NCBI RefSeq assembly: GCF_900096945.1
Contig: NZ_FMKA01000001.1
Location: forward strand, 426,291 to 490,290
Length of the DNA stretch: 64,000 bases
Source of the DNA: Anaerobium acetethylicum
GTDB lineage: Bacteria > Bacillota > Clostridia > Lachnospirales > Lachnospiraceae
Direction of reading: 5' to 3'
The notes under the pieces were generated by a model. That model was not told the DNA's origin and did no database searches. It was given only the letters and a program-made list of their open reading frames with translations. Made by a program: the position numbers and the translations under genes. Positions 1 to 64,000 of the stretch are shown here, in pieces. Within the stretch, counting starts at the first letter, position 1. Each line of letters begins with the position of its first letter.

Positions 1-178
1 CGCATCCAAAAGTCTTAAACTTCACATCCTGAATGATTCCATTGTCATCTATGTCCAGATAAATCCTCATTATATCTCCGCATTTTGCATTTCCGACGGT
101 TCCAACTCCGCTGGCATTTTCAATTTCTCCTACATTTCTCGGGTTTTGAAAATGATCCATTACTTTTTCTGTATACAT
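1..178 (-). CDS. nifU: Fe-S cluster scaffold NifU/IscU, 3' part (gene continues beyond window start)
   Basis: rc translation MYTEKVMDHFQNPRNVGEIENASGVGTVGNAKCGDIMRIYL...; ATG at 176-178 preceded by GGAGG; downstream of nifS in same orientation. Confidence 0.75.
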   Translation of the reverse strand, partial: MYTEKVMDHFQNPRNVGEIENASGVGTVGNAKCGDIMRIYLDIDDNGIIQDVKFKTFGC

Positions 179-207
179 TATGAATTCCTCCTGATTATCT
201 CTTTTTA

Positions 208-1395
208 TTATTTGGCAGCCGCTCTTTTCACAAAATCTTCATACAGCGGCGACATATTCCTCAGTTTTCCTACGATTTCTTTTGCAGCTTCTGCAACGAA
301 ATCCATTTCCTCTACTGTATTTTCTTCACAGAGAGTAAGTCTTAATGAACCATGTGCAATTTCATGGGGCAGACCGATTGCCAGAAGTACATGAGACGGA
401 TCCAGCGAACCTGACGTACATGCTGAACCGCTTGATGCAGAAATCCCTTTCATATCCATCATGATCAGGAGCGATTCTCCTTCTACAAACCTGAAGCTGA
501 AATTCACATTGTTCGGGAGCCTGTTTGTCCTGTGTCCGTTAAGCCTTACATAAGGGACTTCAGCAAGAACCTTCTCAATCAGATGGTCTCTGAGTTCAAT
601 TTCCTTTGCGGCTCTCTCTTCCATTGTGCTGACAGCTCTCTTGACCGCCTCCCCGAAACCGACTATTCCCGGAACATTCTCTGTTCCTGCGCGCCTGCTT
701 CTTTCCTGACCGCCTCCGTGTATGAAGGAGCGGATTTTAACGCCTGTCCTGATGTAGAGGAAGCCGATTCCTTTTGGCCCGTTGAGCTTGTGCCCACTTG
801 CACTGAGCATATCAATGTGACATTCGTCAACATTGATCGGAATCTGTCCAAAAGCCTGAACTGCATCCGTATGGAAAAGAATTTTATTTTCATGGGCAAT
901 TTCCCCGATTTCTTTTATAGGCTGTATGGTTCCTATTTCATTATTGGCGTACATGATGGTAATCAGAATTGTGTCCGGTCTGATTGCCTTCCTGAGCTCA
1001 TCAAGCTTTACAGCTCCGTCTTCATCTACGTCAAGGTAGGTGACCTCAAAGCCTTTCTTTTCCAGATATTCGCAGGTATGCAGGACCGCATGATGTTCGA
1101 TTTTCGAAGTAATGATATGCTTTCCTTTTGATTCGTATGCTTCTGCAGCGGCCTTAATCGCCCAGTTGTCCGATTCGCTTCCGCCTGCAGTAAAATATAT
1201 TTCTTTGTCCTTCGCGCCCAGTGCTGATGCGATTATATCCCTGTTTTCACTTACCGCCGCTTTGCTTTTCGAAGCAAATTCATATACGCTGGATGGATTT
1301 CCATAAAATTCAGTGAAGTAAGGAAGCATTGCCTCTACTACTTCAGGTGCTGTCTTTGTTGTCGCTGCATTGTCTAAATAAATACTTCTCTTCAT
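208..1395 (-). CDS. nifS: cysteine desulfurase (class V aminotransferase, PLP; SASGHKLNGPKG motif)
   Basis: ORF 208..1467; internal start MKRSIYLDNAATT at 1393-1395 with AAGGAGA 9 nt upstream; iscS/nifS family motifs. Confidence 0.9.
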   Translation of the reverse strand: MKRSIYLDNAATTKTAPEVVEAMLPYFTEFYGNPSSVYEFASKSKAAVSENRDIIASALGAKDKEIYFTAGGSESDNWAIKAAAEAYESKGKHIITSKIEHHAVLHTCEYLEKKGFEVTYLDVDEDGAVKLDELRKAIRPDTILITIMYANNEIGTIQPIKEIGEIAHENKILFHTDAVQAFGQIPINVDECHIDMLSASGHKLNGPKGIGFLYIRTGVKIRSFIHGGGQERSRRAGTENVPGIVGFGEAVKRAVSTMEERAAKEIELRDHLIEKVLAEVPYVRLNGHRTNRLPNNVNFSFRFVEGESLLIMMDMKGISASSGSACTSGSLDPSHVLLAIGLPHEIAHGSLRLTLCEENTVEEMDFVAEAAKEIVGKLRNMSPLYEDFVKRAAAK

Positions 1396-1408
1396 TATAT
1401 TGATCTCC

Positions 1409-1867
1409 TTACTTCTGGCTGCATGAAGCATCTGTCGGCTCAATTCCGCGAACCTGCCTGCTTTCATCCACCAGTTCTTTTAGTTTCATTTCGTCTACCG
1501 TCTGATTAATACTGTCATTGATCCTTTTCCATACATGCTTCGTAACGCATATATCCGAACCGCTGCAGACATGTTCCTCATCAAATCCCATGCATTCTAC
1601 AGGGTCGAGGCTTCCCTCAAGCGCCCTCAGGATATCACCCACCGAAATGTCGGCTGTCGGCTTTGCAAGGACGTATCCGCCCTGTGCCCCTCTTATGCTT
1701 TTGACAAGCCCGGCCTTTTTCAGTTTCGCCACAAGCTGCTCCAGGTAGCTTTCTGAAATTGCCTGCCTTTCAGCGATGCTGCAGATCGAAACGGGGTCTT
1801 TTTCACTATATAATGCAAGGTCAATCATGGCCCTGAGTCCATATCTTCCTTTTGTTGATAACTTCAC
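1409..1867 (-). CDS. iscR: Rrf2 family transcriptional regulator (IscR/CymR-like)
   Basis: MKLSTKGRYGLRAMIDLA... Rrf2 wHTH; C-terminal Cys cluster; first gene of iscR-nifS-nifU operon. Confidence 0.85.
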   Translation of the reverse strand: MKLSTKGRYGLRAMIDLALYSEKDPVSICSIAERQAISESYLEQLVAKLKKAGLVKSIRGAQGGYVLAKPTADISVGDILRALEGSLDPVECMGFDEEHVCSGSDICVTKHVWKRINDSINQTVDEMKLKELVDESRQVRGIEPTDASCSQK

Positions 1868-2135
1868 ACAATCACCTCTTTTTTAATTCCGACCGAATTA
1901 CTCGGATATCACAAATCAAAGATATCACAATATGATTACCTTGTCAATAAGTCTGTGTCAAATCTTATCACAAATTATTTCTGCTATGCATGCACAATCT
2001 TTTTCGTCGACATTTGTCTGAAACTATATTATAATTGGACTTGTTTTAACAACAGACTGCCGGAAGATGCATCCAATATATGATGGATTGCCGCAGCACC
2101 GGTAAATTTTACAGACAAAAAGGAGAATGACTATT

Positions 2136-3170
2136 ATGAGCTTTGAATTCATAAAAAAGCTGCCTACACCAAAAGAAATACGTCAGGAATACCCCATTTC
2201 CGAACGGCTGGCAGCCATAAAACAGCAGCGCGATGCTGAAATCAGGGATGTTATCACTGGAGAAAGCAAAAAATTCCTTGTCATAATCGGACCTTGTTCT
2301 GCAGACAATGAGGATTCTGTATGTGATTACATATGCCGCCTTGCCGCAGTCCAGGAAAAAGTAGCCGACAGGCTGATTCTTGTACCAAGAATCTACACAA
2401 ACAAGCCAAGAACGACAGGCGAAGGCTACAAGGGCATGGTGCACCAGCCGGATCCCGAGAAAAAACCGGACCTTCTGGGGGGCCTTATTGCAATGAGGAA
2501 AATGCATATCCGCGCTATTGAAGAATCCGGGCTCACAGCAGCCGATGAAATGCTTTATCCGGAAAACTGGGAATACCTTACCGACATCCTTTCCTATGTC
2601 GCTATTGGCGCCCGCTCCGTCGAAAACCAGCAGCACAGGCTCACTGTAAGCGGCATTGACATTCCTGTTGGTATGAAGAACCCTACAAGCGGGGATCTGT
2701 CAGTACTTATGAACTCCATTGTAGCTGCCCAGAGCCGCCACCGCTTCATATACAGAGGATGGGAAGTCAAAACTGACGGAAACGAACTTGCTCATGCCAT
2801 ATTGAGGGGAGCTGTCAATTCACAGGGTTCTGCAATTCCAAACTACCACTATGAAGACCTTAGCAGGCTTCTCGAAATGTATAACGAAAGGGATCTTGTC
2901 CACCCTGCAGCCATCATAGATGCCAATCATGCAAACTCAGACAAAAAATACAGGGAACAGATCCGTATTACGAAAGAAGTTATGCACAGCCGTAAACTCT
3001 CATCCGATATCTGCGGCCTTGTTAAGGGTGTCATGATTGAAAGCTATATAGAAGGCGGATGTCAGAAAGTCGGCGGCCATGTTTACGGCAAATCGATTAC
3101 CGACCCATGCCTCGGCTGGCAGGAATCAGAACGCCTGATCTATGAAATTGCCGAACTTAATATCATGTAA
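2136..3170 (+). CDS. aroG: 3-deoxy-7-phosphoheptulonate (DAHP) synthase, class I-alpha (AroF/G/H type)
   Basis: IIGPCS motif, 345 aa; RBS AAGGAG favours ATG at 2136 (MSFEF) over 2127. Confidence 0.85.
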   Translation: MSFEFIKKLPTPKEIRQEYPISERLAAIKQQRDAEIRDVITGESKKFLVIIGPCSADNEDSVCDYICRLAAVQEKVADRLILVPRIYTNKPRTTGEGYKGMVHQPDPEKKPDLLGGLIAMRKMHIRAIEESGLTAADEMLYPENWEYLTDILSYVAIGARSVENQQHRLTVSGIDIPVGMKNPTSGDLSVLMNSIVAAQSRHRFIYRGWEVKTDGNELAHAILRGAVNSQGSAIPNYHYEDLSRLLEMYNERDLVHPAAIIDANHANSDKKYREQIRITKEVMHSRKLSSDICGLVKGVMIESYIEGGCQKVGGHVYGKSITDPCLGWQESERLIYEIAELNIM

Positions 3171-3188
3171 TTCAAAAAAGCACGTAAA

Positions 3189-3222
3189 AGAGCAGGAACT
3201 TTGATGGTTCCTGCTCTTTGTT
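3189..3222. terminator. bidirectional rho-independent terminator between aroG (+) and xerD (-)
   Basis: agagcaggaac-N7-gttcctgctct hairpin followed by T-run. Confidence 0.6.
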
Positions 3223-4111
3223 ATCCCCTGGGGTGCGCTTTCATATACACCTCTCTGATTTTGTTATCAGACAGATGGGTATATACCTGCGTCGTTGATA
3301 TATCTGAATGTCCAAGCATAATCTGTACGGAACGCAGATCCGCTCCGGCTGCTATCAGATGGGCTGCAAACGAATGCCTCAGCGTATGAGGCGTAATATC
3401 CGAAGTGATTTCTGCTTTCTTAGCATACTGCTTCAGCAGCTTCCAGAACCCTTGTCTGCTCATTGGTGTTCCGGAACAGTTCGTGAACAGTATGTCATTT
3501 TCAGCATCGGAAACCATACTTTGTCTGGAATGGGTCAGATAGTTTATCATTGCATTTTTGGCTGCTGCTCCAAACGGTATCAGCCGCTGTTTAAGGCCTT
3601 CATGACATACGATATAGTCCATATGCAGATTCACATCTGAAAGCCTCAGAGAAATAAGTTCAGTGACTCTGATGCCGGTCGCATATAGCAGCTCAAGCAT
3701 GGCTTTATCTCTCAGTTCCTTAGGTGAATTTCCTTTTGGCTGGTCCAAAAGCCTTACCACCTCATTAGCCGAAAGTATTCCCGGCGTCTTCTTTTCAATT
3801 TTCGGCGGTTTGATCGCTTCGGCAATATCCCCATGCACCATTCCGTTTTTACTCAGATAGCAGAAAAACGATTTCATTGACGCGATGTTCCTCGATATGG
3901 TTGCCGTTGCAAATCCATTCCGTTCCAGATATAGTGTATATGAATTCAGGTTAGTTGCCGTAACCTTGGAAACATCATCGACACCCTGTTCCTGCAAAAA
4001 ATGCTGCAGTTTGTTTAAATCACGCTGATAGGAGATTTCTGTATTCGCAGAAGTCTTTTTTACATCATGCAGATAACTGATAAATCTCAAAATTTCCTGT
4101 TCCATAATCAT
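3221..4111 (-). CDS. xerD: site-specific tyrosine recombinase XerD
   Basis: 296 aa; ...HTLRHSFAAHLIAAGADLRSVQIMLGHSDISTTQVYTH catalytic region. Confidence 0.85.
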   Translation of the reverse strand: MIMEQEILRFISYLHDVKKTSANTEISYQRDLNKLQHFLQEQGVDDVSKVTATNLNSYTLYLERNGFATATISRNIASMKSFFCYLSKNGMVHGDIAEAIKPPKIEKKTPGILSANEVVRLLDQPKGNSPKELRDKAMLELLYATGIRVTELISLRLSDVNLHMDYIVCHEGLKQRLIPFGAAAKNAMINYLTHSRQSMVSDAENDILFTNCSGTPMSRQGFWKLLKQYAKKAEITSDITPHTLRHSFAAHLIAAGADLRSVQIMLGHSDISTTQVYTHLSDNKIREVYMKAHPRG

Positions 4112-4231
4112 TCTTACCCCTTAGCCCGTTTAATGTATAACCCCGCATATACTCTTGCATAAGCATCATTATAATGATTATCCCCCAGAAAATCAAATGC
4201 TAATTTTTTACATTTTCTTTGAATCCCTTAG

Positions 4232-4295
4232 CAAAAAACAAAAAAATACAACATATCGGCCGATATAATTCCGGCCGTACTATATGTTGTATTTT
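4232..4295 (-). terminator. rho-independent terminator of NUDIX gene
   Basis: nested hairpin aatacaacatat..cggccg-N9-cggccg..atatgttgtatt followed on minus strand by TTTTTTGTTTTTT. Confidence 0.6.
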
Positions 4296-4317
4296 ATCAT
4301 GAAAATCTTTTTTTATA

Positions 4318-4857
4318 TTAGCTGCAGTATTTTTCTTTATAAGCCAGTATAGCCGAAATAGTCTTTGAATCCTGGATTATTCCAGTAAAAATCATGTTGC
4401 ATAACTCATCAACACTGTATTCTTCAACATCCACAAACTCGTCATCGTCAAGATTCTGCTTCGACGGCTTAAGATTCTTTGCAACGTAGATATCGATCAT
4501 CTCATTGCAGAAAGCAACCGATGTCGCAATTGAAATAAGAAATTCAAGTTCCTGAGACTTATATCCCGTTTCTTCTTCAAGTTCTCTTGCTGCACATTCA
4601 ATGGTCGGTTCCTGACCTCCGCTATTTAATCCACCCGCCGGGATTTCCAGGGTATTCCTGTCCATCGCATTACGGAACTGCCTTACCATAAGTATTTTTC
4701 CTTCATCTGTCACCGGTACAATAGCGGCAGCCCCCTTATGCCCGATAAAATCCCATTCTGCTATATTTCCGTTCGGTATCTCTACATAGTCTTTATATAG
4801 ATCTATGATTGAACCTTTATGTATAAGTTCTCTTTTCAATCTTTTTAATTCCGCCAT
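4318..4857 (-). CDS. NUDIX hydrolase (ADP-ribose pyrophosphatase-like)
   Basis: Nudix box AGGLNSGGQEPTIECAARELEEETGY; start MAELKRLK with AGAAAGGGGA RBS. Confidence 0.8.
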   Translation of the reverse strand: MAELKRLKRELIHKGSIIDLYKDYVEIPNGNIAEWDFIGHKGAAAIVPVTDEGKILMVRQFRNAMDRNTLEIPAGGLNSGGQEPTIECAARELEEETGYKSQELEFLISIATSVAFCNEMIDIYVAKNLKPSKQNLDDDEFVDVEEYSVDELCNMIFTGIIQDSKTISAILAYKEKYCS

Positions 4858-4912
4858 GTTTTCCCCTTTCTTTCCACTGATTTTCTCGTGGACCATAACA
4901 ATTATAGCATAT

Positions 4913-4963
4913 TTAAAAAGCCTGCAGAAAAGAAACTTTAACCAGGTTTCTTTTCTGCAGGCT
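4913..4963 (-). terminator. rho-independent terminator of aminotransferase gene
   Basis: agcctgcagaaaagaaac-loop-gtttcttttctgcaggct + T-run on minus strand. Confidence 0.6.
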
Positions 4964-4995
4964 ATTATATACCTGAAATGCCGATATACTAAGGA

Positions 4996-6192
4996 TTATA
5001 AACTCTTAACGAATTTCTCTATCCTATCCAATCCTTTTTCAATCTGAGTGATCGAAATCGCATAGGAAAGGCGAATGTGATCATCGAATCCAAAGTCGCC
5101 ACAAGGTATTACAGCCACAGCATAATCATCAAGAAGAATAGATGCCAGTTTTTCTGTAGTTCCGATTACTTCGCCCTTGTATTCTTTCTTCAGCACATCA
5201 CTTACATCAACAAAAAGATAGAATGCTCCTGTTGGTTCAAGCGCTGAAATAAGAGGCATATTTAAAACTCTCTCATACATGTATTTTCTTCTTTTGTCGA
5301 ATTCTTCCTTCATGATCTCAACTGTATCCTGAGGACCGTTTAAAGCCTCTACAGTAGCCTTCTGTGCTATAGAATTCGGGTTTGAAGTCTGATGGCTCTG
5401 GACGCTTCCCATAAGCTTGGCAATTTCCACGCTGGAGCCGGTATATCCGATTCTCCATCCCGTCATGGCATAACTCTTAGCCACGCCGCTGCAAGTGATG
5501 GTTCTTTTATAAATCTCTTCGCCAAGAGATGCAATGCTCACATGCTCTTCGCTTCCGTAAATCAAGTTTTCATACATTTCATCAGCCACTACATAGATGT
5601 CGTTTTTAACGGCAACATCTGCTATAGCTTTTAATTCTTCTTTGGAGTAGACCATTCCTGTCGGATTGTTTGGTGTATTTAAAATGAGTGCTTTTGTATT
5701 TTCAGTGATCGCAGCCTGAATCTGCTCAGCATTAACTTTATACCCCTGCTCTTTTTCCCCTCTGATGTATACAGGCACACCATCAGCTAATTTCACGATT
5801 TCAGGGTAGCTTAACCAGTATGGTGCAGGAATAATCACTTCATCACCCGGATTTAAAATAGCTTCGAATATGTTAGTTAAGGAATGTTTACCACCGTTGC
5901 TGATTACAATCTGGTTCAATTTGTAGTCAATGTTGTTGAAGCTCTTGAATTTCCTGCAGATCGCTTCTTTAAGTTCAAGAATTCCTGACGCCGGCGTATA
6001 TTTTGTGAATCCCTCGTTGATTGCCTGGATTGCTGCTTTATTGATGTTGTCCGGTGTATTGAAATCAGGTTCACCTGCACCAAAACCTACAACGTCAATC
6101 CCCTGGCCTTTCATTTCTTTCGCTTTTGCTGTGATCGCTAATGTTGATGAAGGCTTAACTGCTGACGCCTTCCTTGATAATGATAATGACAT
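4996..6192 (-). CDS. aspC: aspartate aminotransferase (class I PLP aminotransferase)
   Basis: 398 aa; NPTG, SGVAKSYAMTGWRIGY Lys-PLP region. Confidence 0.85.
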   Translation of the reverse strand: MSLSLSRKASAVKPSSTLAITAKAKEMKGQGIDVVGFGAGEPDFNTPDNINKAAIQAINEGFTKYTPASGILELKEAICRKFKSFNNIDYKLNQIVISNGGKHSLTNIFEAILNPGDEVIIPAPYWLSYPEIVKLADGVPVYIRGEKEQGYKVNAEQIQAAITENTKALILNTPNNPTGMVYSKEELKAIADVAVKNDIYVVADEMYENLIYGSEEHVSIASLGEEIYKRTITCSGVAKSYAMTGWRIGYTGSSVEIAKLMGSVQSHQTSNPNSIAQKATVEALNGPQDTVEIMKEEFDKRRKYMYERVLNMPLISALEPTGAFYLFVDVSDVLKKEYKGEVIGTTEKLASILLDDYAVAVIPCGDFGFDDHIRLSYAISITQIEKGLDRIEKFVKSL

Positions 6193-6476
6193 AATACTGC
6201 ACCCACCTTATTATTAATATAATATATAATTTACATTTACAAGTTGAGACGGTCTGAACATGTGCTCTTCCATCCTTGATACATTGTAATACATATTTTT
6301 CTCTTTTGCAAGTTTAAAGTTTCTGAAATTCTTTTTTCTGTCGTTTTGCATAACCAATACATGGTTTTTGCATTCTGTTTACATGTTTTTTTGCAAGTTA
6401 CTCGTTTTTCTAATTCAGTTTTAGCCATTCCCCATACCAATTACTTTTGATCTCACAACAGGGACTTCGCCATTTG

Positions 6477-6520
6477 ATAAAAAAAAATGGCCAGACCCTT
6501 AAAACATTCTGTTTTAAGGG
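6477..6520 (-). terminator. rho-independent terminator of rny
   Basis: cccttaaaac-attct-gttttaaggg hairpin; plus-strand A9 run = U-tract on minus strand. Confidence 0.65.
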
Positions 6521-6550
6521 TTCTAACCATTATTAAAATCTTACCGGTAA

Positions 6551-8107
6551 TTATTTAGCGTAATCAGTTACTCTTGATTCTCTGATTACATTTACTTTAA
6601 TCTGTCCAGGGTATTCAAGTTCTGTTTCAATCTGTTTTGAAATATCCCTTGCAAGCAATACCATATCTGCATCACTCACCTGTTCAGGCACTACCATGAT
6701 ACGGATTTCTCTGCCCGCCTGGATTGCAAAAGACTTATCTACACCTTTAAAAGCATTTGTAATATCTTCAAGCTGTTTCAATCTGTTTGTATAAGTTTCT
6801 AAGGTTTCTCTTCTTGCACCTGGTCTTGCTGCAGAAATCGTATCTGCGGCCTGTACAATGCATGCAATAAGTGATTCAGGCTCTACATCGCCATGATGAG
6901 ATTCGACCGAATTAATAACAATTGCGGATTCCTTATACTTTCTGCATAAATCAACACCGATCTGAATGTGTGAACCTTCCATTTCATGGTCGACTGATTT
7001 TCCGATATCATGAAGTAATCCGGCTCTTTTTGCCATTCTTATATCCACACCGATTTCAGCTGCTAAAAGTCCTGAAATCTGAGCAACTTCTATAGAATGT
7101 TTCAAAGCATTCTGTCCATAACTTGTTCTAAATTTCATCTTGCCAAGCAATCTGACCAGTTCAGGGTGGATTCCATGTACGCCAACTTCCAGCGTCGCAG
7201 CTTCACCTTCTTCACGAATCATGACTTCTACTTCTTTCTGTGCTTTCTCAACCATCTCTTCAATTCTTGCCGGATGGATACGACCATCTACAATCAGCTT
7301 CTCAAGGGCAATTCGAGCCACTTCTCTTCTGATTGGATCAAATCCAGAAAGGATTACCGCTTCAGGTGTATCATCAATTATGAGGTCTACGCCCGTCATA
7401 GTTTCAAGGGTACGGATATTTCTTCCTTCCCTTCCAATAATTCTGCCCTTCATCTCGTCATTTGGAAGCTGTACTACGGAAATCGTGGTTTCAGCAACAT
7501 GGTCAGCTGCACATTTCTGTATCGCTGTTACAACATATTCCTTAGCCTTCTTGTTTGCTTCTTCCTTAGCCCTGCTCTCGTATTCCTTGATCATCTTGGC
7601 AGTATCATGTTTTACATCGTCTTCAACAGTCTTTAAAAGATATTCTTTTGCCTGTTCGGAGGTAAGTCCTGAAATTCGTTCCAGTTCCTGCACTCTTTTT
7701 TCATGAATTTCTTCGACTTCGACTTTTTTCTTATTGAGCTCTTCTTCTTTTACTGCAAATCCCGCTTCGCGTTTTTCAATTGCTTCAGATTTTTTATCTA
7801 ATGCTTCTTCTTTAGATAAAACTCTTCTTTCGTAACGTTGCAGCTCAGCTCTTCTTTCCTTGGTCTCTCTCTCGAGTTCATTTTTTGTTTTAATGGACTC
7901 TTCCTTAGCTTCAAGTAAGGCTTCGCGTTTTTTCGTTTCGGCAACCTTCAATGCTTCATCTATTATTTCTCTTGCTCTTTCTTCCGCACTTCCAATTTTA
8001 GATTCAATAAATTTCTTTCTATAGGAAATGGCAATAAGGGAAGTAATAGGCACAGCTAAAATAAGCGTAAGCGCAATAGTAATAGCTATAATTACACTTG
8101 TTTGCAC
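6551..8107 (-). CDS. rny: ribonuclease Y (N-terminal TM, coiled coil, KH and HD domains)
   Basis: 518 aa; [25 protein letters not shown] motifs. Confidence 0.92.
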
Positions 8108-8255
8108 AGGAGCACCTCCTTATTTAATTTTCATTGTACAAATACAACACTTAAATTTTATACTGTTTTAATAACTATGTCAAGTGGGGATAATGATTTT
8201 TTATGCAAAATGTTACAATAAACATGTAATTGTTACAACATTTTCATGATTTATC

Positions 8256-8864
8256 TCAATAATCTCTATTATTCATTCTGATGCGTCTAAGGATTTCATC
8301 CGAAGAAAACCCTTTCCGCATTAAAAACCCATAAAGCTTCTGTTTTTCCTCTTTTGTAGCCGTTTCAGGATCTACCCGTTTCTTTTTGATCAGTTTTTCG
8401 ATCAGCTCTGCCTCGCTGTCTTCATTCCCTTCAAAAATCCTGCCTATTATATCCTTTGAAATCCCTTTATTCTGAAGTTCCTGCTTGATCTGCCTTCTGC
8501 TCCTGCTGCCGCTTCTGTTAAAGGCATAGTTTCTGGCATATCGCTCGTCATTAATATAGCCATAGGATTTTACATACTCCACCGCGCTGTCAATTATCTC
8601 TTCTGTGTAAAAATTCTGTCTGAGCTTCATTCTGATCTGGTTCTCTGTCCTGTCCATACTTTCCAAAAGATGAAGGCTTCTGGCTTTTGCCCTTTTGAGT
8701 ACAACATCTGCGATGATTTTTTCATAATCTTCATCTGAAATCTCCGCTCCTTCTTCGATATGGAACCTTCTGATTTCACCTCTGTACAGGGCAAATGCGA
8801 ATTCTTCGTCAAGGAATACTTTGCTTTTTCCTTTGTCTATCTTAATAATTTCAGTAACTGTCAT
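8256..8864 (-). CDS. recX: RecA regulator RecX
   Basis: RecX repeat family; start MTVTEII at 8862-8864 with AGAGGA RBS. Confidence 0.85.
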   Translation of the reverse strand: MTVTEIIKIDKGKSKVFLDEEFAFALYRGEIRRFHIEEGAEISDEDYEKIIADVVLKRAKARSLHLLESMDRTENQIRMKLRQNFYTEEIIDSAVEYVKSYGYINDERYARNYAFNRSGSRSRRQIKQELQNKGISKDIIGRIFEGNEDSEAELIEKLIKKKRVDPETATKEEKQKLYGFLMRKGFSSDEILRRIRMNNRDY

Positions 8865-8932
8865 TCTGAATCCTCTATTCTCCATTTATATCTCGTTAAG
8901 CGAACACTCTTACGAGATGACTAAAAATCAAA

Positions 8933-8972
8933 TCAGGTGTGGTTTTGGCCACACCTGATTTGATTGAACCTT
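8933..8972 (-). terminator. intercistronic hairpin (partial terminator/attenuator) between recA and recX
   Basis: atcaaatcaggtgtgg-loop-ccacacctgatttgat, 16-bp stem, followed by U5 on minus strand. Confidence 0.45.
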
Positions 8973-8979
8973 ATAATTG

Positions 8980-10035
8980 TTATTCTTCGCTTTCGCCAGC
9001 TGCCGAACCTGATGATTTCAGTGCTTCCCCTGCCGCGCCGGTATTCAGCCCGAAACTCTCTCTTACTTTTAATTCAATTTCATCCATAACTTCCGGATGT
9101 TCTTTCAGATAAATCTTAGCATTTTCGCGTCCCTGTCCGATTTTCGCATCATTATATGCATACCAGGAACCGCTCTTAATGACTATGTTCTGATTAGCTG
9201 CAAGATCAAGAACATCGCCTTCTCTTGATATTCCCTGGCCAAACATGATGTCGAATTCTGCTTCCTTAAAAGGCGGAGCGATCTTATTCTTGACCACCTT
9301 TATCCTCGTCCTGTTTCCGACCATTTCTCCGCCCTGTTTGATTGCCTCGATTCTTCTGACATCAAGACGTATGGAAGAATAGAATTTCAAGGCCCTTCCG
9401 CCTGTTGTAGTCTCTGGACTTCCGAACATGACTCCGACCTTTTCACGGAGCTGGTTGATGAAGATTACCGTACAGTTTGTCTTGCTGATCGAGCCTGTCA
9501 GTTTTCTCAGCGCCTGCGACATCAGCCTTGCCTGAAGTCCCATATGCGAGTCACCCATATCGCCCTCGATTTCAGCTCTTGGAACAAGCGCCGCAACGGA
9601 ATCGACAATGATGATGTCTACTGCTCCAGACCTTACCATTGTTTCAGTAATTTCCAAAGCCTGTTCTCCATTGTCCGGCTGTGATATGTATAAATTATCG
9701 ATATCTACACCAATCCTCTTTGCATATGCCGGGTCAAGCGCATGCTCCGCATCGATAAAGCCTGCTATTCCTCCCCTTTTCTGAACTTCTGCAACCATGT
9801 GAAGGGCAACTGTCGTCTTACCGCTCGATTCAGGTCCATAGATCTCAACAACCCTTCCCTTAGGAATGCCGCCAAGGCCCAGGGCTATATCAAGACTGAT
9901 CGATCCAGTCGGGAACGTCTCAATATTCATATTTGCTCCCGAATCACCAAGCTTCATGACAGCTCCTTTTCCGAACTGTTTTTCTATCTGCATAATCGCT
10001 GATTGTAAGGTCTGCATTTTATCTTCTTTTGCCAT
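8980..10035 (-). CDS. recA: recombinase RecA
   Basis: 351 aa; Walker [10 protein letters not shown], canonical RecA throughout. Confidence 0.97.
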
Positions 10036-10055
10036 TATTATTCTCCTTCGTTACA

Positions 10056-10069
10056 CGAACTTATGTTCG
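10056..10069 (-). promoter_or_regulatory. LexA operator (Cheo box) CGAACTTATGTTCG between recA promoter and RBS
   Basis: exact fit to Firmicute consensus CGAAC-N4-GTTCG. Confidence 0.6.
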
Positions 10070-10080
10070 TTCCAATGATA

Positions 10081-10109
10081 ATATAGTATTCCATTTCCTT
10101 TTGATTGTC
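10081..10109 (-). promoter_or_regulatory. sigma-A-type promoter of recA (TTGACA-17-TACTAT)
   Basis: minus-strand TTGACA at 10109..10104 and TACTAT at 10086..10081; Cheo box just downstream. Confidence 0.45.
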
Positions 10110-10390
10110 AACACTTAATTTGCCTTTATTCAACCTGCAATAAGCATCCCTCCAGACACTCTGTTCTTTTTTACTTTCATGATGGGATTTTCCGCAGCAG
10201 AATGCTGCATTTAGAAATTATGGGAATTATATGAGCAACTGTTCCGCCACCCCTGGCTGCTGGGTTGTTGGCCAGAATGTTACTTATATTATAAATTTTA
10301 GCACAAGCTTCCTGTTTTGTAAAAGCAAACTTTTCTATAATTTTCTCTTCTGTCCAAATGCCGATTTCGGCGTCATGAGAACACATGCGA

Positions 10391-10436
10391 GTTCTTTCTC
10401 CAAAGATAAAGGCATCCTTTCGGATGCCTTTATCTT
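10391..10436 (-). other. 46-nt perfect hairpin (21-bp stem, 4-nt loop)
   Basis: tctccaaagataaaggcatcc-tttc-ggatgcctttatctttggaga; no U-tract; 3' arm overlaps GGAGAAAG RBS of small ORF 10177..10386(-). Confidence 0.5.
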
Positions 10437-10584
10437 TGGAGACTTCAATAAGCTTAAGTAAGCTTTAATTCACTTTATTCATTATACAGTTCAATTCAAA
10501 TCCAGCTTCGACCAATTCAAAATTTTTCACCGGTTCCGAAGCAGTCGGATTTCCAAACGTTCCCAAAACCTTCACAAGGTACAT

Positions 10585-10911
10585 CTATTCAGCTGCATAC
10601 ATAGTTCCCTTATATGATTTTTCACGTTCAATATCGTCTTTGAGGCTTTTCAGCAACGCAATCTTCTTTTGAAGATCCCCTGCTTTGACCTCATGCTTCG
10701 AAATAGGGCAGGAACTATCTTCCTCACACAATCCGAACATATCAAAAGTCAGGTCGCCATATGATGCGCGCGATAAAAAGCCCCCAAGTATACTTTCCTT
10801 CTCTGCTATCATTTTCTCTTTTTCTACTTCCTGCTGATACTGGACTATCATATTATTAATATCCTCAATCAACTGGTCTGCTGCACTTGAATAGTAAAAA
10901 TCCTGATCCAT
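10585..10911 (-). CDS. hypothetical helical protein (108 aa)
   Basis: ORF 10585..10935; RBS AAAGGATGG supports start at MDQDFYY; no family recognised. Confidence 0.5.
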   Translation of the reverse strand: MDQDFYYSSAADQLIEDINNMIVQYQQEVEKEKMIAEKESILGGFLSRASYGDLTFDMFGLCEEDSSCPISKHEVKAGDLQKKIALLKSLKDDIEREKSYKGTMYAAE

Positions 10912-11214
10912 ATTCCACCATCCTTTCGTAAACATTTTTTTAACTCGGTCTTCTCAAAAAAACGATACTTTTGCTCTTTTCACAATTATTATATCTTAAA
11001 ACATCACGATATACAATCAATTTCAGCTTTGCCGCTTTTCATTTCAGTTATTTCACCATTTAAATCATTATTCGCTTTCTATTTTATTCCAACTGTAATA
11101 TAATTATAAAATAAGAGCGTTTCATCCCCAGCCGGCCAATCATTATTCCAGGTTATTTTTCGAGCACTTTTGTTCTTTTAATCTAGACGCACATCATCCG
11201 AGGAGGCGATTTCA

Positions 11215-11769
11215 ATGAAGGTTCAAGTAAAGAAAGATGCATTCAAGATCCCTAATCTGTTTGGATATTTCAGAATTATTTTAGCTGTCGTATTTGCGAT
11301 AATTTATCTCAATGCAGACTCTCCAACAGATTACTACCTTGCTGCCGGGATAATTGCCCTGTCCGGTTTTACAGATTTCATTGATGGGCAGATTGCCCGG
11401 AGATTCCATATGATAACGGATTTCGGAAAAATACTGGATCCGGTCGCAGACAAAATCACCCAGGGGACCATCGCCTTCTGCCTGACAACAAAATTTCCGT
11501 GGATGATAGCTCTGGTTATACTCTTTTTGATCAAGGAAAGCTATCTGGGAATTGCCGGATTGAAGATTCTCAAAAAGATTGACAGCAACGAAGGTGCTAA
11601 ATGGTATGGCAAGATCAGCACCGTTACGCTTTATGTCATCACCTTTGTACTGATTCTTTTTCCCGAGATGCCGGATCTGCCTGCCAATATTCTGATTTTC
11701 ATCTGCATGGCAGTTATGCTCAATGCTTTTATCCTGTACATCAGACTTTACCGCAGGCTTTTAACATAA
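11215..11769 (+). CDS. pgsA: CDP-diacylglycerol--glycerol-3-phosphate 3-phosphatidyltransferase
   Basis: CDP-alcohol phosphatidyltransferase motif DFIDGQIARRF...GKILDPVADK; GAGGAGG RBS. Confidence 0.85.
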   Translation: MKVQVKKDAFKIPNLFGYFRIILAVVFAIIYLNADSPTDYYLAAGIIALSGFTDFIDGQIARRFHMITDFGKILDPVADKITQGTIAFCLTTKFPWMIALVILFLIKESYLGIAGLKILKKIDSNEGAKWYGKISTVTLYVITFVLILFPEMPDLPANILIFICMAVMLNAFILYIRLYRRLLT

Positions 11770-11815
11770 AATCATGGAAGGCGCTCTGCAAGGACCAGAC
11801 TGTATCTGACACAGG

Positions 11816-11858
11816 CAAAGCCGGAGGTTGTGAACGGACAACCTCCGGCTTTGATTTT
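11816..11858. terminator. bidirectional terminator between pgsA (+) and L,D-transpeptidase gene (-)
   Basis: aaagccggaggttgt-gaacgg-acaacctccggcttt + T/A runs both sides. Confidence 0.65.
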
Positions 11859-11874
11859 AATGATAGTTTTTTAT

Positions 11875-13239
11875 TCAGTAGACCACAACAGCCATGCGCT
11901 TATAAACCATTTCATATATTTTAGCAGCATTCTCAGGCGGAAGATTGATACAGCCATGAGAGCCGTTTGTCTTGTAGATCTCCCCCCCGAAGGCTGTCCT
12001 CCACGGAGCATCATGCATGCCTATGTTTGAATTGAATGGCATCCAGTAACTGACTCCGGATGAATAGTCCTCTCCTGTAAGCGTCGCATCCCGCTCCTTA
12101 TAGCTGATAGGAAATACACCGGTCGGAGTTCCCCTTCCAAGCGTTGTATTGCCAGTAACACAGGGAGTTTCTATTTTCAATTCTCCATTTATATATACAA
12201 ACACGGTCTGTGTAGCAAGGCATATCTCAACATAGGAATTTCCAATATCGTTCGTATCCCTTACCAGCACGCTGTATGAGTATACCGGTTCAATTGTCTT
12301 GTCTTCCCCTTGTTTAACAGCCTCTATGAGGGCATTTGCGCTTTTCGTAACCTGCATGAGCCAGCCGTATGTGCCGCCCTTGATTTTTATGGTTTCGCCA
12401 TAGCTTGTCCTGAATTCCCTCGTATCCCCATAGGTATCATACTTGCGGGAGATTAATCTCTCGTATTCCTTGACCTTGTCCAGATCGAATTGTATCTGGC
12501 CGGCCTCAATGGTGATCCAGTCCTTAATCAGCTCTTTATCTACAATCTCGGTCCTGTCACCAAAATCATACGTAATCACTGTAGACAGATATTTGTTGGC
12601 CTCATTTTTTAAATCCGTCATTTCCCTGCTGTCAGATGCTATGGCCGGTTTTGCAACATAATCGTCTACAGGCAGTCCTGTCTCTCTTACAGTGACGCCA
12701 GCCTCGATCATGCCATACAGTTCGTCCTTATCGATTTGAAATGCATATCTGTCCTCTACGATGACAAATTCTTCTGTCTCCTCAGAATACTCCACCCGGG
12801 CATCTATTGCATTTCCATACTGTATGTCTGAACTGTCAAGAATATCGTATAGTTTCTCTTTATTATATTCGTTTTTGACCTGTATATCATAATGCGTTTC
12901 TCTGCCGGCGTACAGGAACCAGCGCCATTTCACAAAATTATTTTTCACTTCCGTCAATTCATCAATTCCGTCATACACGCTGTCGATCTCATCTGCATTT
13001 ATGGCAAACAGCGTTTCACCATATGCGGATACTTCCATGCCATCCCATACATTTGCCTTTGCCAGAACCTCGTTCGCCTGTGCAACATTCATGCCGCCCA
13101 TATTGATATCGTTTACATATGTATTTGCCGGAAAATTATCTTTCATTTTATAAACGCCATATGCATAAACGGCCGCTATCGATAATACAGCCATTGTAAC
13201 CAGGATTACTATCACTGTCGATTTCTTTAATTTCCTCAT
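11875..13239 (-). CDS. L,D-transpeptidase (YkuD catalytic domain, HGCINL) with N-terminal membrane anchor
   Basis: 454 aa; C-terminal SHGCINLPPENAAKIY active-site motif; signal/TM at N-terminus. Confidence 0.8.
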   Translation of the reverse strand: MRKLKKSTVIVILVTMAVLSIAAVYAYGVYKMKDNFPANTYVNDINMGGMNVAQANEVLAKANVWDGMEVSAYGETLFAINADEIDSVYDGIDELTEVKNNFVKWRWFLYAGRETHYDIQVKNEYNKEKLYDILDSSDIQYGNAIDARVEYSEETEEFVIVEDRYAFQIDKDELYGMIEAGVTVRETGLPVDDYVAKPAIASDSREMTDLKNEANKYLSTVITYDFGDRTEIVDKELIKDWITIEAGQIQFDLDKVKEYERLISRKYDTYGDTREFRTSYGETIKIKGGTYGWLMQVTKSANALIEAVKQGEDKTIEPVYSYSVLVRDTNDIGNSYVEICLATQTVFVYINGELKIETPCVTGNTTLGRGTPTGVFPISYKERDATLTGEDYSSGVSYWMPFNSNIGMHDAPWRTAFGGEIYKTNGSHGCINLPPENAAKIYEMVYKRMAVVVY

Positions 13240-13500
13240 CTGTTCCTCCCCCTTCTTGTTTAATCCCCCGCTTGTTGCCGGCGCAGCCCCTCCCTGCAGC
13301 CGGAAGTTAATTGTTTCGTTTTATCATTTTTTGCAGACATGCCATTCATAGTTCCATGAAACGTAGGGATACCCTGAGTATGCACTCAGGGTATCTCGAC
13401 ATGTGTTTATAAAAAACATATTAATGCCACAACGAATGATCACTCTCTGTAAATCCGGTCCACAACAGTCCTGTTGATAGTCAGTGTTATTTAATTATTC

Positions 13501-13642
13501 GTAACTATTCAGGACTACGTCCGTCATAGTCACAAATGATGTACACAAATTGCAAAATCAGCAATTTGGGGCACGCATGTCTCGGGTTTTATGCAAATTC
13601 AGCATAAAAACACCTCGCGAGACAGGGGTTCTGAACAGTTAC
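13501..13642 (+). mobile_element. family A MITE-like element, copy A1 (142 bp, ~15-bp imperfect TIRs) with perfect 8-bp TSD aattattc
   Basis: gtaactattcaggac...gttctgaacagttac; flanks 13493-13500 and 13643-13650 both aattattc; >85% identical to copies at 55370, 61598, 42516. Confidence 0.8.
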
Positions 13643-13710
13643 AATTATTCTAATAAATATTATACCGTAGGATTTTTAATTCGTAAAGCCCATTGTCCAA
13701 TACAGTCCGT

Positions 13711-14376
13711 TTACTCTTCAACCTGATCGGAATAACCCCTGCTTTCCCAGTAGCCCTCATATTCCTCATTGTCCGACAGTTCGATTTCATTTACCCATCT
13801 CGCCCACTTATAACCAGGCTTGTCTTCGGCAACTACAATAAACGGATACCCAAGGGCAGGGGGCAAATCCAATTTATTTGCCGAATAGGCCAGAATCATA
13901 TTTTTATCAATTATATTCTGCAATGGCTGTGATGTAGTATAACCGTCTACGGAATGGAATATTACAGTATTGGCCTTACCATCAGCTCCGGCAAGATCAA
14001 TGATATCTTTCAGCAGAACTCCCTTCCAGAGCACAGTTGCCTCCCAGCCTTCCACACAATAAAGCGTTATCAGCTTTTCGTAGGATGGAAGCGCCAGCAC
14101 GTCTTCATACCTCAGCGAATCCGGCTTTTCTACAAGGCCCGAAACCTTCAGGACATAGCTGTTGATATCTACTTCCTGTATGCCCTGAATGGAATTGTCA
14201 CGTGGACCGATTGAAGGATCCAGCCTTATTCCATTGTATTCCCTGATTTCAAGCTCCTGATATCTTTCTTCTGTGGCACTGGAAATTCCGTCTGTATCCG
14301 TTGTACCGGTGCTTCTGCATGCGTTCAGAAAAAATATGCACACGAATGACAAAATGCAGCAAAATACTTTTCTCAT
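13711..14376 (-). CDS. molybdopterin-binding oxidoreductase-like domain lipoprotein (Oxidored_molyb-like)
   Basis: lipobox LNAC; ...YCVEGWEATVLWKGV...IFHSVDGY... resembles sulfite-oxidase-family Moco domain. Confidence 0.55.
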   Translation of the reverse strand: MRKVFCCILSFVCIFFLNACRSTGTTDTDGISSATEERYQELEIREYNGIRLDPSIGPRDNSIQGIQEVDINSYVLKVSGLVEKPDSLRYEDVLALPSYEKLITLYCVEGWEATVLWKGVLLKDIIDLAGADGKANTVIFHSVDGYTTSQPLQNIIDKNMILAYSANKLDLPPALGYPFIVVAEDKPGYKWARWVNEIELSDNEEYEGYWESRGYSDQVEE

Positions 14377-14482
14377 GTCTTTTACCTCCTTTACGGCAAA
14401 TCAGGAGTTCTTTTCAATATATACTTGTCTTTATTATAACTATATTTTCTTTATAACACAAACAAAACCGGTACTATCTGCG

Positions 14483-14668
14483 TTAATTTCCGACTATTCC
14501 GCACACAGCTTCCCCCATAAGGCTGTTGCAATCTGATAGAACGGACTTTCCCTTCAAAAAAATAGCCACAGCATGTTTGAAAATGCGGTACCCTTTCATC
14601 GTCCTTTCGCTTATCTTTCTCAGCTTGCAGTAGAGCAAGAACTCCTTAAGTACATCTTCGTTGAACAT
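14483..14668 (-). pseudogene. N-terminal remnant (~50 aa) of a tyrosine recombinase/integrase
   Basis: LKEFLLYCKLRKISERTMKGYRIFKHAVAIF matches integrase N-terminal SAM-like domain pattern; no catalytic domain follows. Confidence 0.4.
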
Positions 14669-14833
14669 AAAAAAACCTCCTTAACATTGTGGATAAATGT
14701 TAAGGAAGTTGAATTATGTATGACCTTAATTGTTTTGATACATTTTTTACGTTTACCGTATCTGGTCAATTTCACCAAATTTTTCAATCGAATATATGTT
14801 TTGCAAAGTGCTTCAAGCTACTGATTTTACAAG

Positions 14834-15583
14834 CTATTCTGAATCGTCAGACGGTTCATCCCAGTTGTGGTAAACCTCCTGCACGTCGTCGTCCTCATCA
14901 AGAAGATCAAGGGTCTTCTGCATGGACTTGATGTCCTTTTCGTCTGTGAGTTCGCCCCATGTCTGAGGAATCATTGTGACTTCCGCGCTTATCATCGTAA
15001 CGCCTGCTTCTTCAAGAGCCTGCCTTACGTCACTGAAGCTGTCAGGATCGGTTATTACTTCATAGCTGTCCTCTTCGTCTGCGAAATCTTCAGCGCCTGC
15101 GTCTAATGCAAGCATCATCAGTTCGTCGGCGTCCATGTCGCATTCTTCTTTGTCGATGATAATCTGGCCCTTTTTATCGAACATAAACGATACGCATCCA
15201 GGTGTACCGACGTTTCCGTTTCCTTTTGTGAATGCGTTACGGACGTTTGATGCAGTACGGTTCTTGTTATCGGTAAGCGCATCTACGATGATTGCGATTC
15301 CATTAGGACCGTACCCTTCGTATGAAACGAATTCATAGTTCACGGCATTTGCATCGCCGGCAGCCTTTTTGATGCTCCTGTCGATTGTATCGTTAGGCAT
15401 GTTGTTTGATTTTGCCTTGGCGATTACATCTCGTAATCTGCTGTTGTTGTTCGGATCCGCACCGCCTTCTTTTACGGCAACGGCGATTTCTCTTCCTATT
15501 CTTGTAAAGATTTTCCCTCTGGCGGAATCGTTCTTTTCTTTCCTATGTTTTATGTTGGCGAACTTTGAATGTCCTGACATAAT
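14834..15583 (-). CDS. yebC: YebC/PmpR family DNA-binding transcriptional regulator
   Basis: start [14 protein letters not shown] with AAGGAG RBS; canonical YebC family sequence. Confidence 0.9.
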
Positions 15584-15865
15584 AACACTCCTTTTCTTCT
15601 CATAATATTTCTTTCTATGTAAACATCCCAGTTTGAATGTTTCATTACCGTCATATATTCTATCATTGTTTTCCAGCCATGACAAGGATAACTTGGCGGA
15701 AAATCACGTTCTGCATGCCCCTTGAATCCTGCATTTTCGGCATCCATTTTCAAATATAGGTTGTTTTTTGGTATTTATAAGTTATAATAATATGTGACTA
15801 TCCAGGTCTTTATCCTGGATGGTCACATATTATTATACTAGATTTTTTTATTGGAGGTAAAGTGC

Positions 15866-17788
15866 ATGATACTTGCATGTCAAAATATAAACAAATCCTT
15901 TGGCGATAAGGAAGTCCTTGTCAACGGATCGTTCCACATAGAAGAAAGGGAAAAAGCGGCGATTGTAGGAATCAACGGTGCCGGAAAATCTACGCTTCTG
16001 AAAATTATTATCGGTGAAATGAAGGCTGACTCAGGTGAGGTCATTATCACAAAAGGCAAGACCATAGGCTATCTTGCCCAGCACCAGGAACTGCCCGGCG
16101 GAACTTCCATCTATGACGCTCTGCTGGAAGTCAAAAGAGATGTGATTGACCTGGAGGAAAAGATCCGTTCCATCGAGGTTGAAATGAAATCACTGGAAGG
16201 TGCGGAACTCACTGCAAAACTCGAGTCCTATACCCGCCTGACCCATGATTTTGAACTAAAGAACGGTTACTCCTATAAGAGTGAAATCACGGGCGTTCTA
16301 AAAGGACTCGGATTTTCCGAAGAGGAATTCACAAAGGATGTAGACACACTCTCCGGCGGGCAGAAAACGAGGGTTTCCCTTGGAAAGCTTCTGCTGTCAA
16401 AGCCTGACATCATACTCCTCGATGAGCCAACCAACCACCTGGACATGGAATCGATCGCCTGGCTCGAATCATTCCTTCTGAATTATCCCGGGGCGGTAAT
16501 CATCGTGGCGCATGACCGGTATTTCCTGGATAAGGTTGTGTCAAAGGTCGTAGAAATCGACAACGCCAGACTGAAGACCTTCCTCGGAAACTACAGCGCC
16601 TACGCGGTAAAAAAGGAAATGCTCAGGGATGCTCAGATTAAACAGTTCCTGAACCAGCAGAAGGAAATCAGGCATCAGGAGGAAGTAATCACCAAGCTTC
16701 GATCCTTCAACCGGGAAAAATCCATAAAACGCGCAGAAAGCCGTGAAAAGCTCCTCAATAAAATGGAGATCGTCGAGAAACCGACTGAACTCAATACTGA
16801 TATACATATTAAGCTGGAGCCGAGATTTATCAGTGGAAACGATGTCCTTACGGTATCGGAACTGGCAAAATCGTTTCCGCCAGTCAGACTGTTCGACAAT
16901 CTGAATTTTGAAATTAAGCGTGGCGAGCGGGTCGCTATCATCGGCAATAACGGAACAGGCAAGACCACGATCCTGAAAATCATAAACGGAATCATAGAAC
17001 CGGACGGCGGCGAAGTCAAGCTGGGCTCCAAGGTCAAAATAGGCTATTATGACCAGGAACACAATGTGCTCAACATGGAAAAGACCCTTTTCGAGGAGCT
17101 TTCCGATGCCTATCCGAATCTGACCAACACCCAGATCCGGAATATACTGGCCGCCTTTCTTTTTACCAACGACGACGTGTTCAAACGCATCTCCGATCTG
17201 AGCGGCGGGGAACGAGGAAGGGTTTCCCTCGCAAAGCTTATGCTCTCCGAATCCAACTTCCTGATACTGGATGAACCTACCAACCATCTGGACATCACTT
17301 CCAAAGAAATTCTTGAAAATGCGATCAACAAGTATACCGGAACTGTGCTTTATGTATCCCATGACCGTTATTTCATTAACAAGACTGCAACAAGGATTCT
17401 GGATTTGAAAGCGCACACTCTTGTTAATTACATCGGAAATTATGACTACTACATGGAAAAACGCGACGAGTTCACAAAAATATATACAGACGGCTTATCC
17501 AGCTCTGATGCTGTTGATGAGGATACAGACTTGTCTACTACAAAACTTGACTGGAAACAGCAGAAGGAAGAACAGGCCAGGGCAAGAAAAAGAGAAAATG
17601 ACCTGAAGAAGACCGAAGAACAGATTACAGCCGCTGAAAAAAGGGCCGCCGAGATAGATGCCCTTCTCTCTGATCCCGCTGTATATTCGGATGCTTCGAA
17701 ACTGATCAAGCTCAACAATGAAAAAACCGAACTGGATGCCGAAATGGAACGGCTCTTTGGACTTTGGGAAGAGCTTGCTGAAGAATAA
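15866..17788 (+). CDS. ABC-F family ATPase (two ABC cassettes, inter-domain linker, C-terminal coiled-coil extension)
   Basis: two Walker A (GINGAGKST, GNNGTGKTT), two LSGG signatures; GGAGGT RBS. Confidence 0.9.
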   Translation: MILACQNINKSFGDKEVLVNGSFHIEEREKAAIVGINGAGKSTLLKIIIGEMKADSGEVIITKGKTIGYLAQHQELPGGTSIYDALLEVKRDVIDLEEKIRSIEVEMKSLEGAELTAKLESYTRLTHDFELKNGYSYKSEITGVLKGLGFSEEEFTKDVDTLSGGQKTRVSLGKLLLSKPDIILLDEPTNHLDMESIAWLESFLLNYPGAVIIVAHDRYFLDKVVSKVVEIDNARLKTFLGNYSAYAVKKEMLRDAQIKQFLNQQKEIRHQEEVITKLRSFNREKSIKRAESREKLLNKMEIVEKPTELNTDIHIKLEPRFISGNDVLTVSELAKSFPPVRLFDNLNFEIKRGERVAIIGNNGTGKTTILKIINGIIEPDGGEVKLGSKVKIGYYDQEHNVLNMEKTLFEELSDAYPNLTNTQIRNILAAFLFTNDDVFKRISDLSGGERGRVSLAKLMLSESNFLILDEPTNHLDITSKEILENAINKYTGTVLYVSHDRYFINKTATRILDLKAHTLVNYIGNYDYYMEKRDEFTKIYTDGLSSSDAVDEDTDLSTTKLDWKQQKEEQARARKRENDLKKTEEQITAAEKRAAEIDALLSDPAVYSDASKLIKLNNEKTELDAEMERLFGLWEELAEE

Positions 17789-17831
17789 TAATCAACACAC
17801 AGGGCTCATTTTCCTGTTATTCAAAAACAAA

Positions 17832-17868
17832 AACGCGGAAGCTTTTGGAGCTCCGCGTTTTTTGTTTA
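17832..17868 (+). terminator. rho-independent terminator of ABC-F gene
   Basis: aaaacgcggaagcttttggagctccgcgtttttt. Confidence 0.6.
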
Positions 17869-17912
17869 TCCGATTATGTAGAATCTTTATTGAGCCTGCT
17901 GTTTCAGTCCTG

Positions 17913-18617
17913 TCAGTTGCCGCTCTCGCTGCCCTGTCCAAGAATATCGTCAATAGCATAATTGCTCAGATTCTTTATTGTATTCATCATATGCTGATTT
18001 GCAAGGGCTTCTGCTTTATCTGCGTCCTTGAGCTTCAACGCCTCGACTATCTGCTTATGTTCCTCGTTAGATTTAAGTGCCCTGCTTTTAGTTGCCATGG
18101 TAATTTTTCTTACCCTTTGGACATAATGATGGAAATCCGACAATACGTGCTCTAAAATCTGACTTCCCGAAATATTGTACATCAGCTCATGAAACTTATT
18201 GTCAAGCTCCAGGACCTGGTCGAAATGTTCCTTTTCTGCATGGAATTCAGACAGATAGATGATTTCTTCAAGTTCGTCAAGCTGTTCATCTGTCACGAGA
18301 CTGGCTGCCCATCTGGCACACAGTCCTTCAAGCAGGGAACGAATCTGATAAATATCCTTTACATCCTTTGACGTAATTCCCATAACATAAGCACCCTTGT
18401 TTGGAATGATATTGACCAGACCCTCCAGTTCAAGCTGCCTCAGGGCCTCCCTGACAGGAGTTCTGCTGACGCCCAGTTCCGACGCAATAGCAGTTTCCTT
18501 CAGTTCCTCGCCTCTTTTAAACTTTCCCGACAGAATATCTTCACGGATCCTGTTAAAAACGCGACCCCGGAGCGAATACTTGTCCGTTACTTCCTTTTGA
18601 ACATCATAGTTGCCCAA
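17913..18617 (-). CDS. GntR family (FadR/FCD subfamily) transcriptional regulator; TTG start
   Basis: N-terminal wHTH ...ELGVSRTPVREALRQLELEGLV..., FCD C-domain; GGAGGT-7nt-TTG. Confidence 0.8.
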   Translation of the reverse strand: MGNYDVQKEVTDKYSLRGRVFNRIREDILSGKFKRGEELKETAIASELGVSRTPVREALRQLELEGLVNIIPNKGAYVMGITSKDVKDIYQIRSLLEGLCARWAASLVTDEQLDELEEIIYLSEFHAEKEHFDQVLELDNKFHELMYNISGSQILEHVLSDFHHYVQRVRKITMATKSRALKSNEEHKQIVEALKLKDADKAEALANQHMMNTIKNLSNYAIDDILGQGSESGN

Positions 18618-18633
18618 ACAAAAGACCTCCTGC

Positions 18634-19800
18634 CTAGTCTAACTTTTCAACAGTTTCCATGATGTAATCAGCGAACTCAGCGCTTGTACAGCCTGTATCC
18701 CTGCCCGTGATTTCCATTTTCTTTTCGGTAATTGTACAGATATCAAGTGCCTTGTAAAGCTTATCAGCTTCTGTATTGTATCCGATGTGTGCAAGAAGCA
18801 TTGCTGCCGCACGGATAACGCTGCACGGATCAGCATATTTATCTCTTCCTTCGGTTACCATACGTGGTGCTGAACCATGAATTGCTTCGAACATGGAATA
18901 TCTCTTGCCGATATTAGCGCTTCCTGCTGTACCTACGCCGCCCTGGAACTCAGCAGCCTCATCTGTCAGGATATCGCCGTAAAGGTTAGGAAGAACGAGA
19001 ACCTGGAAGTCTCTTCTTCTCTTCTCATCAACCAGCTTGGCTGTCATGATATCGATATACCAGTCATCCGCTGTGATATCCGGATAATCCTTGGAGATTT
19101 CCCTGAAAATATCCAGGAATTTTCCGTCTGTAGTCTTAATGATATTTGCTTTTGTTACTGCAGTTACCCTTGTCTTGCCATTTGCTTTTGCGAATTCAAA
19201 AGCCGCTCTGATGATTCTTTCGCATCCCTGGCTGGTTACTACGGTGAAGTCAACGCCTAAATCTTCAGTCACATGGATTCCCTGGCTTCCAACAGCGTAG
19301 CTTCCTTCTGTATTTTCCCTGTAGAATGTCCAGTCAATTCCCTGTTCCGGTATTCTTACAGGCCTTACGTTTGCAAAAAGATCCAGTTCTTTTCTCATTG
19401 CAACGTTTGCGCTTTCTACGTTAGGCCATTCGTCACCTTTTCTAGGAGTCGTTGTAGGTCCTTTTAAAATAACATGGCATTCTTTTAATTCTTCCAGTAC
19501 TGCAGGAGGAATTGCCGCCATTTCAGCCGCTCTTCTCTCAATTGTAAGGCCATCGATCGTCTTGAATTCAACTTTTCCTGCCTTAACATCTTCCTTCAAG
19601 AGATATTCCAGGACACGCTGAGCCTGAGCTGTGATAGCAGGTCCGATTCCGTCCCCTCCGCAGACACCGACGATGATTTTGTCCAATTCCTTATAGTTCA
19701 GGAAATCACCCTGGGCTTTCATCGTATCTACTCTCTTTAACTGTCCTTCTAAAAGCTTTCCGAATTTCTCTTTTGCTGCTTCAATCTGTGATTCGTACAT
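18634..19800 (-). CDS. isocitrate/isopropylmalate dehydrogenase family enzyme (probable NAD(P)-isocitrate dehydrogenase)
   Basis: NLYGDILTDEAA..GGVGTAGSANIG signature; AGGAGG RBS. Confidence 0.8.
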   Translation of the reverse strand: MYESQIEAAKEKFGKLLEGQLKRVDTMKAQGDFLNYKELDKIIVGVCGGDGIGPAITAQAQRVLEYLLKEDVKAGKVEFKTIDGLTIERRAAEMAAIPPAVLEELKECHVILKGPTTTPRKGDEWPNVESANVAMRKELDLFANVRPVRIPEQGIDWTFYRENTEGSYAVGSQGIHVTEDLGVDFTVVTSQGCERIIRAAFEFAKANGKTRVTAVTKANIIKTTDGKFLDIFREISKDYPDITADDWYIDIMTAKLVDEKRRRDFQVLVLPNLYGDILTDEAAEFQGGVGTAGSANIGKRYSMFEAIHGSAPRMVTEGRDKYADPCSVIRAAAMLLAHIGYNTEADKLYKALDICTITEKKMEITGRDTGCTSAEFADYIMETVEKLD

Positions 19801-19825
19801 TCTTTTTTCCTCCTATTGTTATCGA

Positions 19826-21214
19826 TTATAATGTGACGTTCAGTTTCCTGCAGCTGTCTTCTATAACAGCTATCAATTCATCGTCTGTAAGCACTGTCAC
19901 ACGGCCTGATTCGTATTCTTCGTCAACCCATACTTTAACCATCTGTACAAGTTCAGAATTCTTGTCGACCTGTCTTTCGTCCTTCAGCTTATAATACGTA
20001 TTAATCCAGTGAGCGATTCCCGCAAGACCGGATGTATTCGATACTGCAACAAGTACCGGACGATTTAAAAACTTCTCAGTATCAAATATATTATAAATCT
20101 CTTCATTTTTCAAGAGTCCGTCTGCATGAATTCCTGCACGGGTGACATTAAAGTTCCTTCCGACGAAAGGAGTCCTTGATGGAACCCTGTATCCGATTTC
20201 ATTTTCGAAGTACTCTGCGAGCTCAGTAATGACCGTGGTATCCATTCCATCAAGTGTTCCTTTAAGCTGCGCGTATTCAAAAACCATTGCCTCAAGAGGG
20301 GTATTTCCTGTTCTTTCGCCGATTCCAAAAAGCGAGCAGTTTACGCTGCAGGCGCCATAGAGCCATGCAGTGGTGGAGTTCGTGACCGCCTTATAGAAAT
20401 CATTGTGTCCATGCCATTCAAGGAGTTCTGACGGAACACCTCCGTGTGTCATCATGCCGTAGATAATTCCCTGAACGGAACGGGGTATAACCGCTCCCGA
20501 AAAATTCACGCCGTAGCCCATTGTATCGCAAGCCCTTATTTTAACCGGAATCTGATATTCTTCCATCAGTTTCATGAGTTCCAGGCAGAAAGGAATTACA
20601 AATCCATAGATATCTGAACGGGTGATGTCTTCCAGGTGGCATCTTGGACTGACGCCTGTTTCAAGACATTCTCTGACCACTCCAAGATAATGATTCATAG
20701 CTTCACTTCTGGTCATCTTCATCTTATAGAAAATATGGTAGTCGGAACAGCTTACCAGGATACCCGTTTCCTTCATGCCAAGATCCTTGACAAGTTCAAA
20801 ATCCTTTTTGCTTGCACGGATCCAGCTTGTTACTTCAGGGAATTTATATCCCCTTTCCATGCATTTATATACAGCATCCCTGTCCTTTTTGCTATACAGA
20901 AAAAATTCGCTCTGGCGGACAATCCCCTTAGGACCGCCCAGTCTATGCAGATAATCGAACATCGTTACAATCTGCTCTGTTGAGTACGGTGCCCTCGACT
21001 GCTGTCCGTCTCTGAATGTAGTATCTGTAATCCAGATTTCATCAGGCATATTGAGTGGTACGATTCTGTTGTTGAAAGCAATTTTTGGAACCTCGTCATA
21101 CGGGAAAAGATTACGAAAAACATTTGGTTTGTCTACGTCTACCAGATGATACATGTGTTCCTCAAGCTGCAGAAGGTTTGTATGCGGATTCATTTTAACC
21201 GGTCTATTTTCCAT
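19826..21214 (-). CDS. homocitrate/2-isopropylmalate synthase family (DRE-TIM), candidate Re-citrate synthase
   Basis: TTFRDGQQS, HGHND metal site; start MENRPVKM at 21212-21214 with AAAGGAG RBS; partnered with IDH-like gene. Confidence 0.7.
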   Translation of the reverse strand: MENRPVKMNPHTNLLQLEEHMYHLVDVDKPNVFRNLFPYDEVPKIAFNNRIVPLNMPDEIWITDTTFRDGQQSRAPYSTEQIVTMFDYLHRLGGPKGIVRQSEFFLYSKKDRDAVYKCMERGYKFPEVTSWIRASKKDFELVKDLGMKETGILVSCSDYHIFYKMKMTRSEAMNHYLGVVRECLETGVSPRCHLEDITRSDIYGFVIPFCLELMKLMEEYQIPVKIRACDTMGYGVNFSGAVIPRSVQGIIYGMMTHGGVPSELLEWHGHNDFYKAVTNSTTAWLYGACSVNCSLFGIGERTGNTPLEAMVFEYAQLKGTLDGMDTTVITELAEYFENEIGYRVPSRTPFVGRNFNVTRAGIHADGLLKNEEIYNIFDTEKFLNRPVLVAVSNTSGLAGIAHWINTYYKLKDERQVDKNSELVQMVKVWVDEEYESGRVTVLTDDELIAVIEDSCRKLNVTL

Positions 21215-21272
21215 TTTGCTGCATCTCCTTTTCTTATAAATATACATTTTAAATTTTACAGTATAAGTCAAA

Positions 21273-21315
21273 AAACCTTGGTATCATTGTATACAATGAT
21301 ACCAAGGTTTGTCAA
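21273..21315 (-). promoter_or_regulatory. promoter (TTGACA-16-TATACA) overlapped by a perfect 32-bp palindrome (candidate GntR operator)
   Basis: ccttggtatcattgtatacaatgataccaagg at 21276-21307; contains T.GT-N-AC core typical of GntR/FadR sites; -10 sits at the dyad. Confidence 0.5.
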
Positions 21316-21353
21316 CATGTATTTTATCATTTCATTTTCACTTCAATTCACCC

Positions 21354-21504
21354 GTTACTGTTCACTCCGCGACCAGTAACACGCTACGCGATGCACAGAA
21401 ATGGTTGAAATGCACCATTTCGCGCTGCAAGCCCCGGGTTTTTCGTGATTTCCGCTTCGCTACACTCACAAAAAACACCTTGTGCAAACAACGTGTGAAC
21501 AGCA
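21354..21504 (+). mobile_element. degenerate family A-like element (A5)
   Basis: gttactgttcac...gatgcacagaaatggt-tgaaatgc-accatttc...gggttttt...aaaaacacct...gtgtgaacagcaac; same architecture as family A, ~60% identity. Confidence 0.4.
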
Positions 21505-21513
21505 ACATTCACC

Positions 21514-22059
21514 CTAACCAAATACCTCTGCATAAAGTGCTTCCAGTTCCCTGTACATATCATGCTCATGAAGGGGTTCAAGGACTCTCACGAGGCTTCC
21601 GTAATACCACTTCTGTTCCTTCTTCCCTCTGTTGAACCGGCTCCACAGATTTTCTGCATGCTTCCTGTAATCAATGGATATGCTCCTCAGATTTGCAAGC
21701 TTGTCCGCACACATCAAAAGCATCTCATCATAATCGGCTCTGTCCTTAATGAATTCGATTGTATGCTGTTTTCGCTCCTCCCAGGAAAGCTCCTTGTTTT
21801 CCGAACAGGCGGCAACGAGCCCGGCAACCTTATCACCAAATTCATCTTTTATAATTTCCAATCCTACATCTGTATCTTCTACCGTATCATGAAGCAGTCC
21901 TGCTATGACAAGTTCCGTGCCACAGTCTGCCTTCTGGAGTATCATTGCCGTTTCAAACGGATGCACGATGTACGGAGTGTCCGTACCTTTTCTGAATTGC
22001 CTGAAATGTGCGTTTGACGCAAAACTAATTGCCCTGCTTAAATCCAGATTATCCTTCAC
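21514..22059 (-). CDS. HD domain phosphohydrolase (small alarmone/(p)ppGpp hydrolase-like)
   Basis: HxxxHD...D motif: HPFETAMIL...LLHDTVEDT. Confidence 0.7.
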   Translation of the reverse strand: MKDNLDLSRAISFASNAHFRQFRKGTDTPYIVHPFETAMILQKADCGTELVIAGLLHDTVEDTDVGLEIIKDEFGDKVAGLVAACSENKELSWEERKQHTIEFIKDRADYDEMLLMCADKLANLRSISIDYRKHAENLWSRFNRGKKEQKWYYGSLVRVLEPLHEHDMYRELEALYAEVFG

Positions 22060-22118
22060 TAATCGTTTCCCCCATTATATGAATAAGCTGTAACTGTTCA
22101 GAATCCCCATCCGGGCAG

Positions 22119-22733
22119 CTATCTCAACCGGTTGCATTCAAACTTAGCGTTTGCCTCGAGACAATGCTTCACAGCCTCGTATCTTTCTTCAATCGTCCCT
22201 TCATCCGCGACCACATCAAGGGATACGGCAATGTCGCTGATCAGCCTGTCGCTCACCTTTCTCTTGAGGCTCTTGAGTATTTCAAGTTTTTCAACATAGG
22301 TGCCAGCCTCCAGAAACTTAAGCAGGTCAGGATTCACTTCTTCATTCATACCAGACCTTCCAGCATCTTTCTGCAGCCTGACTTCAGCCGGCTGCCCGAA
22401 GTCCTCTGCATCCTCCCGTTCAACATCCTCTTCCTTTGTCTCAGAGGCCGGCGTAAGCATCTGCCTGTCTACAGGCTCGAATCTGTATTTCTGCTTCACA
22501 TCAGGATACTTATTGCGGTCTACCTCACTGCAGAACATATCAAGCGGCCTTGCATAGGTCATGTAGCTGCCATAAAGAGCCTGATATATTACAAGCTGTT
22601 CTCCCGTCTCGGAATGAGATGCCACGGTTACGATCTGATAAAGCCTGTTCTTAAAATGCCTGTATATTTCCCCTGGTTTTGGTATTCTTTTCTGTTCCAT
22701 ACTCAACAGCACCCTTTCCTCAATAAAGCTCAT
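22119..22733 (-). CDS. DUF1653-domain protein with acidic linker
   Basis: GEIYRHFKNRLYQIVTVASHSETGEQLVIYQALYG N-domain. Confidence 0.55.
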   Translation of the reverse strand: MSFIEERVLLSMEQKRIPKPGEIYRHFKNRLYQIVTVASHSETGEQLVIYQALYGSYMTYARPLDMFCSEVDRNKYPDVKQKYRFEPVDRQMLTPASETKEEDVEREDAEDFGQPAEVRLQKDAGRSGMNEEVNPDLLKFLEAGTYVEKLEILKSLKRKVSDRLISDIAVSLDVVADEGTIEERYEAVKHCLEANAKFECNRLR

Positions 22734-22815
22734 TTTATATCTTAATTATAACATTCCGGCAATGCATTGGCAATGATGCAGACTAACTGTCCTGTAATCC
22801 ACCGTCCTGTAATCA

Positions 22816-24195
22816 TCAGCGCGTGACATTCCTCAGCCATTTCATGCTTCTGTAGCGTCTTGTCGCAACCGGTATTTTTATCAGTTCGTCGCACATCAGG
22901 ATAACATAAACAGCCAGGACGCCCCATTTGAAGACGAAAGCGGCCAGGAATCCGAATATAATAGAGAACCCCCACATGAAGGCTACGTCCAGAAAAAGTC
23001 CGTACCTGGTATCTCCGCCAGCCCTGAAAACCCCTACTATCAGGGTGCAGTTATAAGCCTGTGCCATCACGAAGTATGCCATTACAAAAAGCATGAATCC
23101 CAGATATGATTTTGCCTGGCCGGATATGCTCATGTTCGATACCAGCAGTGGCCTGATTGCAAGCACCACACATGCACCGATCAGCCCGAACACGATGCTT
23201 AATCGTCTCAGTTTTTCAGCATATACTTTTGCCTCTTCAAATTTTCGCTCACCGATTGCCTTTCCCAGCAGAATTGCAGTGGCCGTGGAAATGCCGAAGG
23301 AAACCACCATTGCGAGCTGTTTGATTACCTGTGCTATGGAATTTGCAGCGACTGCAGAGCTTCCCAGATGCCCGATTATCGCAGCATTTGCCGATACCCC
23401 TGCTCCCCACATGAGCTCATTCACCACTACAGGAAGGGAAAAAATCATAAAATCCCAAAACAGAGTCCTGTCTATCGCAATAAAATCCCTGAATCGTATC
23501 TTCACTATATCGTTCATTCGGAATGCATAAAAAATAACAATAACCAGCTCAAGGATACGGGCAATCAGGGTTGCTGTTGCCGCACCTTCCACACCCATCG
23601 CCGGAAAGCCAAGATATCCAAATATCAATATGGCATTGAGGATAACATTCGTCAATAACGAAAGGAGATATACAACCGTTGAAATAAATACACGTTCTAC
23701 ACTCCTTAGTATATTCAGGTACGTCATCGTAATTGATGTCAGGATATAGGAAAACGAAACGATTCTCAGATATTTTACACCTTCCGCAATTACAGGCGGC
23801 TCCGATGTGAATATCCTGAGAAGTGCTTCAGGCACTGCCATGGCAGCTATTGTAAAGATAAGTCCGACGATCAGGGAAAGCCTGAGCGCAATGCTCATCA
23901 CCTTCTCTATAGCTCTCATGTCCTGCTTTCCCCAATACTGCGCCGTAAGGACTGCTGCACCTGATGTCAGCCCGAAAAAGATAAGGTTCATCACAAACTG
24001 CACCTGACCGGCAAGGGACGCCCCCGCCAGTGCCGTTTCTCCCGCTTTTCCAAGCATAATAACATCTGCCCCCGTTATTCCGACATTGATCATGTTCTGC
24101 AATGCCATGGGTAATACAAGGGCAAATACTTTCCTGTAAAAAACCTTGTTTTCTTCCGATATTTTTAATTTTCTTTTTCCATTCATTATGTTCAT
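22816..24195 (-). CDS. MATE family efflux transporter
   Basis: 459 aa, 12 TM, MATE repeats. Confidence 0.9.
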   Translation of the reverse strand: MNIMNGKRKLKISEENKVFYRKVFALVLPMALQNMINVGITGADVIMLGKAGETALAGASLAGQVQFVMNLIFFGLTSGAAVLTAQYWGKQDMRAIEKVMSIALRLSLIVGLIFTIAAMAVPEALLRIFTSEPPVIAEGVKYLRIVSFSYILTSITMTYLNILRSVERVFISTVVYLLSLLTNVILNAILIFGYLGFPAMGVEGAATATLIARILELVIVIFYAFRMNDIVKIRFRDFIAIDRTLFWDFMIFSLPVVVNELMWGAGVSANAAIIGHLGSSAVAANSIAQVIKQLAMVVSFGISTATAILLGKAIGERKFEEAKVYAEKLRRLSIVFGLIGACVVLAIRPLLVSNMSISGQAKSYLGFMLFVMAYFVMAQAYNCTLIVGVFRAGGDTRYGLFLDVAFMWGFSIIFGFLAAFVFKWGVLAVYVILMCDELIKIPVATRRYRSMKWLRNVTR

Positions 24196-24301
24196 ATGAC
24201 CTGCTCCTGTTATTTTCCTTTGGAAAGAGGAATCTTCCCTTTTCTGCCCGAGATTCAGTCTTGAAAGAACTGTGCACTCCTTTCCCGACTAAAAAACGAG
24301 A

Positions 24302-24335
24302 ACCGGCAAATCGCTTCGCAATTTGCCGGTCAATA
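24302..24335 (-). terminator. rho-independent terminator after oadG-like gene
   Basis: accggcaaattgcgaagcgatttgccggt + TTCTCGTTTTTT on minus strand. Confidence 0.55.
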
Positions 24336-24339
24336 ATTT

Positions 24340-24492
24340 CTATTTGTTTTCTTCGTTGGCTCCCTTATCAGGAATTTTCGACATAAGAATAACTATAAGG
24401 GTAATCAAAATAATTACCGCAAATATACCGAACATTCCTTTCCACATAATTTCCAAGCCATAAAGAACATTTTGCATAACATCTGGGTTCAT
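24340..24492 (-). CDS. oadG: OadG-like small membrane subunit of Na+-translocating decarboxylase (50 aa)
   Basis: rc translation MNPDVMQNVLYGLEIMWKGMFGIFAVIILITLIVILMSKIPDKGANEENK; below 60-aa ORF cutoff; single TM, OadG-like pattern. Confidence 0.5.
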   Translation of the reverse strand: MNPDVMQNVLYGLEIMWKGMFGIFAVIILITLIVILMSKIPDKGANEENK

Positions 24493-24522
24493 AAAAAAGC
24501 TCCTTTCCTGTAGCCCCGTTTC

Positions 24523-25668
24523 CTATTTTAAGATCTGCGCTACCAACTCTAAAAGAATACCGCCTGCAAGTACTGAACCGATCTGTCCTGAAACATTCGC
24601 GCCGATTGCATGCATTAACAGGATATTTGTAGGATCTTCCTTTGTTCCCATCTTCTGAATAACACGCGCTGACATCGGGAATGCTGAAATTCCGGCGCCT
24701 CCAATCATAGGATTGATTTTCTTCTTCAGGAAGAGGTTCAGGAATTTTGCAAACAATACGCCGCCTATTGTGTCAAATACAAATGCTACAAGTCCAAGTC
24801 CCATAATCAGAAGGGTGTCAACGCTAACAAATTTGTCAGCTGTCATACTGAAGGAAATCGTAAGCCCAAGCAGTAATGAAATCAGATTTGCAAGTACATT
24901 CTGTGCTGTGTCTGAAAGTGAATTGAGGACACCACATTCTCTTAAAAGATTACCAAACATAAGGAAACCTACCAGCGCAATTGACGTTGGCGCAATCAGT
25001 CCGGCAATTACCGTAACGATAATCGGGAATGCGATTCTGGTTTTCTTTGAAATCTGTCCCGGTTCATATGGCATCTTAATCATACGTTCCTTTTTGGTCG
25101 TAACAAGCCTGATCGCTACTGGCTGTACGATTGGAACGAGAGCCATGTAGGAATATGCAGCAACTGCAATGGCACCAATATACTTTGATCCTAATATCTG
25201 TGATACAAGGATTGAAGTCGGGCCGTCAGCAGCACCGATGATACCGATCGATGCAGCATCCTTTAAATCAAATCCAAGCAGACAGGCTACCACGATTGTA
25301 AAGAAGATACCGAACTGTGCGGCTGCACCGAACAGGAACATGATCGGCTGGGATAATAAAGGTCCGAAATCGATCATTGCACCGATACCGATAAATAAAA
25401 GAATCGGAAGTGCTTCTGAAGCCTCAATACCTACCTCAAATAACCACTGAATGATACCGTGGGTATCCCCTACGCCTTCCAGTACCTGGTTCAATGCGCC
25501 TGATGCAGGAATGTTAACCATAATCGCTCCAAATCCCATAGGGAGAAGAAGTGTTGGTTCAAGTTCTTTTGCGATAGCCAGATAAATCAGCAAAATTCCG
25601 ACTGCTATCATGGCCAGACTTTTTGGAGATGTAAACAGTGCTATAGCGCCGTCAAATAAAAATTCCAT
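24523..25668 (-). CDS. oadB: Na+-transporting decarboxylase beta subunit (OadB/GcdB/MmdB family)
   Basis: 381 aa; canonical OadB membrane sequence. Confidence 0.9.
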   Translation of the reverse strand: MEFLFDGAIALFTSPKSLAMIAVGILLIYLAIAKELEPTLLLPMGFGAIMVNIPASGALNQVLEGVGDTHGIIQWLFEVGIEASEALPILLFIGIGAMIDFGPLLSQPIMFLFGAAAQFGIFFTIVVACLLGFDLKDAASIGIIGAADGPTSILVSQILGSKYIGAIAVAAYSYMALVPIVQPVAIRLVTTKKERMIKMPYEPGQISKKTRIAFPIIVTVIAGLIAPTSIALVGFLMFGNLLRECGVLNSLSDTAQNVLANLISLLLGLTISFSMTADKFVSVDTLLIMGLGLVAFVFDTIGGVLFAKFLNLFLKKKINPMIGGAGISAFPMSARVIQKMGTKEDPTNILLMHAIGANVSGQIGSVLAGGILLELVAQILK

Positions 25669-25852
25669 TGTTATTCCTCCTAAATTCTATTCATATAAAA
25701 TTCATTATACTATAGAAATTCAATTAAAAAAAGATAAAATTTTACTATTATTAATAATATCAGAAATTTCCCCGCGCAGTATTATCCTGGGCGGGGAAAT
25801 CGATTTTGTTTTTATCGGTTCTATTATGTTTTTATCGGTTCTATTTGTGATC

Positions 25853-28800
25853 TCAGTTTTTCAAACCAAAGCTTTCTATTATCTTTCTGAATTCCGGTGA
25901 ATCCGCAAACCCAAACATGATTTCCTGCCTGCTCGTCTGGTTATTCATTCTATTGAGATGATACTCAAGTCCGCCCTGGTCATATTCCCTTCCCATAAAC
26001 GTTCTATACAGGACTTTGACATAATCACTGTCTGTGAGGTTCTTTTTCTGGAATTCCGGCGAAAATATAAAGTTCTGTGCCGCCTGGACAGGAGTCATCC
26101 TGCCTTCCTGGATTTCACGTGCATAGTAGCTGAGACCGCCGGCTTCCGCCTCTCGATTTAATACTTCTGCATATAGACGGTATATGTACATGGCAAGATT
26201 GGGATTCTGATCTGCCGGATCCGTAACCGCAACGCTTCCTCTGTCTATTCCGTAGGAACTGCAGATATCCGTGAATTCAACTGATTCAACAAATCCCCTG
26301 AACACCCAGAGCCTTGACACTCCCTTATCCAGAAAGTCTGACCAGTATGCCTTTCCGCCTGCATCTGAAGCCCTGCCCATGAATGTCTCATAAAGCATCT
26401 CCACATATGCCCCGTTGCTGAGGTTCCGTCCCAGGAATTCCGGGCTGAATACGAATCCGCGGCCTACATCTGCCCCTGTACTTATACGGTCGACCAGATT
26501 TCTCCGATAAAAGCCTATTTCATCATCACCAGCTGTTCTTCCCAGTACCTTGTCATACAGCCTTCTGATAAAATCATCAATCTTTTCCTCTTTTGATGAT
26601 TCTTTTGCAGTAATTCGGACCTCTCTGGTTCCTGAAACCTGATTTCCATCTGAATCCGACACCGTATATACTGCTGTGTAGCTGCCTGCAGTAACTGCAT
26701 TTCCCAGCGCATCCAGGGGAACACCCGAGAACTCGAAATTGTCAGCATTAAGTTCAACTGTCCCATCTTCGATATCCGTTACTGTGATATTTCTCTTTGC
26801 CCAGTCAATCAGATTCAGCGCATTCCCTGTTTCCACAACTATGCTTTCAGATGCATGATTGCTGATTACAGGTATGCTTCCGCTAAATAACTGCCTGTTT
26901 TCCTCCATCATCGCAGCCTTGTCTGCTTCCTTAAGCAGGTTCAGTGCTGCAAGAAGTTTGTTCTTGAATACAAAACAGGATTTCTTATTCACTGCCTGTT
27001 CTTCATTCATATTACCCATGACAAAAGCAGTATAATTTTTCACTTTATTCAGGTAACTGCTATATACCGCTTCTTCTGAATCCGCAAGTTTTGCAAGTCC
27101 GTACCCTGTTATCCGGTAACTGTTTACAATCCTGTTTTTAGGAGAGAAGAAGGCTGACACATCTTCAAGGGTTGACCTGCTTATAAAATTCAGCTTTGCC
27201 GCACCCTCAAGATGCGTTATATTGATTTTGTACCCAACCTTAAACTTTACATCGATTTCTTCAGGTGCATTTACGTTTGCGATATAATTTTTTACATAGA
27301 CCTGCTTTCCCGATTCATCAAGCACCTCAATCGATGCAAATGTCTGGCTGTCAAAAAGCGTATGAGGCTTGCAGTCTGCCGATGAAATATGAAGGTTCAT
27401 CGTATGATAGTCAATCGTCATATTGGCGAAGGTGTTTGCATAGCCGCGGAACAGAATCTGCTCATCTCCGCTAAGCGGGCTTGTTGTCATCTTCCTGTAA
27501 GTAAAGCTGTCCGGTGTATCCTGTCCTTCTTTTACAAGGATATACTTATAGCCGTACTCATATGCCCCTGATTTTGGAGTCGGCATTTCCAGTTCATATG
27601 CGCCGATTGGGAGGTTTTTAAAGGACAACTTTAAATTTCCGGTATCCGCCTGAATCATCTCTTCGGTAATTCTGACTTCTGCTGCCGTCTCGCTTCCATT
27701 TTTGACAACACAGTATTTGCCCATGATTTGCGAAATGTCGTCAATGCTGACCGTAACCGCTGCATTTCCCCTGAGTCCAAAGCTGCTCAACTCAGCAGGA
27801 GCTGCCAGGGCATACATTCCTTTTCGTCCCAGTGCATTGGAAATTTCAACAGCCTTCTCATCTGTGTTTACCAGATCCCTTATGAAGTAAAGCATCGGAT
27901 AGTCGGATTCATAGACCTCTGATGTCGTTTTGTCATCCGGCTCCAATGCCCATGCATTCAGATATGGAATGACATTCTTCCCGGAATAAGAGCTCAGATA
28001 TCTGGCAATTGCATTGCAGGCATTTACATTATCCCCGCTGCATGCCTCCTTACGGACGCCTGTATGAAGCGCGCTCCAGCCCTCTTCAGGCCCGATTGTA
28101 TTTAAGAGATTTACGAAAACATATAGTTTCGAGCCAAACCCCAGGCTGTCAAATTTCAGGTCTCCATTACGCTCGCGGATGAATTCTGCTTCTTTCGATT
28201 TATTTGAAAGATTTCCAAGCCATCCTGTCTGACCATATTCCAGGTACTTCATTTCCTGATAATGGCCAAGCACGTTATTTACGACTTCTCCAATATCCAT
28301 TCCGCTGCTCTGCAGGACACCCCCATAACCATGTCCAAGTTCGTGAAGCGTCATCCAGTCTTTTACAAAGTAATCCCTGATACTGTTGCCATTGAAGGCT
28401 GTGTGGTCCCCACTGTAGTACGCAAGCCCAGCACCATGGATATTCGCTTTGACGAAATATTTTGTTCTCACGTTCTGGTTCATCCAGTCATTTGTGTTGA
28501 TTTCCAGCCCAGTGTAAGAATCATATTCTTCCAGAAATTCATTGTACCAGGCAAGTGCATCGTCGAATGTTGTAAACTTCCTGTAATTATTGACATTAAT
28601 TATAGTGCCTGTCCTCAAAGTATTATCCTTATCCTTTAATGGAAGCAGGAAAGTGGCGCGTTCCGTTTCAATTACAGAATACCCCGCCTTCGAAGCAGTC
28701 CAGCCAGCCATGAATGCCGCCTGGTTGTCACCATCATGATAATAGTCAAGTGCCTTTACGCTGTTCTCAAATTCAATTTCTACCACAGGATAGATATTGC

Positions 28801-30229
28801 CGTCATATGCCGATTTCATAAACGGGACCATGTTCAGGTTTTTAGACTCTGCTGGATAGTCCGCATCCCAGATCAGTCCTGGTTTTGCAGCAGTAACGGT
28901 TACAGGTGTTCCGTCTGCCGGGACGGTATAAGCTGATTCTTTTGCAGAGTCATCTGCAAACAGATTCAGATTCAGATTTGACTTATATGCTGTATTGACC
29001 TGCTTGATTTTAAAACTTGTTCCCTCAGGCATATAGATTCCAAGATTCTGCCTGTCATGATAGTTGCCTCTGTTCATTCCGGCAGCGTCCATGTTCCTTA
29101 CACTTTTGATGGTATACAAAGTCCTCTGTATGACCATGGAAGTGGTCCCGTCGCCCTTGACTGTAACAGGCACATCTATTTCGGCCCTGTTGCCGTGACT
29201 GTCTGTGACAGAATACCCTATGCTGTAGGTTCCCGCTTTAGCGGTATTTACATTACTGTCTGTCAGTGAAATACTGTTGGTCAGATCTCCGTCCTCAAAA
29301 TCCCTCGCAAAAATCCTGAATCTTGCGTCATCTGCGTTAAAATTCGTATTTAGCGGAATTCTTATACTGGTCGTTCCATAAAACGACGGGGCGTTCAAAA
29401 CAGAGTAGTGGCCAAGCTCATTGTTTGCGAGCTTTTTTGCTGCCACGATCTGACCATTTAAATAGTCCCTGAATACATGGCTGTCAAGTTCTCCGCGAAT
29501 ATCTGCTTCAAATGCATTTACTGCCTCCGGAGTACGATACTGATCATTCAGTGCTGTGTGTTCCTTGTTTGAGAACAGGGCATCCATTTTGTTCAGAACC
29601 CTGTCTTCCCTGTAAAAATGAAGAAGGGATGCACTCGGACACGCATTGTAACAGTCTGCAAATTCAAATCTCAGCCTTTTGAATGCGGTCGGTGTGAATT
29701 TGAATTCCATCACATTTCCAGAAACCACACTTGAGGCTGTGGCAGCCAGGACGAAATCCTCTCCGCTATCAGTCTGGGAGGCATATATTTTGGCTACTGT
29801 GGCATAACCTTTGTTGCCGGAATTCATTCGGGCAGCATAAATAACACGGTCAAGAATTTCTGTCGAAGCAAATGTTACCGTTATTTTCGTGGGATCTGTT
29901 GATTTCCATACACCCGTATTTATGCCATAAAATGTATCCGTTGCATCATCAAACGCATTCGCCAGAGATTCCGCATTCGAGTATGCCGGATGATTGCTCA
30001 CGTATGATGCAGGCACCGCCTTGTATTGATTGCTGTAAGCAGCGAAATCCTTCTGGTTTCTGATTTCAAAAACATTTACTTTCGCCGTTTCACCCACAGC
30101 ACCTTCTGCCGCCATAACTTTGCCAATCATAACCTCAGAAAACATCATCAGATGATTTTCCGTGAATAGCATGGCAAGAATCAGAATCACTGCCCAAAAG
30201 GATATCCTCTTGTTTTTTTTGTAGACCAT
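25853..30229 (-). CDS. secreted M60-like (enhancin-type) zinc metallopeptidase with Ig-like (Big_3) domains and C-terminal DUF4214 repeats
   Basis: signal peptide; HELGHGY zincin motif; Big_3-like segments (TYSIGYSVTDSHGN, SYTAVYTVSDSDGN); 3-4 DUF4214 repeats; GGGAGG RBS before MVYKKNKR. Confidence 0.8.
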   Translation of the reverse strand: MVYKKNKRISFWAVILILAMLFTENHLMMFSEVMIGKVMAAEGAVGETAKVNVFEIRNQKDFAAYSNQYKAVPASYVSNHPAYSNAESLANAFDDATDTFYGINTGVWKSTDPTKITVTFASTEILDRVIYAARMNSGNKGYATVAKIYASQTDSGEDFVLAATASSVVSGNVMEFKFTPTAFKRLRFEFADCYNACPSASLLHFYREDRVLNKMDALFSNKEHTALNDQYRTPEAVNAFEADIRGELDSHVFRDYLNGQIVAAKKLANNELGHYSVLNAPSFYGTTSIRIPLNTNFNADDARFRIFARDFEDGDLTNSISLTDSNVNTAKAGTYSIGYSVTDSHGNRAEIDVPVTVKGDGTTSMVIQRTLYTIKSVRNMDAAGMNRGNYHDRQNLGIYMPEGTSFKIKQVNTAYKSNLNLNLFADDSAKESAYTVPADGTPVTVTAAKPGLIWDADYPAESKNLNMVPFMKSAYDGNIYPVVEIEFENSVKALDYYHDGDNQAAFMAGWTASKAGYSVIETERATFLLPLKDKDNTLRTGTIINVNNYRKFTTFDDALAWYNEFLEEYDSYTGLEINTNDWMNQNVRTKYFVKANIHGAGLAYYSGDHTAFNGNSIRDYFVKDWMTLHELGHGYGGVLQSSGMDIGEVVNNVLGHYQEMKYLEYGQTGWLGNLSNKSKEAEFIRERNGDLKFDSLGFGSKLYVFVNLLNTIGPEEGWSALHTGVRKEACSGDNVNACNAIARYLSSYSGKNVIPYLNAWALEPDDKTTSEVYESDYPMLYFIRDLVNTDEKAVEISNALGRKGMYALAAPAELSSFGLRGNAAVTVSIDDISQIMGKYCVVKNGSETAAEVRITEEMIQADTGNLKLSFKNLPIGAYELEMPTPKSGAYEYGYKYILVKEGQDTPDSFTYRKMTTSPLSGDEQILFRGYANTFANMTIDYHTMNLHISSADCKPHTLFDSQTFASIEVLDESGKQVYVKNYIANVNAPEEIDVKFKVGYKINITHLEGAAKLNFISRSTLEDVSAFFSPKNRIVNSYRITGYGLAKLADSEEAVYSSYLNKVKNYTAFVMGNMNEEQAVNKKSCFVFKNKLLAALNLLKEADKAAMMEENRQLFSGSIPVISNHASESIVVETGNALNLIDWAKRNITVTDIEDGTVELNADNFEFSGVPLDALGNAVTAGSYTAVYTVSDSDGNQVSGTREVRITAKESSKEEKIDDFIRRLYDKVLGRTAGDDEIGFYRRNLVDRISTGADVGRGFVFSPEFLGRNLSNGAYVEMLYETFMGRASDAGGKAYWSDFLDKGVSRLWVFRGFVESVEFTDICSSYGIDRGSVAVTDPADQNPNLAMYIYRLYAEVLNREAEAGGLSYYAREIQEGRMTPVQAAQNFIFSPEFQKKNLTDSDYVKVLYRTFMGREYDQGGLEYHLNRMNNQTSRQEIMFGFADSPEFRKIIESFGLKN

Positions 30230-30410
30230 TTTGTTGTTACCTCCCGTGTCTGCTATTTGCTTAATAGAATTATTATGCTGGAATGCACGAACGATTTCCC
30301 GAAAAGTCCATAAACATCCCAAATTAATACAATCATAGCACAGATACGCACAAAATTATTTGTCTTATCACCTTATTTATTTGCATAATAAAGGTGCTTT
30401 CTATTACTTT

Positions 30411-30869
30411 TTATTCTTCATTCCTTTCTGTATCCAACTTGTTTTCAACAAGCTCGCCGAACCTGCTTTCAAACTCATTCCGGGCCTCGTCCGTAAATTT
30501 CTTATGCTTTCCAGCCCTCATTCCGCTGCGTCTTGCTTTTTTTGCAAGATGCCTTTCAAAAAGCTTCTGCTCTATATTCCCGTCAGTAAACTGCTTTCCC
30601 GTATGATGCATAGGGTATGCCTTTTTCGCAAGGGCCATTGCTGCCACGCCGTAATCCTGGGTAACAACGATATCCCCTTTTTCTATCATGTTGACTAGTG
30701 CAAAATCTGCTGCGTCTGCTGCTTTGCTGACCGTTACGACTTTAGCATAATCCGATTCCAGGATATGGCTTGTATCGACTATATAAATAAGTTCAACACT
30801 ATTTTTCTTTGCAATCTTTTCTATGATTTCCCTGACCGGGCACGCATCTGCATCTACAAGTATTTTCAT
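30411..30869 (-). CDS. YaiI/UPF0178 (DUF188) family protein
   Basis: MKILVDADACPV N-terminus. Confidence 0.8.
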   Translation of the reverse strand: MKILVDADACPVREIIEKIAKKNSVELIYIVDTSHILESDYAKVVTVSKAADAADFALVNMIEKGDIVVTQDYGVAAMALAKKAYPMHHTGKQFTDGNIEQKLFERHLAKKARRSGMRAGKHKKFTDEARNEFESRFGELVENKLDTERNEE

Positions 30870-30979
30870 CTGCTCTGATCCTTTCTTTTCAGCAATGTTT
30901 CCGTATATAGCAAAAGCCCCCAGACAGGAAATCCGTTTGGGGGCCCAACTATTATGTTTGCTGCCTGATATCCGTTACC

Positions 30980-33022
30980 TTATTTCACTTCTTCTGGCTT
31001 CTGTATATCCGAAACCTGAACTTCCCCACCTTCAGCAACCGGCTGGGAACCCGCAGCCGGAGCCACGTCTTTTTTCATGTTCTGATCACTTCCGTCAAGA
31101 GACACCCCCAGTTTGTCCAGGGTGATGAATTTTAAAAGCGTATCCAAAACATTGCTGTTTCCTGTATTTTCGCTGCTGCCTCCCATATTTACGACGGTTT
31201 TCGGTACTACGTCTACTTTGGAATTCTTTATAGCGTCAGCCAGCTTTTCAGCAACTTCCTGGATAACCCTGTATTCAGCTCCTCCGTAAGCCTGAACCTG
31301 CGCATCGATTGCTCTTGCCTTCGCAAGACCCACATTCGTCTCTTTTGAAGCCTCTGCTTCACCTTCAAGAGTGATCTTCGTGGAATTAGCCCTGGCAAGC
31401 GCTACAATCTGGTTGGCTTCCTGTTCTGCCTTGCTTGCAAGCGCAGCACCGCTATTTCTTTCCACTTCAATCTGAATCTTTGATTTTGTAAGGAAGGCCT
31501 GCTGCTCAGCTGTCGCTTCGGCTTCGCGGAGTGATTTCTCGCTCTCAGCTGCTGACTGCTGCTTCTGGTAAGTTACCTTCTTTTCCTCTGCAATCTGCCT
31601 TTCCCTGAGCTGCATCAGGATATTCTCTATCTGGATATCTCCCACAGCTGCCTTTGGTGTGCCGATCAGCACTTCTTCGAGCTGAAGATTATATTTCTGG
31701 AATTTCTGCTTCATTTCATCAACGGCTCTTTCACGGATTGCGCTTCTTTCCTGAATCAGCTCGATCAGGGTCTTTGTCTGGGCAACATCCTTGAAATAAG
31801 CGCTTACCAGAGGATCCAGGGACTGGTTCACAAGCATATTGATGTCACCAAAACGCTGTATGACCCATGGCGCCTGCTTGTAGTCGATATGCATGACGAC
31901 CGAAAGCGGAAGCGCAGGCTCGAATGCATCCTTGGTTATGATGTCCACTTCCGTCAGGTTCTCGTCGTATTTATGATCTCCTGTCTCTGCCTTGTTCCAT
32001 TTTAATATGATGTTGGTCGTAGGTACCAGGACTACTTTTCCTGCATCCGTATTAAATGCATATTTTCCAGGCATCAGCGGCTTCTCCAGCACGCCCTTGC
32101 ATCCGGCTCCAACAAGCTCTCCATGCTTATAGTCGTTTCCGCTTGTATCAACACCCGCGCTTCCAAAAAACGAAACCACGACGCCGACATAGCCGATCGG
32201 AACTACCGTCTTCGGTTTGAAATCGACTGTTGCGAAAAGTCTGTTGATATAGTAGGTACCATCCGTAAGCACCTGAAGCTGTTTACCACGTCGTCCGCCA
32301 AGTTCAAGGAACTTCTCCGGATCCTGAAAACTTGCGTGCTCTTCTCCAACACTTGCTGCGATGATCTCCCCTTCCTGCAGCGAAACGCCGTCATGTACAG
32401 TAACAATGCCCATGATGTCGCTGGTCTGCTCCCCTGATCCCATGATGATGACTGGACTGAATGCGTTTCGGGCGAGCAGTGTCTGCTGCATGGAAACCAG
32501 CTCCACTTTCTCCTGCTTTGAGCTGTTGAAAATCGCTTTGATTTCCCCCTGGGTTATGACGATAAACTGGGCTAAATTGATCGCATAGGTTCCTTCCCTG
32601 AGTATTCCCCTCTGGGGCCCTCTCTGTCCTCCATTCTCAAGAAATCCATGAACATCCTGAAAATTATTGGCTTCAGGAATGACTTTTCCAAGCGTCTGTG
32701 TAGGTGCCAGCGGCTTGCCGTCACGGGCAAATAAATAAGCAATCTGCCCCTGCGGAATCGTAATAAGCGGATACCTGTGGATCTTGAACATCAGCGCAGA
32801 CCGGAAATGAATACCGCCTCGCAGAAGATCTGGCGAGTAACCCGCTTCACCCTTCAGTGCGATAATAGAGTTCTTCAGCGATCCTTTCATGCTCCACCAC
32901 TTTTCGACCACAGCTACTTCGTCCGACGCAATGATCCTGAGTCCTAAAATCTGAAAAACAATAAGATAGAACCCGACTATTCCGGCTAAAATATATAAGC
33001 CTGTTGCAACGTAATCCCCCAT
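30980..33022 (-). CDS. flotillin family protein (SPFH/band-7 domain, C-terminal EA-rich coiled coil)
   Basis: N-terminal TM, SPFH domain, long Ala/Glu/Gln coiled coil; AGAGGAGGA RBS. Confidence 0.85.
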   Translation of the reverse strand: MGDYVATGLYILAGIVGFYLIVFQILGLRIIASDEVAVVEKWWSMKGSLKNSIIALKGEAGYSPDLLRGGIHFRSALMFKIHRYPLITIPQGQIAYLFARDGKPLAPTQTLGKVIPEANNFQDVHGFLENGGQRGPQRGILREGTYAINLAQFIVITQGEIKAIFNSSKQEKVELVSMQQTLLARNAFSPVIIMGSGEQTSDIMGIVTVHDGVSLQEGEIIAASVGEEHASFQDPEKFLELGGRRGKQLQVLTDGTYYINRLFATVDFKPKTVVPIGYVGVVVSFFGSAGVDTSGNDYKHGELVGAGCKGVLEKPLMPGKYAFNTDAGKVVLVPTTNIILKWNKAETGDHKYDENLTEVDIITKDAFEPALPLSVVMHIDYKQAPWVIQRFGDINMLVNQSLDPLVSAYFKDVAQTKTLIELIQERSAIRERAVDEMKQKFQKYNLQLEEVLIGTPKAAVGDIQIENILMQLRERQIAEEKKVTYQKQQSAAESEKSLREAEATAEQQAFLTKSKIQIEVERNSGAALASKAEQEANQIVALARANSTKITLEGEAEASKETNVGLAKARAIDAQVQAYGGAEYRVIQEVAEKLADAIKNSKVDVVPKTVVNMGGSSENTGNSNVLDTLLKFITLDKLGVSLDGSDQNMKKDVAPAAGSQPVAEGGEVQVSDIQKPEEVK

Positions 33023-33126
33023 AAAAAATCCTCCTCTAAAATTGTTATTTATTTCACTATACACCTTTTACAAAAAATAACAAGTAGAAATAATCTGGGG
33101 GCGGGTTCAACTTTGATTCTTCAGAT

Positions 33127-33609
33127 TTACTGGTTGTTCTGATTATGCATGCAGTTATCAATTGCAACCACAAGCGCACACATAAATGGTGTATCCTGCT
33201 GATTGAATATGTCAATTTCATAGCTATCGCCCCATGACAGCCACTTTTTATGTATGCTTCCGAAATACTGTCCATCCTTCAATACATCATAATCCATTCC
33301 CAGGCAGTTTCCGCTTATTTCAAATCTCCCATAAATACTGCTGACATTCAGCTTCCTGCTAAGAATTGAAAACTCCTGGGTTATGGCAGCACACTGGCTG
33401 CCATCCTTATAAATTTCATACTGTGCCATAAAAAAAGTAAACCTTTTCTTTATGAAATAAAGTTCCCTGCCAAAAGGATCCTTCAAATGCATCTTGGCAT
33501 TAATTGTAAACATTTCCCCTTCTACGTTGTAAACCACATTCTGATCCATATCATATATGTCATATTTGTCATTAAAGGAAAATACCCTCTGTTTAATATA
33601 TAGTTTCAT
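33127..33609 (-). CDS. LURP-one-related (LOR/DUF567, tubby-like fold) protein
   Basis: MKLYIKQRVFSFNDKYDIYD...FTINAKMHLKD pattern. Confidence 0.55.
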   Translation of the reverse strand: MKLYIKQRVFSFNDKYDIYDMDQNVVYNVEGEMFTINAKMHLKDPFGRELYFIKKRFTFFMAQYEIYKDGSQCAAITQEFSILSRKLNVSSIYGRFEISGNCLGMDYDVLKDGQYFGSIHKKWLSWGDSYEIDIFNQQDTPFMCALVVAIDNCMHNQNNQ

Positions 33610-33660
33610 CGCTGTCTCCCTTACATTATAGTTTTATATACCGCTGACTCAATCCCCATG

Positions 33661-34131
33661 CTACTGGCCCGCAAACTGCGCGCCAAGAAATCCTTTGAGA
33701 TTATTGATCATCTCCGGATTTTCTCCCACATAGAGAACAATGATATTTCCCCTTTTGAAAAAGTGTGGCAGGGAATCCCAGGACATCTGGATGTTTTTAC
33801 TGACATCGTCTTTTACAGCACTGTAATAGAATCCGCAGGCATCCAGACACAGGGAATCTTCCTCCATGGCCCGGTTATTCTCATAGACATATACATAGAT
33901 ATTCTCCTGCCCGTTCACTGTAAGCCTGGTCCGCTCCCCGGCAAGAATATCTTTCATCATATCTTCCATTTCCAGCGAAAATCCTTTTTTCTCCAATTCA
34001 TCAGCCAGATCATGCATAAGGTCATAATCTGCAATTACCCTCGCATCTTTCGATGAATAATAAATGAAGGTCGCTGCCAGCATCACGCCCATAATTAGCA
34101 CTGCACCAATATACAACATGCCTTTTTTCAT
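33661..34131 (-). CDS. hypothetical membrane-anchored protein
   Basis: N-terminal TM; GGAGGT RBS before MKKGMLYIG. Confidence 0.5.
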   Translation of the reverse strand: MKKGMLYIGAVLIMGVMLAATFIYYSSKDARVIADYDLMHDLADELEKKGFSLEMEDMMKDILAGERTRLTVNGQENIYVYVYENNRAMEEDSLCLDACGFYYSAVKDDVSKNIQMSWDSLPHFFKRGNIIVLYVGENPEMINNLKGFLGAQFAGQ

Positions 34132-34161
34132 ATAAACATCCACCTCCAAAGCCGCCTGCTA

Positions 34162-35388
34162 TCAGATATCTTTGAATTTCTGCATATATTCATCCATGGC
34201 AGCTGCCACAGTTTTTGAGTATTTGACTGCTTCCACAACGGTTTTTGCTCCCAGCACGACATCGCCAGAAGCGAATATGCCTGCCCTTGTTGTTTCTCCT
34301 TTGCCGTCCGTCACCAGAAGTCCCCTCTCGTTCACCTCAATTCCCGTGGTGGTAGATACAATCCTGTTCCTTGCCCCCTGGCTTACCGAAATTATGACTG
34401 AATCCGCAGGCCTGAAGAATGTCTCTTTGTCCTCCCAGATCACGTTTTCATTTTCGTCTACCTTGACTTTTCTGAAGATTACCCCGTCATCGGTAATTTC
34501 AACCGGAGCGACTTCATATTCGAATTCGACGCCGTCAATCTTGGCATATTCCACTTCGCGTGGGCTTGCTGCGGCAGTTGCCGTTCTTGAATATACGGTC
34601 ACATTGGAGGTCCCGTTCCTGAGGACAGTCCTTGCGACATCCATTGCTGCATTTCCGGCACCGATAATGACCACTTTTTCGCCCAGATCATATACATCCG
34701 GATTGGAAAGGTAATTGATTCCAAAATGCACATGGCCTAAAGTCTCGCCCTTGATGCGAAGCCTGTTGGGCTTCCATACACCTGTTCCGATGAATATGGA
34801 CTTATAGCCGTCCCTTATCAGATCATCTACGCTAATGGTAAGTCCGATTACTGTATTCGGGCGGATTTTAATACCCATCTCCTTTAGTTTCTCCAGATAC
34901 TTTTCCAGAATCGCTTTCGGGAGGCGAAATTCCGGTATCCCGTAGCGAAGAACTCCTCCGATTTTATCTTTTGATTCGAATATAGTGACATCATAGCCCT
35001 TCTGAGCCAAATCTACCGCAATAGTAATTCCTGCCGGACCTGAGCCTATGATGGCCGCTTTTATCCCGTTTTTCTTTGGGATACCAAGTTTCATGCGGTC
35101 GAAATAAGCCGTCGAAATATAATTCTCTATACTGCTGATATGCACCGGCATACCCTTTTTATTGAGTATGCAGTGCCCCTCGCACTGCTTGTCATGATCG
35201 CATATCAGGGAACATACTATAGAAAGCGGGTTATTTTCAAATAACATTTCTCCAGCCTTCATCAGCTCCCCCTTAAGAAAAAGCTCTATCATCTGCGGAA
35301 TCTGGGTTTCAATAGGACACCCGACCCTGCATTGCGGCTTTTTACAGTTCAGACACCTTTTTGCTTCGTTTACAACATGAATCGACAT
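34162..35388 (-). CDS. GltD-family NAD(P)H-dependent FAD oxidoreductase (glutamate synthase small-subunit-like, N-terminal Fe-S Cys cluster)
   Basis: CLNCKKPQCRVGCP cluster; two Rossmann GxGxxG (IIGSGPAG, IIGAGNAAMD). Confidence 0.8.
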   Translation of the reverse strand: MSIHVVNEAKRCLNCKKPQCRVGCPIETQIPQMIELFLKGELMKAGEMLFENNPLSIVCSLICDHDKQCEGHCILNKKGMPVHISSIENYISTAYFDRMKLGIPKKNGIKAAIIGSGPAGITIAVDLAQKGYDVTIFESKDKIGGVLRYGIPEFRLPKAILEKYLEKLKEMGIKIRPNTVIGLTISVDDLIRDGYKSIFIGTGVWKPNRLRIKGETLGHVHFGINYLSNPDVYDLGEKVVIIGAGNAAMDVARTVLRNGTSNVTVYSRTATAAASPREVEYAKIDGVEFEYEVAPVEITDDGVIFRKVKVDENENVIWEDKETFFRPADSVIISVSQGARNRIVSTTTGIEVNERGLLVTDGKGETTRAGIFASGDVVLGAKTVVEAVKYSKTVAAAMDEYMQKFKDI

Positions 35389-35433
35389 GAATTTCCTCCT
35401 TGTGAGCGTATAATTCTATTTTTATCATAAAAG

Positions 35434-35706
35434 TCAATACCTGATGCTGAAATCAGATTCCTTCTTGTTTTCCATCTGTTCAATATGCAGCCTTTCAACA
35501 TGTATGAACATGTTTCCGCCGTTTTTCAGTTCACTTATAAGCTTTTCAATCTTTTCCGTCGGACCCTGAACCTCCATTTCGACCATTCCGTTATCGAGAT
35601 TTTTCACATAGCCTGCAAGACCGTATTGTATTGCCTTTGTCCTTACGAAATAGCGGAATCCGACTCCCTGAACCCTTCCTTCTGCAAGTATATGCCTTCT
35701 TTCCAT
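35434..35706 (-). CDS. acyP: acylphosphatase
   Basis: GRVQGVGFRYF signature. Confidence 0.85.
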   Translation of the reverse strand: MERRHILAEGRVQGVGFRYFVRTKAIQYGLAGYVKNLDNGMVEMEVQGPTEKIEKLISELKNGGNMFIHVERLHIEQMENKKESDFSIRY

Positions 35707-35731
35707 AAAGCACCTCCCTTATCCTTCCAGT

Positions 35732-37498
35732 CTATTTTACCCGGGCCACAAACCCGGCACCGTTTGAAAAAACCTTTTCAAGAGACTCAAAATACTCCCT
35801 AAATTCAAAATAGATGTCGCTGTCGCTTTTGGTGAAAACCAGGACATAATCAGCTTTTTCCCGAATCTTTTCCAGAAACTCCTCGCCTCCGGTGAACCAG
35901 TGATAATAGTGTTCATGCCTCTGGTTTGTAATCGCTTCATACCAGTGGACATCATCCCAGGGGCCTGCCATAGGGACGTCATACTTTTCCGGCAGCAGAT
36001 TTTCATAGACGTAGTCATACAGGGCAAGCTTATCCGCTGAATATCCTGATGTCCGAAGGGATCTGTAATTAAATACGAATATATTGCTGTCAATGGCCGA
36101 ATCCACAGCCGGGGCGAATCGCTCATTCCTTTCCCTGATGCGCTCTTCGATACCAAATCCCTTCATTCCCAGCACAAAAAGCGCCGTTAATGCCGCCGAT
36201 GCAAGTATCCCCTTTACATCTTTTGACAGATAACGGATTCCGTTAAAAAACAGAACCCACATTACAAGCCAGAGCGGATGGTAATTTTTATAATAATAAT
36301 AGGAGGATGCGACGCCCCCCAATCCGATCAAAAGAAGCACAAGCATAGATACAAGAACCGTTGCCGCAATGAACACTGCAGAATCTGCGGCCCTGTTTCT
36401 CAGTATTTTATATGTCCCATAAAGGGAGAATGGCATCAGGAGTATAAAGTTATAATACAGATCCTTATAAATAAAGCCTTCCGTATTGATTGCCGACCCT
36501 AGCGAAACATCGCCTCCGAAAGTTCCGGTCAATATGTAAAACAGACCAACTGCGCAGGGAATCAGAAATATCGCCAGAAACAGCATGACTGTGTCCTGTC
36601 CGAACAGCTGCCTCTTCATAAAGCGGTCGCGGGCTATTGTCACAAATATTCCCACAAAAACAGCCGGCATAAACAGAACGTAGCATAGGAAAATTCCCAG
36701 GCACCCTAGGGAAATCAGCGCTATGCCCACCCTTTTGTCCCATTCATTTCTCAAAAAACCATCCGTCATGAAAATCAGGTATGCCACAAGGGTAACGCCA
36801 ATGCCAAGATAGACCGATCCTAAATTGATATTATTCATCGGGTATCCCAGCATGTAGACAAGCGTAACTGCCCAGGCGGCAGCCTTCAGAAATTTGGTTC
36901 TTGCATATCCCGCAATCACAGCAAAAAACATCATCCCGCTGAGCAGGAACATGGCAAGATCCGAAATGATAAAAAGCCTGTAGTATCTGTTGACCTCGGA
37001 AAGCGGCGACAGCATCTCAATCACAAGGGCATTATTCAGCGATGCATGATACATGCCATAAACTTTCCTGTCATTGATGATATTCATTGCATATTTCAGA
37101 TGGTTCTGAGGATCCGTAGTCTGATAATGGATCTGAAGATCCGTTCCATACCTCTGCACCGCAAACCCCGCCACAATCATCAACAGAATTCCTGCAAACA
37201 GGACATCTGTTTTTTCATAAAAATATTCCTGCCTTTTATTGTCTGCGATAATCCGATACCAGAAAAACAGAGCCGCTGCCAGATCACCGATTCCGATGGA
37301 AATAATGCCGACCGGAATATGGACAAAACTGAATATGCCAGCCACAAGAGTATGAAAGCACATCAGGGCGATAGCCGTAACAGGCAGCCAGACAACTCCA
37401 TTCTGTCTGATTTTCGACTTTTCATAAAAATAGAATCCGCCCCCTGCTGAAATGCATCCCAAAAAAAATACTACTGAAGCTGTCCATGATAAGTCCAT
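35732..37498 (-). CDS. polytopic integral membrane protein (>=12 TM) with C-terminal soluble domain; possible cell-envelope glycosyltransferase/polymerase, uncharacterised
   Basis: 588 aa, hydrophobic throughout, Tyr/His-rich C-terminal ~190 aa. Confidence 0.55.
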   Translation of the reverse strand: MDLSWTASVVFFLGCISAGGGFYFYEKSKIRQNGVVWLPVTAIALMCFHTLVAGIFSFVHIPVGIISIGIGDLAAALFFWYRIIADNKRQEYFYEKTDVLFAGILLMIVAGFAVQRYGTDLQIHYQTTDPQNHLKYAMNIINDRKVYGMYHASLNNALVIEMLSPLSEVNRYYRLFIISDLAMFLLSGMMFFAVIAGYARTKFLKAAAWAVTLVYMLGYPMNNINLGSVYLGIGVTLVAYLIFMTDGFLRNEWDKRVGIALISLGCLGIFLCYVLFMPAVFVGIFVTIARDRFMKRQLFGQDTVMLFLAIFLIPCAVGLFYILTGTFGGDVSLGSAINTEGFIYKDLYYNFILLMPFSLYGTYKILRNRAADSAVFIAATVLVSMLVLLLIGLGGVASSYYYYKNYHPLWLVMWVLFFNGIRYLSKDVKGILASAALTALFVLGMKGFGIEERIRERNERFAPAVDSAIDSNIFVFNYRSLRTSGYSADKLALYDYVYENLLPEKYDVPMAGPWDDVHWYEAITNQRHEHYYHWFTGGEEFLEKIREKADYVLVFTKSDSDIYFEFREYFESLEKVFSNGAGFVARVK

Positions 37499-37533
37499 AA
37501 TTTCTCCTCCGTTGTTACGATCACGCTATAATT

Positions 37534-39336
37534 TCAAATTTTAAGCCAGGCTGCGATCTTCTTCATTTCTTCCGGCTTCACCTTCAGGACCTTCCGGTCG
37601 TAGGTGAAAAATCCGTTTGTTTCATCCTCCACATCGCTGACCTGGGTATAGATCGATGCGCAGAGCCCATTTTTAATCTGTCCTGCAACCTCGTTCAGAT
37701 AAACCTCATTCAACGCATTTTGAAATTCCTGCTCTCCCTGAAAAAACCGGTACCCATATGTTTTTTTCGAATTGCAGGAATGGTCCTGCAGCTTGTACGA
37801 GTATCCGCCGAATTCTGAAAGCACGACAGGACGTCCCCCGCCGCTGACTGCAATCTTATCAAAATATACATGCCGGCTCAGGACATCGCTTGATTTCTGA
37901 TGGAACCATCCAGATCTGCTGATTACTATTCTTCCGTTATCTGACTTCTTCGCAGCCTCATACATCCTGTCGCTGTCGAATTGCCCCCAGCCTTCATTGA
38001 AAATGGTCCAGCAGCAGATAGAAGGATGATTATATAAATGTCTGATGGTTCTGCTCATATGCTTCTCGAAATTTCTCTTAACAGCCTTTGTCCTGAACTG
38101 TCTGGTATCATTACCCCCTGTATACCCCAGCGCAGGAAGGACGCTGTTCCTGAAATATGAATAGTGTCCCATATTCACCATATCCTGAAAAACCACCATT
38201 CCAAGCTTGTCACAAAGGTAATAATACCAGGCCGGCTCGATTTTTATATGTTTGCGAAGGGTATTGAATCCCAGTTCTTTCATAGTCTCGATATCCCTGC
38301 GATACCCCTTGATGCTGGCCGGAAGAAAAATTCCGTCGCTATGGTAGCCCTGATCCAGGACCCCGTGAAAAAAATAAGGTTTCCCATTCAGGCATAGCCG
38401 ACTGACGCCGCCCGACTCCATGACGGATATGGTTCTCAGCGCAAAGTAAGATGTAACCGCATCTCCCGGCGTTTTCATCTCAAATTCATATAAATAGGGA
38501 TCTTCCGGGGACCAGAGCCGGGGGTGTTCAATTGCTATCTTTATTTCCCGGCCCTCAAACCGCTTCCGGACAATTCCATCTTCCGTTTTTATCCATATTT
38601 CCTTCCATGACGCGGCAGAATCCACACGGATCGTGACCGAATCAAGAGAGGGGATTATCTTCAATCTGCGGATATAGTCATCTGATACGCTTTCCAGCCA
38701 TACGGTCTGCCAGATTCCCGAAACCGGAGTATACCACATACCCCCGCGCTTCCTCCTCTGCTTTCCGTAAGGAAGTGCATGGCTCAGGTGGTCCTTCACC
38801 TTAACGATTATCGTATTTTCTTCTTCCAGGCTGTCCGTGCTATCAATACTGAATGGCAGATATCCGCCTGCATGAGTCGTCATCTCTCTTCCATTCACAT
38901 AAACTGTCGCAATCTGGTCTGCGGCTCCAAAATGCAGGAGCACTTTATCTTTAACAAATCCTTCCGGAAGCATAAATTTTCTTCTGTAATACAGATACTG
39001 ATATCTGCCCGGCACCTTATGGATTCCCGAAAGCAGAGACTCTGGCGGGAAAGGAACTAAAATCTGCATCGGAAAGCTTTCTGGTATCTGCCGTCCTGAT
39101 GAGATTGCAAACTCCCATTTCCCGTTCAGATTCAGATAGGAATCCCTTTTCAGCTGCGGTCTCGGATACTCCTGCCAGGGCAGATCACACATAGTTTCTC
39201 CATCCGCAGTCATCAGATCACAATATCCCGCCTTTGGCGGGCCTGCTACTGCCCTTGCAACCTGATCAAAAAAGTTTGAAGCAAACAATGCCGCTTTGGA
39301 TTTCTCCGAAAATTCTTTACGTCTTTTTTCACCCAT
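37534..39336 (-). CDS. glycoside hydrolase family 2 protein
   Basis: GH2 sugar-binding and TIM-barrel regions; WTIFNEGWG acid/base motif. Confidence 0.8.
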   Translation of the reverse strand: MGEKRRKEFSEKSKAALFASNFFDQVARAVAGPPKAGYCDLMTADGETMCDLPWQEYPRPQLKRDSYLNLNGKWEFAISSGRQIPESFPMQILVPFPPESLLSGIHKVPGRYQYLYYRRKFMLPEGFVKDKVLLHFGAADQIATVYVNGREMTTHAGGYLPFSIDSTDSLEEENTIIVKVKDHLSHALPYGKQRRKRGGMWYTPVSGIWQTVWLESVSDDYIRRLKIIPSLDSVTIRVDSAASWKEIWIKTEDGIVRKRFEGREIKIAIEHPRLWSPEDPYLYEFEMKTPGDAVTSYFALRTISVMESGGVSRLCLNGKPYFFHGVLDQGYHSDGIFLPASIKGYRRDIETMKELGFNTLRKHIKIEPAWYYYLCDKLGMVVFQDMVNMGHYSYFRNSVLPALGYTGGNDTRQFRTKAVKRNFEKHMSRTIRHLYNHPSICCWTIFNEGWGQFDSDRMYEAAKKSDNGRIVISRSGWFHQKSSDVLSRHVYFDKIAVSGGGRPVVLSEFGGYSYKLQDHSCNSKKTYGYRFFQGEQEFQNALNEVYLNEVAGQIKNGLCASIYTQVSDVEDETNGFFTYDRKVLKVKPEEMKKIAAWLKI

Positions 39337-39614
39337 CTGAACTCACTCCATTACACAAGTGCTTTTCGATTACTGCCGCCTATAGATATATATTATCATA
39401 AAGATAACGAAAAATACACGATTCGCATGTATTTTTCACACAACAATATTGTTTTGAAATGAGCAGGAAACGCTTTGTTATTTATTCTTTATTCATCAGA
39501 CACTTACGAAGTTTCTTGATATGGTTTCCGAACATGTTATAATGAAAATATACAGGCCATTTGCAGCTATAATGGACACCATCCTGAATAACTGCTGCAC
39601 TATCACGGAGGAGG

Positions 39615-39809
39615 TTGCATACGATGAGTAAAGTAATATGCTCCTGCAAAAATGTAACAAAAAAGGATATTAAAAAATCCATTGAAAATGGCGCCACATC
39701 TTTTAAAGAGGTTAAGCAGGAAACCCATCTTGCAAAAGGGTGTGGAAAATGCAAAAAGAAGGCAAAGAAGATAGTTACAAAGGCATTGAAAAAAATGAAA
39801 TCGAAATGA
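39615..39809 (+). CDS. BFD-like [2Fe-2S]-binding small protein
   Basis: CSC...CGKC pattern; GGAGGAGG RBS. Confidence 0.65.
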   Translation: MHTMSKVICSCKNVTKKDIKKSIENGATSFKEVKQETHLAKGCGKCKKKAKKIVTKALKKMKSK

Positions 39810-39844
39810 AGTAATTTCAAAAGATTTTTATATTCAAACAACCT

Positions 39845-39890
39845 GATGAAGGCACTACTAGTCCTGTAAGCGACTAGTAGTGCCTTCATC
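39845..39890. terminator. bidirectional terminator between BFD-like gene and leuS
   Basis: gatgaaggcactactagtc-N8-gactagtagtgccttcatc, 19-bp stem. Confidence 0.7.
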
Positions 39891-39921
39891 TGATTGTAAT
39901 TTTATGAATTGTTCGGTTTTT

Positions 39922-42327
39922 CTATTTCATTACGATGTTGATGATTCTTCCCGGCACATAGATTTCCTTAACAACGTTTCCGGTAAGCTTGTCTGCAATC
40001 GCTTCCCTGCCGGCCGCAATTGCATCTTCTTTGCTGATGTCAGCAGCAATTTTAATGACCATACGTGTCTTGCCGTTAATCTGTACAGCAACTTCGATTT
40101 CGTCATCTTTCATGGCTTCCTCATCATGTTCAGGCCACTGGTTTTCGAATACTGAAGTTTCGTGACCAAGCTGCTCCCATAAGTCCTCTCCGATGTGAGG
40201 GATAAATGGTGCAAGAAGGATTACTGCCGTTTCAAGGGTCTCCTTGTCGATTCCGCCTTCCTTCTTTGCCAGATCGATGAGCTTATTGTTGTACTCCATG
40301 AATCCGCTGACTACCGTGTTGAGGCTGAAGCCTTCCAGACGGGAAGTGATGTCGTAAATCATCTTGTTTCTGACTTTGATCATTTCCTTCGTAGCAGGCA
40401 CATTCTTTTCTTTGTTGTCAGTTACCAGGTTCCAGAAACGGTTGATGAATCTGTAAACGCCGTCAATGCCCCTGTCATCCCATTCTGAATCGAGTTCAGG
40501 CGGTCCAACAAAAAGTTCATACATTCTTAAGGAATCGCAGCCATAATCGTTGACAAGTTCGTCAGGAGAAACAACATTTCCTTTTGACTTGCTCATTTTT
40601 GCTCCGTCCTTGCCGATCATTCCCTGATTGAAGAGCCTTGTGAAAGGTTCGTCGAAGTCTATCACTCCGATATCATTCAGGAATTTCGTATAGAACCTTG
40701 AGTACAGAAGATGGAGAACAGCATGTTCCACCCCGCCGATGTACATATCTACCGGAAGAAGTTTCTCAGCTTTTTCTTTTGAAACAAGCTCTTCCGTATT
40801 GTGGCTGTCTACATAACGCAGGAAATACCATGAGGAGCCTGCCCACTGAGGCATTGTGTTTGTTTCCCTCTTTGCAGGACCGCCGCATACAGGACAGGTG
40901 GTGTTGACCCATTCATGAATGTCTGCAAGAGGTGATTCTCCTGTTCCCGTAGGCTGATAAGATTCAACTTCAGGAAGAAGCAATGGAAGCTGGTCTTCCG
41001 GTACAGGCACGGCTCCGCAGTGTTCGCAGTGAACGATTGGAATCGGTTCACCCCAGTAGCGTTGTCTTGAGAATACCCAGTCCCTTAATTTGTAGTTTGT
41101 AGTCTTTTTGCCGATTCCTCTTGATTCCAGGATTCCAGGAACGTCGCGCTTCGCGTCTGCTGAATTCATTCCGTTGAATTCTCCGGAATTGATCATGATT
41201 CCTGCTTCCGTATAGGCTTCGGTCAGGTTTTCTACTTCAACGCCGTCTTTGGCGATTACCTGGATGATCGGAATATTGAATTTCGTTGCGAAGTCAAAGT
41301 CCCTGTCATCGTGGGCAGGCACGCACATGATTGCGCCTGTACCGTAGTCAGCCAGTACATAGTCTGAAATCCAGATTGGAACCATTGCTCCGTTTAATGG
41401 GTTCACTGCATAGCTTCCTGTGAATACGCCTGTTTTTTCCTTGTCCTGAAGACGGTCAACGGATGATCTCATGGAAGCTTTAAAAATATAGTCTTCCACT
41501 TCTGCTTTTTTATCATCTGTCGCAAGCGATTTTGCAAGTTCATGTTCCGGTGCCAGGACCATGAATGTTGCGCCATAAAGGGTATCCGGCCTTGTCGTGT
41601 AGACCTTCACGGTTTCTTCCCTGCCCTCTACCGCAAAATCAACTTCTGCGCCGTAGCTCTTGCCGATCCAGTCAGACTGCATCTTCTTCACTTTTTCAGG
41701 CCAGTCGAGCTTATCAAGGTCGTCTAACAATCTGTCTGCATAAGCGGTGATTTTAAGCATCCACTGTCTTAAGTTTTTCTTTGTTACAGGTGATCCGCAG
41801 CGTTCGCATTCGCCGTTAACAACTTCTTCATTTGCGAGACCTGTCTTACATGACGGACACCAGTTGATCGGCATCTGCTTTTCATATGCAAGGCCGGCTT
41901 TGAACATTTTAACGAAAATCCACTGGGTCCATTTGTAGAATTCAGGATCCGTTGTGTTTACTTCCATATCCCAGTCGTAGATTGCTGCGATTTCATTGAT
42001 CTGCCTCTTGATGTTTGCAACATTCTCGGCTGTGGATTTTTTAGGATGCACGCCCATCTTGATTGCATAATTTTCAGCCGGAAGGCCGAATGCATCCCAT
42101 CCCATTGGATGGATGATGTAGTAGCCCTTGAGCATTTTGTAACGGCTCCATACATCGCTGATTACATATCCCCTCCAGTGCCCAACATGGAGACCGCTGC
42201 CTGATGGATACGGGAACATATCCAGACAGTAATACTTTGGTTTCTTTCCATCATTTACATTTACGGGATTTGCTTCCCATTTCTTGCGCCATTTCGATTC
42301 TACTTCCTTATGATTATAAGATGACAT
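39922..42327 (-). CDS. leuS: leucine--tRNA ligase
   Basis: 801 aa; HVGH and KMSKS motifs. Confidence 0.97.
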   Translation of the reverse strand: MSSYNHKEVESKWRKKWEANPVNVNDGKKPKYYCLDMFPYPSGSGLHVGHWRGYVISDVWSRYKMLKGYYIIHPMGWDAFGLPAENYAIKMGVHPKKSTAENVANIKRQINEIAAIYDWDMEVNTTDPEFYKWTQWIFVKMFKAGLAYEKQMPINWCPSCKTGLANEEVVNGECERCGSPVTKKNLRQWMLKITAYADRLLDDLDKLDWPEKVKKMQSDWIGKSYGAEVDFAVEGREETVKVYTTRPDTLYGATFMVLAPEHELAKSLATDDKKAEVEDYIFKASMRSSVDRLQDKEKTGVFTGSYAVNPLNGAMVPIWISDYVLADYGTGAIMCVPAHDDRDFDFATKFNIPIIQVIAKDGVEVENLTEAYTEAGIMINSGEFNGMNSADAKRDVPGILESRGIGKKTTNYKLRDWVFSRQRYWGEPIPIVHCEHCGAVPVPEDQLPLLLPEVESYQPTGTGESPLADIHEWVNTTCPVCGGPAKRETNTMPQWAGSSWYFLRYVDSHNTEELVSKEKAEKLLPVDMYIGGVEHAVLHLLYSRFYTKFLNDIGVIDFDEPFTRLFNQGMIGKDGAKMSKSKGNVVSPDELVNDYGCDSLRMYELFVGPPELDSEWDDRGIDGVYRFINRFWNLVTDNKEKNVPATKEMIKVRNKMIYDITSRLEGFSLNTVVSGFMEYNNKLIDLAKKEGGIDKETLETAVILLAPFIPHIGEDLWEQLGHETSVFENQWPEHDEEAMKDDEIEVAVQINGKTRMVIKIAADISKEDAIAAGREAIADKLTGNVVKEIYVPGRIINIVMK

Positions 42328-42404
42328 TTTTATTCCTCCTGAAATTTATTATTATTCTGAGTGATTTTGATTTATGGGAAATTCGTAGAATTTCCTATAA
42401 AGAC

Positions 42405-42514
42405 TAGCGTGTCAAAAGCCCTCTCGCAACCTTCGGCTTCGTCAATTTGCACATTCGCCATCCAGCAAGCAGTGATGCAAAACATGATTCAATGAGCAGC
42501 TTTATGAAGACGTT
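42405..42514 (+). repeat. family B repeat, truncated copy B1
   Basis: gtgtcaaaagccc...ttcgtcaatttgcacatt...gtgatgcaaa...tgaagacgt; aligns to 60928..61080. Confidence 0.6.
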
Positions 42515-42515
42515 G

Positions 42516-42657
42516 GTAACCATTCCGGACTACGTCCTTCATAGTTACATATGATGCACACAAATTGCAGGAACTGCAATTTGGTGCACGCCGAACTCGG
42601 GTTTTTATGCAAAAGCAGCATAAAAACACCTCGCGTCACCGGACTTCTGAACAGTCA
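42516..42657 (+). mobile_element. family A element copy A2 (diverged termini, no TSD)
   Basis: gtaaccattccggactacgtccttcatag...caaattgcag-gaa-ctgcaatttg...ttttatgc..gcataaaa...ttctgaacagtc. Confidence 0.75.
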
Positions 42658-42671
42658 AACCATTGGTACGC

Positions 42672-42823
42672 AAGGCCGCTAAATGCGCGGCCCTACGTAC
42701 CACTACGTCTTCATCTAAGCGAGAGCGCGCTGCGAATGAACATGTTTTGCATCACGTCCTCATTCTCGAAACTTGTGCAAATTGACGAACACTATTTTGT
42801 AAATGGGCTTTTGACACTCCACT
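42672..42823 (-). repeat. family B repeat copy B2 (inverted relative to B1)
   Basis: rc aligns over ~150 nt to 60928..61080 (gtggagtgtcaaa...gatgaagacgtagtggtacgtagggccgc). Confidence 0.65.
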
Positions 42824-42833
42824 CCTATAAATC

Positions 42834-43150
42834 AAAAAAGCCTTTTCATCCTGAACATATTCCTATATTCATAGAGACGAAAAGGCTGAACTCGCGGTAC
42901 CACTCTAATTCATCCTGCACTGCAGGATGCACTCATTTTTCTATAACGGGAATCAGCCGCCTTTTTCTACTCAGGAACGATATCTTTACAGCCTGATGTT
43001 ATCCCGGCATGTATGAAATCTTCAGTTTCAAAAAAGGAACTCCAAGGCGAGTTGGGAGTTTTCAGGTACTGCCTCACACCTTCCGGCAGTTCTCTGGGAC
43101 CTTATGACTCTTAATACTCCTCTTCACAGTATTTACAATATTGCACTAAA
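42834..43150 (-). ncRNA. T-box riboswitch leader, candidate Leu (CUC) specifier, with terminator hairpin + U-tract
   Basis: minus-strand AATTAGAGTGGTACCGCG (plus 42893-42910); terminator agccttttc/gaaaaggct + U6 at 42834-42887; AGUA and AGAGA stem-I elements; CUC in candidate specifier loop. Confidence 0.7.
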
Positions 43151-43154
43151 AATA

Positions 43155-43183
43155 ATTTTAAGCACTTGCTGTCCTTTTGTCAA
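43155..43183 (-). promoter_or_regulatory. promoter of T-box leader (TTGACA-17-TAAAAT)
   Basis: consensus -35 and near-consensus -10 on minus strand. Confidence 0.5.
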
Positions 43184-43258
43184 GGACTTTATCTGACAAC
43201 TCGCATTAACTAAGTAACCAACAGTAACCCGATCCATCCTCCCGACTTTCACATGAGA

Positions 43259-44995
43259 TTACCGGTTATCGAACTGGCTGCTGTATAATTTGTAATAGAA
43301 CCCTTTCTTTGCAATAAGCTCCTCATGCCTGCCCTGCTCGACAATCTGTCCGTAATTCATGACAAGTATCATGTCCGCCTCCCTGATGGTGGACAGCCTG
43401 TGTGCGATGACAAAGCTGGTCCTGCCCTTCATAATCTCGCGGAAGGCTTTCTGTATATACATCTCCGTCCTGCTGTCAATGCTGCTTGTGGCTTCATCGA
43501 GGACCAGCATCGGAGGCGATGCAAGCATCACCCTTGCAATGGTCAGCAGCTGCTTCTGTCCCGCTGACAGATTCCTTCCATCCTCCTCAACTTCCGTATC
43601 ATAGCCGTCCTGCATTTTTTTAATGAAATCATGGGCATGGGCTGATTTTGCCGCATTCATAATCTCTTCTCTTGATGAATCAGGCTTTCCATATGCGATA
43701 TTCTCTGCTATGGTTCCCTGGAAAAGCCAGGTATCCTGAAGCACCATGCCGATATTACGACGAAGGCTGTCCTTGGTAAAGCTCCTTGTATCTTTGCCAT
43801 CCAGCAGGATTGTTCCATCGTTTATATCATAAAACCTCATCAGAAGGTTCACGAGGGTGGTCTTTCCTGCGCCAGTAGGCCCGACAATTGCAACCGTATC
43901 CCCTGCCCCTACCCTGAGTGTAAGATCTTTAATCAGAGGCTCTTTCGGTTTATAGCCGAAAGAGACATGGTTAAATTCGATATTGCCGCCAAAGCCCTCA
44001 AGTTCCACGGCACCTGCCTCTTCCGGCTGGGCTTCCTCATCCAGGAAGCCGAATATCCTTCCTGCTGAAGCCAAAGCCGATTGGAACTGGGTCATTATGC
44101 TCGTAATTTCATTGATCGGTTTTGCAAACTGACCTGAATAGGAAATGAAAGATGCGATACTGCCTACCGATAGTCTCCCGTTTAAGGCCATGATCCCTCC
44201 GGTAACCGCAACAGCCATAAATGACAGATTGTTGATAAACCTTGTGGTCGGATTTGTCAGCGAGGAATACCACTGGGCCTTCTGTCCGCATTCATAAAGC
44301 CTTGCATTGATTTCGCCAAATCTGTCGATCGACCGTTCCTCATAACCGATTGCCCTGACTATCTTCTGACTGCCTATAATCTCCTCCACATAGCCGTTCA
44401 GCTCTCCCATGGTCTTTGACTGTTCCTTAAACATCTTCTGGGACATTTTCGAAACAAAGGATGCAATCAGAAAGCAGACTGGTGTTACGAATACAACGAT
44501 GATAGTAATTACAGGGCTGATTGACAGCATGAACAGAAAAGTCCCAAGAACAATTACTGTTCCTGACACGATCTGAGTTATTCCCTGAAAAAGCCCCTCT
44601 GAAATGGCATCGATATCATTGGTCATTCTGTTTATGATATCTCCATGAGATCTGCTGTCGAAATATTTAAGTGGAAGAACCTCGAGCTTTTCAAAGGCGT
44701 CTTTCCTGATATCCCTGATGGTATTGTAGGCTACCCTGTTGCTGAATATTGCAAGCAGCCACTGGAACAGTGCGCTAAATATATATAGGACAGCCAGCAG
44801 GGCCACTATCTTCAGCAGTCCCTTGAAATCAACGTTTCCGGTCCCTGCCATCAGGTCGATTCCCCGGCCTGCAATCAGCGGGCCGACCAGGGCTAATGTG
44901 TTTCCCAGCACTGCGGCAACAATCACAAATATGAAAAGCGCCTTATATTTTCCGGCATATGCCCAGAGCCTTTTTATTGTTTTTCTTCCTGTCAT
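43259..44995 (-). CDS. ABC exporter, fused permease-ATPase (type I exporter half-transporter)
   Basis: 6 TM + NBD (Walker A GPTGAGKTT, LSAGQKQ); translationally coupled to upstream partner. Confidence 0.9.
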   Translation of the reverse strand: MTGRKTIKRLWAYAGKYKALFIFVIVAAVLGNTLALVGPLIAGRGIDLMAGTGNVDFKGLLKIVALLAVLYIFSALFQWLLAIFSNRVAYNTIRDIRKDAFEKLEVLPLKYFDSRSHGDIINRMTNDIDAISEGLFQGITQIVSGTVIVLGTFLFMLSISPVITIIVVFVTPVCFLIASFVSKMSQKMFKEQSKTMGELNGYVEEIIGSQKIVRAIGYEERSIDRFGEINARLYECGQKAQWYSSLTNPTTRFINNLSFMAVAVTGGIMALNGRLSVGSIASFISYSGQFAKPINEITSIMTQFQSALASAGRIFGFLDEEAQPEEAGAVELEGFGGNIEFNHVSFGYKPKEPLIKDLTLRVGAGDTVAIVGPTGAGKTTLVNLLMRFYDINDGTILLDGKDTRSFTKDSLRRNIGMVLQDTWLFQGTIAENIAYGKPDSSREEIMNAAKSAHAHDFIKKMQDGYDTEVEEDGRNLSAGQKQLLTIARVMLASPPMLVLDEATSSIDSRTEMYIQKAFREIMKGRTSFVIAHRLSTIREADMILVMNYGQIVEQGRHEELIAKKGFYYKLYSSQFDNR

Positions 44996-46782
44996 TGGTC
45001 GACCCCCTCTTCCTGAGGCTGCAAATCACAGATTTCCCTGTAGATTTCGCAGCTTCGGTATAATTCTTCATGGGTGCCGATGCCTGCCGCTTCTCCATCA
45101 TTCATTACAATGATCCTGTCGGCTTCCTTCATAGTATTCGTCCTCTGCGAAACGACAAAACAGGTCATCCTGTCTGTCTTTTCTTTCAGGGCATCTCTGA
45201 GCGCCCTTTCCGTGGCGTAGTCAAGGGCATTGAAGCTGTCGTCAAGAATCAGTATTTCCGGTTCTTTCACAAGAGCTCTCGCTATGGCGAGGCGCTGCCT
45301 CTGTCCGCCGGAAAGGTTAACGCCGCCGCGGCTGACTATAGTTTCGTAGCCGCCTGGGAGCCTCTCTATAAATTCCGCAGCCTGTGCCGTTGCAGCAGCC
45401 TGCAGGATTTCAGGCTGCGTTGCATGTTCCTTTCCCCATCTGATATTTTCAGCAATCGTTCCGCTGAAAAGAACCGCCTTCTGTGGCACGACGCCTATCC
45501 TGTCAACCAGATCCTTTTTCTTGAAATCTCTGACATCTTTTCCGCAGATAAGCACCTTGCCTTCGTCTGCATCATAAAACCTTGGAATCATATTTACAAG
45601 GGTGGATTTTCCAGAACCGGTTCCACCGATGATTCCAATCGTCTCGCCGCGCCTGACACTGAAACTGATATTTTTCAGGGCATATTCACTGCCTCCTGCA
45701 TAGGTCATTGATACATTTCTGAATTCCAGTACCGGTTCCATTACTCTTCCCTGTTTTTCTGTCTCAGCATATGATACCGTTTCCATTTCGCTCTCGCCCA
45801 GGCATAGATTTTCCGGGGATTCGGGATCCAAAATGGATGGCTTTGCATCCAGCACTTCCGCAATCCTTCCCAGGGATGCGAATGCCCTGGTATATAGGAC
45901 CACAAGCTGGGAGATGACAATCAGTGCCGCCAGTATCATGGTGAGGTAGTTGATGAAAGCGATAACGGCTCCCGTCTGAATCGCCCCTGCATTGACTCTG
46001 ATGCCGCCAAACCAGATGACTGCTGCAATCGACAGATTCATAACAAGGGTCGTCATCGGGTTCAGCAGCGACGAAATGCTTCCAACCCTTATTGCGGTCC
46101 TGCTGTATTCTTCATTAACAGCTGTAAACCTGCGGGACTCGTCGCTCTTTTTTGCAAAGGCCAGAATGACCCTGACACCCGAAAGGTTTTCACGTATTAC
46201 AAGCGTCAGCTGATCGAGCTTCCTCTGCACCTGCCTGTACAGCGGGACAGTCTTTATCATGGTAACGGCCAGGATCAGGATAAATACAGGCAGCACAGTC
46301 ATGATAATAACGGACAATTCTACGTCTAACGACACCGCCATCACTACTCCGCCAATACAAAGGAACGGCGCCCTGATTACAAGCCTGATCAGCATCGCCA
46401 CACCAAGCTGCACCTGGTTCACATCGGAGGTGATCCTGTTAACAAGAGATGCCGTTCCAAATCTGTCAAGCTCTGTGTTCGAAAGCATTGCAACATGGCT
46501 GAACATGGCATTTCTCAGATCTGTCCCGAACCCCTGGGATACTTTCGAAGCCGTGTACTGGCAGACCAGGGCACAGCAGACGCCGGTCAGAGCAATCGCT
46601 GCCATCTTACCCCCCATGCCAATTATATAATTCCTATCCCCTGATGCCACCCCCACATCTATGATTTTTGCCATATAGAGGGGCAGCATAAGTTCAAGAA
46701 CTGCTTCTGCAAGTTTGAAGGAAGGTCCTATAATCAGTTCCTTCCAGTATTTTTTCAGGTATTTAATAAGATATCTCATCAT
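44992..46782 (-). CDS. ABC exporter, fused permease-ATPase (heterodimer partner)
   Basis: 6 TM + NBD (GGTGSGKST, LSGGQRQR); 4-nt overlap with downstream gene. Confidence 0.9.
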   Translation of the reverse strand: MMRYLIKYLKKYWKELIIGPSFKLAEAVLELMLPLYMAKIIDVGVASGDRNYIIGMGGKMAAIALTGVCCALVCQYTASKVSQGFGTDLRNAMFSHVAMLSNTELDRFGTASLVNRITSDVNQVQLGVAMLIRLVIRAPFLCIGGVVMAVSLDVELSVIIMTVLPVFILILAVTMIKTVPLYRQVQRKLDQLTLVIRENLSGVRVILAFAKKSDESRRFTAVNEEYSRTAIRVGSISSLLNPMTTLVMNLSIAAVIWFGGIRVNAGAIQTGAVIAFINYLTMILAALIVISQLVVLYTRAFASLGRIAEVLDAKPSILDPESPENLCLGESEMETVSYAETEKQGRVMEPVLEFRNVSMTYAGGSEYALKNISFSVRRGETIGIIGGTGSGKSTLVNMIPRFYDADEGKVLICGKDVRDFKKKDLVDRIGVVPQKAVLFSGTIAENIRWGKEHATQPEILQAAATAQAAEFIERLPGGYETIVSRGGVNLSGGQRQRLAIARALVKEPEILILDDSFNALDYATERALRDALKEKTDRMTCFVVSQRTNTMKEADRIIVMNDGEAAGIGTHEELYRSCEIYREICDLQPQEEGVDQ

Positions 46783-46837
46783 CTTTATTCCTTTATTTGT
46801 TATTCAGTCTACAAATGAAGTTTTGAACGGACCACTG

Positions 46838-48433
46838 CTATTCTACAATTGAAATAACCTCGTTGGTTTCTTTTCCCACTGCATATTCAATCGTTATCGT
46901 ATCGCCTTCAGCGTACCTTATGATACCGACGAGATCCGCAACATCCACATCAAAAATGTCCCGGCTTCCTTCCAGCATGATGTAATAGTGAGAATTACCT
47001 TCTATTACACTCTGGGCTATCCTGCTTATGATGCCGGTCTTTTTCATGATATCACTGTCCGCAGTGCTGCTGATTCCGCTGGAAACCAGCAGTTTCGAGT
47101 AGATCTTCTCGCATTCTGCAACGCTGCCGCCGATGGCTACAAGCTGGTATTTCTCAACATTTACCATGGCATATCTTTTAACCAGTCCTTCATCATCCTT
47201 CAGTGCAATAAAGTAAGTCGGTTCCCCTGATATGTTTAACAAAAGCGGGAATGTGGCAATATAGCCCATCTCCTGCACCTGACCTTCGGCGGATGACATT
47301 GCCGATACCTCTGTGGCCCCTTCCACCGAATAATACCTGGTTTCCATCGTCCTCTGATTAATCAGGACAAAACCAACATTCGACTGGTCTCCTGTGACAG
47401 AGGTTACTCCCGTATAAAGCCAGACATCATCTTCAAGTGCAATATAGTTATAGCCATCTGTAGTCTGGATGCAGTCTTTCTGCCCCAGAATGCTGTTGAA
47501 ATAGCCATGCTTCAATGTTCCATAGTAATCGTAATAAGAAATCACAAGTTCCGAGGAATAGACCCTGTCAATCCACTGCGGAACGTCCTCAACGGCATAA
47601 TTGATGGTTTCCCCCGTTACAGCATTCAGCAGTATCACTCTGCCTACTGTCTCGCCCCCGAAAAGGCCAATTGTGAAGTCCTTCACAGGGCACACCCAGT
47701 AGGGAACTCCGTTATCATCAATCTCGAAATTGATGTTGTCGAATATATAGGTCGGATACTTGAACCTCAGATACCTGTATATATTCCTTCCGAAATGCTC
47801 GCTGTCAGAATACCTGATTTCATTCTCCAGCTGCACTACCTCTACATCCTGAGAAGCCATGTCTATTTTGATGTATGCCGGAATACCCTCCGACCGGTTC
47901 GTGAACCATTTGATCAGGCTTGCATATTTAAGCGGAGTCACCCGGACCGGTTCACCCTGATAGTTGATCTGGGTGTAGTGGTTGCTGGCTTCGAACTGTG
48001 AGACTATTTTTACCATGCTGCCCATTTTCCTGTCCCCCAGAAGCTCAGCCGACGCTTTATCAAGAATCGGGATCTGGCTGAAGGATATCTCCTCGATATC
48101 TTCCGTAAACTCCCTTTCTTCCACCTTCAGAATCTGCTGATATTTTTTGGCATTTATGACCGGAGAAGACAGCAGGCTCCCAACCGCATAAATCAGGATT
48201 ACGACGATTATTATAACGCCTCCCGCTTTTATGACCTTGGAATTTTTCATCTCATCCGCATTCTTGAGCCTCGCAAAACCGTAGATTGCCAGCGCCGCAA
48301 CAATCGCAGATATGATAAACACCCAGAACCCTGATGAATGGATATTGATGGCTGGAAGGGTCACATAATAATATGCGAAACCGATCAAACCAAGAACAAC
48401 TAATATAATTAGATTTCTTTGAATTTTTTTCAT
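46838..48433 (-). CDS. hypothetical membrane protein (3 N-terminal TM + large extracytoplasmic domain)
   Basis: 531 aa; no recognisable catalytic motif. Confidence 0.55.
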   Translation of the reverse strand: MKKIQRNLIILVVLGLIGFAYYYVTLPAINIHSSGFWVFIISAIVAALAIYGFARLKNADEMKNSKVIKAGGVIIIVVILIYAVGSLLSSPVINAKKYQQILKVEEREFTEDIEEISFSQIPILDKASAELLGDRKMGSMVKIVSQFEASNHYTQINYQGEPVRVTPLKYASLIKWFTNRSEGIPAYIKIDMASQDVEVVQLENEIRYSDSEHFGRNIYRYLRFKYPTYIFDNINFEIDDNGVPYWVCPVKDFTIGLFGGETVGRVILLNAVTGETINYAVEDVPQWIDRVYSSELVISYYDYYGTLKHGYFNSILGQKDCIQTTDGYNYIALEDDVWLYTGVTSVTGDQSNVGFVLINQRTMETRYYSVEGATEVSAMSSAEGQVQEMGYIATFPLLLNISGEPTYFIALKDDEGLVKRYAMVNVEKYQLVAIGGSVAECEKIYSKLLVSSGISSTADSDIMKKTGIISRIAQSVIEGNSHYYIMLEGSRDIFDVDVADLVGIIRYAEGDTITIEYAVGKETNEVISIVE

Positions 48434-48767
48434 TTTAATGCCTCCTTATAGGTTGCTGATTTTGTTAAATACTACTTATTCTAACAGTTTTGCAGGAAAA
48501 TAACAACCAGCTTGTCAACATAAACGGACAGGGCACCGGAACATCATTCTCCGATACCCTGTCCAATTGACTGCCTGCAGATATCCACTCCTATCAGCCG
48601 GCATCTATACCCTATACCTACGGATTGTTCCGCACTTTGTGCTCCCACAATCCTGAAAACATGAGAAATCCGCCCTGTTCGGGCTGCTTTCTCATGTTTT
48701 GCGGGTCCCAAAGTCATGCTTTTTCATGCAAGCATGAAACACATGACCTTTTGACCCTGGTATCATA

Positions 48768-50858
48768 CTATTCAGAAACCGCTTCCAGCTTCTTCGCTCT
48801 TTCTTCAATCTCCTTCATCTGTACGTCTGTCGGCGCCTGTTCATAACGGTTGAATTCATAGGAGAAGTCTCCCCTGCCTCCCGTCATGGATCTGAGTTCA
48901 GTGGAATATCCAAACAGTTCCGTCATCGGGATATCCGCTTCTATCTCCTGCTTTCCTTCGCCTGCCGGATTCATTCCAAGCACGCGGCCTCGTCTCTTAT
49001 TGAGATCGCCCATAATATCACCTGTATATTTTTCAGGAACAACCACCTTCAGCGACACAATCGGTTCGAGCAGCATTGGATTTGCGTCCATGAATCCTTT
49101 TTTGAATGCGAGAATTGTTGCCATCTTGAATGCCATTTCTGATGAATCTACCGGATGATAAGATCCGTCCACCAGCGTAGCCTTTACTCCCACAACAGGA
49201 TATCCTGCAAGAGGCCCTTTAAGAACACATTCCTGGATTCCTTTTTCAACTGCCGGGAAATAGTTCCTTGGAACGGCACCGCCAAATACCTTTTCTTCAA
49301 ACACATATGGTTTTTCAAGATCTCCTGAAGGCTCGAATTCCATCTTGACGTCACCATACTGCCCGTGTCCGCCTGACTGTTTCTTATGTTTGCCCTGAAC
49401 CTCGATTTTTTTCCTTAAAGTTTCCCTGAAAGCCACCTTCGGCCTGGACAATTCTATTTCCACTTTATATTTTTCAAACAGCTTACTGACAAGGACCTCC
49501 AGATGCTGCTCGCCCATGCCGTAAAGCAGTGTCTGACGATTCTCCTTGTCGTTTACATGCATGATTGTAGGATCCTCTTCCATAAGCTTCGCCAATGCCT
49601 GGGAAACCTTATCATCGTCTCCTTTGTTCTTTGTTTTATATCTCATATAGGTATAAGGGATTGAATGAACTGTTTTTTCATAAATTACCGGGCATGCCTT
49701 CGTGGAAAGCGTATCATCAGTCTTCGTATCTGACAGTTTGCCGATTGCCCCGATGTCACCTGCATATAACTCCTTTACCTCTATCGGAGTCTTGCCCTGC
49801 AGAATATATAATTTATTCAGTTTGTCTTCTGTATCCCTTTCAGCATTGTAGATCGTATCATCTGATTTTACGATGCCTGAACATACTTTAATAAGCGAAT
49901 ATTTTCCAATGAAGGGGTCTGCTATTGTTTTGAAGACATAAGCCGATTTTGCTCTCGTGGCATCATAATCAGCCTCGAATTCCTCGCCGGTCTTTGCCCT
50001 GGTTCCGCTGAGTTTTACCTTGTCAGGCGATGGAAAATATTTTTCAATTGCCTGCAGCAGCATCGTCGTGCCCTGTGCATTGATTCCTGAACCAATCAGG
50101 ACCGGAACGATTGTTCCATCTATAACGTTGCTCCTGAGTGCTATGGAAATTTCTTCCTGCGTAAATTCCTCGCCGGCGAAATAACGTTCCATAAATTCTT
50201 CGCTTGTCTCAGCAACAGCGTCCAAAAGAGCTTCCCTGCAGACAGACAGATTCTGCATTGAATATTCGGGAATCTCACATTCTTCGTATTCACTGAGTTT
50301 TGTAAATCTTCTGCCTTCCATCTTGACTACATTTACAAAACCTACAAACTTTTCATTTTCCCTGATCGGAAGGTGGAAAGGTGCTATTTTTTTACCATAG
50401 AGCTCAGTAAGCTTTTCAATCACTTCCCTGTGGCTGGCATTGTCGTCATCCATATCCGTCACGAAAAACATTCTGGGAAGCTTATACTTTTCACACAGCT
50501 CCCATGCTTTTTCAGTTCCTGCTTCAACTCCCGCTTTACAGGAAATCACAATTACAGCTGCATCAGCAACTCTCGCTGCAGCTTCAACTTCACCTACAAA
50601 ATCAAAATAACCGGGGGTATCTAAAAGATTGATCTTGGTATCCTCCCAGATCACAGGTACAACAGAAGTATTGATGGAAAAGAGACGTTTGATTTCCTCT
50701 TTATCATAATCGCTGATCGTATTTCCTTCAGTGACTTTTCCCTGACGGCTGGTGAGACCGGTTGTGTACGCCATGGCTTCGACCAAAGTTGTCTTGCCAC
50801 AGCTGCCGTGCCCTAAAAGAACTACATTACGAATCTTGTCTGTCTTGTAAACGTTCAT
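48768..50858 (-). CDS. elongation factor G family GTPase (EF-G paralogue)
   Basis: GHGSCGKTT, DTPG, five EF-G domains; 696 aa. Confidence 0.9.
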   Translation of the reverse strand: MNVYKTDKIRNVVLLGHGSCGKTTLVEAMAYTTGLTSRQGKVTEGNTISDYDKEEIKRLFSINTSVVPVIWEDTKINLLDTPGYFDFVGEVEAAARVADAAVIVISCKAGVEAGTEKAWELCEKYKLPRMFFVTDMDDDNASHREVIEKLTELYGKKIAPFHLPIRENEKFVGFVNVVKMEGRRFTKLSEYEECEIPEYSMQNLSVCREALLDAVAETSEEFMERYFAGEEFTQEEISIALRSNVIDGTIVPVLIGSGINAQGTTMLLQAIEKYFPSPDKVKLSGTRAKTGEEFEADYDATRAKSAYVFKTIADPFIGKYSLIKVCSGIVKSDDTIYNAERDTEDKLNKLYILQGKTPIEVKELYAGDIGAIGKLSDTKTDDTLSTKACPVIYEKTVHSIPYTYMRYKTKNKGDDDKVSQALAKLMEEDPTIMHVNDKENRQTLLYGMGEQHLEVLVSKLFEKYKVEIELSRPKVAFRETLRKKIEVQGKHKKQSGGHGQYGDVKMEFEPSGDLEKPYVFEEKVFGGAVPRNYFPAVEKGIQECVLKGPLAGYPVVGVKATLVDGSYHPVDSSEMAFKMATILAFKKGFMDANPMLLEPIVSLKVVVPEKYTGDIMGDLNKRRGRVLGMNPAGEGKQEIEADIPMTELFGYSTELRSMTGGRGDFSYEFNRYEQAPTDVQMKEIEERAKKLEAVSE

Positions 50859-51113
50859 ATGAATTCCTCCTATACTGATTTGCGGTGGCAGGATTAAAAA
50901 TCCTGCACTGATGCGGTACCCTATGGATGCTGCACGTTGTTGACTTCGTTATATGGATATTTTACTAAAATTGTCGCATTATATCAAGCATTATATGTAT
51001 TTATAACAAATTTATTTTCACGCACCCCGTTATAATTATATAATTGCTGCATTTTCCGACGTTTTTATCTGCTTTTTGGTGCTGTCTGCACGATATCCGC
51101 CCTGCAACCACTC

Positions 51114-51153
51114 GCTTTAAAGTGTTACACTTCATAGCGTTACACTTTAAAGC
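51114..51153 (+). promoter_or_regulatory. dyad-symmetric element immediately upstream of aro-operon promoter
   Basis: gctttaaagtg-ttacacttcatagcgtta-cactttaaagc; repeated GTTACAC submotif; ends 10 bp before -35. Confidence 0.35.
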
Positions 51154-51162
51154 AACACAGTA

Positions 51163-51191
51163 TTGACATTACATTTTAATCGGGTTAGAAT
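51163..51191 (+). promoter_or_regulatory. promoter of aroF-tyrA-aroA operon (TTGACA-17-TAGAAT)
   Basis: consensus -35, good -10, 50 nt before start codon. Confidence 0.5.
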
Positions 51192-51242
51192 AGGATTAAA
51201 TCTGTATCACGTAAAAATTCAACAAAGAATGGAGAATAAATA

Positions 51243-52256
51243 ATGATTATAGTAATGAAACCTAACGCACCACAGAGTTCAATAGATTTTATCGTAAAGA
51301 CAATTACCGAAAAGGGGCTCCAGACCCATATTTCAAAGGGAGAGGAAGTCACGATCATCGGCGTTGTAGGCGACAAGTCAAGACTCTCTCAACAGAATCT
51401 CGAAATCGCGCCTGACGTTGAAAAAATCGTTCCCGTCACTGAAACCTACAAACTCGCAAACAAAAAGTTCCATCCAGAGCCTTCCATCATAAAAGCCGGG
51501 AATACTGAAATCGGTCCAAACAACCTTACCATCATGGCCGGCCCATGTGCAGTAGAATCAGAAGCCCAGCTCATGAAAATCGCATATGCCGTAAAAGCAG
51601 CCGGAGCCAACATCCTCCGCGGCGGTGCCTACAAACCAAGAACCTCCCCATACGCATTCCAGGGGCTTGAAGAAGAAGGCCTCCGCTACATGCTGAATGC
51701 AAAAGCTGAAACAGGACTTACGACAATCTGCGAAGTGACAAGCCTTGATGCAATCAACGCCGCTGTCAAATACGTGGATATGATCCAGATCGGTGCAAGA
51801 AACATGCAGAACTTCTACCTGCTGAAGGAAGCCGGCAAGTCAGGACTTCCCGTACTTTTAAAAAGAGGCTTTGCTGCAACGATCGATGAATGGCTCAATG
51901 CTGCCGAATACATAATCGCAGAAGGGAACCCCAACGTCGTATTATGTGAAAGAGGCATCCGTACCTTTGAAACTGCTACGAGAAATACGCTGGACCTCAG
52001 TGCCGTTCCTGTCATGAAGGAAAAGACCCATCTTCCTATCATAGTAGATCCAAGCCATGCAACAGGCGTCCGTGCCTATGTAGCTCCTCTTGCGAAAGCT
52101 GCCGTAGCTGCAGGCGCAGACGGACTTATGATTGAGGTGCATGACAATCCTGCAAAAGCACTTTCCGACGGGCCGCAGTCTCTTACCTTCGAACAGTTCG
52201 ATACCCTCACAAAAGAGCTCCGTCCATACGCACAGCTATCCGGGAGGATATTTTAA
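51243..52256 (+). CDS. aroF: DAHP synthase class I-beta (KDO8PS-like) with N-terminal ferredoxin-like regulatory domain
   Basis: 337 aa; LTIMAGPCAVES, KPRTSPY motifs. Confidence 0.85.
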   Translation: MIIVMKPNAPQSSIDFIVKTITEKGLQTHISKGEEVTIIGVVGDKSRLSQQNLEIAPDVEKIVPVTETYKLANKKFHPEPSIIKAGNTEIGPNNLTIMAGPCAVESEAQLMKIAYAVKAAGANILRGGAYKPRTSPYAFQGLEEEGLRYMLNAKAETGLTTICEVTSLDAINAAVKYVDMIQIGARNMQNFYLLKEAGKSGLPVLLKRGFAATIDEWLNAAEYIIAEGNPNVVLCERGIRTFETATRNTLDLSAVPVMKEKTHLPIIVDPSHATGVRAYVAPLAKAAVAAGADGLMIEVHDNPAKALSDGPQSLTFEQFDTLTKELRPYAQLSGRIF

Positions 52257-53353
52257 TGAACAGCAAACGCATCGGATTCATAGGCCTTGGCCTGATTGGC
52301 GGATCCATTGCCAGGGCTATAAGGCGCTGCTTTCCTTCCTCAGAAATCCTTGCATATGATACTGACCGGGATTCCCTTTCCCTTGCAATGGCAGACGGGA
52401 TCATCGATTATGCATGCACAAAGATTGACGAGCATTACGGAACCTGCGACTATATTTTCTTATGTACGCCGGTTTCCTACAACTCCGGCTACCTCAGCAG
52501 CCTGAAAGAGATTCTCAGGCCCGGATGCATCCTCACCGACGTGGGGAGCGTCAAGACCGATATTCACCTGAAAATAATCGAGCTGGGGCTTGAAGCAAAC
52601 TTCATCGGTGGACATCCCATGGCAGGTTCTGAAAAAACAGGGTTTTCGAATTCAACTGCACATCTGGTAGAGAATGCATATTATGTCCTGACCCCTTCCG
52701 CAAAAGTGCCTGATGAAGCCGTGCAGCGCATGCGGGAAATGGTAGCGGCAATCGGCGCAATACCGATCATTCTCGGCTATCAGGAACACGACTACATAAC
52801 GGCATCCGTAAGCCATCTTCCGCATATCATCGCCGCCAGCCTTGTAAATCTTATCAAGGTTTCGGACTCCGAGGACGGGCTCATGAAAACCATTGCCGCA
52901 GGCGGTTTCAAGGATATCACCAGGATTGCTTCTTCCTCCCCGGTCATGTGGCAGCAGATCTGCCTGACCAATGGTGAAAATATTTCCAGGATTTTAGGGG
53001 ATTATATAGACTATCTTGGAGCAATCAGGCAGGCTCTGGATTCCGGAAACCAGTCTGAATTATACGATCTGTTCTACACTGCAAGAGAATACAGGAACTC
53101 CATACCGAACGCTTCTCTTGGCCCTATCAAAAAAGTATTCGCCGTGTACTGCGACATTATTGATGAAGCCGGCGGAATTGCAACAATCGCTACAATCCTC
53201 GCAAGCAATAACATCAGCATCAAGAACATCGGCATTATACATAACAGGGAATTCGAAGAGGGTGTATTGCGGATCGAGTTCTATGAGGAGGATCCGTCAT
53301 TAAAGGCAGTTGAACTTCTCCGGAAATACCGTTATACTGTCTACGAAAGATAA
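52256..53353 (+). CDS. tyrA: prephenate dehydrogenase with C-terminal ACT domain
   Basis: IGFIGLGLIGGS Rossmann; HPMAGSE; 1-nt overlap with aroF stop. Confidence 0.85.
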   Translation: MNSKRIGFIGLGLIGGSIARAIRRCFPSSEILAYDTDRDSLSLAMADGIIDYACTKIDEHYGTCDYIFLCTPVSYNSGYLSSLKEILRPGCILTDVGSVKTDIHLKIIELGLEANFIGGHPMAGSEKTGFSNSTAHLVENAYYVLTPSAKVPDEAVQRMREMVAAIGAIPIILGYQEHDYITASVSHLPHIIAASLVNLIKVSDSEDGLMKTIAAGGFKDITRIASSSPVMWQQICLTNGENISRILGDYIDYLGAIRQALDSGNQSELYDLFYTAREYRNSIPNASLGPIKKVFAVYCDIIDEAGGIATIATILASNNISIKNIGIIHNREFEEGVLRIEFYEEDPSLKAVELLRKYRYTVYER

Positions 53354-53446
53354 ATTCATCAGAACGGTTCAGTCATGGCTGCTTGCTGGCGACGAATCTC
53401 GCACGATGAATCTGGATTAAGTTCACTTGATAAGGAGACTAAGTTT

Positions 53447-54727
53447 ATGGAATTTCATAAGATAAAATCACTCAGAGGGGAAATCATGGTTCCCGGCGAC
53501 AAGTCCATCTCCCACCGTGCAATCATGCTCGGCTCCCTTGCAGAAGGCACCACGGAAGTCACAAATTTTCTTCAGGGTGCAGACTGCCTGTCTACCATCG
53601 ACTGCTTCAGGAAGTTAGGGATAGAGATAGAAAATGATGGAAAAACAATCCGGATACACGGAAAAGGCCTTGACGGGCTGAAAGAACCCTCTGCCATACT
53701 GGACGCAGGAAATAGCGGCACTACTACAAGACTGATTTCAGGAATCCTCGCTGCCCAGAATTTTGAAACCACCCTGACCGGAGATGAATCCATACAGAAG
53801 CGCCCTATGAAGCGCATAATCGACCCCCTTTCCATGATGGGGGCCGATATTCAAAGCATAAAAGGGAACGGCTGCGCCCCTCTGAAGATCAAAGGCGCCC
53901 CCCTTCATGCAATCGACTACGTATCGCCTGTGGCATCCGCCCAGGTCAAATCCGCGGTTCTGCTTGCAGGACTTTATGCAGACGGCAAAACAAGCGTTAC
54001 CGAACCATATGTATCCAGGAATCATACCGAACTGATGCTGAAATTTTTCGGTGGTGAAGTCTCTACTGAAGGAACAACTGCAACGGTCAGCCCAAGGCCG
54101 AAACTGGAAGCCCGGAAGGTCATTGTTCCCGGCGATATATCCTCGGCTGCCTATTTCATAGCCGCTGGCCTTCTGGTGCCTGACTCCGAAATCCTCATCA
54201 AAAACGTGGGCATAAATCCCACACGTGATGGAATCATAAAGGTATGCAGGCAGATGGGTGCCAATATTTCACTGGAAAATATCGATCATTCAGGAAGCGA
54301 GGTTACAGCCGACATCCTCGTGCGTACAAGCGAACTTGAGGGAACAGTCATCGAAGGGGAAATCATTCCGACCCTGATCGATGAAATTCCAATCATTGCA
54401 ATCCTCGCATGCTTTGCCAATGGCAGGACCGTAATCAGGGATGCTGCGGAGCTTAAAGTTAAGGAATCTAACCGTATTGATGTGATGGTTAAAAACCTTT
54501 CCCTGATGAATGCCAAAATAGCCGGAACCGATGACGGAATGATCATCGATGGCGGCCACCCTCTTACGGGAACTGTGATCGACTCAAACCTCGACCACCG
54601 CATTGCCATGTCCTTTGCAATTGCAGGCCTTCTGTCTGAAGGGACCACAAAAATCACCGGCAGCGAATGTGTGAACATTTCCTATCCTGATTTTTACAAG
54701 GATCTTGATTCTCTGATGTGCCGATAA
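53447..54727 (+). CDS. aroA: 3-phosphoshikimate 1-carboxyvinyltransferase (EPSP synthase)
   Basis: start MEFHKIKSL with AAGGAGA RBS; LGNSGTT-like motif, full-length EPSPS. Confidence 0.9.
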   Translation: MEFHKIKSLRGEIMVPGDKSISHRAIMLGSLAEGTTEVTNFLQGADCLSTIDCFRKLGIEIENDGKTIRIHGKGLDGLKEPSAILDAGNSGTTTRLISGILAAQNFETTLTGDESIQKRPMKRIIDPLSMMGADIQSIKGNGCAPLKIKGAPLHAIDYVSPVASAQVKSAVLLAGLYADGKTSVTEPYVSRNHTELMLKFFGGEVSTEGTTATVSPRPKLEARKVIVPGDISSAAYFIAAGLLVPDSEILIKNVGINPTRDGIIKVCRQMGANISLENIDHSGSEVTADILVRTSELEGTVIEGEIIPTLIDEIPIIAILACFANGRTVIRDAAELKVKESNRIDVMVKNLSLMNAKIAGTDDGMIIDGGHPLTGTVIDSNLDHRIAMSFAIAGLLSEGTTKITGSECVNISYPDFYKDLDSLMCR

Positions 54728-54798
54728 GGATTGGCAAAGCCCTTCGCTTCATTAACTCCGATGCCCCACAATCACTTTCCAATGAAATCATAATAAGT

Positions 54799-54834
54799 GC
54801 CAGTCACTGCGAACAATTGTTCACAGTGACTGGC
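54799..54834. terminator. 36-bp near-perfect palindrome; bidirectional terminator between aroA and flavodoxin-like gene
   Basis: gccagtcactgcgaacaattgttcacagtgactggc (2 mismatches). Confidence 0.55.
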
Positions 54835-55331
54835 ATCTTTCATACCACTCGATTACAGGTCTGAGATTCTCCTCGTTTACGAAATCTCCACCCTCTTTTA
54901 TCATTTTGAGATATTCCTCTTCAGCTTCCGTCTTATCTTCTTTCTTTAGAAGCGCCGGTTCCATCATCCTGATCATTTGATTCATCATAAATTTGTATAT
55001 TCCGCTCAGCCTGCTGATATCAAAGCCTCCCTGCAGATAAAACAAGCCGATGCCCTCAATCCGGTGTTTTTTTCGCAATTCATCAGCTGTCTTTTGATCC
55101 GGCACGCTCATTCCCACCGCACAGACTGCTTTGATATCATATCTTTTCTTTGCCTTTTCATACCCGGCGAGCGCCCCTGCCCTTATCCATCCGAGAAAAA
55201 TAACTTCATCGCTTTTTTCAGGCTTGCAGCCGCCTTGTCTGCATCATAAACAGGAAGTCCTGTCTTAGCACCAAGCATCGCAGCATATTCCTTTGTATGT
55301 CCGGCATTCGATTTGTAAATAATCGCTTTCA
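54821..55331 (-). pseudogene. flavodoxin-like protein gene interrupted by a frameshift at an A6 homopolymer (~55212-55217)
   Basis: frame 1 MKAIIYKSNAGHTKEYAAMLG...ASLKK then stop; adding one A restores ~170-aa ORF continuing into ORF 54821..55117. Confidence 0.5.
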
Positions 55332-55369
55332 TCCGTCATCCCCCTTTTTTATTATTACTTTGTTTATTA

Positions 55370-55512
55370 GTAACTGTTCCGAACCCCTGTCTCGCGAGGT
55401 GTTTTTATGCTGAATTTGCATGAAAATCCGAGACATACGTGCGCCAAATTTCTGATTTTGCAATTTGTGTGCATCAAATGTGACTATGAAGGACATAGTC
55501 CTGAATAGTTAC
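55370..55512 (-). mobile_element. family A element copy A3 with perfect 8-bp TSD gtttatta
   Basis: flanks 55362-55369 and 55513-55520 identical; TIRs gtaactgttccgaac / gtaactattcaggac. Confidence 0.8.
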
Positions 55513-55688
55513 GTTTATTATATCACATGGCTTCCTCTGGTGATATCACCAAATTTTTCCAAACACATAAATGCCGGCTTGGTTTCAGAAACACATACAT
55601 TGACAGATGTAAATGTGACTGCTATTATATTAGAAATACCAGTCAGCTTTTCAATCATGGAATTACATTTCAAAGGAGGATTTCGTTC

Positions 55689-56246
55689 ATGAAAATCAAA
55701 TATAATAAATGCTGCCCGGATAACAGCTGCTCCGATAGCAGCTGCTGCGGACAGGAAAAAACAATGACGACTGCAAAAGAGAAAAAGGAAATTGTAATAG
55801 ATTTTCTTTTTCTCGACCTCACAGTGTGTGAAAGATGCCAGGGTGCAGAAACCAATCTCGATGCGGCGGTAAATGAGGTATCTGCAATCCTCAGCGCTGC
55901 CGGTTATGAAACAGTGGTTAATAAAATTAATGTGAACACAAGAGATCTGGCCGTCAGACACAGATTCCTGAGCTCTCCGACAATCCGCGTGAATGGAATG
56001 GATATAGCACTTGAAGTTAAAGAATCCCTCTGCACGGAATGCGGCGATCTCTGCGGCGACTCTGTAGACTGCAGAGTATGGATTGAAGATGGCGTAGAAT
56101 ATACGGAGCCTCCAAAGTCCATGATCATTAATGCAATTTTAAAAGAAGTCTATGGCGGTCACCATAAAACGCCTTCAGACAGTGCCCCTTATGTGCTTCC
56201 CGACAACCTGTCGACATTCTTCGATGGTATTGAAAAGAAAGCCTGA
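55689..56246 (+). CDS. Cys-rich thioredoxin-fold-like protein (DUF2703-like), N-terminal CCxxxxCxxxxCC cluster
   Basis: AAAGGAGGA RBS; KCCPDNSCSDSSCC..., CERC, CTEC/CGD/C motifs; TTGACA-17-TATTAT promoter at 55595-55623. Confidence 0.5.
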   Translation: MKIKYNKCCPDNSCSDSSCCGQEKTMTTAKEKKEIVIDFLFLDLTVCERCQGAETNLDAAVNEVSAILSAAGYETVVNKINVNTRDLAVRHRFLSSPTIRVNGMDIALEVKESLCTECGDLCGDSVDCRVWIEDGVEYTEPPKSMIINAILKEVYGGHHKTPSDSAPYVLPDNLSTFFDGIEKKA

Positions 56247-56267
56247 AACTTCAGAAGGCCCCTGCGA

Positions 56268-56311
56268 TGACAAAAGACGAGTGCGCATGATCGCGCACTC
56301 GTCTTTTGTCA
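56268..56311. terminator. bidirectional terminator (19-bp perfect stem)
   Basis: tgacaaaagacgagtgcgc-atgatc-gcgcactcgtcttttgtca. Confidence 0.7.
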
Positions 56312-56313
56312 TA

Positions 56314-57357
56314 TTATTTCCCGGATTTCCCATTTGATTTTCCATTACTGCCCGAAGTATTATTTTCGGATTTTATTTCCTTATTCTTTTCGGTCTTCAT
56401 GCTTGAAGTATCACTCTTCTCTTTTCCCGAATTGCCCTTTTCATTTGCATTTTCTTCTAAAACCGCATCTGTATCATCAGAATTATCCTGGGCAGCTAAT
56501 GCTTCCGTCTCAACTGTACCTTCTGTTACCGCTGCTTCATCCGTCACTTCTGCTTCTTCCGATTCAGCTGTATCAGATTCCTCCGTGACTTCTGCGTTCG
56601 TATCTGCAACTTCTTTTATATTTCCTGATTTTCCGTGGGATTTGCAGTTATAGATTGCAGTCATGATTTCCTTAACGCTTGCATCCTTATATTCCTCAAT
56701 AGTCGCTTCAGGATCAAGTGCCTGAAGTTTGTTTATAAGGTTCAGTTTTCCAGGTGTAATTTCCAATTCTCTCGCTTCATCTCTGCGTGCAAGAGCCACA
56801 TTATCTTTTTCAACTGCAGCTTCCTGGCCGGTTTCTTCAAGCGCTGCCGCAGCCCCTGTCTCTGAATCCTCTGTCAGTGCTTCTGCAAGTTCTTCGTCAT
56901 CGGTCTCTGAAGTCAGTGAAATCACTGTCGATCCGTCTTCTTCAATATAGCCGTTCTCTGCTGCCGAATCAACAAGATTCTGCACCGCCTCCTCAACTGT
57001 GTTTCCGATAACATCAACGCCTTCCATGATGCATTCTCCATCTTCATTATAGCCTTCCGCCGTAACTACCGTGTCAAATGCATTGACGCCGAGTTCAACG
57101 CTCGGATTGATATCAAGGCTCACATAGGCAACCGGTGTCTGGTAATAGGCATAGGCACCGCTTCCTGCACCGATAACTACAAATGCTGCACATGCTGCTG
57201 TAACTAATTTTTTCATAGACTCTCTCCTTTTACGGTTCTTCATGTAATCAGGTTCCTGTTTGTTCTCCAGCGCAGCCATCAAACGCTTTTCCGTTCTTGC
57301 GACGAGTTCATCCTCAGCCCTGATCTGGTTTAATGCGGATTTAAAATACATATTCAT
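56314..57357 (-). CDS. anti-sigma factor (N-terminal cytoplasmic anti-sigma domain, TM, extracytoplasmic domain, Asp/Glu/Thr-rich low-complexity tail)
   Basis: overlaps and follows ECF sigma gene; single TM (LVTAACAAFVVIGAG). Confidence 0.65.
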   Translation of the reverse strand: MNMYFKSALNQIRAEDELVARTEKRLMAALENKQEPDYMKNRKRRESMKKLVTAACAAFVVIGAGSGAYAYYQTPVAYVSLDINPSVELGVNAFDTVVTAEGYNEDGECIMEGVDVIGNTVEEAVQNLVDSAAENGYIEEDGSTVISLTSETDDEELAEALTEDSETGAAAALEETGQEAAVEKDNVALARRDEARELEITPGKLNLINKLQALDPEATIEEYKDASVKEIMTAIYNCKSHGKSGNIKEVADTNAEVTEESDTAESEEAEVTDEAAVTEGTVETEALAAQDNSDDTDAVLEENANEKGNSGKEKSDTSSMKTEKNKEIKSENNTSGSNGKSNGKSGK

Positions 57358-57832
57358 AATCCTTGCTCCCTATTTTTTCCTTTAATATTCCCCTCGCCCT
57401 GTAAAGCTGGGAATATATCGTATTTTCTTTTCGTCCAAGCATAGACGCAATTTCCGGTACTGCGTACTCCTCATAATAAAACAGATAGATGACGTCTTTA
57501 TATTTTGAGGGAAGCTCCAGCACTAACTGCATCAGTTCATTTTCAGCCCTGGTTTCAAACGCCAGCTCAATACCATCAATCGGTTCCGTTTTGCGATACC
57601 AGAAGCATTTCATCACGTCTTTACACTTGTTTATGGCCACTCTGATCAGCCATGCTTTCTCGTGTTCAGGACTTTCAAAACTTTTCCCATGCTGAAGCAG
57701 TGCCAGGAATGTTTCCTGGAAGACGTCGTCCACGTCAGCCGGATTTTTCAGATACAGATAGCAGATACGGCGCAGCATATCAGAATACTTTTCCAATACC
57801 GCCTTGATGTAATCGCATGATGTCTCATCCAT
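57341..57832 (-). CDS. RNA polymerase sigma-70 family ECF-type sigma factor
   Basis: region 2 (DDVFQETFLAL) and region 4 HTH (IASMLGRKENTIYSQLYRAR). Confidence 0.8.
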   Translation of the reverse strand: MDETSCDYIKAVLEKYSDMLRRICYLYLKNPADVDDVFQETFLALLQHGKSFESPEHEKAWLIRVAINKCKDVMKCFWYRKTEPIDGIELAFETRAENELMQLVLELPSKYKDVIYLFYYEEYAVPEIASMLGRKENTIYSQLYRARGILKEKIGSKDYEYVF

Positions 57833-57940
57833 ATGATACCTCCTTATACCTTAAATACGATTCAGCTCTGGAAATCCTTGCATGAAAAATAATTTTTCTC
57901 AGAAAAAATTCAGAAGAATCCTCCGATTGCCTAAAAGAAA

Positions 57941-58354
57941 TTAATTATTCTTCTTGAAGCATTCGGGGCATTCACCCACAAATTCGAAATTGTGCCCTGT
58001 TATATGGAATCCGGTCTCATTCGCAATATTTTCCCTCATCTCTTCGAATGGACATCCGTCTATGGCAATGCGCCTGTGGCATTCGGAGCATACGAGATAA
58101 TGGCAGTGCCCCTCACTGCTAAGCTGGTAGTAGGACTTCCCGTCACCTCCGATATTCTTCATAATGATGGATTTCTCGGCCAGCGTCGAAAGTGTCCTGT
58201 AAACAGTCGAAAAATTAAGCTCCCGCTTCTGCCTCGCCAGAACGAATATCTCATCAGCCGTCATCGGTTCACATGCCGATTCCAGGATATCCAAAATCAG
58301 TTTTCTGCCTTCGGTACTTTTCAATCCATTATTCTTAAGTACATTTTCCTTCAT
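57941..58354 (-). CDS. zur: Fur family transcriptional regulator, probably Zur
   Basis: HxH and CxxC...CxxC motifs; last gene of znuC-znuB operon. Confidence 0.75.
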   Translation of the reverse strand: MKENVLKNNGLKSTEGRKLILDILESACEPMTADEIFVLARQKRELNFSTVYRTLSTLAEKSIIMKNIGGDGKSYYQLSSEGHCHYLVCSECHRRIAIDGCPFEEMRENIANETGFHITGHNFEFVGECPECFKKNN

Positions 58355-59184
58355 TACGCCTTCCTCCCCGCGATGCAGGCTAACCTGTTCCTGACAGCCT
58401 TTGCGATTATGACTGCAAGCAGAACGGCAACCGAAACAAGTGCCGTGAAGCCGCCCGGTGCTACATTCAGATAATAGGAAAGGATCAGTCCTGTCATGAT
58501 ATCGATGATACTGAAAATAACGGATGCAATCAGCGTTATTCTGAATCCTTTTTCAAGCTGCATCGCGGCTGCCACTGGCAGGGTGATCATCGAGCTTAAA
58601 ACCAGCACTCCTACAATCCTGATAGATGCCGCAATTGCAGATGCCACAAGGATTGCAAATATATAATTGATGAGTTTTACCTTCACTCCCGCTATCTGCG
58701 CCGCTTCTTCGTCGTATGAGATATAAAGCAACTGGTGATAAAGGAACACCAGGGCAAGAACCGACAGCATGCTCAATATGAATATTGTAATCATGTCCGT
58801 TTTAGTGACTGTCAGTATGCTACCGAACATATAGGACTCGGTATTTGCCCTGAGTTTTCCCGAGCTCATAATTGTAATCGCAACTCCGACGCTCAGCGAC
58901 AGCACGATCGACAGAATAAGGTCAGTGTATTTCTTAAAATAATTCCTTAAAAATTCAATCAGCGCTCCGCAGACAGCTGTGAATGCAAATGCTCCTATGA
59001 TAGGATTCTGACCAAAAAGAAGACCAATCGAGATGCCGGCCAGGGATGCATGGGAAAGGGTGTCCCCGATCATCGAATAACGCCTTACAACCAAAAAAAC
59101 TCCTATGCATGGACACAGGATCGATATTAAGAATGACACAATCAGTGCATTCTGCATAAAACCATACTGAAGCATATCTGTCAC
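58354..59184 (-). CDS. znuB: metal ABC transporter permease (ABC-3/ZnuB family)
   Basis: 276 aa, 8 TM, ZnuB/TroC-like. Confidence 0.85.
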   Translation of the reverse strand: MTDMLQYGFMQNALIVSFLISILCPCIGVFLVVRRYSMIGDTLSHASLAGISIGLLFGQNPIIGAFAFTAVCGALIEFLRNYFKKYTDLILSIVLSLSVGVAITIMSSGKLRANTESYMFGSILTVTKTDMITIFILSMLSVLALVFLYHQLLYISYDEEAAQIAGVKVKLINYIFAILVASAIAASIRIVGVLVLSSMITLPVAAAMQLEKGFRITLIASVIFSIIDIMTGLILSYYLNVAPGGFTALVSVAVLLAVIIAKAVRNRLACIAGRKA

Positions 59185-59846
59185 CCCTTTCTGTCGTAAT
59201 GCAGGTACTCTGAAGCATATTTTTCAATATTGCAGAAGTGTCCGCATCCATTCTGTAAATGGTACAGCTTTGTGGAATTTTCAAAAACAGCCTCGAAATT
59301 ATGCTCCACAGCCACTATTGTCATTCCGGTTTCATTCTCCATCTTTTTCAGCAGCCTGTAGATTTCCTTCTGGCTGTCAATGTCAACTCCTGTAGACGGC
59401 TCGTCCAGGATCAGCAGTTTTGGGTTTCCCATCAGCGCTCTTGCTATCAGGATTTTCTGGGTCTGTCCTCCAGAAAGCGTTCCCATGAGCTCTTTCCTGT
59501 AATCAGACATTCCTACAAGCGCCAGTGCACGCATGACAACTGTCCTGTCCTTGATTTTCATGATTTTCCTGTACGAATCAAGCACTTCAAAAACGGTGAC
59601 CGGAAACGCGGAATTCGCATAGTCGCTCTTCTGGGGCACATACCCGATCTCTTTTGTTTCAATGGACATGCTCCCTGCTGTAGGCTTCAGAAAGCCGAGC
59701 ATGATCCTCATGAGAGTCGTCTTGCCGCTGCCGTTGTCTCCGATTATAGAAACATACTCTCCGGCTTCTATCTTCAGATTAATATCATTTAAAACTCCCG
59801 GCTGTATGCCGTTATATGAAAAACACAAATGTTCAATATTTACCAT
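59181..59846 (-). CDS. znuC: metal ABC transporter ATP-binding protein
   Basis: GDNGSGKTT, LSGGQTQ. Confidence 0.85.
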   Translation of the reverse strand: MVNIEHLCFSYNGIQPGVLNDINLKIEAGEYVSIIGDNGSGKTTLMRIMLGFLKPTAGSMSIETKEIGYVPQKSDYANSAFPVTVFEVLDSYRKIMKIKDRTVVMRALALVGMSDYRKELMGTLSGGQTQKILIARALMGNPKLLILDEPSTGVDIDSQKEIYRLLKKMENETGMTIVAVEHNFEAVFENSTKLYHLQNGCGHFCNIEKYASEYLHYDRKG

Positions 59847-59903
59847 GCTAAATTCCTCCTGTCATAAATTTTAAACCACATATTTCCTTTTGTAAACCCG
59901 TAA

Positions 59904-59981
59904 TGCAAATCATTTGCAGTATCAGTCCTGGTTGACAAATTTTGGATTTTGGTATATCATTGCAAATGCAAATCACTTGCA
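59904..59981. promoter_or_regulatory. divergent znuCB-zur / znuA promoter region with two Zur-box-like palindromes
   Basis: tgcaaatcatttgca (59904-59918, 7-1-7 perfect) and tgcaaatcacttgca (59967-59981); TTGACA-17-TATCAT (+) and TTTACA-17-TAAAAT (-). Confidence 0.5.
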
Positions 59982-60005
59982 ATAAAACAGACGGAGGCAT
60001 GTGCA

Positions 60006-60914
60006 ATGAAAAAAATAATATCACTATTACTGATCATGAGCATATCCATTTCCCTCGCAGCATGCAAAGAGAGCTCGGGCGAAAAGGAAAAAGACGGTTC
60101 GAAAATTTACGTTTCCGTAACTTTCGATGCACTCGCAGAATTCACTAAGGCTGTGGGACAGGATAAAGTTGAAGTTGCAACCATAATCCCTGCTGGAACC
60201 GAACCACATGATTTCGAACCAAAAGCTGCCGATATCGCCAGGCTAAGCGATTCGGAAGTTTTCGTATATAACGGTCTTGGAATGGAAGCCTGGGCTGAAG
60301 AGACAATAGCAGCCGCAGAAAACAATTCATTAACAGTGGTCATCGCTTCTGAACATGCTGATACGCTTAAAAACAGCGGTGAAGAAGCCGATGAACACGG
60401 TGCCTATGATCCTCATCTCTGGCTCAGCATAAAAGGGGCTCAAACACAGGTCAGAAACATTGCAGACGGTCTCGCTTCTGCCGATCCTGAAAACAAGGCT
60501 TTCTATGAAAAAAATGCTGACAGCTACATTGCAGAGCTCGAAACGTTATTCCAGGAATACAAGGGCAAATTCGATTCTCTGGAGAACAAAAACTTCGTTA
60601 CGGGTCATGCTGCATTCAACTATTTCTGCCGCGATTTCGGTCTCGTGCAGAACAGTGTCGCAGACATTTTTGCAGAAGGCGAGCCTGGTACGAAGCAGCT
60701 AGCGGATCTTGTGGATTACTGCAGGGAAAACAATGTGACGACGATTTTTGCAGAAGAAACAGGAAATGCCGACATATCCCGGACACTGGCCAAGGAAGTC
60801 GGTGCCGATGTACAGACAATCTATACAATGGAGAACCCTGAAGACGGAAAGACTTATCTTGAAAGGATGCGGGACAACTGCCTGAATGTATACGAAAGCT
60901 TATCCGTACAGTAA
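60006..60914 (+). CDS. znuA: metal (Zn) ABC transporter substrate-binding lipoprotein (ZnuA/TroA family) with acidic His-rich loop
   Basis: lipobox LAAC; EEADEHGAYDPH loop; GGAGG RBS. Confidence 0.85.
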   Translation: MKKIISLLLIMSISISLAACKESSGEKEKDGSKIYVSVTFDALAEFTKAVGQDKVEVATIIPAGTEPHDFEPKAADIARLSDSEVFVYNGLGMEAWAEETIAAAENNSLTVVIASEHADTLKNSGEEADEHGAYDPHLWLSIKGAQTQVRNIADGLASADPENKAFYEKNADSYIAELETLFQEYKGKFDSLENKNFVTGHAAFNYFCRDFGLVQNSVADIFAEGEPGTKQLADLVDYCRENNVTTIFAEETGNADISRTLAKEVGADVQTIYTMENPEDGKTYLERMRDNCLNVYESLSVQ

Positions 60915-60927
60915 GGTTTTTTTACAA

Positions 60928-61080
60928 GTGGAGTGTCAAAGGCCCCTTTCAACATAATATTCGTCAATTTGCACATTTTTTATAATGAGGACGTGATGCA
61001 AATCGTGTTCATGCGCAGCGCACTCTCGCTTAGATGAAGACGTAGTGGTACGTAGGGCCGCAAAATACGCGACCAGCTCC
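60928..61080 (+). repeat. family B repeat copy B3 (full length ~153 bp)
   Basis: gtggagtgtcaaaggcccc...cgtcaatttgcaca...gtgatgcaaa...gatgaagacgtagtggtacgtagggccgc. Confidence 0.65.
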
Positions 61081-61082
61081 AT

Positions 61083-61126
61083 AAAAAAACTGCAGGCTAT
61101 ATAAAATATAGCCTGCAGTTTTTTTA
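61083..61126. terminator. bidirectional rho-independent terminator (znuA / MIF-like gene)
   Basis: A7-ctgcaggctatat-aaaa-tatagcctgcag-T7. Confidence 0.7.
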
Positions 61127-61127
61127 T

Positions 61128-61472
61128 TTAAAAATTTGTTCCGTTCCAGCCCCAGTTCGAGATCTCTTCGTATATTACATAAACACAGTCAGGGTCTATG
61201 CTGAGTTCTTTATGGATGATTCCGGTGATGGCTTTTGTAAGATTTTCATATGCATCTTTCGATGATTTTCCAAAAATCTTCACTTCTATATAAGCCAGCG
61301 GTCTCTCGCTGCTCCCTTTAAAATACATGATACTGTTGTCCTCAAAAGAAACCATAAGCCAGTTTTCGCTTTTCCCTGGAATCAATTCAATCGCCTTTCC
61401 AAGCTCCGATTTGATTGTCTCCCTTTTTCCGGCGTCAATGGCCGCAGTCGTTTTTACATTCATATATGGCAT
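61128..61472 (-). CDS. MIF/tautomerase superfamily protein (N-terminal Pro, C-terminal WGWNG)
   Basis: MPYMNV...IYEEISNWGWNGTNF resembles MIF (MPMF...NVGWNNSTFA). Confidence 0.65.
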   Translation of the reverse strand: MPYMNVKTTAAIDAGKRETIKSELGKAIELIPGKSENWLMVSFEDNSIMYFKGSSERPLAYIEVKIFGKSSKDAYENLTKAITGIIHKELSIDPDCVYVIYEEISNWGWNGTNF

Positions 61473-61597
61473 ACTGTAAATCCTCCTTCATAGCTAAGAT
61501 ATGTAATACAATGTAGATTATACCCTTAGCCGTTGTCTATTACAATACAGCAAGTGAATTACTCACGACTCAAGTCATGAGAATGCGATGATTGTTT

Positions 61598-61740
61598 GTA
61601 ACTATTCAGGACTACGTCCTTCATAGTCACAGATGATGCACACAAATTGCAAAACCAGCAATTTGACGCCTAGAGAACTCAGGTTTTTATGCAAAATCAG
61701 CATAAAAACACCTCGCGAAACGGGCGTTCTGAACAGTTAC
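61598..61740 (+). mobile_element. family A element copy A4 with 8-bp TSD (gattgttt/gattattt, 7/8)
   Basis: gtaactattcaggactacgtccttcatag...gttctgaacagttac. Confidence 0.8.
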
Positions 61741-61948
61741 GATTATTTTTCAATAAAAAATAATATAATAGATCACATACACCCAGCTGAGAAGGCCATG
61801 TATAATTGCCCATAAAACCGAATGCCAGTTGGTATAGGAGATGACCATGGCCAGACAGGAACCGAACGTTATTCCGGTTCTGACTGTTTTATTTATTGTT
61901 GTGTTTCCTTTATTATCCGACATTATTTCACTCCTTTACCTTGAAATA

Positions 61949-64000
61949 TCAACTATCGCTGCCATTTTCTTCCGCGGGCTCCTGGGCACGGTTATATTCC
62001 TGCAGCTTTTTGTCTGCCAGGTAAAAAATGCTTCCTTCAGGATATTTTCCATCAGGCCCTGCCGTTCCCGCCTCAACACCGGTCATGATTTCAATCCCCT
62101 CGTCAATGCTTTTGATTGCATAAATATGGAATTGTCCATCCCTGACCGCTTCCAGGATCTCTTCCTTCAGCATCAGGTTGTCTATATTTCTTGCCGGAAT
62201 CATGACTCCCTGCTCGCCAGTGAGTCCCTTGCCTTTGCAGACATCAAAGAATCCTTCGATTTTTTCAGTGACACCTCCGATTGGCTGGATCCCTCCCAGC
62301 TGATCGACAGAACCCGTAACCGCCAGATTCTGTTTCAACGGCACTCCCGACAGGCTTGAAAGGATTGCATAAAGTTCGGCGCTGGATGCGCTGTCCCCTT
62401 CAATTCCTTCGTACAGCTGCTCAAAAGTGACCTGGGCAGTAAGGCCCATGGGCTTTTCCTGTGCAAGCTTTCCTCCCAGATAGCCAGCAAGGATGAGCAC
62501 GCCTTTCGAATGAATATTGCCGCTCATTTCGGTCTCGCGTTCAATATTGATGACGCCTCCGCGTCCGGCATAGGTCCTTGCCGTTATTCTGGCCGGAAGC
62601 CCGAAGGAGTATCCTGACGCTTCGATGATAAACAGCCCATTCAGCTGTCCGACAACAGATCCTTCCGTACTTATCAAAATCTTGTCAGCCAGGATTTCCT
62701 CCTGGATTTTTTCCTCCAGCATATTGAGGCGGTACTTTCTCTCTCTGACGGCCCTGTCAACATGGGCAGCTTCAACGAACTGAGCCCCCTCTGTCCTTGC
62801 AAACGAATCGGACTCGCAGACCAGGTCGCTTACATCATTGAACTGGGTCGATAGTTTCTTCTGGTCTCCAGCCAGCCATGATCCATATTCAACAATCTTG
62901 GCAAGGGCACTACGCGTAAAATGCTTCAGTCCCTCTTTCTTGCATAAGGATCCGACAAAAGAAGCATAATCACTTATTGCTTCCTGATTTCGCACCATTT
63001 CGTCATCAAAATCGACTTTCACCTTAAAAAAATTCTGAAAATCCTCATCAGTGGAATAGATCATATAATATAAAGGACTGCCAATTAATATGATTTTTAC
63101 ATCCAGAGGAATCGGCTCCGGCTTCAAAGTCAGGGTCGGCACAAAACGGTACTGCTCGCCGATATTCTCGACAACTACCTGCCTGTATTTGATCGCCTTC
63201 TTGAGGGCATCCCAGGCAAAAGGATCCGTCAGTACATCCTTGGCCTGCAGTATGAGGTATCCTCCATTTGCCTTATGGATTGCACCTGGCTTCACCATGG
63301 TAAAATCCGTATTCATGGCAAGAATCTGGCTTTTGTATTCGATTTTCCCGAACAGATTGTAGTAGTAGGGATTAAACTCGACAACAACGGGTGCCCCTTT
63401 GTTCATATCATTGTGTATGAACAGATTCACCTTATATCTCAGGAACGGATCCATTTCTTCATGAGGACCGAGAATGGTCGTCTTGATAACATCCGGATCT
63501 TCACCGTTTTCCTGTTCTACCTCTTCCTCAGGCATCACCACCGGCGCCCTTACGATTGCCGGCTCGGTGATTACAAGCATGCTGTGGTTCTCTCCGATGT
63601 CCTTGATCACCATGTCCAGGTATTCCACAATCTTAGGAATCTGGGTATATTTATCTTTCATTTTCTGGACCAGGGGACCCGAAGCCATAATTGCAGTCTG
63701 AACGTTCAGCTCGCTCATTTTCTCATCAGCCTCTGTTTCTATCATCAGACCATCCTGCAGAATCTGATCCATTGTCTTTTCCAGCTTTATCCTGTTCTCT
63801 TCAATGGCTTTCTGTTCATCCTCTGTAAGTCTTTCAAGTTCATCCGCAATCATGGGCCTTCCATAGCGGAGCGGCACGAAAAGTATCCTGTCCGCAGCCT
63901 GCTTCACACCGAATCCGACTTCAAAAGCCTTCTGCTCCGTTATATGGAAAAGCTCTTCCATCTTCTGCTGCACAAACCTGACAATTGCATTCTTTCTCTG
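61949..64000 (-). CDS. Lon-like ATP-dependent protease (COG1067-type, C-terminal S16 domain), N-terminus beyond window
   Basis: C-terminal Lon protease domain (GDSASSAELYAILSSLSG...IGGVTEKIEG Ser-Lys dyad); no Walker A within window so true start likely upstream. Confidence 0.7.
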   Translation of the reverse strand, partial: QRKNAIVRFVQQKMEELFHITEQKAFEVGFGVKQAADRILFVPLRYGRPMIADELERLTEDEQKAIEENRIKLEKTMDQILQDGLMIETEADEKMSELNVQTAIMASGPLVQKMKDKYTQIPKIVEYLDMVIKDIGENHSMLVITEPAIVRAPVVMPEEEVEQENGEDPDVIKTTILGPHEEMDPFLRYKVNLFIHNDMNKGAPVVVEFNPYYYNLFGKIEYKSQILAMNTDFTMVKPGAIHKANGGYLILQAKDVLTDPFAWDALKKAIKYRQVVVENIGEQYRFVPTLTLKPEPIPLDVKIILIGSPLYYMIYSTDEDFQNFFKVKVDFDDEMVRNQEAISDYASFVGSLCKKEGLKHFTRSALAKIVEYGSWLAGDQKKLSTQFNDVSDLVCESDSFARTEGAQFVEAAHVDRAVRERKYRLNMLEEKIQEEILADKILISTEGSVVGQLNGLFIIEASGYSFGLPARITARTYAGRGGVINIERETEMSGNIHSKGVLILAGYLGGKLAQEKPMGLTAQVTFEQLYEGIEGDSASSAELYAILSSLSGVPLKQNLAVTGSVDQLGGIQPIGGVTEKIEGFFDVCKGKGLTGEQGVMIPARNIDNLMLKEEILEAVRDGQFHIYAIKSIDEGIEIMTGVEAGTAGPDGKYPEGSIFYLADKKLQEYNRAQEPAEENGSDS

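What the first reader, a model, noticed from the sequence alone, without database searches (positions are those of the whole stretch)
13501..13642. Family A: ~142-bp TIR-flanked MITE-like element with 8-bp target-site duplications, >=4 copies in 64 kb
Copies at 13501-13642 (+), 42516-42657 (+), 55370-55512 (-) and 61598-61740 (+) share >85% identity. Each begins gtaactattcaggac and ends gttctgaacagttac, which are ~15-bp imperfect terminal inverted repeats. Three copies are flanked by direct repeats of the insertion site: aattattc (perfect), gtttatta (perfect) and gattgttt/gattattt (7/8). This is the hallmark of transposase-mediated insertion. Internally each copy has two 8-bp stem / 7-nt loop hairpins (caaattgc-aaaatca-gcaatttg and ttttatgc-aaattca-gcataaaa). 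Copy A2 shows a compensatory stem extension (caaattgcag-gaa-ctgcaatttg), suggesting an RNA or DNA structure is maintained. All copies are intergenic. Four to five copies in 64 kb implies hundreds per genome. The GTAA start plus 8-bp TSD is compatible with IS66-like mobilisation, but that is only an inference.
Basis: seen in the sequence. Interest (0 to 1): 0.8.

Follow-up and report, generated by a model that had tools for sequence, protein, structure and literature searches.

The report
Small mobile DNA with IS66-type ends
Four copies of a 142-bp non-coding mobile element (a MITE) sit between genes in this Anaerobium acetethylicum window, and their ends match those of IS66-family (ISBst12-type) insertion sequences; this is an ordinary kind of element, but this family is not described in the literature I could search.

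Summary
The window contains exactly four full copies: 13501-13642 (+), 42516-42657 (+), 55370-55512 (-) and 61598-61740 (+). They are 80-92% identical and have sharp boundaries. The terminal inverted repeats match at 13 of 15 positions. The 8-bp target-site duplications match 8/8, 8/8, 7/8 and, in the oldest copy, 5/8.

The host is Anaerobium acetethylicum (Lachnospiraceae). A diverged sister element lies at 21354-21506 (153 bp, duplication 8/8). Relatives in gut-type contigs share the same layout and 8-bp duplications.

Five single-gene IS66-family elements of the ISBst12 group were sampled, from Geobacillus, a Dethiobacteria genome and metagenomes. All begin GTAACT..TCAG, and three show 8-bp duplications. 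One right end, GTAACTATTCAGGAC, equals the family A left end at 15 of 15 positions.

The internal hairpins recur at equivalent positions in all subfamilies, with compensatory stem changes. Yet 60-61-bp mini-derivatives that lack them still carry duplications, so the hairpins are probably not needed for movement.

The partner transposase in this genome and the genome-wide copy number could not be tested.

Verdict: a new member of a known kind, of moderate interest.

The parts
13501..13642 (+). Family A copy A1 (142 bp). Left inverted repeat 13501-15; left-end hairpin 13501-33; hairpin 1 at 13546-68; hairpin 2 at 13587-609; right inverted repeat 13628-42. Duplication AATTATTC at 13493-13500 and 13643-13650 (8/8).
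   Evidence: It lies between the stop of an Oxidored_molyb gene (13711) and the start of a YkuD L,D-transpeptidase gene (13239), both on the - strand. A promoter-like site at 13687-13659 (-) lies upstream, so A1 is probably inside the 5' UTR, antisense to the transcript.
42516..42657 (+). Family A copy A2, the oldest and most diverged (80-83% identity). Its 3' end is eroded (CAGTCA). The duplication is degenerate: AGACGTTG at 42508-15 and AACCATTG at 42658-65 (5/8). Hairpin 1 is extended to 10 bp.
   Evidence: It is nested inside another repeat (family B, 42403-42813). An uninterrupted B copy in L014 reads TGAAGACGTTG^GTAC at the insertion point. It lies in the leuS leader, between the T-box (42870-43136, -) and the leuS ATG at 42327.
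55370..55512 (-). Family A copy A3 (143 bp). Duplication GTTTATTA at 55362-69 and 55513-20 (8/8).
   Evidence: It sits 38 nt upstream of a flavodoxin-like gene (ATG at 55332, - strand) in the sense orientation, and is divergent from a DUF2703 gene. It is present at the same site in two metagenome contigs of the same species (L016, L017).
61598..61740 (+). Family A copy A4 (143 bp). Duplication GATTGTTT at 61590-97 and GATTATTT at 61741-48 (7/8).
   Evidence: It lies between the stop of a 57-aa membrane-protein ORF (61750) and the start of a MIF/tautomerase gene (61472), both on the - strand. It is present at the same site in L013, L014, L016 and L017.
21354..21506 (+). Sister element C1 (153 bp, about 60% identical to family A, same order of modules). 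Inverted repeats GTTACTGTTCAC and GTTGCTGTTCAC. Duplication ATTCACCC at 21346-53 and 21507-14 (8/8).
   Evidence: The isolate's own short-read contig (L015) ends inside it, as expected for a sequence repeated elsewhere in the genome.
22090..22111 (+). Solo end remnant GTAACTGTTCAGAATCCCC. It matches the family A right end (read as its reverse complement) at 18 of 19 positions, with no partner end nearby.
   Evidence: It lies between an HD-domain gene and a DUF1653 gene.

Best explanation
Family A is a non-autonomous DNA transposon, a MITE. It keeps only the two ends that an IS66-family transposase of the single-gene ISBst12 group recognises, plus about 110 bp of non-coding filler folded into hairpins. 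A transposase supplied in trans, from a full-length element elsewhere in this genome or formerly present in the lineage, would bind the GTAACT.TTCAG termini. It would then insert the element at AT-rich intergenic sites with staggered cuts 8 bp apart, which produces the 8-bp duplications.

Shown here: the four copies, their ends, the duplications, one nested insertion, and identity of the ends with those of real ISBst12-type elements.

Inferred: that such a transposase actually moved them, and that the elements are carried passively in 5' UTRs and intergenic transcripts.

The internal hairpins are kept as hairpins across diverged subfamilies. They are probably dispensable for movement, so they are best viewed as selected or self-correcting palindromes that ride within the element.
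For: (1) Copies, ends and duplications.

(2) A2 is nested in another repeat. A paralogous empty site shows exact insertion between ...GACGTTG and GTAC....

(3) Twelve independent insertions of this superfamily, or of other short elements with the same ends, have duplications of 7/8 or 8/8: A1, A3, A4, C1, L018, the L020 locus, L019+L048, L051, L030, two in L023, and L006.

(4) Ends of real ISBst12-group elements, each encoding a protein with DDE_Tnp_IS66 + zf-IS66 + DUF6444:
- Geobacillus kaustophilus pHTA426, 1635 bp: GTAACTATTCAGCCC / GTATCTATTCAGCCC, duplication AACTCGTC 8/8.
- The 1583-bp element carrying P0028: left GTAACTATTCAGCCCC, right GTAACTATTCAGGACACCC, duplication ATAAAAAG 8/8.
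- The element carrying P0068: GTAACTGCTCAGCC.
- An ISBst12-named transposase in G. icigianus: GTAACTATTCAGCC.
- A Dethiobacteria element: GTAACTGCTCAGCC, duplication AAATATAT 8/8.

(5) The literature describes IS66 terminal repeats of 20-30 bp starting GTAAGCG, with 8-bp direct repeats (PMC11946415; PMC3281130).

(6) There is no conserved ORF. A4 has a stop codon and A1 a frameshift, and the translated consensus has no hit in the protein database. No Rfam family matches.

(7) The isolate's short-read contigs end inside A1 and C1, as repeats do.
Against: - No ISBst12-type transposase gene, or any transposase, was found in the 64-kb window. None could be looked for in the rest of the genome.
- The sampled insertion sequences share only the terminal 12-15 nt with family A, not the subterminal sequence. 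None of them is the direct parent. The closest (P0028) belongs to a clade whose named members are methanogenic archaea.
- No empty site was found in another strain. Both same-species metagenome contigs carry A3 and A4.
- Families C and E begin GTTAC rather than GTAAC.
- Three relatives lack a clear duplication: A2, L055 and L046.
Confidence: 0.85

Rival explanations
1. It is a MITE, but it is mobilised by a different transposase family that also makes 8-bp duplications (ISL3, IS256, IS6/IS26 or IS1595).
For: Several families give 8-bp duplications (established knowledge; IS6 with an 8-bp DR appears in the table of PMC3281130). No partner transposase was identified in this genome.
Against: To my knowledge the ends of those families start GG.., GA.. 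or similar, not GTAAC. The terminal 12-15 nt of family A are identical to those of elements that encode DDE_Tnp_IS66 transposases.
Confidence: 0.06
2. It is primarily a structured non-coding RNA or regulatory DNA module, maintained by selection for its hairpins. The inverted ends merely form a closing stem, and mobility is secondary or extinct.
For: - The elements fold much better than shuffled sequence (z = -3.3 to -7.4).
- Hairpins sit at equivalent positions with different stem sequences in families A, C and E. Four of 8 basal pairs in hairpin 1 and 5 of 8 in hairpin 2 change on both sides, with very few broken pairs.
- A1, A2 and A3 lie between promoter-like or T-box elements and start codons, so they are probably transcribed.
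Against: - Duplications and insertion-sequence-type ends show insertion by transposition.
- Three of four copies are antisense to the surrounding genes and one is sense, so orientation is not fixed.
- No promoter or terminator consensus lies inside the elements.
- The 60-61-bp minis lack both hairpins yet have duplications.
- Template-switch repair within palindromes can mimic compensatory change without selection.
- My stem alignments were made by hand from the hairpin bases, which biases them towards pairing.
Confidence: 0.07
3. The copies are a local segmental duplication or a chance repeat confined to this region.
For: Only four copies were seen, all within 48 kb. Genome-wide counts are unavailable.
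Against: - Similarity stops exactly at the inverted repeats and the flanks are unrelated.
- Each copy has its own duplication.
- Related elements occur in unrelated contigs from other samples.
- The isolate's contigs break inside the repeats.
Confidence: 0.01
4. It is a hairpin-ended element moved as single-stranded DNA by a Y1/HUH enzyme, either IS200/IS605-type or REP/RAYT-type.
For: Hairpins are prominent, including one at the very left end.
Against: By established knowledge, those elements have neither terminal inverted repeats nor target-site duplications. Here both are present and consistent.
Confidence: 0.01

Closest known systems
IS66 family, ISBst12 group (single-ORF elements such as ISBst12 of Geobacillus)
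   Same: The terminal sequence GTAACT(A/G)TTCAG is identical over 12-15 nt to the sampled members. Both make 8-bp target-site duplications and favour AT-rich targets.
   Different: Family A is 142 bp rather than about 1.6 kb and has no transposase gene. Its subterminal and internal sequences are unrelated to the sampled insertion sequences. Its left end carries a second, inverted copy of the terminal repeat, forming a 33-nt hairpin.
Classical three-gene IS66 elements of Proteobacteria (ends GTAAGCG...; tnpA, tnpB, tnpC)
   Same: The ends start with GTAA and the duplications are 8 bp (PMC11946415). Some have ends such as GTAACCGTCCGGGCA (PMC12888890), which resembles A2's GTAACCATTCCGGAC.
   Different: Only about 8-10 of 15 terminal positions match. 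The hosts and element organisation are different.
Bacterial MITEs in general (Correia/NEMIS of Neisseria, RUP of Streptococcus pneumoniae, MITEAba12 of Acinetobacter, PMC6382973)
   Same: All are short and non-coding, with terminal inverted repeats and fixed-length duplications. They are dispersed in intergenic regions and are often co-transcribed with neighbouring genes.
   Different: They belong to different transposase families and have different duplication lengths (for example TA for Correia, from my own knowledge). No regulatory role has been shown for family A.
Sister families found here: C (window 21354-21506; L055, L046, L021) and E (L018, L020 locus, L025, L056)
   Same: They share the same order of modules: inverted repeat, left-end hairpin, hairpin 1, CTCGGG box, hairpin 2 on a T/A-run base, AAACACCTCGCG box, inverted repeat. 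They also make 8-bp duplications.
   Different: Their ends are GTTACTGTTCAC. They are about 60% identical to family A. The stem sequences of the hairpins differ. They were found in contigs predicted as viral, some apparently from the gut.

Membership tests
MITE (non-autonomous derivative of a DDE insertion sequence) | Short (under about 300 bp) with no transposase or other conserved ORF | tested here: met
   The element is 142-143 bp. The one open frame is broken by a stop in A4 and a frameshift in A1. The translated consensus finds nothing in 5.8 billion proteins.
MITE (non-autonomous derivative of a DDE insertion sequence) | Terminal inverted repeats | tested here: met
   13 of 15 positions match in A1 and A4. 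The ends are the sharp limits of similarity between copies.
MITE (non-autonomous derivative of a DDE insertion sequence) | Target-site duplication of fixed length flanking each copy | tested here: met
   The duplications are 8 bp: 8/8, 8/8, 7/8 and 5/8 for A1, A3, A4 and A2. The background rate for 7/8 or better is about 1e-3 per position. The same length is seen in relatives.
MITE (non-autonomous derivative of a DDE insertion sequence) | Multiple dispersed copies in one genome | tested here: met
   There are four copies at unrelated sites across 48 kb. The isolate's contigs break in A1. The genome-wide number was not testable.
MITE (non-autonomous derivative of a DDE insertion sequence) | A cognate autonomous element with the same ends in the same genome or a related one | not testable with these tools
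   The rest of the A. acetethylicum genome could not be reached. Scans of genome, metagenome and viral collections with the ends found no long element. The top 120 homologues of two ISBst12-type transposases included none named for this species.
IS66 family / ISBst12-group ends | Terminal repeat beginning GTAA | tested here: met
   Family A begins GTAAC at both ends. The literature rule is in PMC11946415. Sister families C and E begin GTTAC.
IS66 family / ISBst12-group ends | 8-bp duplication | tested here: met
   for the MITEs. for the insertion sequences.
IS66 family / ISBst12-group ends | Ends match those of elements that encode a DDE_Tnp_IS66 transposase | tested here: met
   12 of 12 positions match the Geobacillus pHTA426 and G. 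icigianus elements. 15 of 15 match the right end of the element carrying P0028. Pfam domains are given.
IS66 family / ISBst12-group ends | Mobilised by that transposase | not testable with these tools
   This needs a transposition assay.
IS200/IS605-type or REP/RAYT-type hairpin elements | No terminal inverted repeats and no target duplication | tested here: not met
   Both inverted repeats and duplications are present.
Any Rfam RNA family | Match at the family's gathering score | tested here: not met
   The window's only hits are a T-box and Clostridiales-1 RNA, both elsewhere. A permissive scan of A1 gave only chance-level hits with E of 0.17 or worse.

The most novel reading that the evidence does not exclude
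The hairpin modules inside these elements are functional, not filler. They persist as hairpins with compensatory stem changes across subfamilies that are only about 60% identical, although mini-derivatives suggest they are not needed for transposition. Three of the four copies sit in probable 5' UTRs, including the leuS T-box leader. They could therefore act at the RNA level, for example on stability or processing, or as binding sites for a host or transposase-accessory factor. That would make this a mobile, modular regulatory cassette spreading through Lachnospiraceae. A related possibility is that the 33-nt left-end hairpin, which is two terminal repeats abutted head to head, is a fossil of a circle or dimer junction. 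That would hint at a copy-out/paste-in route for ISBst12-type elements.
Probability: 0.15. Interest if true: 0.55.

Novelty: new member of a known kind. Interest (0 to 1): 0.35.

Why it matters
It adds a MITE superfamily to the Lachnospiraceae, a major gut and digester family whose small mobile repeats are little catalogued. It ties that superfamily to a specific transposase group, ISBst12 within IS66, through identical ends.

Practical consequences:
- These repeats break short-read assemblies. The isolate's own contigs end inside them.
- They can seed spurious ORF calls.
- They sit in leaders of core genes (leuS, a YkuD transpeptidase gene, a flavodoxin gene), where they may alter expression.

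The terminal 12 nt are the same in elements from Bacilli, Clostridia-type hosts and a clade whose named members are methanogenic archaea. That makes them a useful signature for finding more such elements.

Tried and rejected
- Genome-collection scan with the 5' 20-mer. It gave three hits: one chance hit, one partial relative at a contig end (Anaerosporobacter MAG, L004) and one solo 24-nt end (L002). The source genome itself is evidently not in that collection.
- Metagenome scan with the same 20-mer. It gave eight hits. All but L009, a short remnant after a trigger-factor gene, were chance.
- Viral scan with the family A core 20-mer gave no hits. A scan with the 15-nt end gave 43 hits, all chance and none with a partner end.
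- BLAST of A1 against plasmids found nothing. Against phages it gave one weak hit, which turned out to be a real sister element.
- I tried to find more copies through spurious ORFs in the protein database, using the translated element. Nothing was found.
- I looked for empty sites in other strains through identical flanking proteins. Only the isolate's own contigs, or same-species contigs that carry the same insertions, were found.
- I looked for an E. coli IS66 copy on pB171 and pO157 to use as a query. The accession was absent and there is no IS66 on pO157. Those three calls were wasted. The Geobacillus plasmid pHTA426 then supplied a query.
- L027, L029 and L031 share a 16-mer with family C, but show no partner end and no transposase. 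I treated this as chance or as unrelated.
- No promoter or terminator consensus lies inside the elements.
- The segmental-duplication and Y1/HUH-element readings were rejected on the flank comparison and on the duplications.

Full report

Reading the four stated intervals shows a shared sequence of about 142 bp at each. In a four-way alignment with 20-nt flanks, similarity starts exactly at GTAAC and stops exactly at GTTAC, and the flanks are unrelated.

A profile built from the four copies finds them again with E about 1e-46 to 1e-48. It finds nothing else of full length in the 64 kb. Pairwise identity is 92% for A1/A3, 85-87% for A4 against A1 and A3, and 80-83% for A2 against the rest.

The ends GTAACTATTCAGGAC and GTAACTGTTCAGAAC (the right end read as its reverse complement) match at 13 of 15 positions. 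The flanking 8-mers are:
- A1: AATTATTC / AATTATTC.
- A3: GTTTATTA / GTTTATTA.
- A4: GATTGTTT / GATTATTT.

Two 8-mers at this spacing agree at 7/8 or better at only about 60 of 63,800 positions in this window.

I also ran an unbiased scan for any pair of 14-nt inverted repeats (up to 3 mismatches), 60-600 bp apart and flanked by an 8-bp repeat of 7/8 or better. It returned five candidates in the whole window: A1, A3, A4, a new element at 21354-21506, and one probable chance hit inside a coding region.

**2. A2 and its nested insertion**

A2 has eroded ends (GTAACCATTCCGGAC ... CTGAACAGTCA) and no obvious duplication. It lies inside a second repeat, family B, whose two long inverted arms flank it.

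A metagenome contig of the same species (L014) holds an uninterrupted B copy. That copy reads ...TGAAGACGTTG^GTACTTGG... where the window reads ...TGAAGACGTTG[A2]AACCATTGGTACGC....

This fixes the insertion point. It shows that the 8 bp after A2 (AACCATTG) are a decayed copy of AGACGTTG (5/8). A2 is therefore an old, nested insertion, which is typical behaviour for a transposable element.

**3. Host and genomic context**

The RecA protein encoded at 8980-10035 is identical to WP_091229292.1 of Anaerobium acetethylicum. This is a member of the Lachnospiraceae isolated from biogas slurry, with a 4.6-Mb draft genome in 105 scaffolds (PMC5322786). That paper mentions no transposons.

The window is core chromosome. 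It carries recA, the RNase Y gene, leuS with a T-box leader, aromatic amino-acid biosynthesis genes and a Lon protease gene.

Position of each copy:
- A1 lies between the stop of an Oxidored_molyb gene and the start of a YkuD transpeptidase gene. It is downstream of a promoter-like site.
- A2 lies between the T-box and the leuS start codon.
- A3 lies 38 nt upstream of a flavodoxin-like gene, downstream of a promoter-like site.
- A4 lies between a small membrane-protein ORF and a MIF-family gene.

Three copies are antisense to the surrounding genes and one is sense. No sigma-70 promoter or intrinsic-terminator consensus lies inside A1 or A3. No Rfam family matches.

**4. Relatives elsewhere**

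The source genome is not in the searchable genome collection. The 5' 20-mer found only a partial relative at a contig end in an Anaerosporobacter MAG, a solo end, and chance hits.

A weak BLAST hit to a 'phage' scaffold from human faeces (MT839053) proved to be a 143-bp sister element. It has perfect 12-nt inverted repeats (GTTACTGTTCAC) and a perfect 8-bp duplication, GCAATTTC. Its left end matches the new window element C1 (21354-21506; duplication ATTCACCC 8/8).

Pattern scans of IMG/VR with motifs shared by these two elements found more members:
- One locus seen in six contigs (duplication GAATCTTC).
- A composite of L019 and L048 (TTTTAAAG).
- L051 (TTTTCGTG).
- L055, L046, L056, L047, L025 and L021.
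- Two mini-elements of 60 and 61 bp (L030, TTTCTATT 8/8; L023, 7/8).

A uniform extraction across all fetched DNA also turned up two unrelated short elements with the same kind of ends and 8-bp duplications. These are L006 3296-3440 (8/8) and L023 1621-1725 (7/8).

In total, twelve independent insertions show 7/8 or 8/8. Three do not: A2, L055 and L046.

**5. Which transposase?**

The literature states that IS66 ends start GTAAGCG and that insertions are flanked by 8-bp repeats (PMC11946415; PMC3281130). A paper on Geobacillus kaustophilus lists an IS66/ISBst12 element on plasmid pHTA426 (PMC8024623).

Reading that plasmid shows a 1635-bp element with one gene, annotated as an IS66-like transposase. 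It begins GTAACTATTCAGCCC, ends with the reverse complement of GTATCTATTCAGCCC, and is flanked by AACTCGTC on both sides. Its first 12 nt are identical to family A.

I then sampled homologues of that transposase, all with Pfam DDE_Tnp_IS66 + zf-IS66 + DUF6444, and read their DNA:
- The element carrying P0028 is 1583 bp. Its left end is GTAACTATTCAGCCCC and its right end is GTAACTATTCAGGACACCC. The right end matches the family A left end at 15 of 15 positions. The duplication is ATAAAAAG.
- The element carrying P0068 has GTAACTGCTCAGCC at both ends.
- An element in G. icigianus, whose protein a source names ISBst12, has GTAACTATTCAGCC.
- A Dethiobacteria element has GTAACTGCTCAGCC with the duplication AAATATAT.

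All five sampled elements begin GTAACT..TCAG, and three have perfect 8-bp duplications. The named close relatives of P0028 are from methanogenic archaea. The end motif is therefore a signature of the group rather than a pointer to one parent.

No transposase is present in the window. None attributable to A. acetethylicum appeared among the listed homologues. The partner element remains unidentified.

**6. Internal anatomy and what the hairpins mean**

All subfamilies share one order of modules:
1. Terminal repeat.
2. A left-end hairpin, in which the terminal repeat pairs with an inverted copy of itself about 20 nt inside. In family A this is GTAACTAT..ATAGTCAC around AGGAC-TAC-GTCCT.
3. Hairpin 1.
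4. A CTCGGG box.
5. Hairpin 2, built on a T-run/A-run base.
6. An AAACACCTCGCG box.
7. Terminal repeat.

.

The elements fold far better than shuffled sequence (z = -3.3 to -7.4). Stem sequences differ between subfamilies while pairing is kept. Examples for hairpin 1:
- CAAATTGC / GCAATTTG in family A.
- GAAATGGT / ACCATTTC in C1.
- GAAATCATGC / GCATGATTTC in L055.
- Within family E, ATTGCC / GGCAAT against ATCACC / GGTGAT.

Counted from the hairpin bases, 4 of 8 pairs in hairpin 1 and 5 of 8 in hairpin 2 change on both sides, with very few broken pairs.

Three caveats apply. These alignments were made by hand. The sequences are few and related. Template switching within palindromes can produce the same pattern without selection.

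Against a role in transposition, the two mini-elements consist of just the left and right arms joined directly. They lack both hairpins and both boxes, share the same junction, sit at different loci and have their own duplications. So the hairpins are probably dispensable for movement. This assumes the minis moved after the deletion.

**7. Verdict**

This is a genuine MITE family with ISBst12/IS66-type ends and 8-bp duplications. It is one branch of a wider superfamily in Lachnospiraceae-type hosts.

My literature searches found no described MITE of this transposase group. ISfinder could not be queried. I therefore file it as a new member of a known kind.

The claim of hundreds of copies per genome is untested. 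The only indirect sign of further copies is that the isolate's own short-read contigs end inside A1, C1 and family B.

Noticed in passing
window 42403-42813 and 60938-61074; L014 2900-3330: There is a second repeat, family B. It has long inverted arms (GTGTCAAAAGCCC...CGTCAATTTGCACA...GATGCAAAACATG...). The 42.4-kb copy carries A2 nested in its centre and lacks about 165 nt that the full copy in L014 has. The 61-kb copy in the window and in L013 is only the right arm. Relative to L014 it shows a deletion of about 330 bp at a TGG microhomology, so it is polymorphic between strains.
   Followed up: partly
window 15790-15835: A 47-nt near-perfect palindrome (AATAATATGTGACTATCCAGG-TCTTTAT-CCTGGATGGTCACATATTATT) lies upstream of an ABC-F gene. 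Its core matches the 33-nt left-end hairpin of family A at 23 of 33 positions. It has no direct-repeat flanks. It may be an operator or a relic; the nhmmer E-value was only 0.05.
   Followed up: partly
window 54821-55332 (-): The flavodoxin-like gene just downstream of A3 is split into two ORFs of 49 aa and 98 aa in the window. It is an intact 170-aa Flavodoxin_5 gene in the same-species contigs L016 and L017. This is a frameshift or an assembly error. The genome paper reports 867 pseudogenes.
   Followed up: no
L023 151-211 and L030 3339-3398: These are 60-61-bp mini-elements made of the left and right arms of the C-type element joined directly. They have duplications of 7/8 and 8/8. They appear to be a mobile deletion subfamily.
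   Followed up: partly
L006 3296-3440; L023 1621-1725: These are two unrelated short elements (145 and 105 bp) with ISBst12-type ends (ATAACTATTCAG/GTAACTATTCAG and GTAACAGTTCAGCC) and 8-bp duplications. They were found by accident in loci fetched for other reasons. This suggests that MITEs of this transposase group are common.
   Followed up: no
L035-L039 (element carrying P0028); The ISBst12-type element whose right end equals the family A end belongs to a clade whose named members are Methanoregula and Methanolinea. The same 12-nt terminus is therefore shared by elements in Bacilli, a Dethiobacteria genome and methanogenic archaea. Duplication halves are swapped between contigs (AGAAGTTC, CACCTTTT), probably because of chimeric assembly or recombination between copies.
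   Followed up: no
window 42870-43136 (-) and 48612-48765 (-): A T-box leader lies upstream of leuS, now separated from the start codon by about 540 nt of inserted repeats. A Clostridiales-1 sRNA is also present. Both are above the Rfam gathering score.
   Followed up: no
L026 1067-1209 and L046 5309-5476: Sister elements lie in contigs predicted as viral. One is 0.9 kb from a GH25+CHAP endolysin gene and the other is next to IS21-type IstA/IstB genes. It is unclear whether they sit in prophage DNA or in adjoining host DNA.
   Followed up: partly
window 21251-21332: Two abutting 41-nt inverted arms (78% complementary) lie just upstream of C1, next to the start of the HMGL-like gene.
   Followed up: no

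Follow-up and report, generated by a model that had tools for sequence, protein, structure and literature searches.

What is the function of a perfect palindrome that lies between two genes read in the same direction and holds a promoter element at its centre? The question arises in a 64,000-nt stretch of Anaerobium acetethylicum DNA (hereafter the window), where a sequence-only reading had singled out a 32-bp palindrome and regarded it as a plausible operator of a GntR regulator or, alternatively, as a possible terminator of an upstream HD-domain gene. Our comparison of related loci points to the operator: the inner ~24-26 bp of the palindrome (21279-21304) would be the binding site of the GntR/FCD regulator encoded in the same operon, placed over the operon promoter and serving repression and autoregulation. 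We assign a probability of about 0.85 to this reading. A second role of the sequence as terminator of the HD gene, specific to this species, is plausible.

The locus and its genes

The genes on both sides of the palindrome are all on the minus strand. The features on which the argument depends are the following.

17913-18617, minus strand: third operon gene, GntR winged-helix plus FCD regulator, the proposed operator binder (domain match)
18634-19800, minus strand: second operon gene, isocitrate dehydrogenase family, Iso_dh (domain match)
19826-21214, minus strand: first operon gene, HMGL-like synthase (start codon ATG at 21214, preceded by the ribosome-binding site GGAG, 21228-21225)
21270-21275, minus strand: T6 run, intrinsic-terminator-like together with the palindrome (hairpin fold and terminator scan)
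21286-21291, minus strand: -10 hexamer TACAAT, inside the putative operator (18-nt spacer, 11/12 consensus matches)
21310-21315, minus strand: -35 hexamer TTGACA (consensus scan; register kept in orthologous loci)
21354-21506, no strand assigned: 153-bp MITE-like insertion (12-nt terminal inverted repeats, 8-bp target-site duplication)
21514-22059, minus strand: upstream co-directional HD_4 gene (hydrolase domain only of RelA/SpoT)

Domain matches bear out the gene order given by the sequence-only reading, with an HMGL-like synthase, an Iso_dh protein and a GntR plus FCD protein encoded downstream of the palindrome and an HD_4 protein encoded upstream. The HMGL-like synthase, 462 aa long in metagenome gene calls, is called Re-citrate synthase here from its genomic context. 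A terminator-like hairpin follows the GntR/FCD gene at ~17838-17854. At the other end, the HD_4 gene is upstream and co-directional, so that its transcripts would run into the palindrome. Its product of 181 aa matches the hydrolase part of RelA/SpoT only and resembles a small alarmone hydrolase, and genes for a DUF1653 protein and a MatE transporter lie next to its gene.

A 38-bp palindrome with a shorter core

The 32-mer pointed out earlier is present at 21276-21307, but perfect complementarity reaches 38 bp (21273-21310, AAACCTTGGTATCATTGTATACAATGATACCAAGGTTT), with 19-nt arms, a loop of zero length and the dyad centre between 21291 and 21292. From base composition, the chance expectation for such a 38-bp palindrome in 64 kb is 2.5e-7. 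It is the single loop-free palindrome of the window with arms exceeding 7 nt, the runner-up having arms of 7 nt. Of these 38 bp, only the inner ~24 form the conserved site described below. The operator core, TGGTATCATTGTA|TACAATGATACCA at 21279-21304, makes up the inner 24-26 bp, and the outer arms, consisting of CCTTGG/CCAAGG plus AAA/TTT, fall outside the conserved motif. On the minus strand, TTGACA (21315-21310) lies 5' of the palindrome and the T6 run (21275-21270) immediately 3' of it.

Long perfect hairpins are found elsewhere in the window, at 61081-61127, 10397-10442, 56267-56312, 39845-39890, 8926-8965 and 11816-11853. In these six the stems measure 16-22 bp and the asymmetric loops 3-8 nt, and an A tract is often paired with a T tract; they appear to be the usual terminators of the organism, some of them probably bidirectional. 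Among the long hairpins of the window, symmetry through the centre is unique to 21273-21310, and this continuity of the symmetry makes it resemble a site for a dimeric protein. A permissive Rfam scan of 21100-21650 gave no match at gathering score; the sub-threshold matches were all to plant miRNA precursor models and of a generic hairpin kind, at 15-27 bits against gathering scores of 140-440.

Conservation of the motif across Clostridia

Orthologs of the regulator were collected by an alignment-based scan with one genome per GTDB species, yielding 80 loci. In ~50 of the 80, the regulator gene directly follows a Re-citrate-synthase-like gene, and these synthase-linked loci span Lachnospiraceae, Oscillospiraceae, Acutalibacteraceae and Peptococcaceae. 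The core ATTGTATACAAT is present at most 260 nt upstream of the synthase in every locus that has both a synthase start and upstream DNA (42/42), and 21279-21304 matches the consensus of the core motif, TGTATAATTGTATACAATTATACA.

A symmetrised position weight matrix made from 54 orthologous species-level sites, with consensus TTGTATAATTGTATACAATTATACAA, carries information at ±1-6 and ±8-11 from the dyad (GTAT-n-ATTGTA | TACAAT-n-ATAC). Positions beyond ±12 carry none, so for the window the motif accounts neither for the T-run nor for the outermost 6-7 bp of either arm, and these need another explanation. The window site scores 31.5 bits compared with a set median of 30.4, and sites of at least 12 bits occur essentially once per locus. 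The exact 10-mer TTGTATACAA likewise occurs essentially once per locus, always upstream of the synthase or just upstream of the regulator gene.

Within the 64-kb window the site stands alone. It is the only one to reach 12 bits, the position weight matrix detects no second operator site, and no local regulon is visible. The sequence-only reading had suggested a search for other copies of the half-site TGGTATCATTGTA, which turned up none in the window besides the site itself; allowing up to 3 mismatches gave 24 matches against 19.7 expected, none with fewer than 2 mismatches except the site itself.

Where the Re-citrate synthase is missing, the motif stands before the regulator gene itself, aconitase, isocitrate dehydrogenase or Si-citrate synthase. 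Between or after operator and regulator gene, aconitase is found in L043, L062 and L084 (such numbers denote single loci), isocitrate dehydrogenase in L025, L040 and L067, and the Si-type citrate synthase (PF00285), which is non-homologous to the HMGL-type enzyme, in L047 and L051. The presence of the motif before different enzymes, a non-homologous synthase included, indicates that the association follows function and not only gene order. In those lineages the HMGL-type enzyme has been displaced by a non-orthologous synthase, while the regulator has stayed unchanged. The same regulator and operator accompany a Si-type synthase also in L093, L139, L156, L196 and L205.

The reverse test, in which metagenome contigs were scanned by the DNA pattern alone (GTATNATTGTATACAATNATAC), returned the same operons: a citrate synthase, aconitase or GntR gene lies directly downstream in 104 of 120 loci, and ~10 of the remaining 16 are cut by contig ends. 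Together, the occurrence of the core at the operon promoter in 54 species-level loci with an orthologous GntR/FCD gene and the outcome of this motif-only scan support the operator and autoregulation proposed earlier. It is because of this co-occurrence of motif, regulator and genes of the oxidative branch of the TCA cycle across Clostridia that we assign the motif to the GntR regulator.

The pattern also occurs in other surroundings. Perfect copies lie upstream of an aspartate aminotransferase gene in L209 (around 1243) and upstream of asparagine synthase and CTP synthase in L157 (around 9340), a hint that the regulon reaches somewhat wider into carbon/nitrogen and amino-group metabolism. In addition, an inverted copy of the right outer operator box lies downstream and pairs with it, both in L012 (around 4925-4990; AATCATACACAGACACTTCTGTGTATGATT, followed by TCTTTTT) and in L086 (around 795-835). 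The inverted copy could be an attenuator-like hairpin of the 5' leader or a second operator.

The conserved palindrome might instead be bound by a transcription factor other than the GntR protein of the operon. A trans-acting factor exists in any case, a different one with the same phylogenetic distribution is formally possible, and the copies of the motif in L209 and L157 have no GntR gene nearby. The motif nevertheless tracks the GntR ortholog even when all surrounding structural genes change, and where Re-citrate synthase is missing it immediately precedes the GntR gene. Moreover, distant GntR paralogs (35-45% identity, unlinked to citrate synthase) mostly lack the motif, and its GT..AC architecture is typical of the family. 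We therefore consider a different factor improbable and retain the GntR/FCD protein as the candidate ligand.

In line with this assignment, the core TTGTA|TACAA reads GTA-TAC, that is, GTM-N0-KAC, and the operator consensus of the FadR subfamily is NyGTM-N0-1-KACNy (PMC4494728). The half-sites had been described earlier as of the kind bound by GntR regulators, and the core TTGTATACAA does fit this consensus.

The promoter and its register

The operon promoter can be placed with some precision. TTGACA-18-TACAAT, with 11/12 consensus matches, is the best promoter-like site on the minus strand within the 5 kb scanned, and from it the transcription start is predicted near 21279. The TTGACA at 21315-21310 was thus named correctly in the sequence-only reading. 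That reading had, however, taken TATACA as the -10, with a 16-nt spacer, where both the consensus scan and the orthologs favour TACAAT at 21291-21286. We consider TATACA less likely, given 32 orthologous loci with TTGACA exactly 17 nt upstream of TACAAT, and the earlier placement is probably two bases off.

Among the orthologous loci, an exact or one-mismatch TTGACA ends 18 nt from the dyad in 32 and 19 nt from it in 4, the window being one of the latter; these 36 loci have a spacer of 17 or 18 nt to TACAAT at +1 to +6. A second class of 10 loci, mostly outside Lachnospiraceae, has a TTGACA that ends 27-28 nt from the dyad and a 17-nt spacer to a TATAAT that the operator's left outer box supplies. 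The two registers found among the 54 aligned sites are exactly 10 bp apart (examples of these sites are in L054, L062, L065, L070, L074, L080 and L081). As judged by consensus matches only, the -35 register is conserved in 46 of the 54 loci. The operator overlaps or abuts the -10 in both classes, which is the position of a repressor; owing to this overlap, conservation does not separate the -10 from the operator. A site over the -10, together with a regulator gene that belongs to the operon or directly follows the site, argues for negative autoregulation.

Upstream of the promoter, the sequence-only reading had noticed a degenerate repeat that it called family A-like. The element is real. It is a 153-bp insertion at 21354-21506, in the interval from the HD stop codon to the promoter, and leaves promoter and operator untouched. 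On either side lies a copy of its target-site duplication (21346-21353 and 21507-21514; minus-strand sequence GGGTGAAT), which starts with the G of the HD stop codon. Multiple alignment identifies it as a diverged member of repeat family D1, which has three copies in the window (13497-13640, 42512-42655 and 61594-61737); membership is apparent only by that method. A blastn search of the 168-nt segment 21345-21512 against the window and the loci gave no match with E < 1e-3, and no second copy of the element's end exists in the window. Two metagenome contigs that encode the same proteins, L001 and L002, lack the element, which makes it a strain-polymorphic insertion.

The regulator and its possible ligand

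The product of 17913-18617 matches PF00392 (1.2e-19) and PF07729 (3.1e-29), and no NCBIfam equivalog model matched it at its cut-off. Its nearest solved structures are uncharacterised FCD proteins, including TM0439 (3FMS). Its 16 orthologs with 67-100% identity all keep the recognition-helix region GVSRTPVREA unchanged. Equally invariant in these 16 are His143, His187 and His209, which align with the metal-binding histidines His134, His174 and His196 of TM0439 (PMC4746285). In CitO of Enterococcus faecalis, also a GntR/FCD protein, a buried divalent-metal site is needed in citrate binding (PMC4746285). With the metal triad kept in the present regulator and the metal needed for citrate in CitO, a carboxylate metabolite is a reasonable effector by analogy, and citrate, isocitrate, 2-oxoglutarate or a related acid are the candidates.

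The palindrome as a possible terminator of the HD gene

The second explanation offered earlier was that the palindrome terminates the upstream HD gene. Its physical premises hold: TTTTTT lies 3' of the palindrome and the hairpin is stable. The minus-strand RNA would form a stem of 17-19 bp with a folding energy of -28.2 kcal/mol (z = -7.0), followed by UUUUUU, and a terminator scan flags the palindrome, counting 17 pairs, 6 of them G-C, a 4-nt loop and the tail TTTTTT. As a replacement for the operator the proposal does not stand, but an additional role restricted to this species is possible.

That the sequence is a terminator only, with no operator role, we regard as very improbable and have rejected. 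A hairpin with T6 downstream of a co-directional gene is what this explanation would predict. However, the inner 24 bp are kept in sequence, and not just in pairing, in at least four clostridial families, and the core precedes citrate synthase, aconitase, isocitrate dehydrogenase or GntR genes whatever lies upstream; in 36 sites the upstream gene is divergent. The site also comes with a fixed -35, and its orthologs lack T-runs.

A dual use is a different matter. The 38-bp hairpin with its U6 tract would then be both the operator and a Rho-independent terminator of the HD gene. In L001 and L002 the hairpin starts ~42 nt past the HD stop codon (203 nt in the window, the difference being due to the MITE-like insertion), and no other terminator-like site was detected between HD stop and palindrome in the window scan or in these two loci. 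L002, a contig from a related strain, has T7 after the hairpin. The other terminator-like hairpins of the window are equally long perfect stems with pairing A/T tracts. In many species, for instance in L006, L016, L020, L033, L041 and L070, a separate canonical terminator is located just upstream of the promoter, which suggests that some insulation from upstream transcription is needed; the crude terminator detector missed those in L033 and L041, which are visible by eye. Both roles would be compatible: transcription from the embedded promoter would start within the 3' arm, so that its transcripts are unable to fold into the hairpin and would escape termination.

Against the dual use, the T-run is present in this species only, as judged from the tails inspected (7 of the 53 other genome-set sites and 82 metagenome sites), and could be due to chance. 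A hairpin with a U-tract was not found at orthologous positions in other species, including those with extended arms. The closest sister with the same order from HD gene to citrate synthase, L086, has neither extended hairpin nor T-run. In L086, the TGA stop of the HD gene lies inside the -35 TTGACA of the citrate-synthase promoter (779-784), and a terminator would not fit in between. On balance, the outer arms and the T-run may let the sequence of this species also terminate read-through from the HD gene, and to the terminator role itself we would give somewhat less than even odds.

Extension of the arms beyond the motif

The outer arms themselves call for an explanation. At least 6 further complementary bp (6-8) beyond the motif are found in 7 of 54 species, against 0.02 expected, and extensions of at least 4 bp in 14 of 82 distinct metagenome sites. 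Extended palindromes were seen in L008, L011, L014, L033, L041, L072, L087, L095, L134, L145, L152 and L204 as well as in the window. The extension sequences are unrelated between species, their distribution is bimodal (long or absent), and the extension always ends at the last A of the -35. The close relative L087 has a perfect palindrome of 36 bp whose outer arm reads CACTCGG, where the window has ACCTTGG; the relatives L086 and L089 have no extension. Compared with L086, the right arm of the window looks like an insertion of ~19 nt that copies the left arm.

Several of these features would be expected if the extension from 24 to 38 bp were a functionless by-product of hairpin-templated mutation (quasipalindrome template switching), which tends to perfect and extend strong palindromes. 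The excess of extended sites with unrelated, all-or-none extensions, the joint change of both arms between the window and L087, their absence in L086 and L089 and the copied right arm all agree with such an origin. On the other side, the constant end point at the last base of the -35 is a hint of selection, and so, if only marginally, is the orientation of the upstream gene: extensions occur behind 17 of 85 co-directional but 2 of 36 divergent genes (Fisher p = 0.056; p = 0.28 when the comparison is limited to extensions of at least 6 bp). We consider a purely mutational origin unlikely, if well within the range of what could be true. Selection for a hairpin on read-through transcripts could also explain the extension.

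The most inclusive interpretation joins three functions in one sequence. The palindrome would be the operator of an undescribed, widely conserved clostridial regulator of the citrate synthase, aconitase and isocitrate dehydrogenase branch, a promoter, and, by way of arms repeatedly lengthened up to the edge of the -35, a hairpin insulating the operon against read-through, the arm extension being selected and not a mutational by-product; in Anaerobium acetethylicum the U-tract would complete a full terminator, and the regulon might be wider and include aspartate aminotransferase and asparagine synthase. In its entirety, this combination seems doubtful to us, slightly more so than the mutational origin of the arms.

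A model for the operon

The findings presented here allow a model in which a minus-strand promoter of the sigma-70 type has both its -10, TACAAT, and its likely transcription start overlapped by the operator. The regulator would bind as a dimer, or as two dimers on the nested GTAT/ATAC boxes, and, once bound, would exclude RNA polymerase. This exclusion would repress the Re-citrate synthase, the isocitrate dehydrogenase and the regulator's own gene. DNA binding would presumably be modulated by a carboxylate metabolite via the divalent metal of the FCD domain.

The control of the oxidative TCA branch, which supplies 2-oxoglutarate for glutamate synthesis, is poorly documented in Clostridia, including the Lachnospiraceae and Oscillospiraceae, which are abundant in the gut. 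Our data predict a single GntR/FCD repressor dedicated to this branch and a well-delimited operator of 24 bp, a pair kept in at least four families even where the Si type has replaced the citrate synthase. Regulator and operator are directly testable and a candidate metabolite sensor for synthetic biology, and the motif is a clean aid for the annotation of these genomes.

Comparison with known systems

The mechanism as such, a repressor over the -10 with autoregulation, is classical. The regulon is apparently undescribed: in the literature searched, RegPrecise aside, we found no description of a GntR regulator of citrate synthase, isocitrate dehydrogenase or aconitase in Clostridia, or of the motif strings.

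The closest parallels are the GntR repressors of the FadR subfamily, such as DgoR, PdhR and LldR of E. coli and GntR of B. subtilis, which have the same winged-helix GntR domain and all-helical FCD/FadR C-terminal domain and whose genes lie inside the regulated operon, as here. They also share the A/T-rich GT..AC palindrome of the GTM-N0-1-KAC spacing class (PMC4494728). For DgoR, binding to inverted repeats that overlap the dgo promoter is reported (PMC7674646), a placement like that of the present operator. The family-wide survey of 2015 included only one clostridial FadR-type factor (PMC4494728). The present system differs in its targets, which are biosynthetic or central-metabolic (citrate synthase, aconitase, isocitrate dehydrogenase) and not a catabolic sugar-acid or lactate pathway, and in a longer motif, whose outer GTAT/ATAC boxes are nested around the inner ones at a distance of 8 bp. 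The gnt operator of B. subtilis contains ACTTGTATACAAGT, with the same TTGTATACAA centre; no published source for this centre was found in the literature searched.

With Rho-independent terminators, the palindrome shares the stable stem-loop, the G+C-containing stem base, the U-tract and the position downstream of a co-directional gene. In contrast to them, the centre of the hairpin is here a sequence-conserved dyad with a promoter -10, and the U-tract is not conserved elsewhere.

Functionally, the nearest counterpart is CcpC of Bacillus subtilis, a LysR-type repressor of citZ and citB that responds to citrate. CcpC and the present regulator are alike as dedicated repressors, proposed as such in our case, of the citrate synthase/aconitase/isocitrate dehydrogenase branch in a Firmicute. 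They belong, however, to unrelated families, LysR and GntR/FCD, and the operator architecture differs.

CitO resembles the present regulator in its FCD domain, and the metal-binding histidines are kept in the latter. CitO, however, is an activator of citrate fermentation genes that binds upstream of its promoters, whereas the present site lies over the -10, indicating a repressor, and the genes behind it make citrate instead of consuming it.

Follow-up and report, generated by a model that had tools for sequence, protein, structure and literature searches.

Two nested non-autonomous MITEs very probably occupy the spacer between the T-box terminator and the ribosome-binding site of leuS in Anaerobium acetethylicum, with leuS still under the control of T-box read-through. 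The window, by which we mean the whole 64-kb stretch of DNA that was analysed, came from A. acetethylicum (Lachnospiraceae), and its 801-aa ORF was 100% identical to the leucine-tRNA ligase (LeuRS) of this species. The outer element, B-B, is best read as one palindromic MITE of about 270 bp, whose two unequal arms had earlier been listed as the separate repeats B2 and B1. The inner element, A, is a second MITE that lies at the start of the right arm of B-B.

The T-box leader of leuS

A covariance-model search matched the T-box of the window to RF00230 over the full length of the model (positions 1-219), and the T-box was the sole Rfam match at E<=1 across 42200-43250, therefore A and B are not described RNA families. 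The window shares with canonical Firmicute T-box-leuS leaders (RF00230) the promoter, the Stem I with a CUC specifier, the T-box sequence, the terminator and leuS downstream (Table 1), whereas it differs from them in spacing: because of the two insertions the leuS ATG lies 542 nt past the T-box model, and in close relatives it lies 79-127 nt past it. The terminator hairpin (AGCCUUUUCGUC...GAUGAAAAGGCU, then U6) is separated from the leuS ATG by a gap of 506 nt, about 430 nt of which are repeat DNA. This agrees with the original prediction, which had described the gap as mostly repeats and whose coordinates were right within a few bases. Downstream of the insertion the native spacer keeps a hairpin of its own, and a similar one was recognized by eye in the relative L010.

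A 143-aa ORF on the opposite strand (42565..42996, plus strand) was rejected as spurious. It was the single ORF of at least 50 aa overlapping A. It crosses the T-box and its terminator in antisense, and its start, located within A, is missing from A-empty alleles such as that of L002.

Table 1. Positions in the window of the leuS leader features, of the nested insertions and of the other copies of A and B-B.
Feature	Position	Strand	Details
leuS-leader promoter, sigma-70 type	43155..43183	-	TTGACA-17-TAAAAT, 11/12; kept in L002/L004
T-box leader	42870..43136	-	Rfam RF00230, 120.8 bits versus a gathering score of 93
Leu specifier CUC	43051..43049	-	followed by G; read by eye from the cmscan alignment
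T-box sequence	42906..42893	-	AGAGUGGUACCGCG; upstream of the terminator
T-box intrinsic terminator, intact	42834..42887	-	stem and U6, -26.2 kcal/mol, z -3.8
B-B target duplication, copy 1	42823..42831	.	TTTATAGGA on the leuS strand; 9/9 identical to the copy at 42393-42401
B-B left arm (earlier B2)	42702..42822	-	starts with terminal repeat GTGGAGTGTCAAAAGCCC
B-B apex hairpin	42665..42701	-	GGTACGTAGGGCCGC-GCATTTA-GCGGCCTTGCGTACC
MITE A at leuS	42516..42658	-	143 nt, located 6 nt past (3') the apex hairpin of B-B, where the right arm begins; absent from L002 and L004
B-B right arm (earlier B1)	42402..42515	-	ends with terminal repeat GGGCTTTTGACACGCTAGTC; the TTGACA within it faces outward
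B-B target duplication, copy 2	42393..42401	.	TTTATAGGA
Native spacer hairpin	42371..42401	-	UUUAUAGGAAAUUC-UAC-GAAUUUCCCAUAAA; B-B inserted at its 5' base
leuS with ribosome-binding site	39922..42340	-	ORF 42327..39922, ATG 42327, 801 aa; ribosome-binding site AGGAGG 42340..42335
MITE A copy	13501..13642	-	target duplication AATTATTC, 8/8
MITE A copy	55370..55512	+	target duplication GTTTATTA, 8/8; also in L132
MITE A copy	61598..61740	-	target duplication GATTGTTT/GATTATTT, 7/8; also in L132
Second B-B copy, left arm and apex	60919..61074	+	about 369 nt shorter than in L132 at junction 61074/61083

The uninterrupted leader in relatives

The same T-box was located directly upstream of leuS in L009, L010, L011, L007 and L002. 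Between the T-box model's end and the leuS ATG there were 79 nt in L009, 127 nt in L010/L011 and 102 nt in L007 (range 79-127), and 393 nt in L002. LeuRS was about 87% identical to that of the window in L009 and L010/L011, and diverged in L007. (The LeuRS call of L007, P0005, has 991 aa, and the 992-aa LeuRS of L006, P0001, has an internal duplication of residues ~54-246 that is probably an assembly artefact; neither bears on the leader.) B-B was absent from the leuS leaders of L009, L010/L011 and L007. In L008, a 95% relative, it was absent at the right-hand junction: the 85 nt upstream of its leuS ATG contained no B1 sequence, and upstream of leuS we observed an apparent terminator U-tract and then a TTGATGGAAAG site resembling the uninterrupted target.

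The comparison with repeat-free relatives, which the original prediction had asked for, thus found the T-box directly upstream of leuS. The Leu specifier CUC and the same T-box-leuS pairing in relatives assign the T-box to leuS, as had been presumed, and since relatives carry this pairing, the alternative that the T-box was the leader of a gene lost here was ruled out. The ancestral order was promoter, Leu T-box, terminator, short spacer and leuS.

B-B is one palindromic element

On the leuS strand the order was GGCTTTTTTGA, TTTATAGGA, GTGGAGTGTCAAAAGCCC ... GGGCTTTTGACACGCTAGTC, TTTATAGGA, AATTC, so that a perfect 9-bp direct repeat brackets the whole B2...B1 unit, and it does so in the window and in L002/L004. 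B2 (42687-42831) was 87.6% identical, in inverted orientation, to 60919-61061 (E 1e-45). B1 (42409-42491) was 72% reverse-complementary to B2 (E 2e-4), a match that is weak taken alone and was confirmed by the other B-B copy in L132, the right arm of which was 91% identical to B1. Indeed, in the L132 comparison left arms matched left arms at 90-94% (both B2 and the solo B at 60919) and right arms matched right arms at 91%, whereas left and right arms matched each other at just 72%. Because the L132 counterpart of the solo B was a complete two-armed element, B1 is a normal, shorter right arm and not a cut-down B. The "truncated B1" of the original prediction was accordingly replaced by an arm that is naturally shorter than the left one, and its two B copies flanking A by a single palindromic MITE that predates A, which was inserted later in some strains.

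The insertion of B-B took place 2 nt past the terminator U-tract, with duplication of TTTATAGGA, and because it begins 2 nt after U6, the terminator and the U-tract were left untouched. B-B was kept at leuS in 3/3 A. acetethylicum assemblies spanning the site.

The second B-B copy of the window lacks a stretch of about 369 nt at 61074/61083 that comprises the right arm, an insert designated C and about 90 nt of flank, and we read this difference as a deletion in the window. Insert C (L132 8084-8249, about 165 nt) is a third insert with its own hairpins, located in the B-B right arm downstream of a ZnuA-like gene, and neither the window nor the loci fetched earlier than L132 contained a further copy of it. 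Therefore, the two B-B copies each host a different nested insert, C in the L132 copy and A in the leuS copy. A bidirectional terminator (~61087-61125) was also observed directly after the solo B (60919-61083).

When the window was compared with L002, leuS itself differed by 0.25% and the T-box by 1.5%, whereas the values for the left arm (8.9%), the right arm (19%) and the spacer up to the ATG (10.7%) were far higher than this background. Simple vertical descent of a neutral insert does not account for the divergence from B2 to the ATG, which suggests either that a recombination tract brought in a diverged allele of the leader or that the palindrome has changed at an accelerated rate.

The second MITE, A, inside B-B

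Element A is 142-143 nt long and has 12-bp terminal inverted repeats, GTAACTGTTCAG / CTGAATAGTTAC in three copies and degenerate at leuS (TTGACTGTTCAG / CCGGAATGGTTAC). The leuS copy showed 81-84% identity to the three other copies of the window (E 1e-34 to 1e-41), and the predicted fold of A was a four-way junction (z -5.3 to -7.0). The target duplication of A at leuS is not clean, matching at 3/8 positions in register and at 5/8 with a shift of one base. The metagenomic strains L002 (JGI) and L004 (ENA), whose LeuRS is one residue off that of the window, have B-B without A, and the surplus of the window over this A-empty allele was about 151 nt (= 143 + 8), starting 6 nt past the apex hairpin. 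Because both other A copies covered by L132 are common to the strains while the leuS site is empty in L002/L004, A at leuS is a recent strain-level polymorphism. A, with its GTAACTGTTCAG/CTGAATAGTTAC ends and 8-bp duplications, entered B-B in the lineage of the sequenced strain. Since A-empty B-B alleles and insert-free relatives both exist, the order of events was T-box-leuS, then B-B, then A. That the repeats are insertions, as had been proposed, is borne out by the target duplications, by the A-empty site in L002/L004 and by the relatives with 79-127 nt spacing. Being short and without coding capacity, and having terminal repeats, fixed-length duplications, dispersed copies and polymorphism, A fits the description of a prokaryotic MITE.

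The JGI metagenomes scanned with an invariant A 20-mer gave three chance matches and nothing else. Because A is present in the ENA strain L132, this negative reflects the collection and not an absence of A. Short-read assemblies, including contigs of the same strain, were interrupted within A and B, as multicopy repeats would lead one to expect.

Some other observations were made on A and on the window. One A copy with its duplication takes about 150 of the 194 nt (55334-55527) between a divergent flavodoxin-like gene and a DUF2703 operon, and because A occupies most of this gap, at least one of the two promoters lies in A or reads through it. The motif ATGAAG(N1-2)CGTAGT was common to A (e.g. 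42516-42545) and to B-B left arms (e.g. 42705-42725), and could be a common binding site or chance. A full-length Clostridiales-1 RNA (RF01699, 114.9 bits) was located at 48612-48765 on the minus strand between two minus-strand ORFs, with no blastn similarity to A or B. An inverted repeat of two perfectly adjacent 41-nt halves (21251-21332, 78% complementary) lies at the 5' end of the ORF 19826..21271 (minus strand) and extends into the gap before 21514.

Folding and covariation of B-B

The fold-back of B-B was 93% paired across eight copies. Compensatory double changes were present in 27/80 B-B pairs, a number that 0/500 shuffles reached, and slid controls gave 3-7. Compensation was also seen between leuS alleles, with GTGATGCAAAACATG/CATGTTTTGCATCAC in the window against GTCATACAAAACATG/CATGTTTTGTATGAC in L002. 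The 601-nt leader folded with an MFE of -250.9 kcal/mol (z -11.5) and with B2 paired to B1, in keeping with the very long stem that had been suggested for the inverted B arms, and the predicted fold contained near-perfect B2:B1 duplex stretches of 13-16 bp.

No strand-specific signal was found in B-B: G-U cells numbered ~22-27 versus ~16 A-C cells, and the sense and antisense energies went both ways. Because such a signal is absent, the constraint on B-B may act on DNA as readily as on RNA, and on DNA it may work via arm-to-arm correction or a transposition requirement. The palindromes of ERIC elements show the same behaviour.

The apex loop was GCATTTA in the window and AAAATAC in the other copies examined, and is closer to the reverse complement. 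Over 13 nt the window loop had 2 mismatches to the reverse complement of the other copies and 5 to their direct sequence, and the centre of the palindrome has probably been flipped in the window.

B-B in other genomes

A conserved B 16-mer was scanned against one genome per species. The listed matches were mostly chance, and at least about 20 true B-B relatives were among the matches listed, in Lachnospiraceae and Bacillota genomes. Units of full length (269-273 bp), all intergenic, were present in Anaerocolumna sedimenticola, Anaerosporobacter mobilis, Lachnoclostridium sp. UBA1308 and several Bacillota MAGs, with terminal inverted repeats near GATTCGRGTGTCAAAAGC, the same unequal arms and the apex loop TAAAATACA. 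Moreover, terminal-repeat pairs near GATTCGRGTGTCAAAAGC were spaced 110-280 bp apart in many loci. Several B-B copies per genome were found in the MAGs SIG294, OH_CBlB_10 and OH_SBrB_98, and two copies in the window region. The target duplication was CTAATTAT (8/8) in A. sedimenticola and 7/8 in Lachnoclostridium UBA1308. Among the full-length units, legible duplications were of 8 bp (CTAATTAT, 8/8; ATATATAT, 7/8). By locus, the duplications were 9/9 in the window, 8/8 in L032, 7/8 in L087 and degenerate elsewhere. With terminal repeats, a target duplication, multiple copies in several genomes and empty sites, B-B also fits a prokaryotic MITE.

Many B-B flanks resemble (T)TATAGGA. B-B was also seen to recur ~2-15 nt past terminator-like hairpins with T-tracts, beside (T)TATAGGA-like sequence (L060, L061, L065, L109 and the window). 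These observations suggest that the target is preferred for its sequence or its context. Terminal-repeat pairs spaced 0.7-3 kb apart, as an autonomous IS would have them, were looked for in the window and the fetched loci and none was found for either A or B-B, and the whole block had no blastn match to plasmids. The repeats may resemble IS6-family ends (GGTTCTGTTGCAAAGTTT, 8-bp duplication); no such relation is claimed here.

Transcription of leuS

On the leuS strand no promoter of at least 10/12 was found in 42328-42833. The best promoter-like site in the gap was TTCCCA-18-AATAAT (42380..42351, 9/12), located in the native spacer, and the promoter scan yielded no more sites than shuffled sequence. 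No hairpin followed by a U-run was found within the insert on the leuS strand, either by a terminator scan (which missed the T-box terminator too) or by eye. Because neither element has a credible promoter or terminator, we infer that leuS transcription still starts at the T-box promoter and remains under the gate of antitermination, and continued T-box control of leuS is the most likely state. The T-box scored about 120 bits in both A-filled and A-empty alleles, an intactness that says little on selection since the insertions because the strains are just ~1% diverged.

In the mechanism that we propose, transcription of leuS would begin at the promoter that precedes the T-box, and tRNA-Leu-dependent antitermination would gate it. 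The 5'UTR of the read-through RNA, about 820 nt long, would contain the modelled B2:B1 duplex with the A junction as its cap, and the 13-16-bp duplex stretches would, by analogy with Correia elements, be plausible RNase III substrates. The main effect of the elements would then be on the processing or stability of the leader, and not on the Leu-sensing decision.

We consider it improbable that leuS has instead been insulated from the T-box and is driven by a promoter created by or near a MITE. A perfect TTGACA in the right terminal repeat (42415..42410) does face leuS and could form part of a hybrid promoter, but the AATTCT found 17 nt further on matches the -10 consensus at just 3/6 positions. 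The 9/12 site at 42380..42351 is the other candidate, yet it was not kept in L002 (8/12 site at best) and arose from a scan no richer than shuffles. The very stable structure of about 420 nt might, as modelled, impede elongation or trigger cleavage of the read-through RNA and so also speak for uncoupling, whereas the T-box and the 11/12 promoter were fully intact in both alleles. Of the two outcomes that the original prediction had set against each other, read-through transcripts carrying the elements are favoured over uncoupling with a new promoter.

It is equally doubtful that B-B, A or both are domesticated RNA modules, kept in the leader for their transcribed structure and more than passengers, for example as an RNase III site at which the T-box leader is cut off and a stabilised leuS mRNA is left behind, or as a protein-binding four-way junction. 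The strong covariation of the B-B hairpin across genera and the conserved sequences of its apex and internal loops would fit such a role, but in a palindromic MITE covariation can also arise when one arm corrects the other as DNA, and B-B has no strand-specific signal. Likewise, in the co-directional contexts examined 7/8 B-B copies and 4/4 A copies (these sense to the downstream gene) were sense to their neighbours, counts that are too small for significance. In 4/4 copies the sense RNA of A folded better than the antisense RNA, by 3.5-11 kcal/mol, which is a hint and not a test. Finally, the presence of B-B at leuS in all three assemblies spanning the site would favour such a role, whereas the polymorphism of the leuS A copy between near-identical strains and the variation of the second B-B copy between strains (right arm lost or gained, another insert) speak against it. 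There is a small chance that B-B, and possibly A, is a transcribed structural module, in the form of a covarying hairpin of ~270 nt with conserved loops, that prefers to land in sense just 3' of terminators and that in the leuS leader adds a second layer to T-box control via RNase III processing or mRNA stabilisation; if so, the natural A-filled and A-empty alleles would differ in leuS expression.

That two independent, opposite B insertions merely chance to flank A is very hard to credit, since the solo B at 60919-61074, the one feature of the window in its favour, is a full two-armed element in L132, a single 9/9 duplication surrounds the whole B2...B1 unit, and the two-armed unequal unit recurs in other genomes.

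Comparison with known systems

Correia repeat-enclosed elements (CREE) of Neisseria, which duplicate TA, are similar to A and B-B in being non-coding MITEs with terminal inverted repeats in intergenic DNA. Previous studies described CREE as elements of ~100-160 bp that are co-transcribed into 5'UTRs, whose terminal-repeat hairpins are RNase III substrates and whose ends can carry promoter hexamers (PMC2649163; PMC10969869). In contrast, A and B-B are without sequence relation to CREE and have 8-9-bp duplications, and the palindrome of B-B takes up all of its ~270 bp. For A and B-B, cleavage by RNase III and promoter function are putative.

ERIC/IRU elements of Enterobacteria, the hairpins of which are kept by compensatory change, resemble B-B as whole-length imperfect palindromes in transcribed intergenic regions, found across genera. 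Unlike them, B-B is twice as long and occurs in Lachnospiraceae/Bacillota, its terminal repeats are clear, and it comes with duplications of 8-9 bp and a target that is TATAGGA-like. Effects on mRNA stability have been reported for ERIC elements (PMC10969869; PMC3184786).

The BOX, RUP and SPRITE elements of Streptococcus pneumoniae are small Firmicute repeats that are transcribed with their neighbours and can nest or combine (PMC3049150). They differ from A and B-B in sequence, modular architecture and duplication length, and within the literature searched there was no report of BOX, RUP or SPRITE between a T-box and its gene.

Implications

A and B-B appear to be two previously undescribed Lachnospiraceae MITE families, nested in a T-box leader. 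The insertion lengthens the leader of the leuS mRNA by about 430 bases, which is an ordinary kind of event and no surprise to a specialist, and the understanding of T-boxes and of MITEs is unchanged by it. Both families break short-read assemblies, and the covariation of the B-B hairpin is unusually strong. The distance of 542 nt observed here calls for caution with distance cut-offs in the assignment of riboswitches to genes. Further, the leuS leader offers a natural allelic series, with no insert in sister lineages, B-B only in the metagenomic strains and B-B with A in the sequenced strain, which allows asking how much structured RNA a T-box leader tolerates before the start codon.
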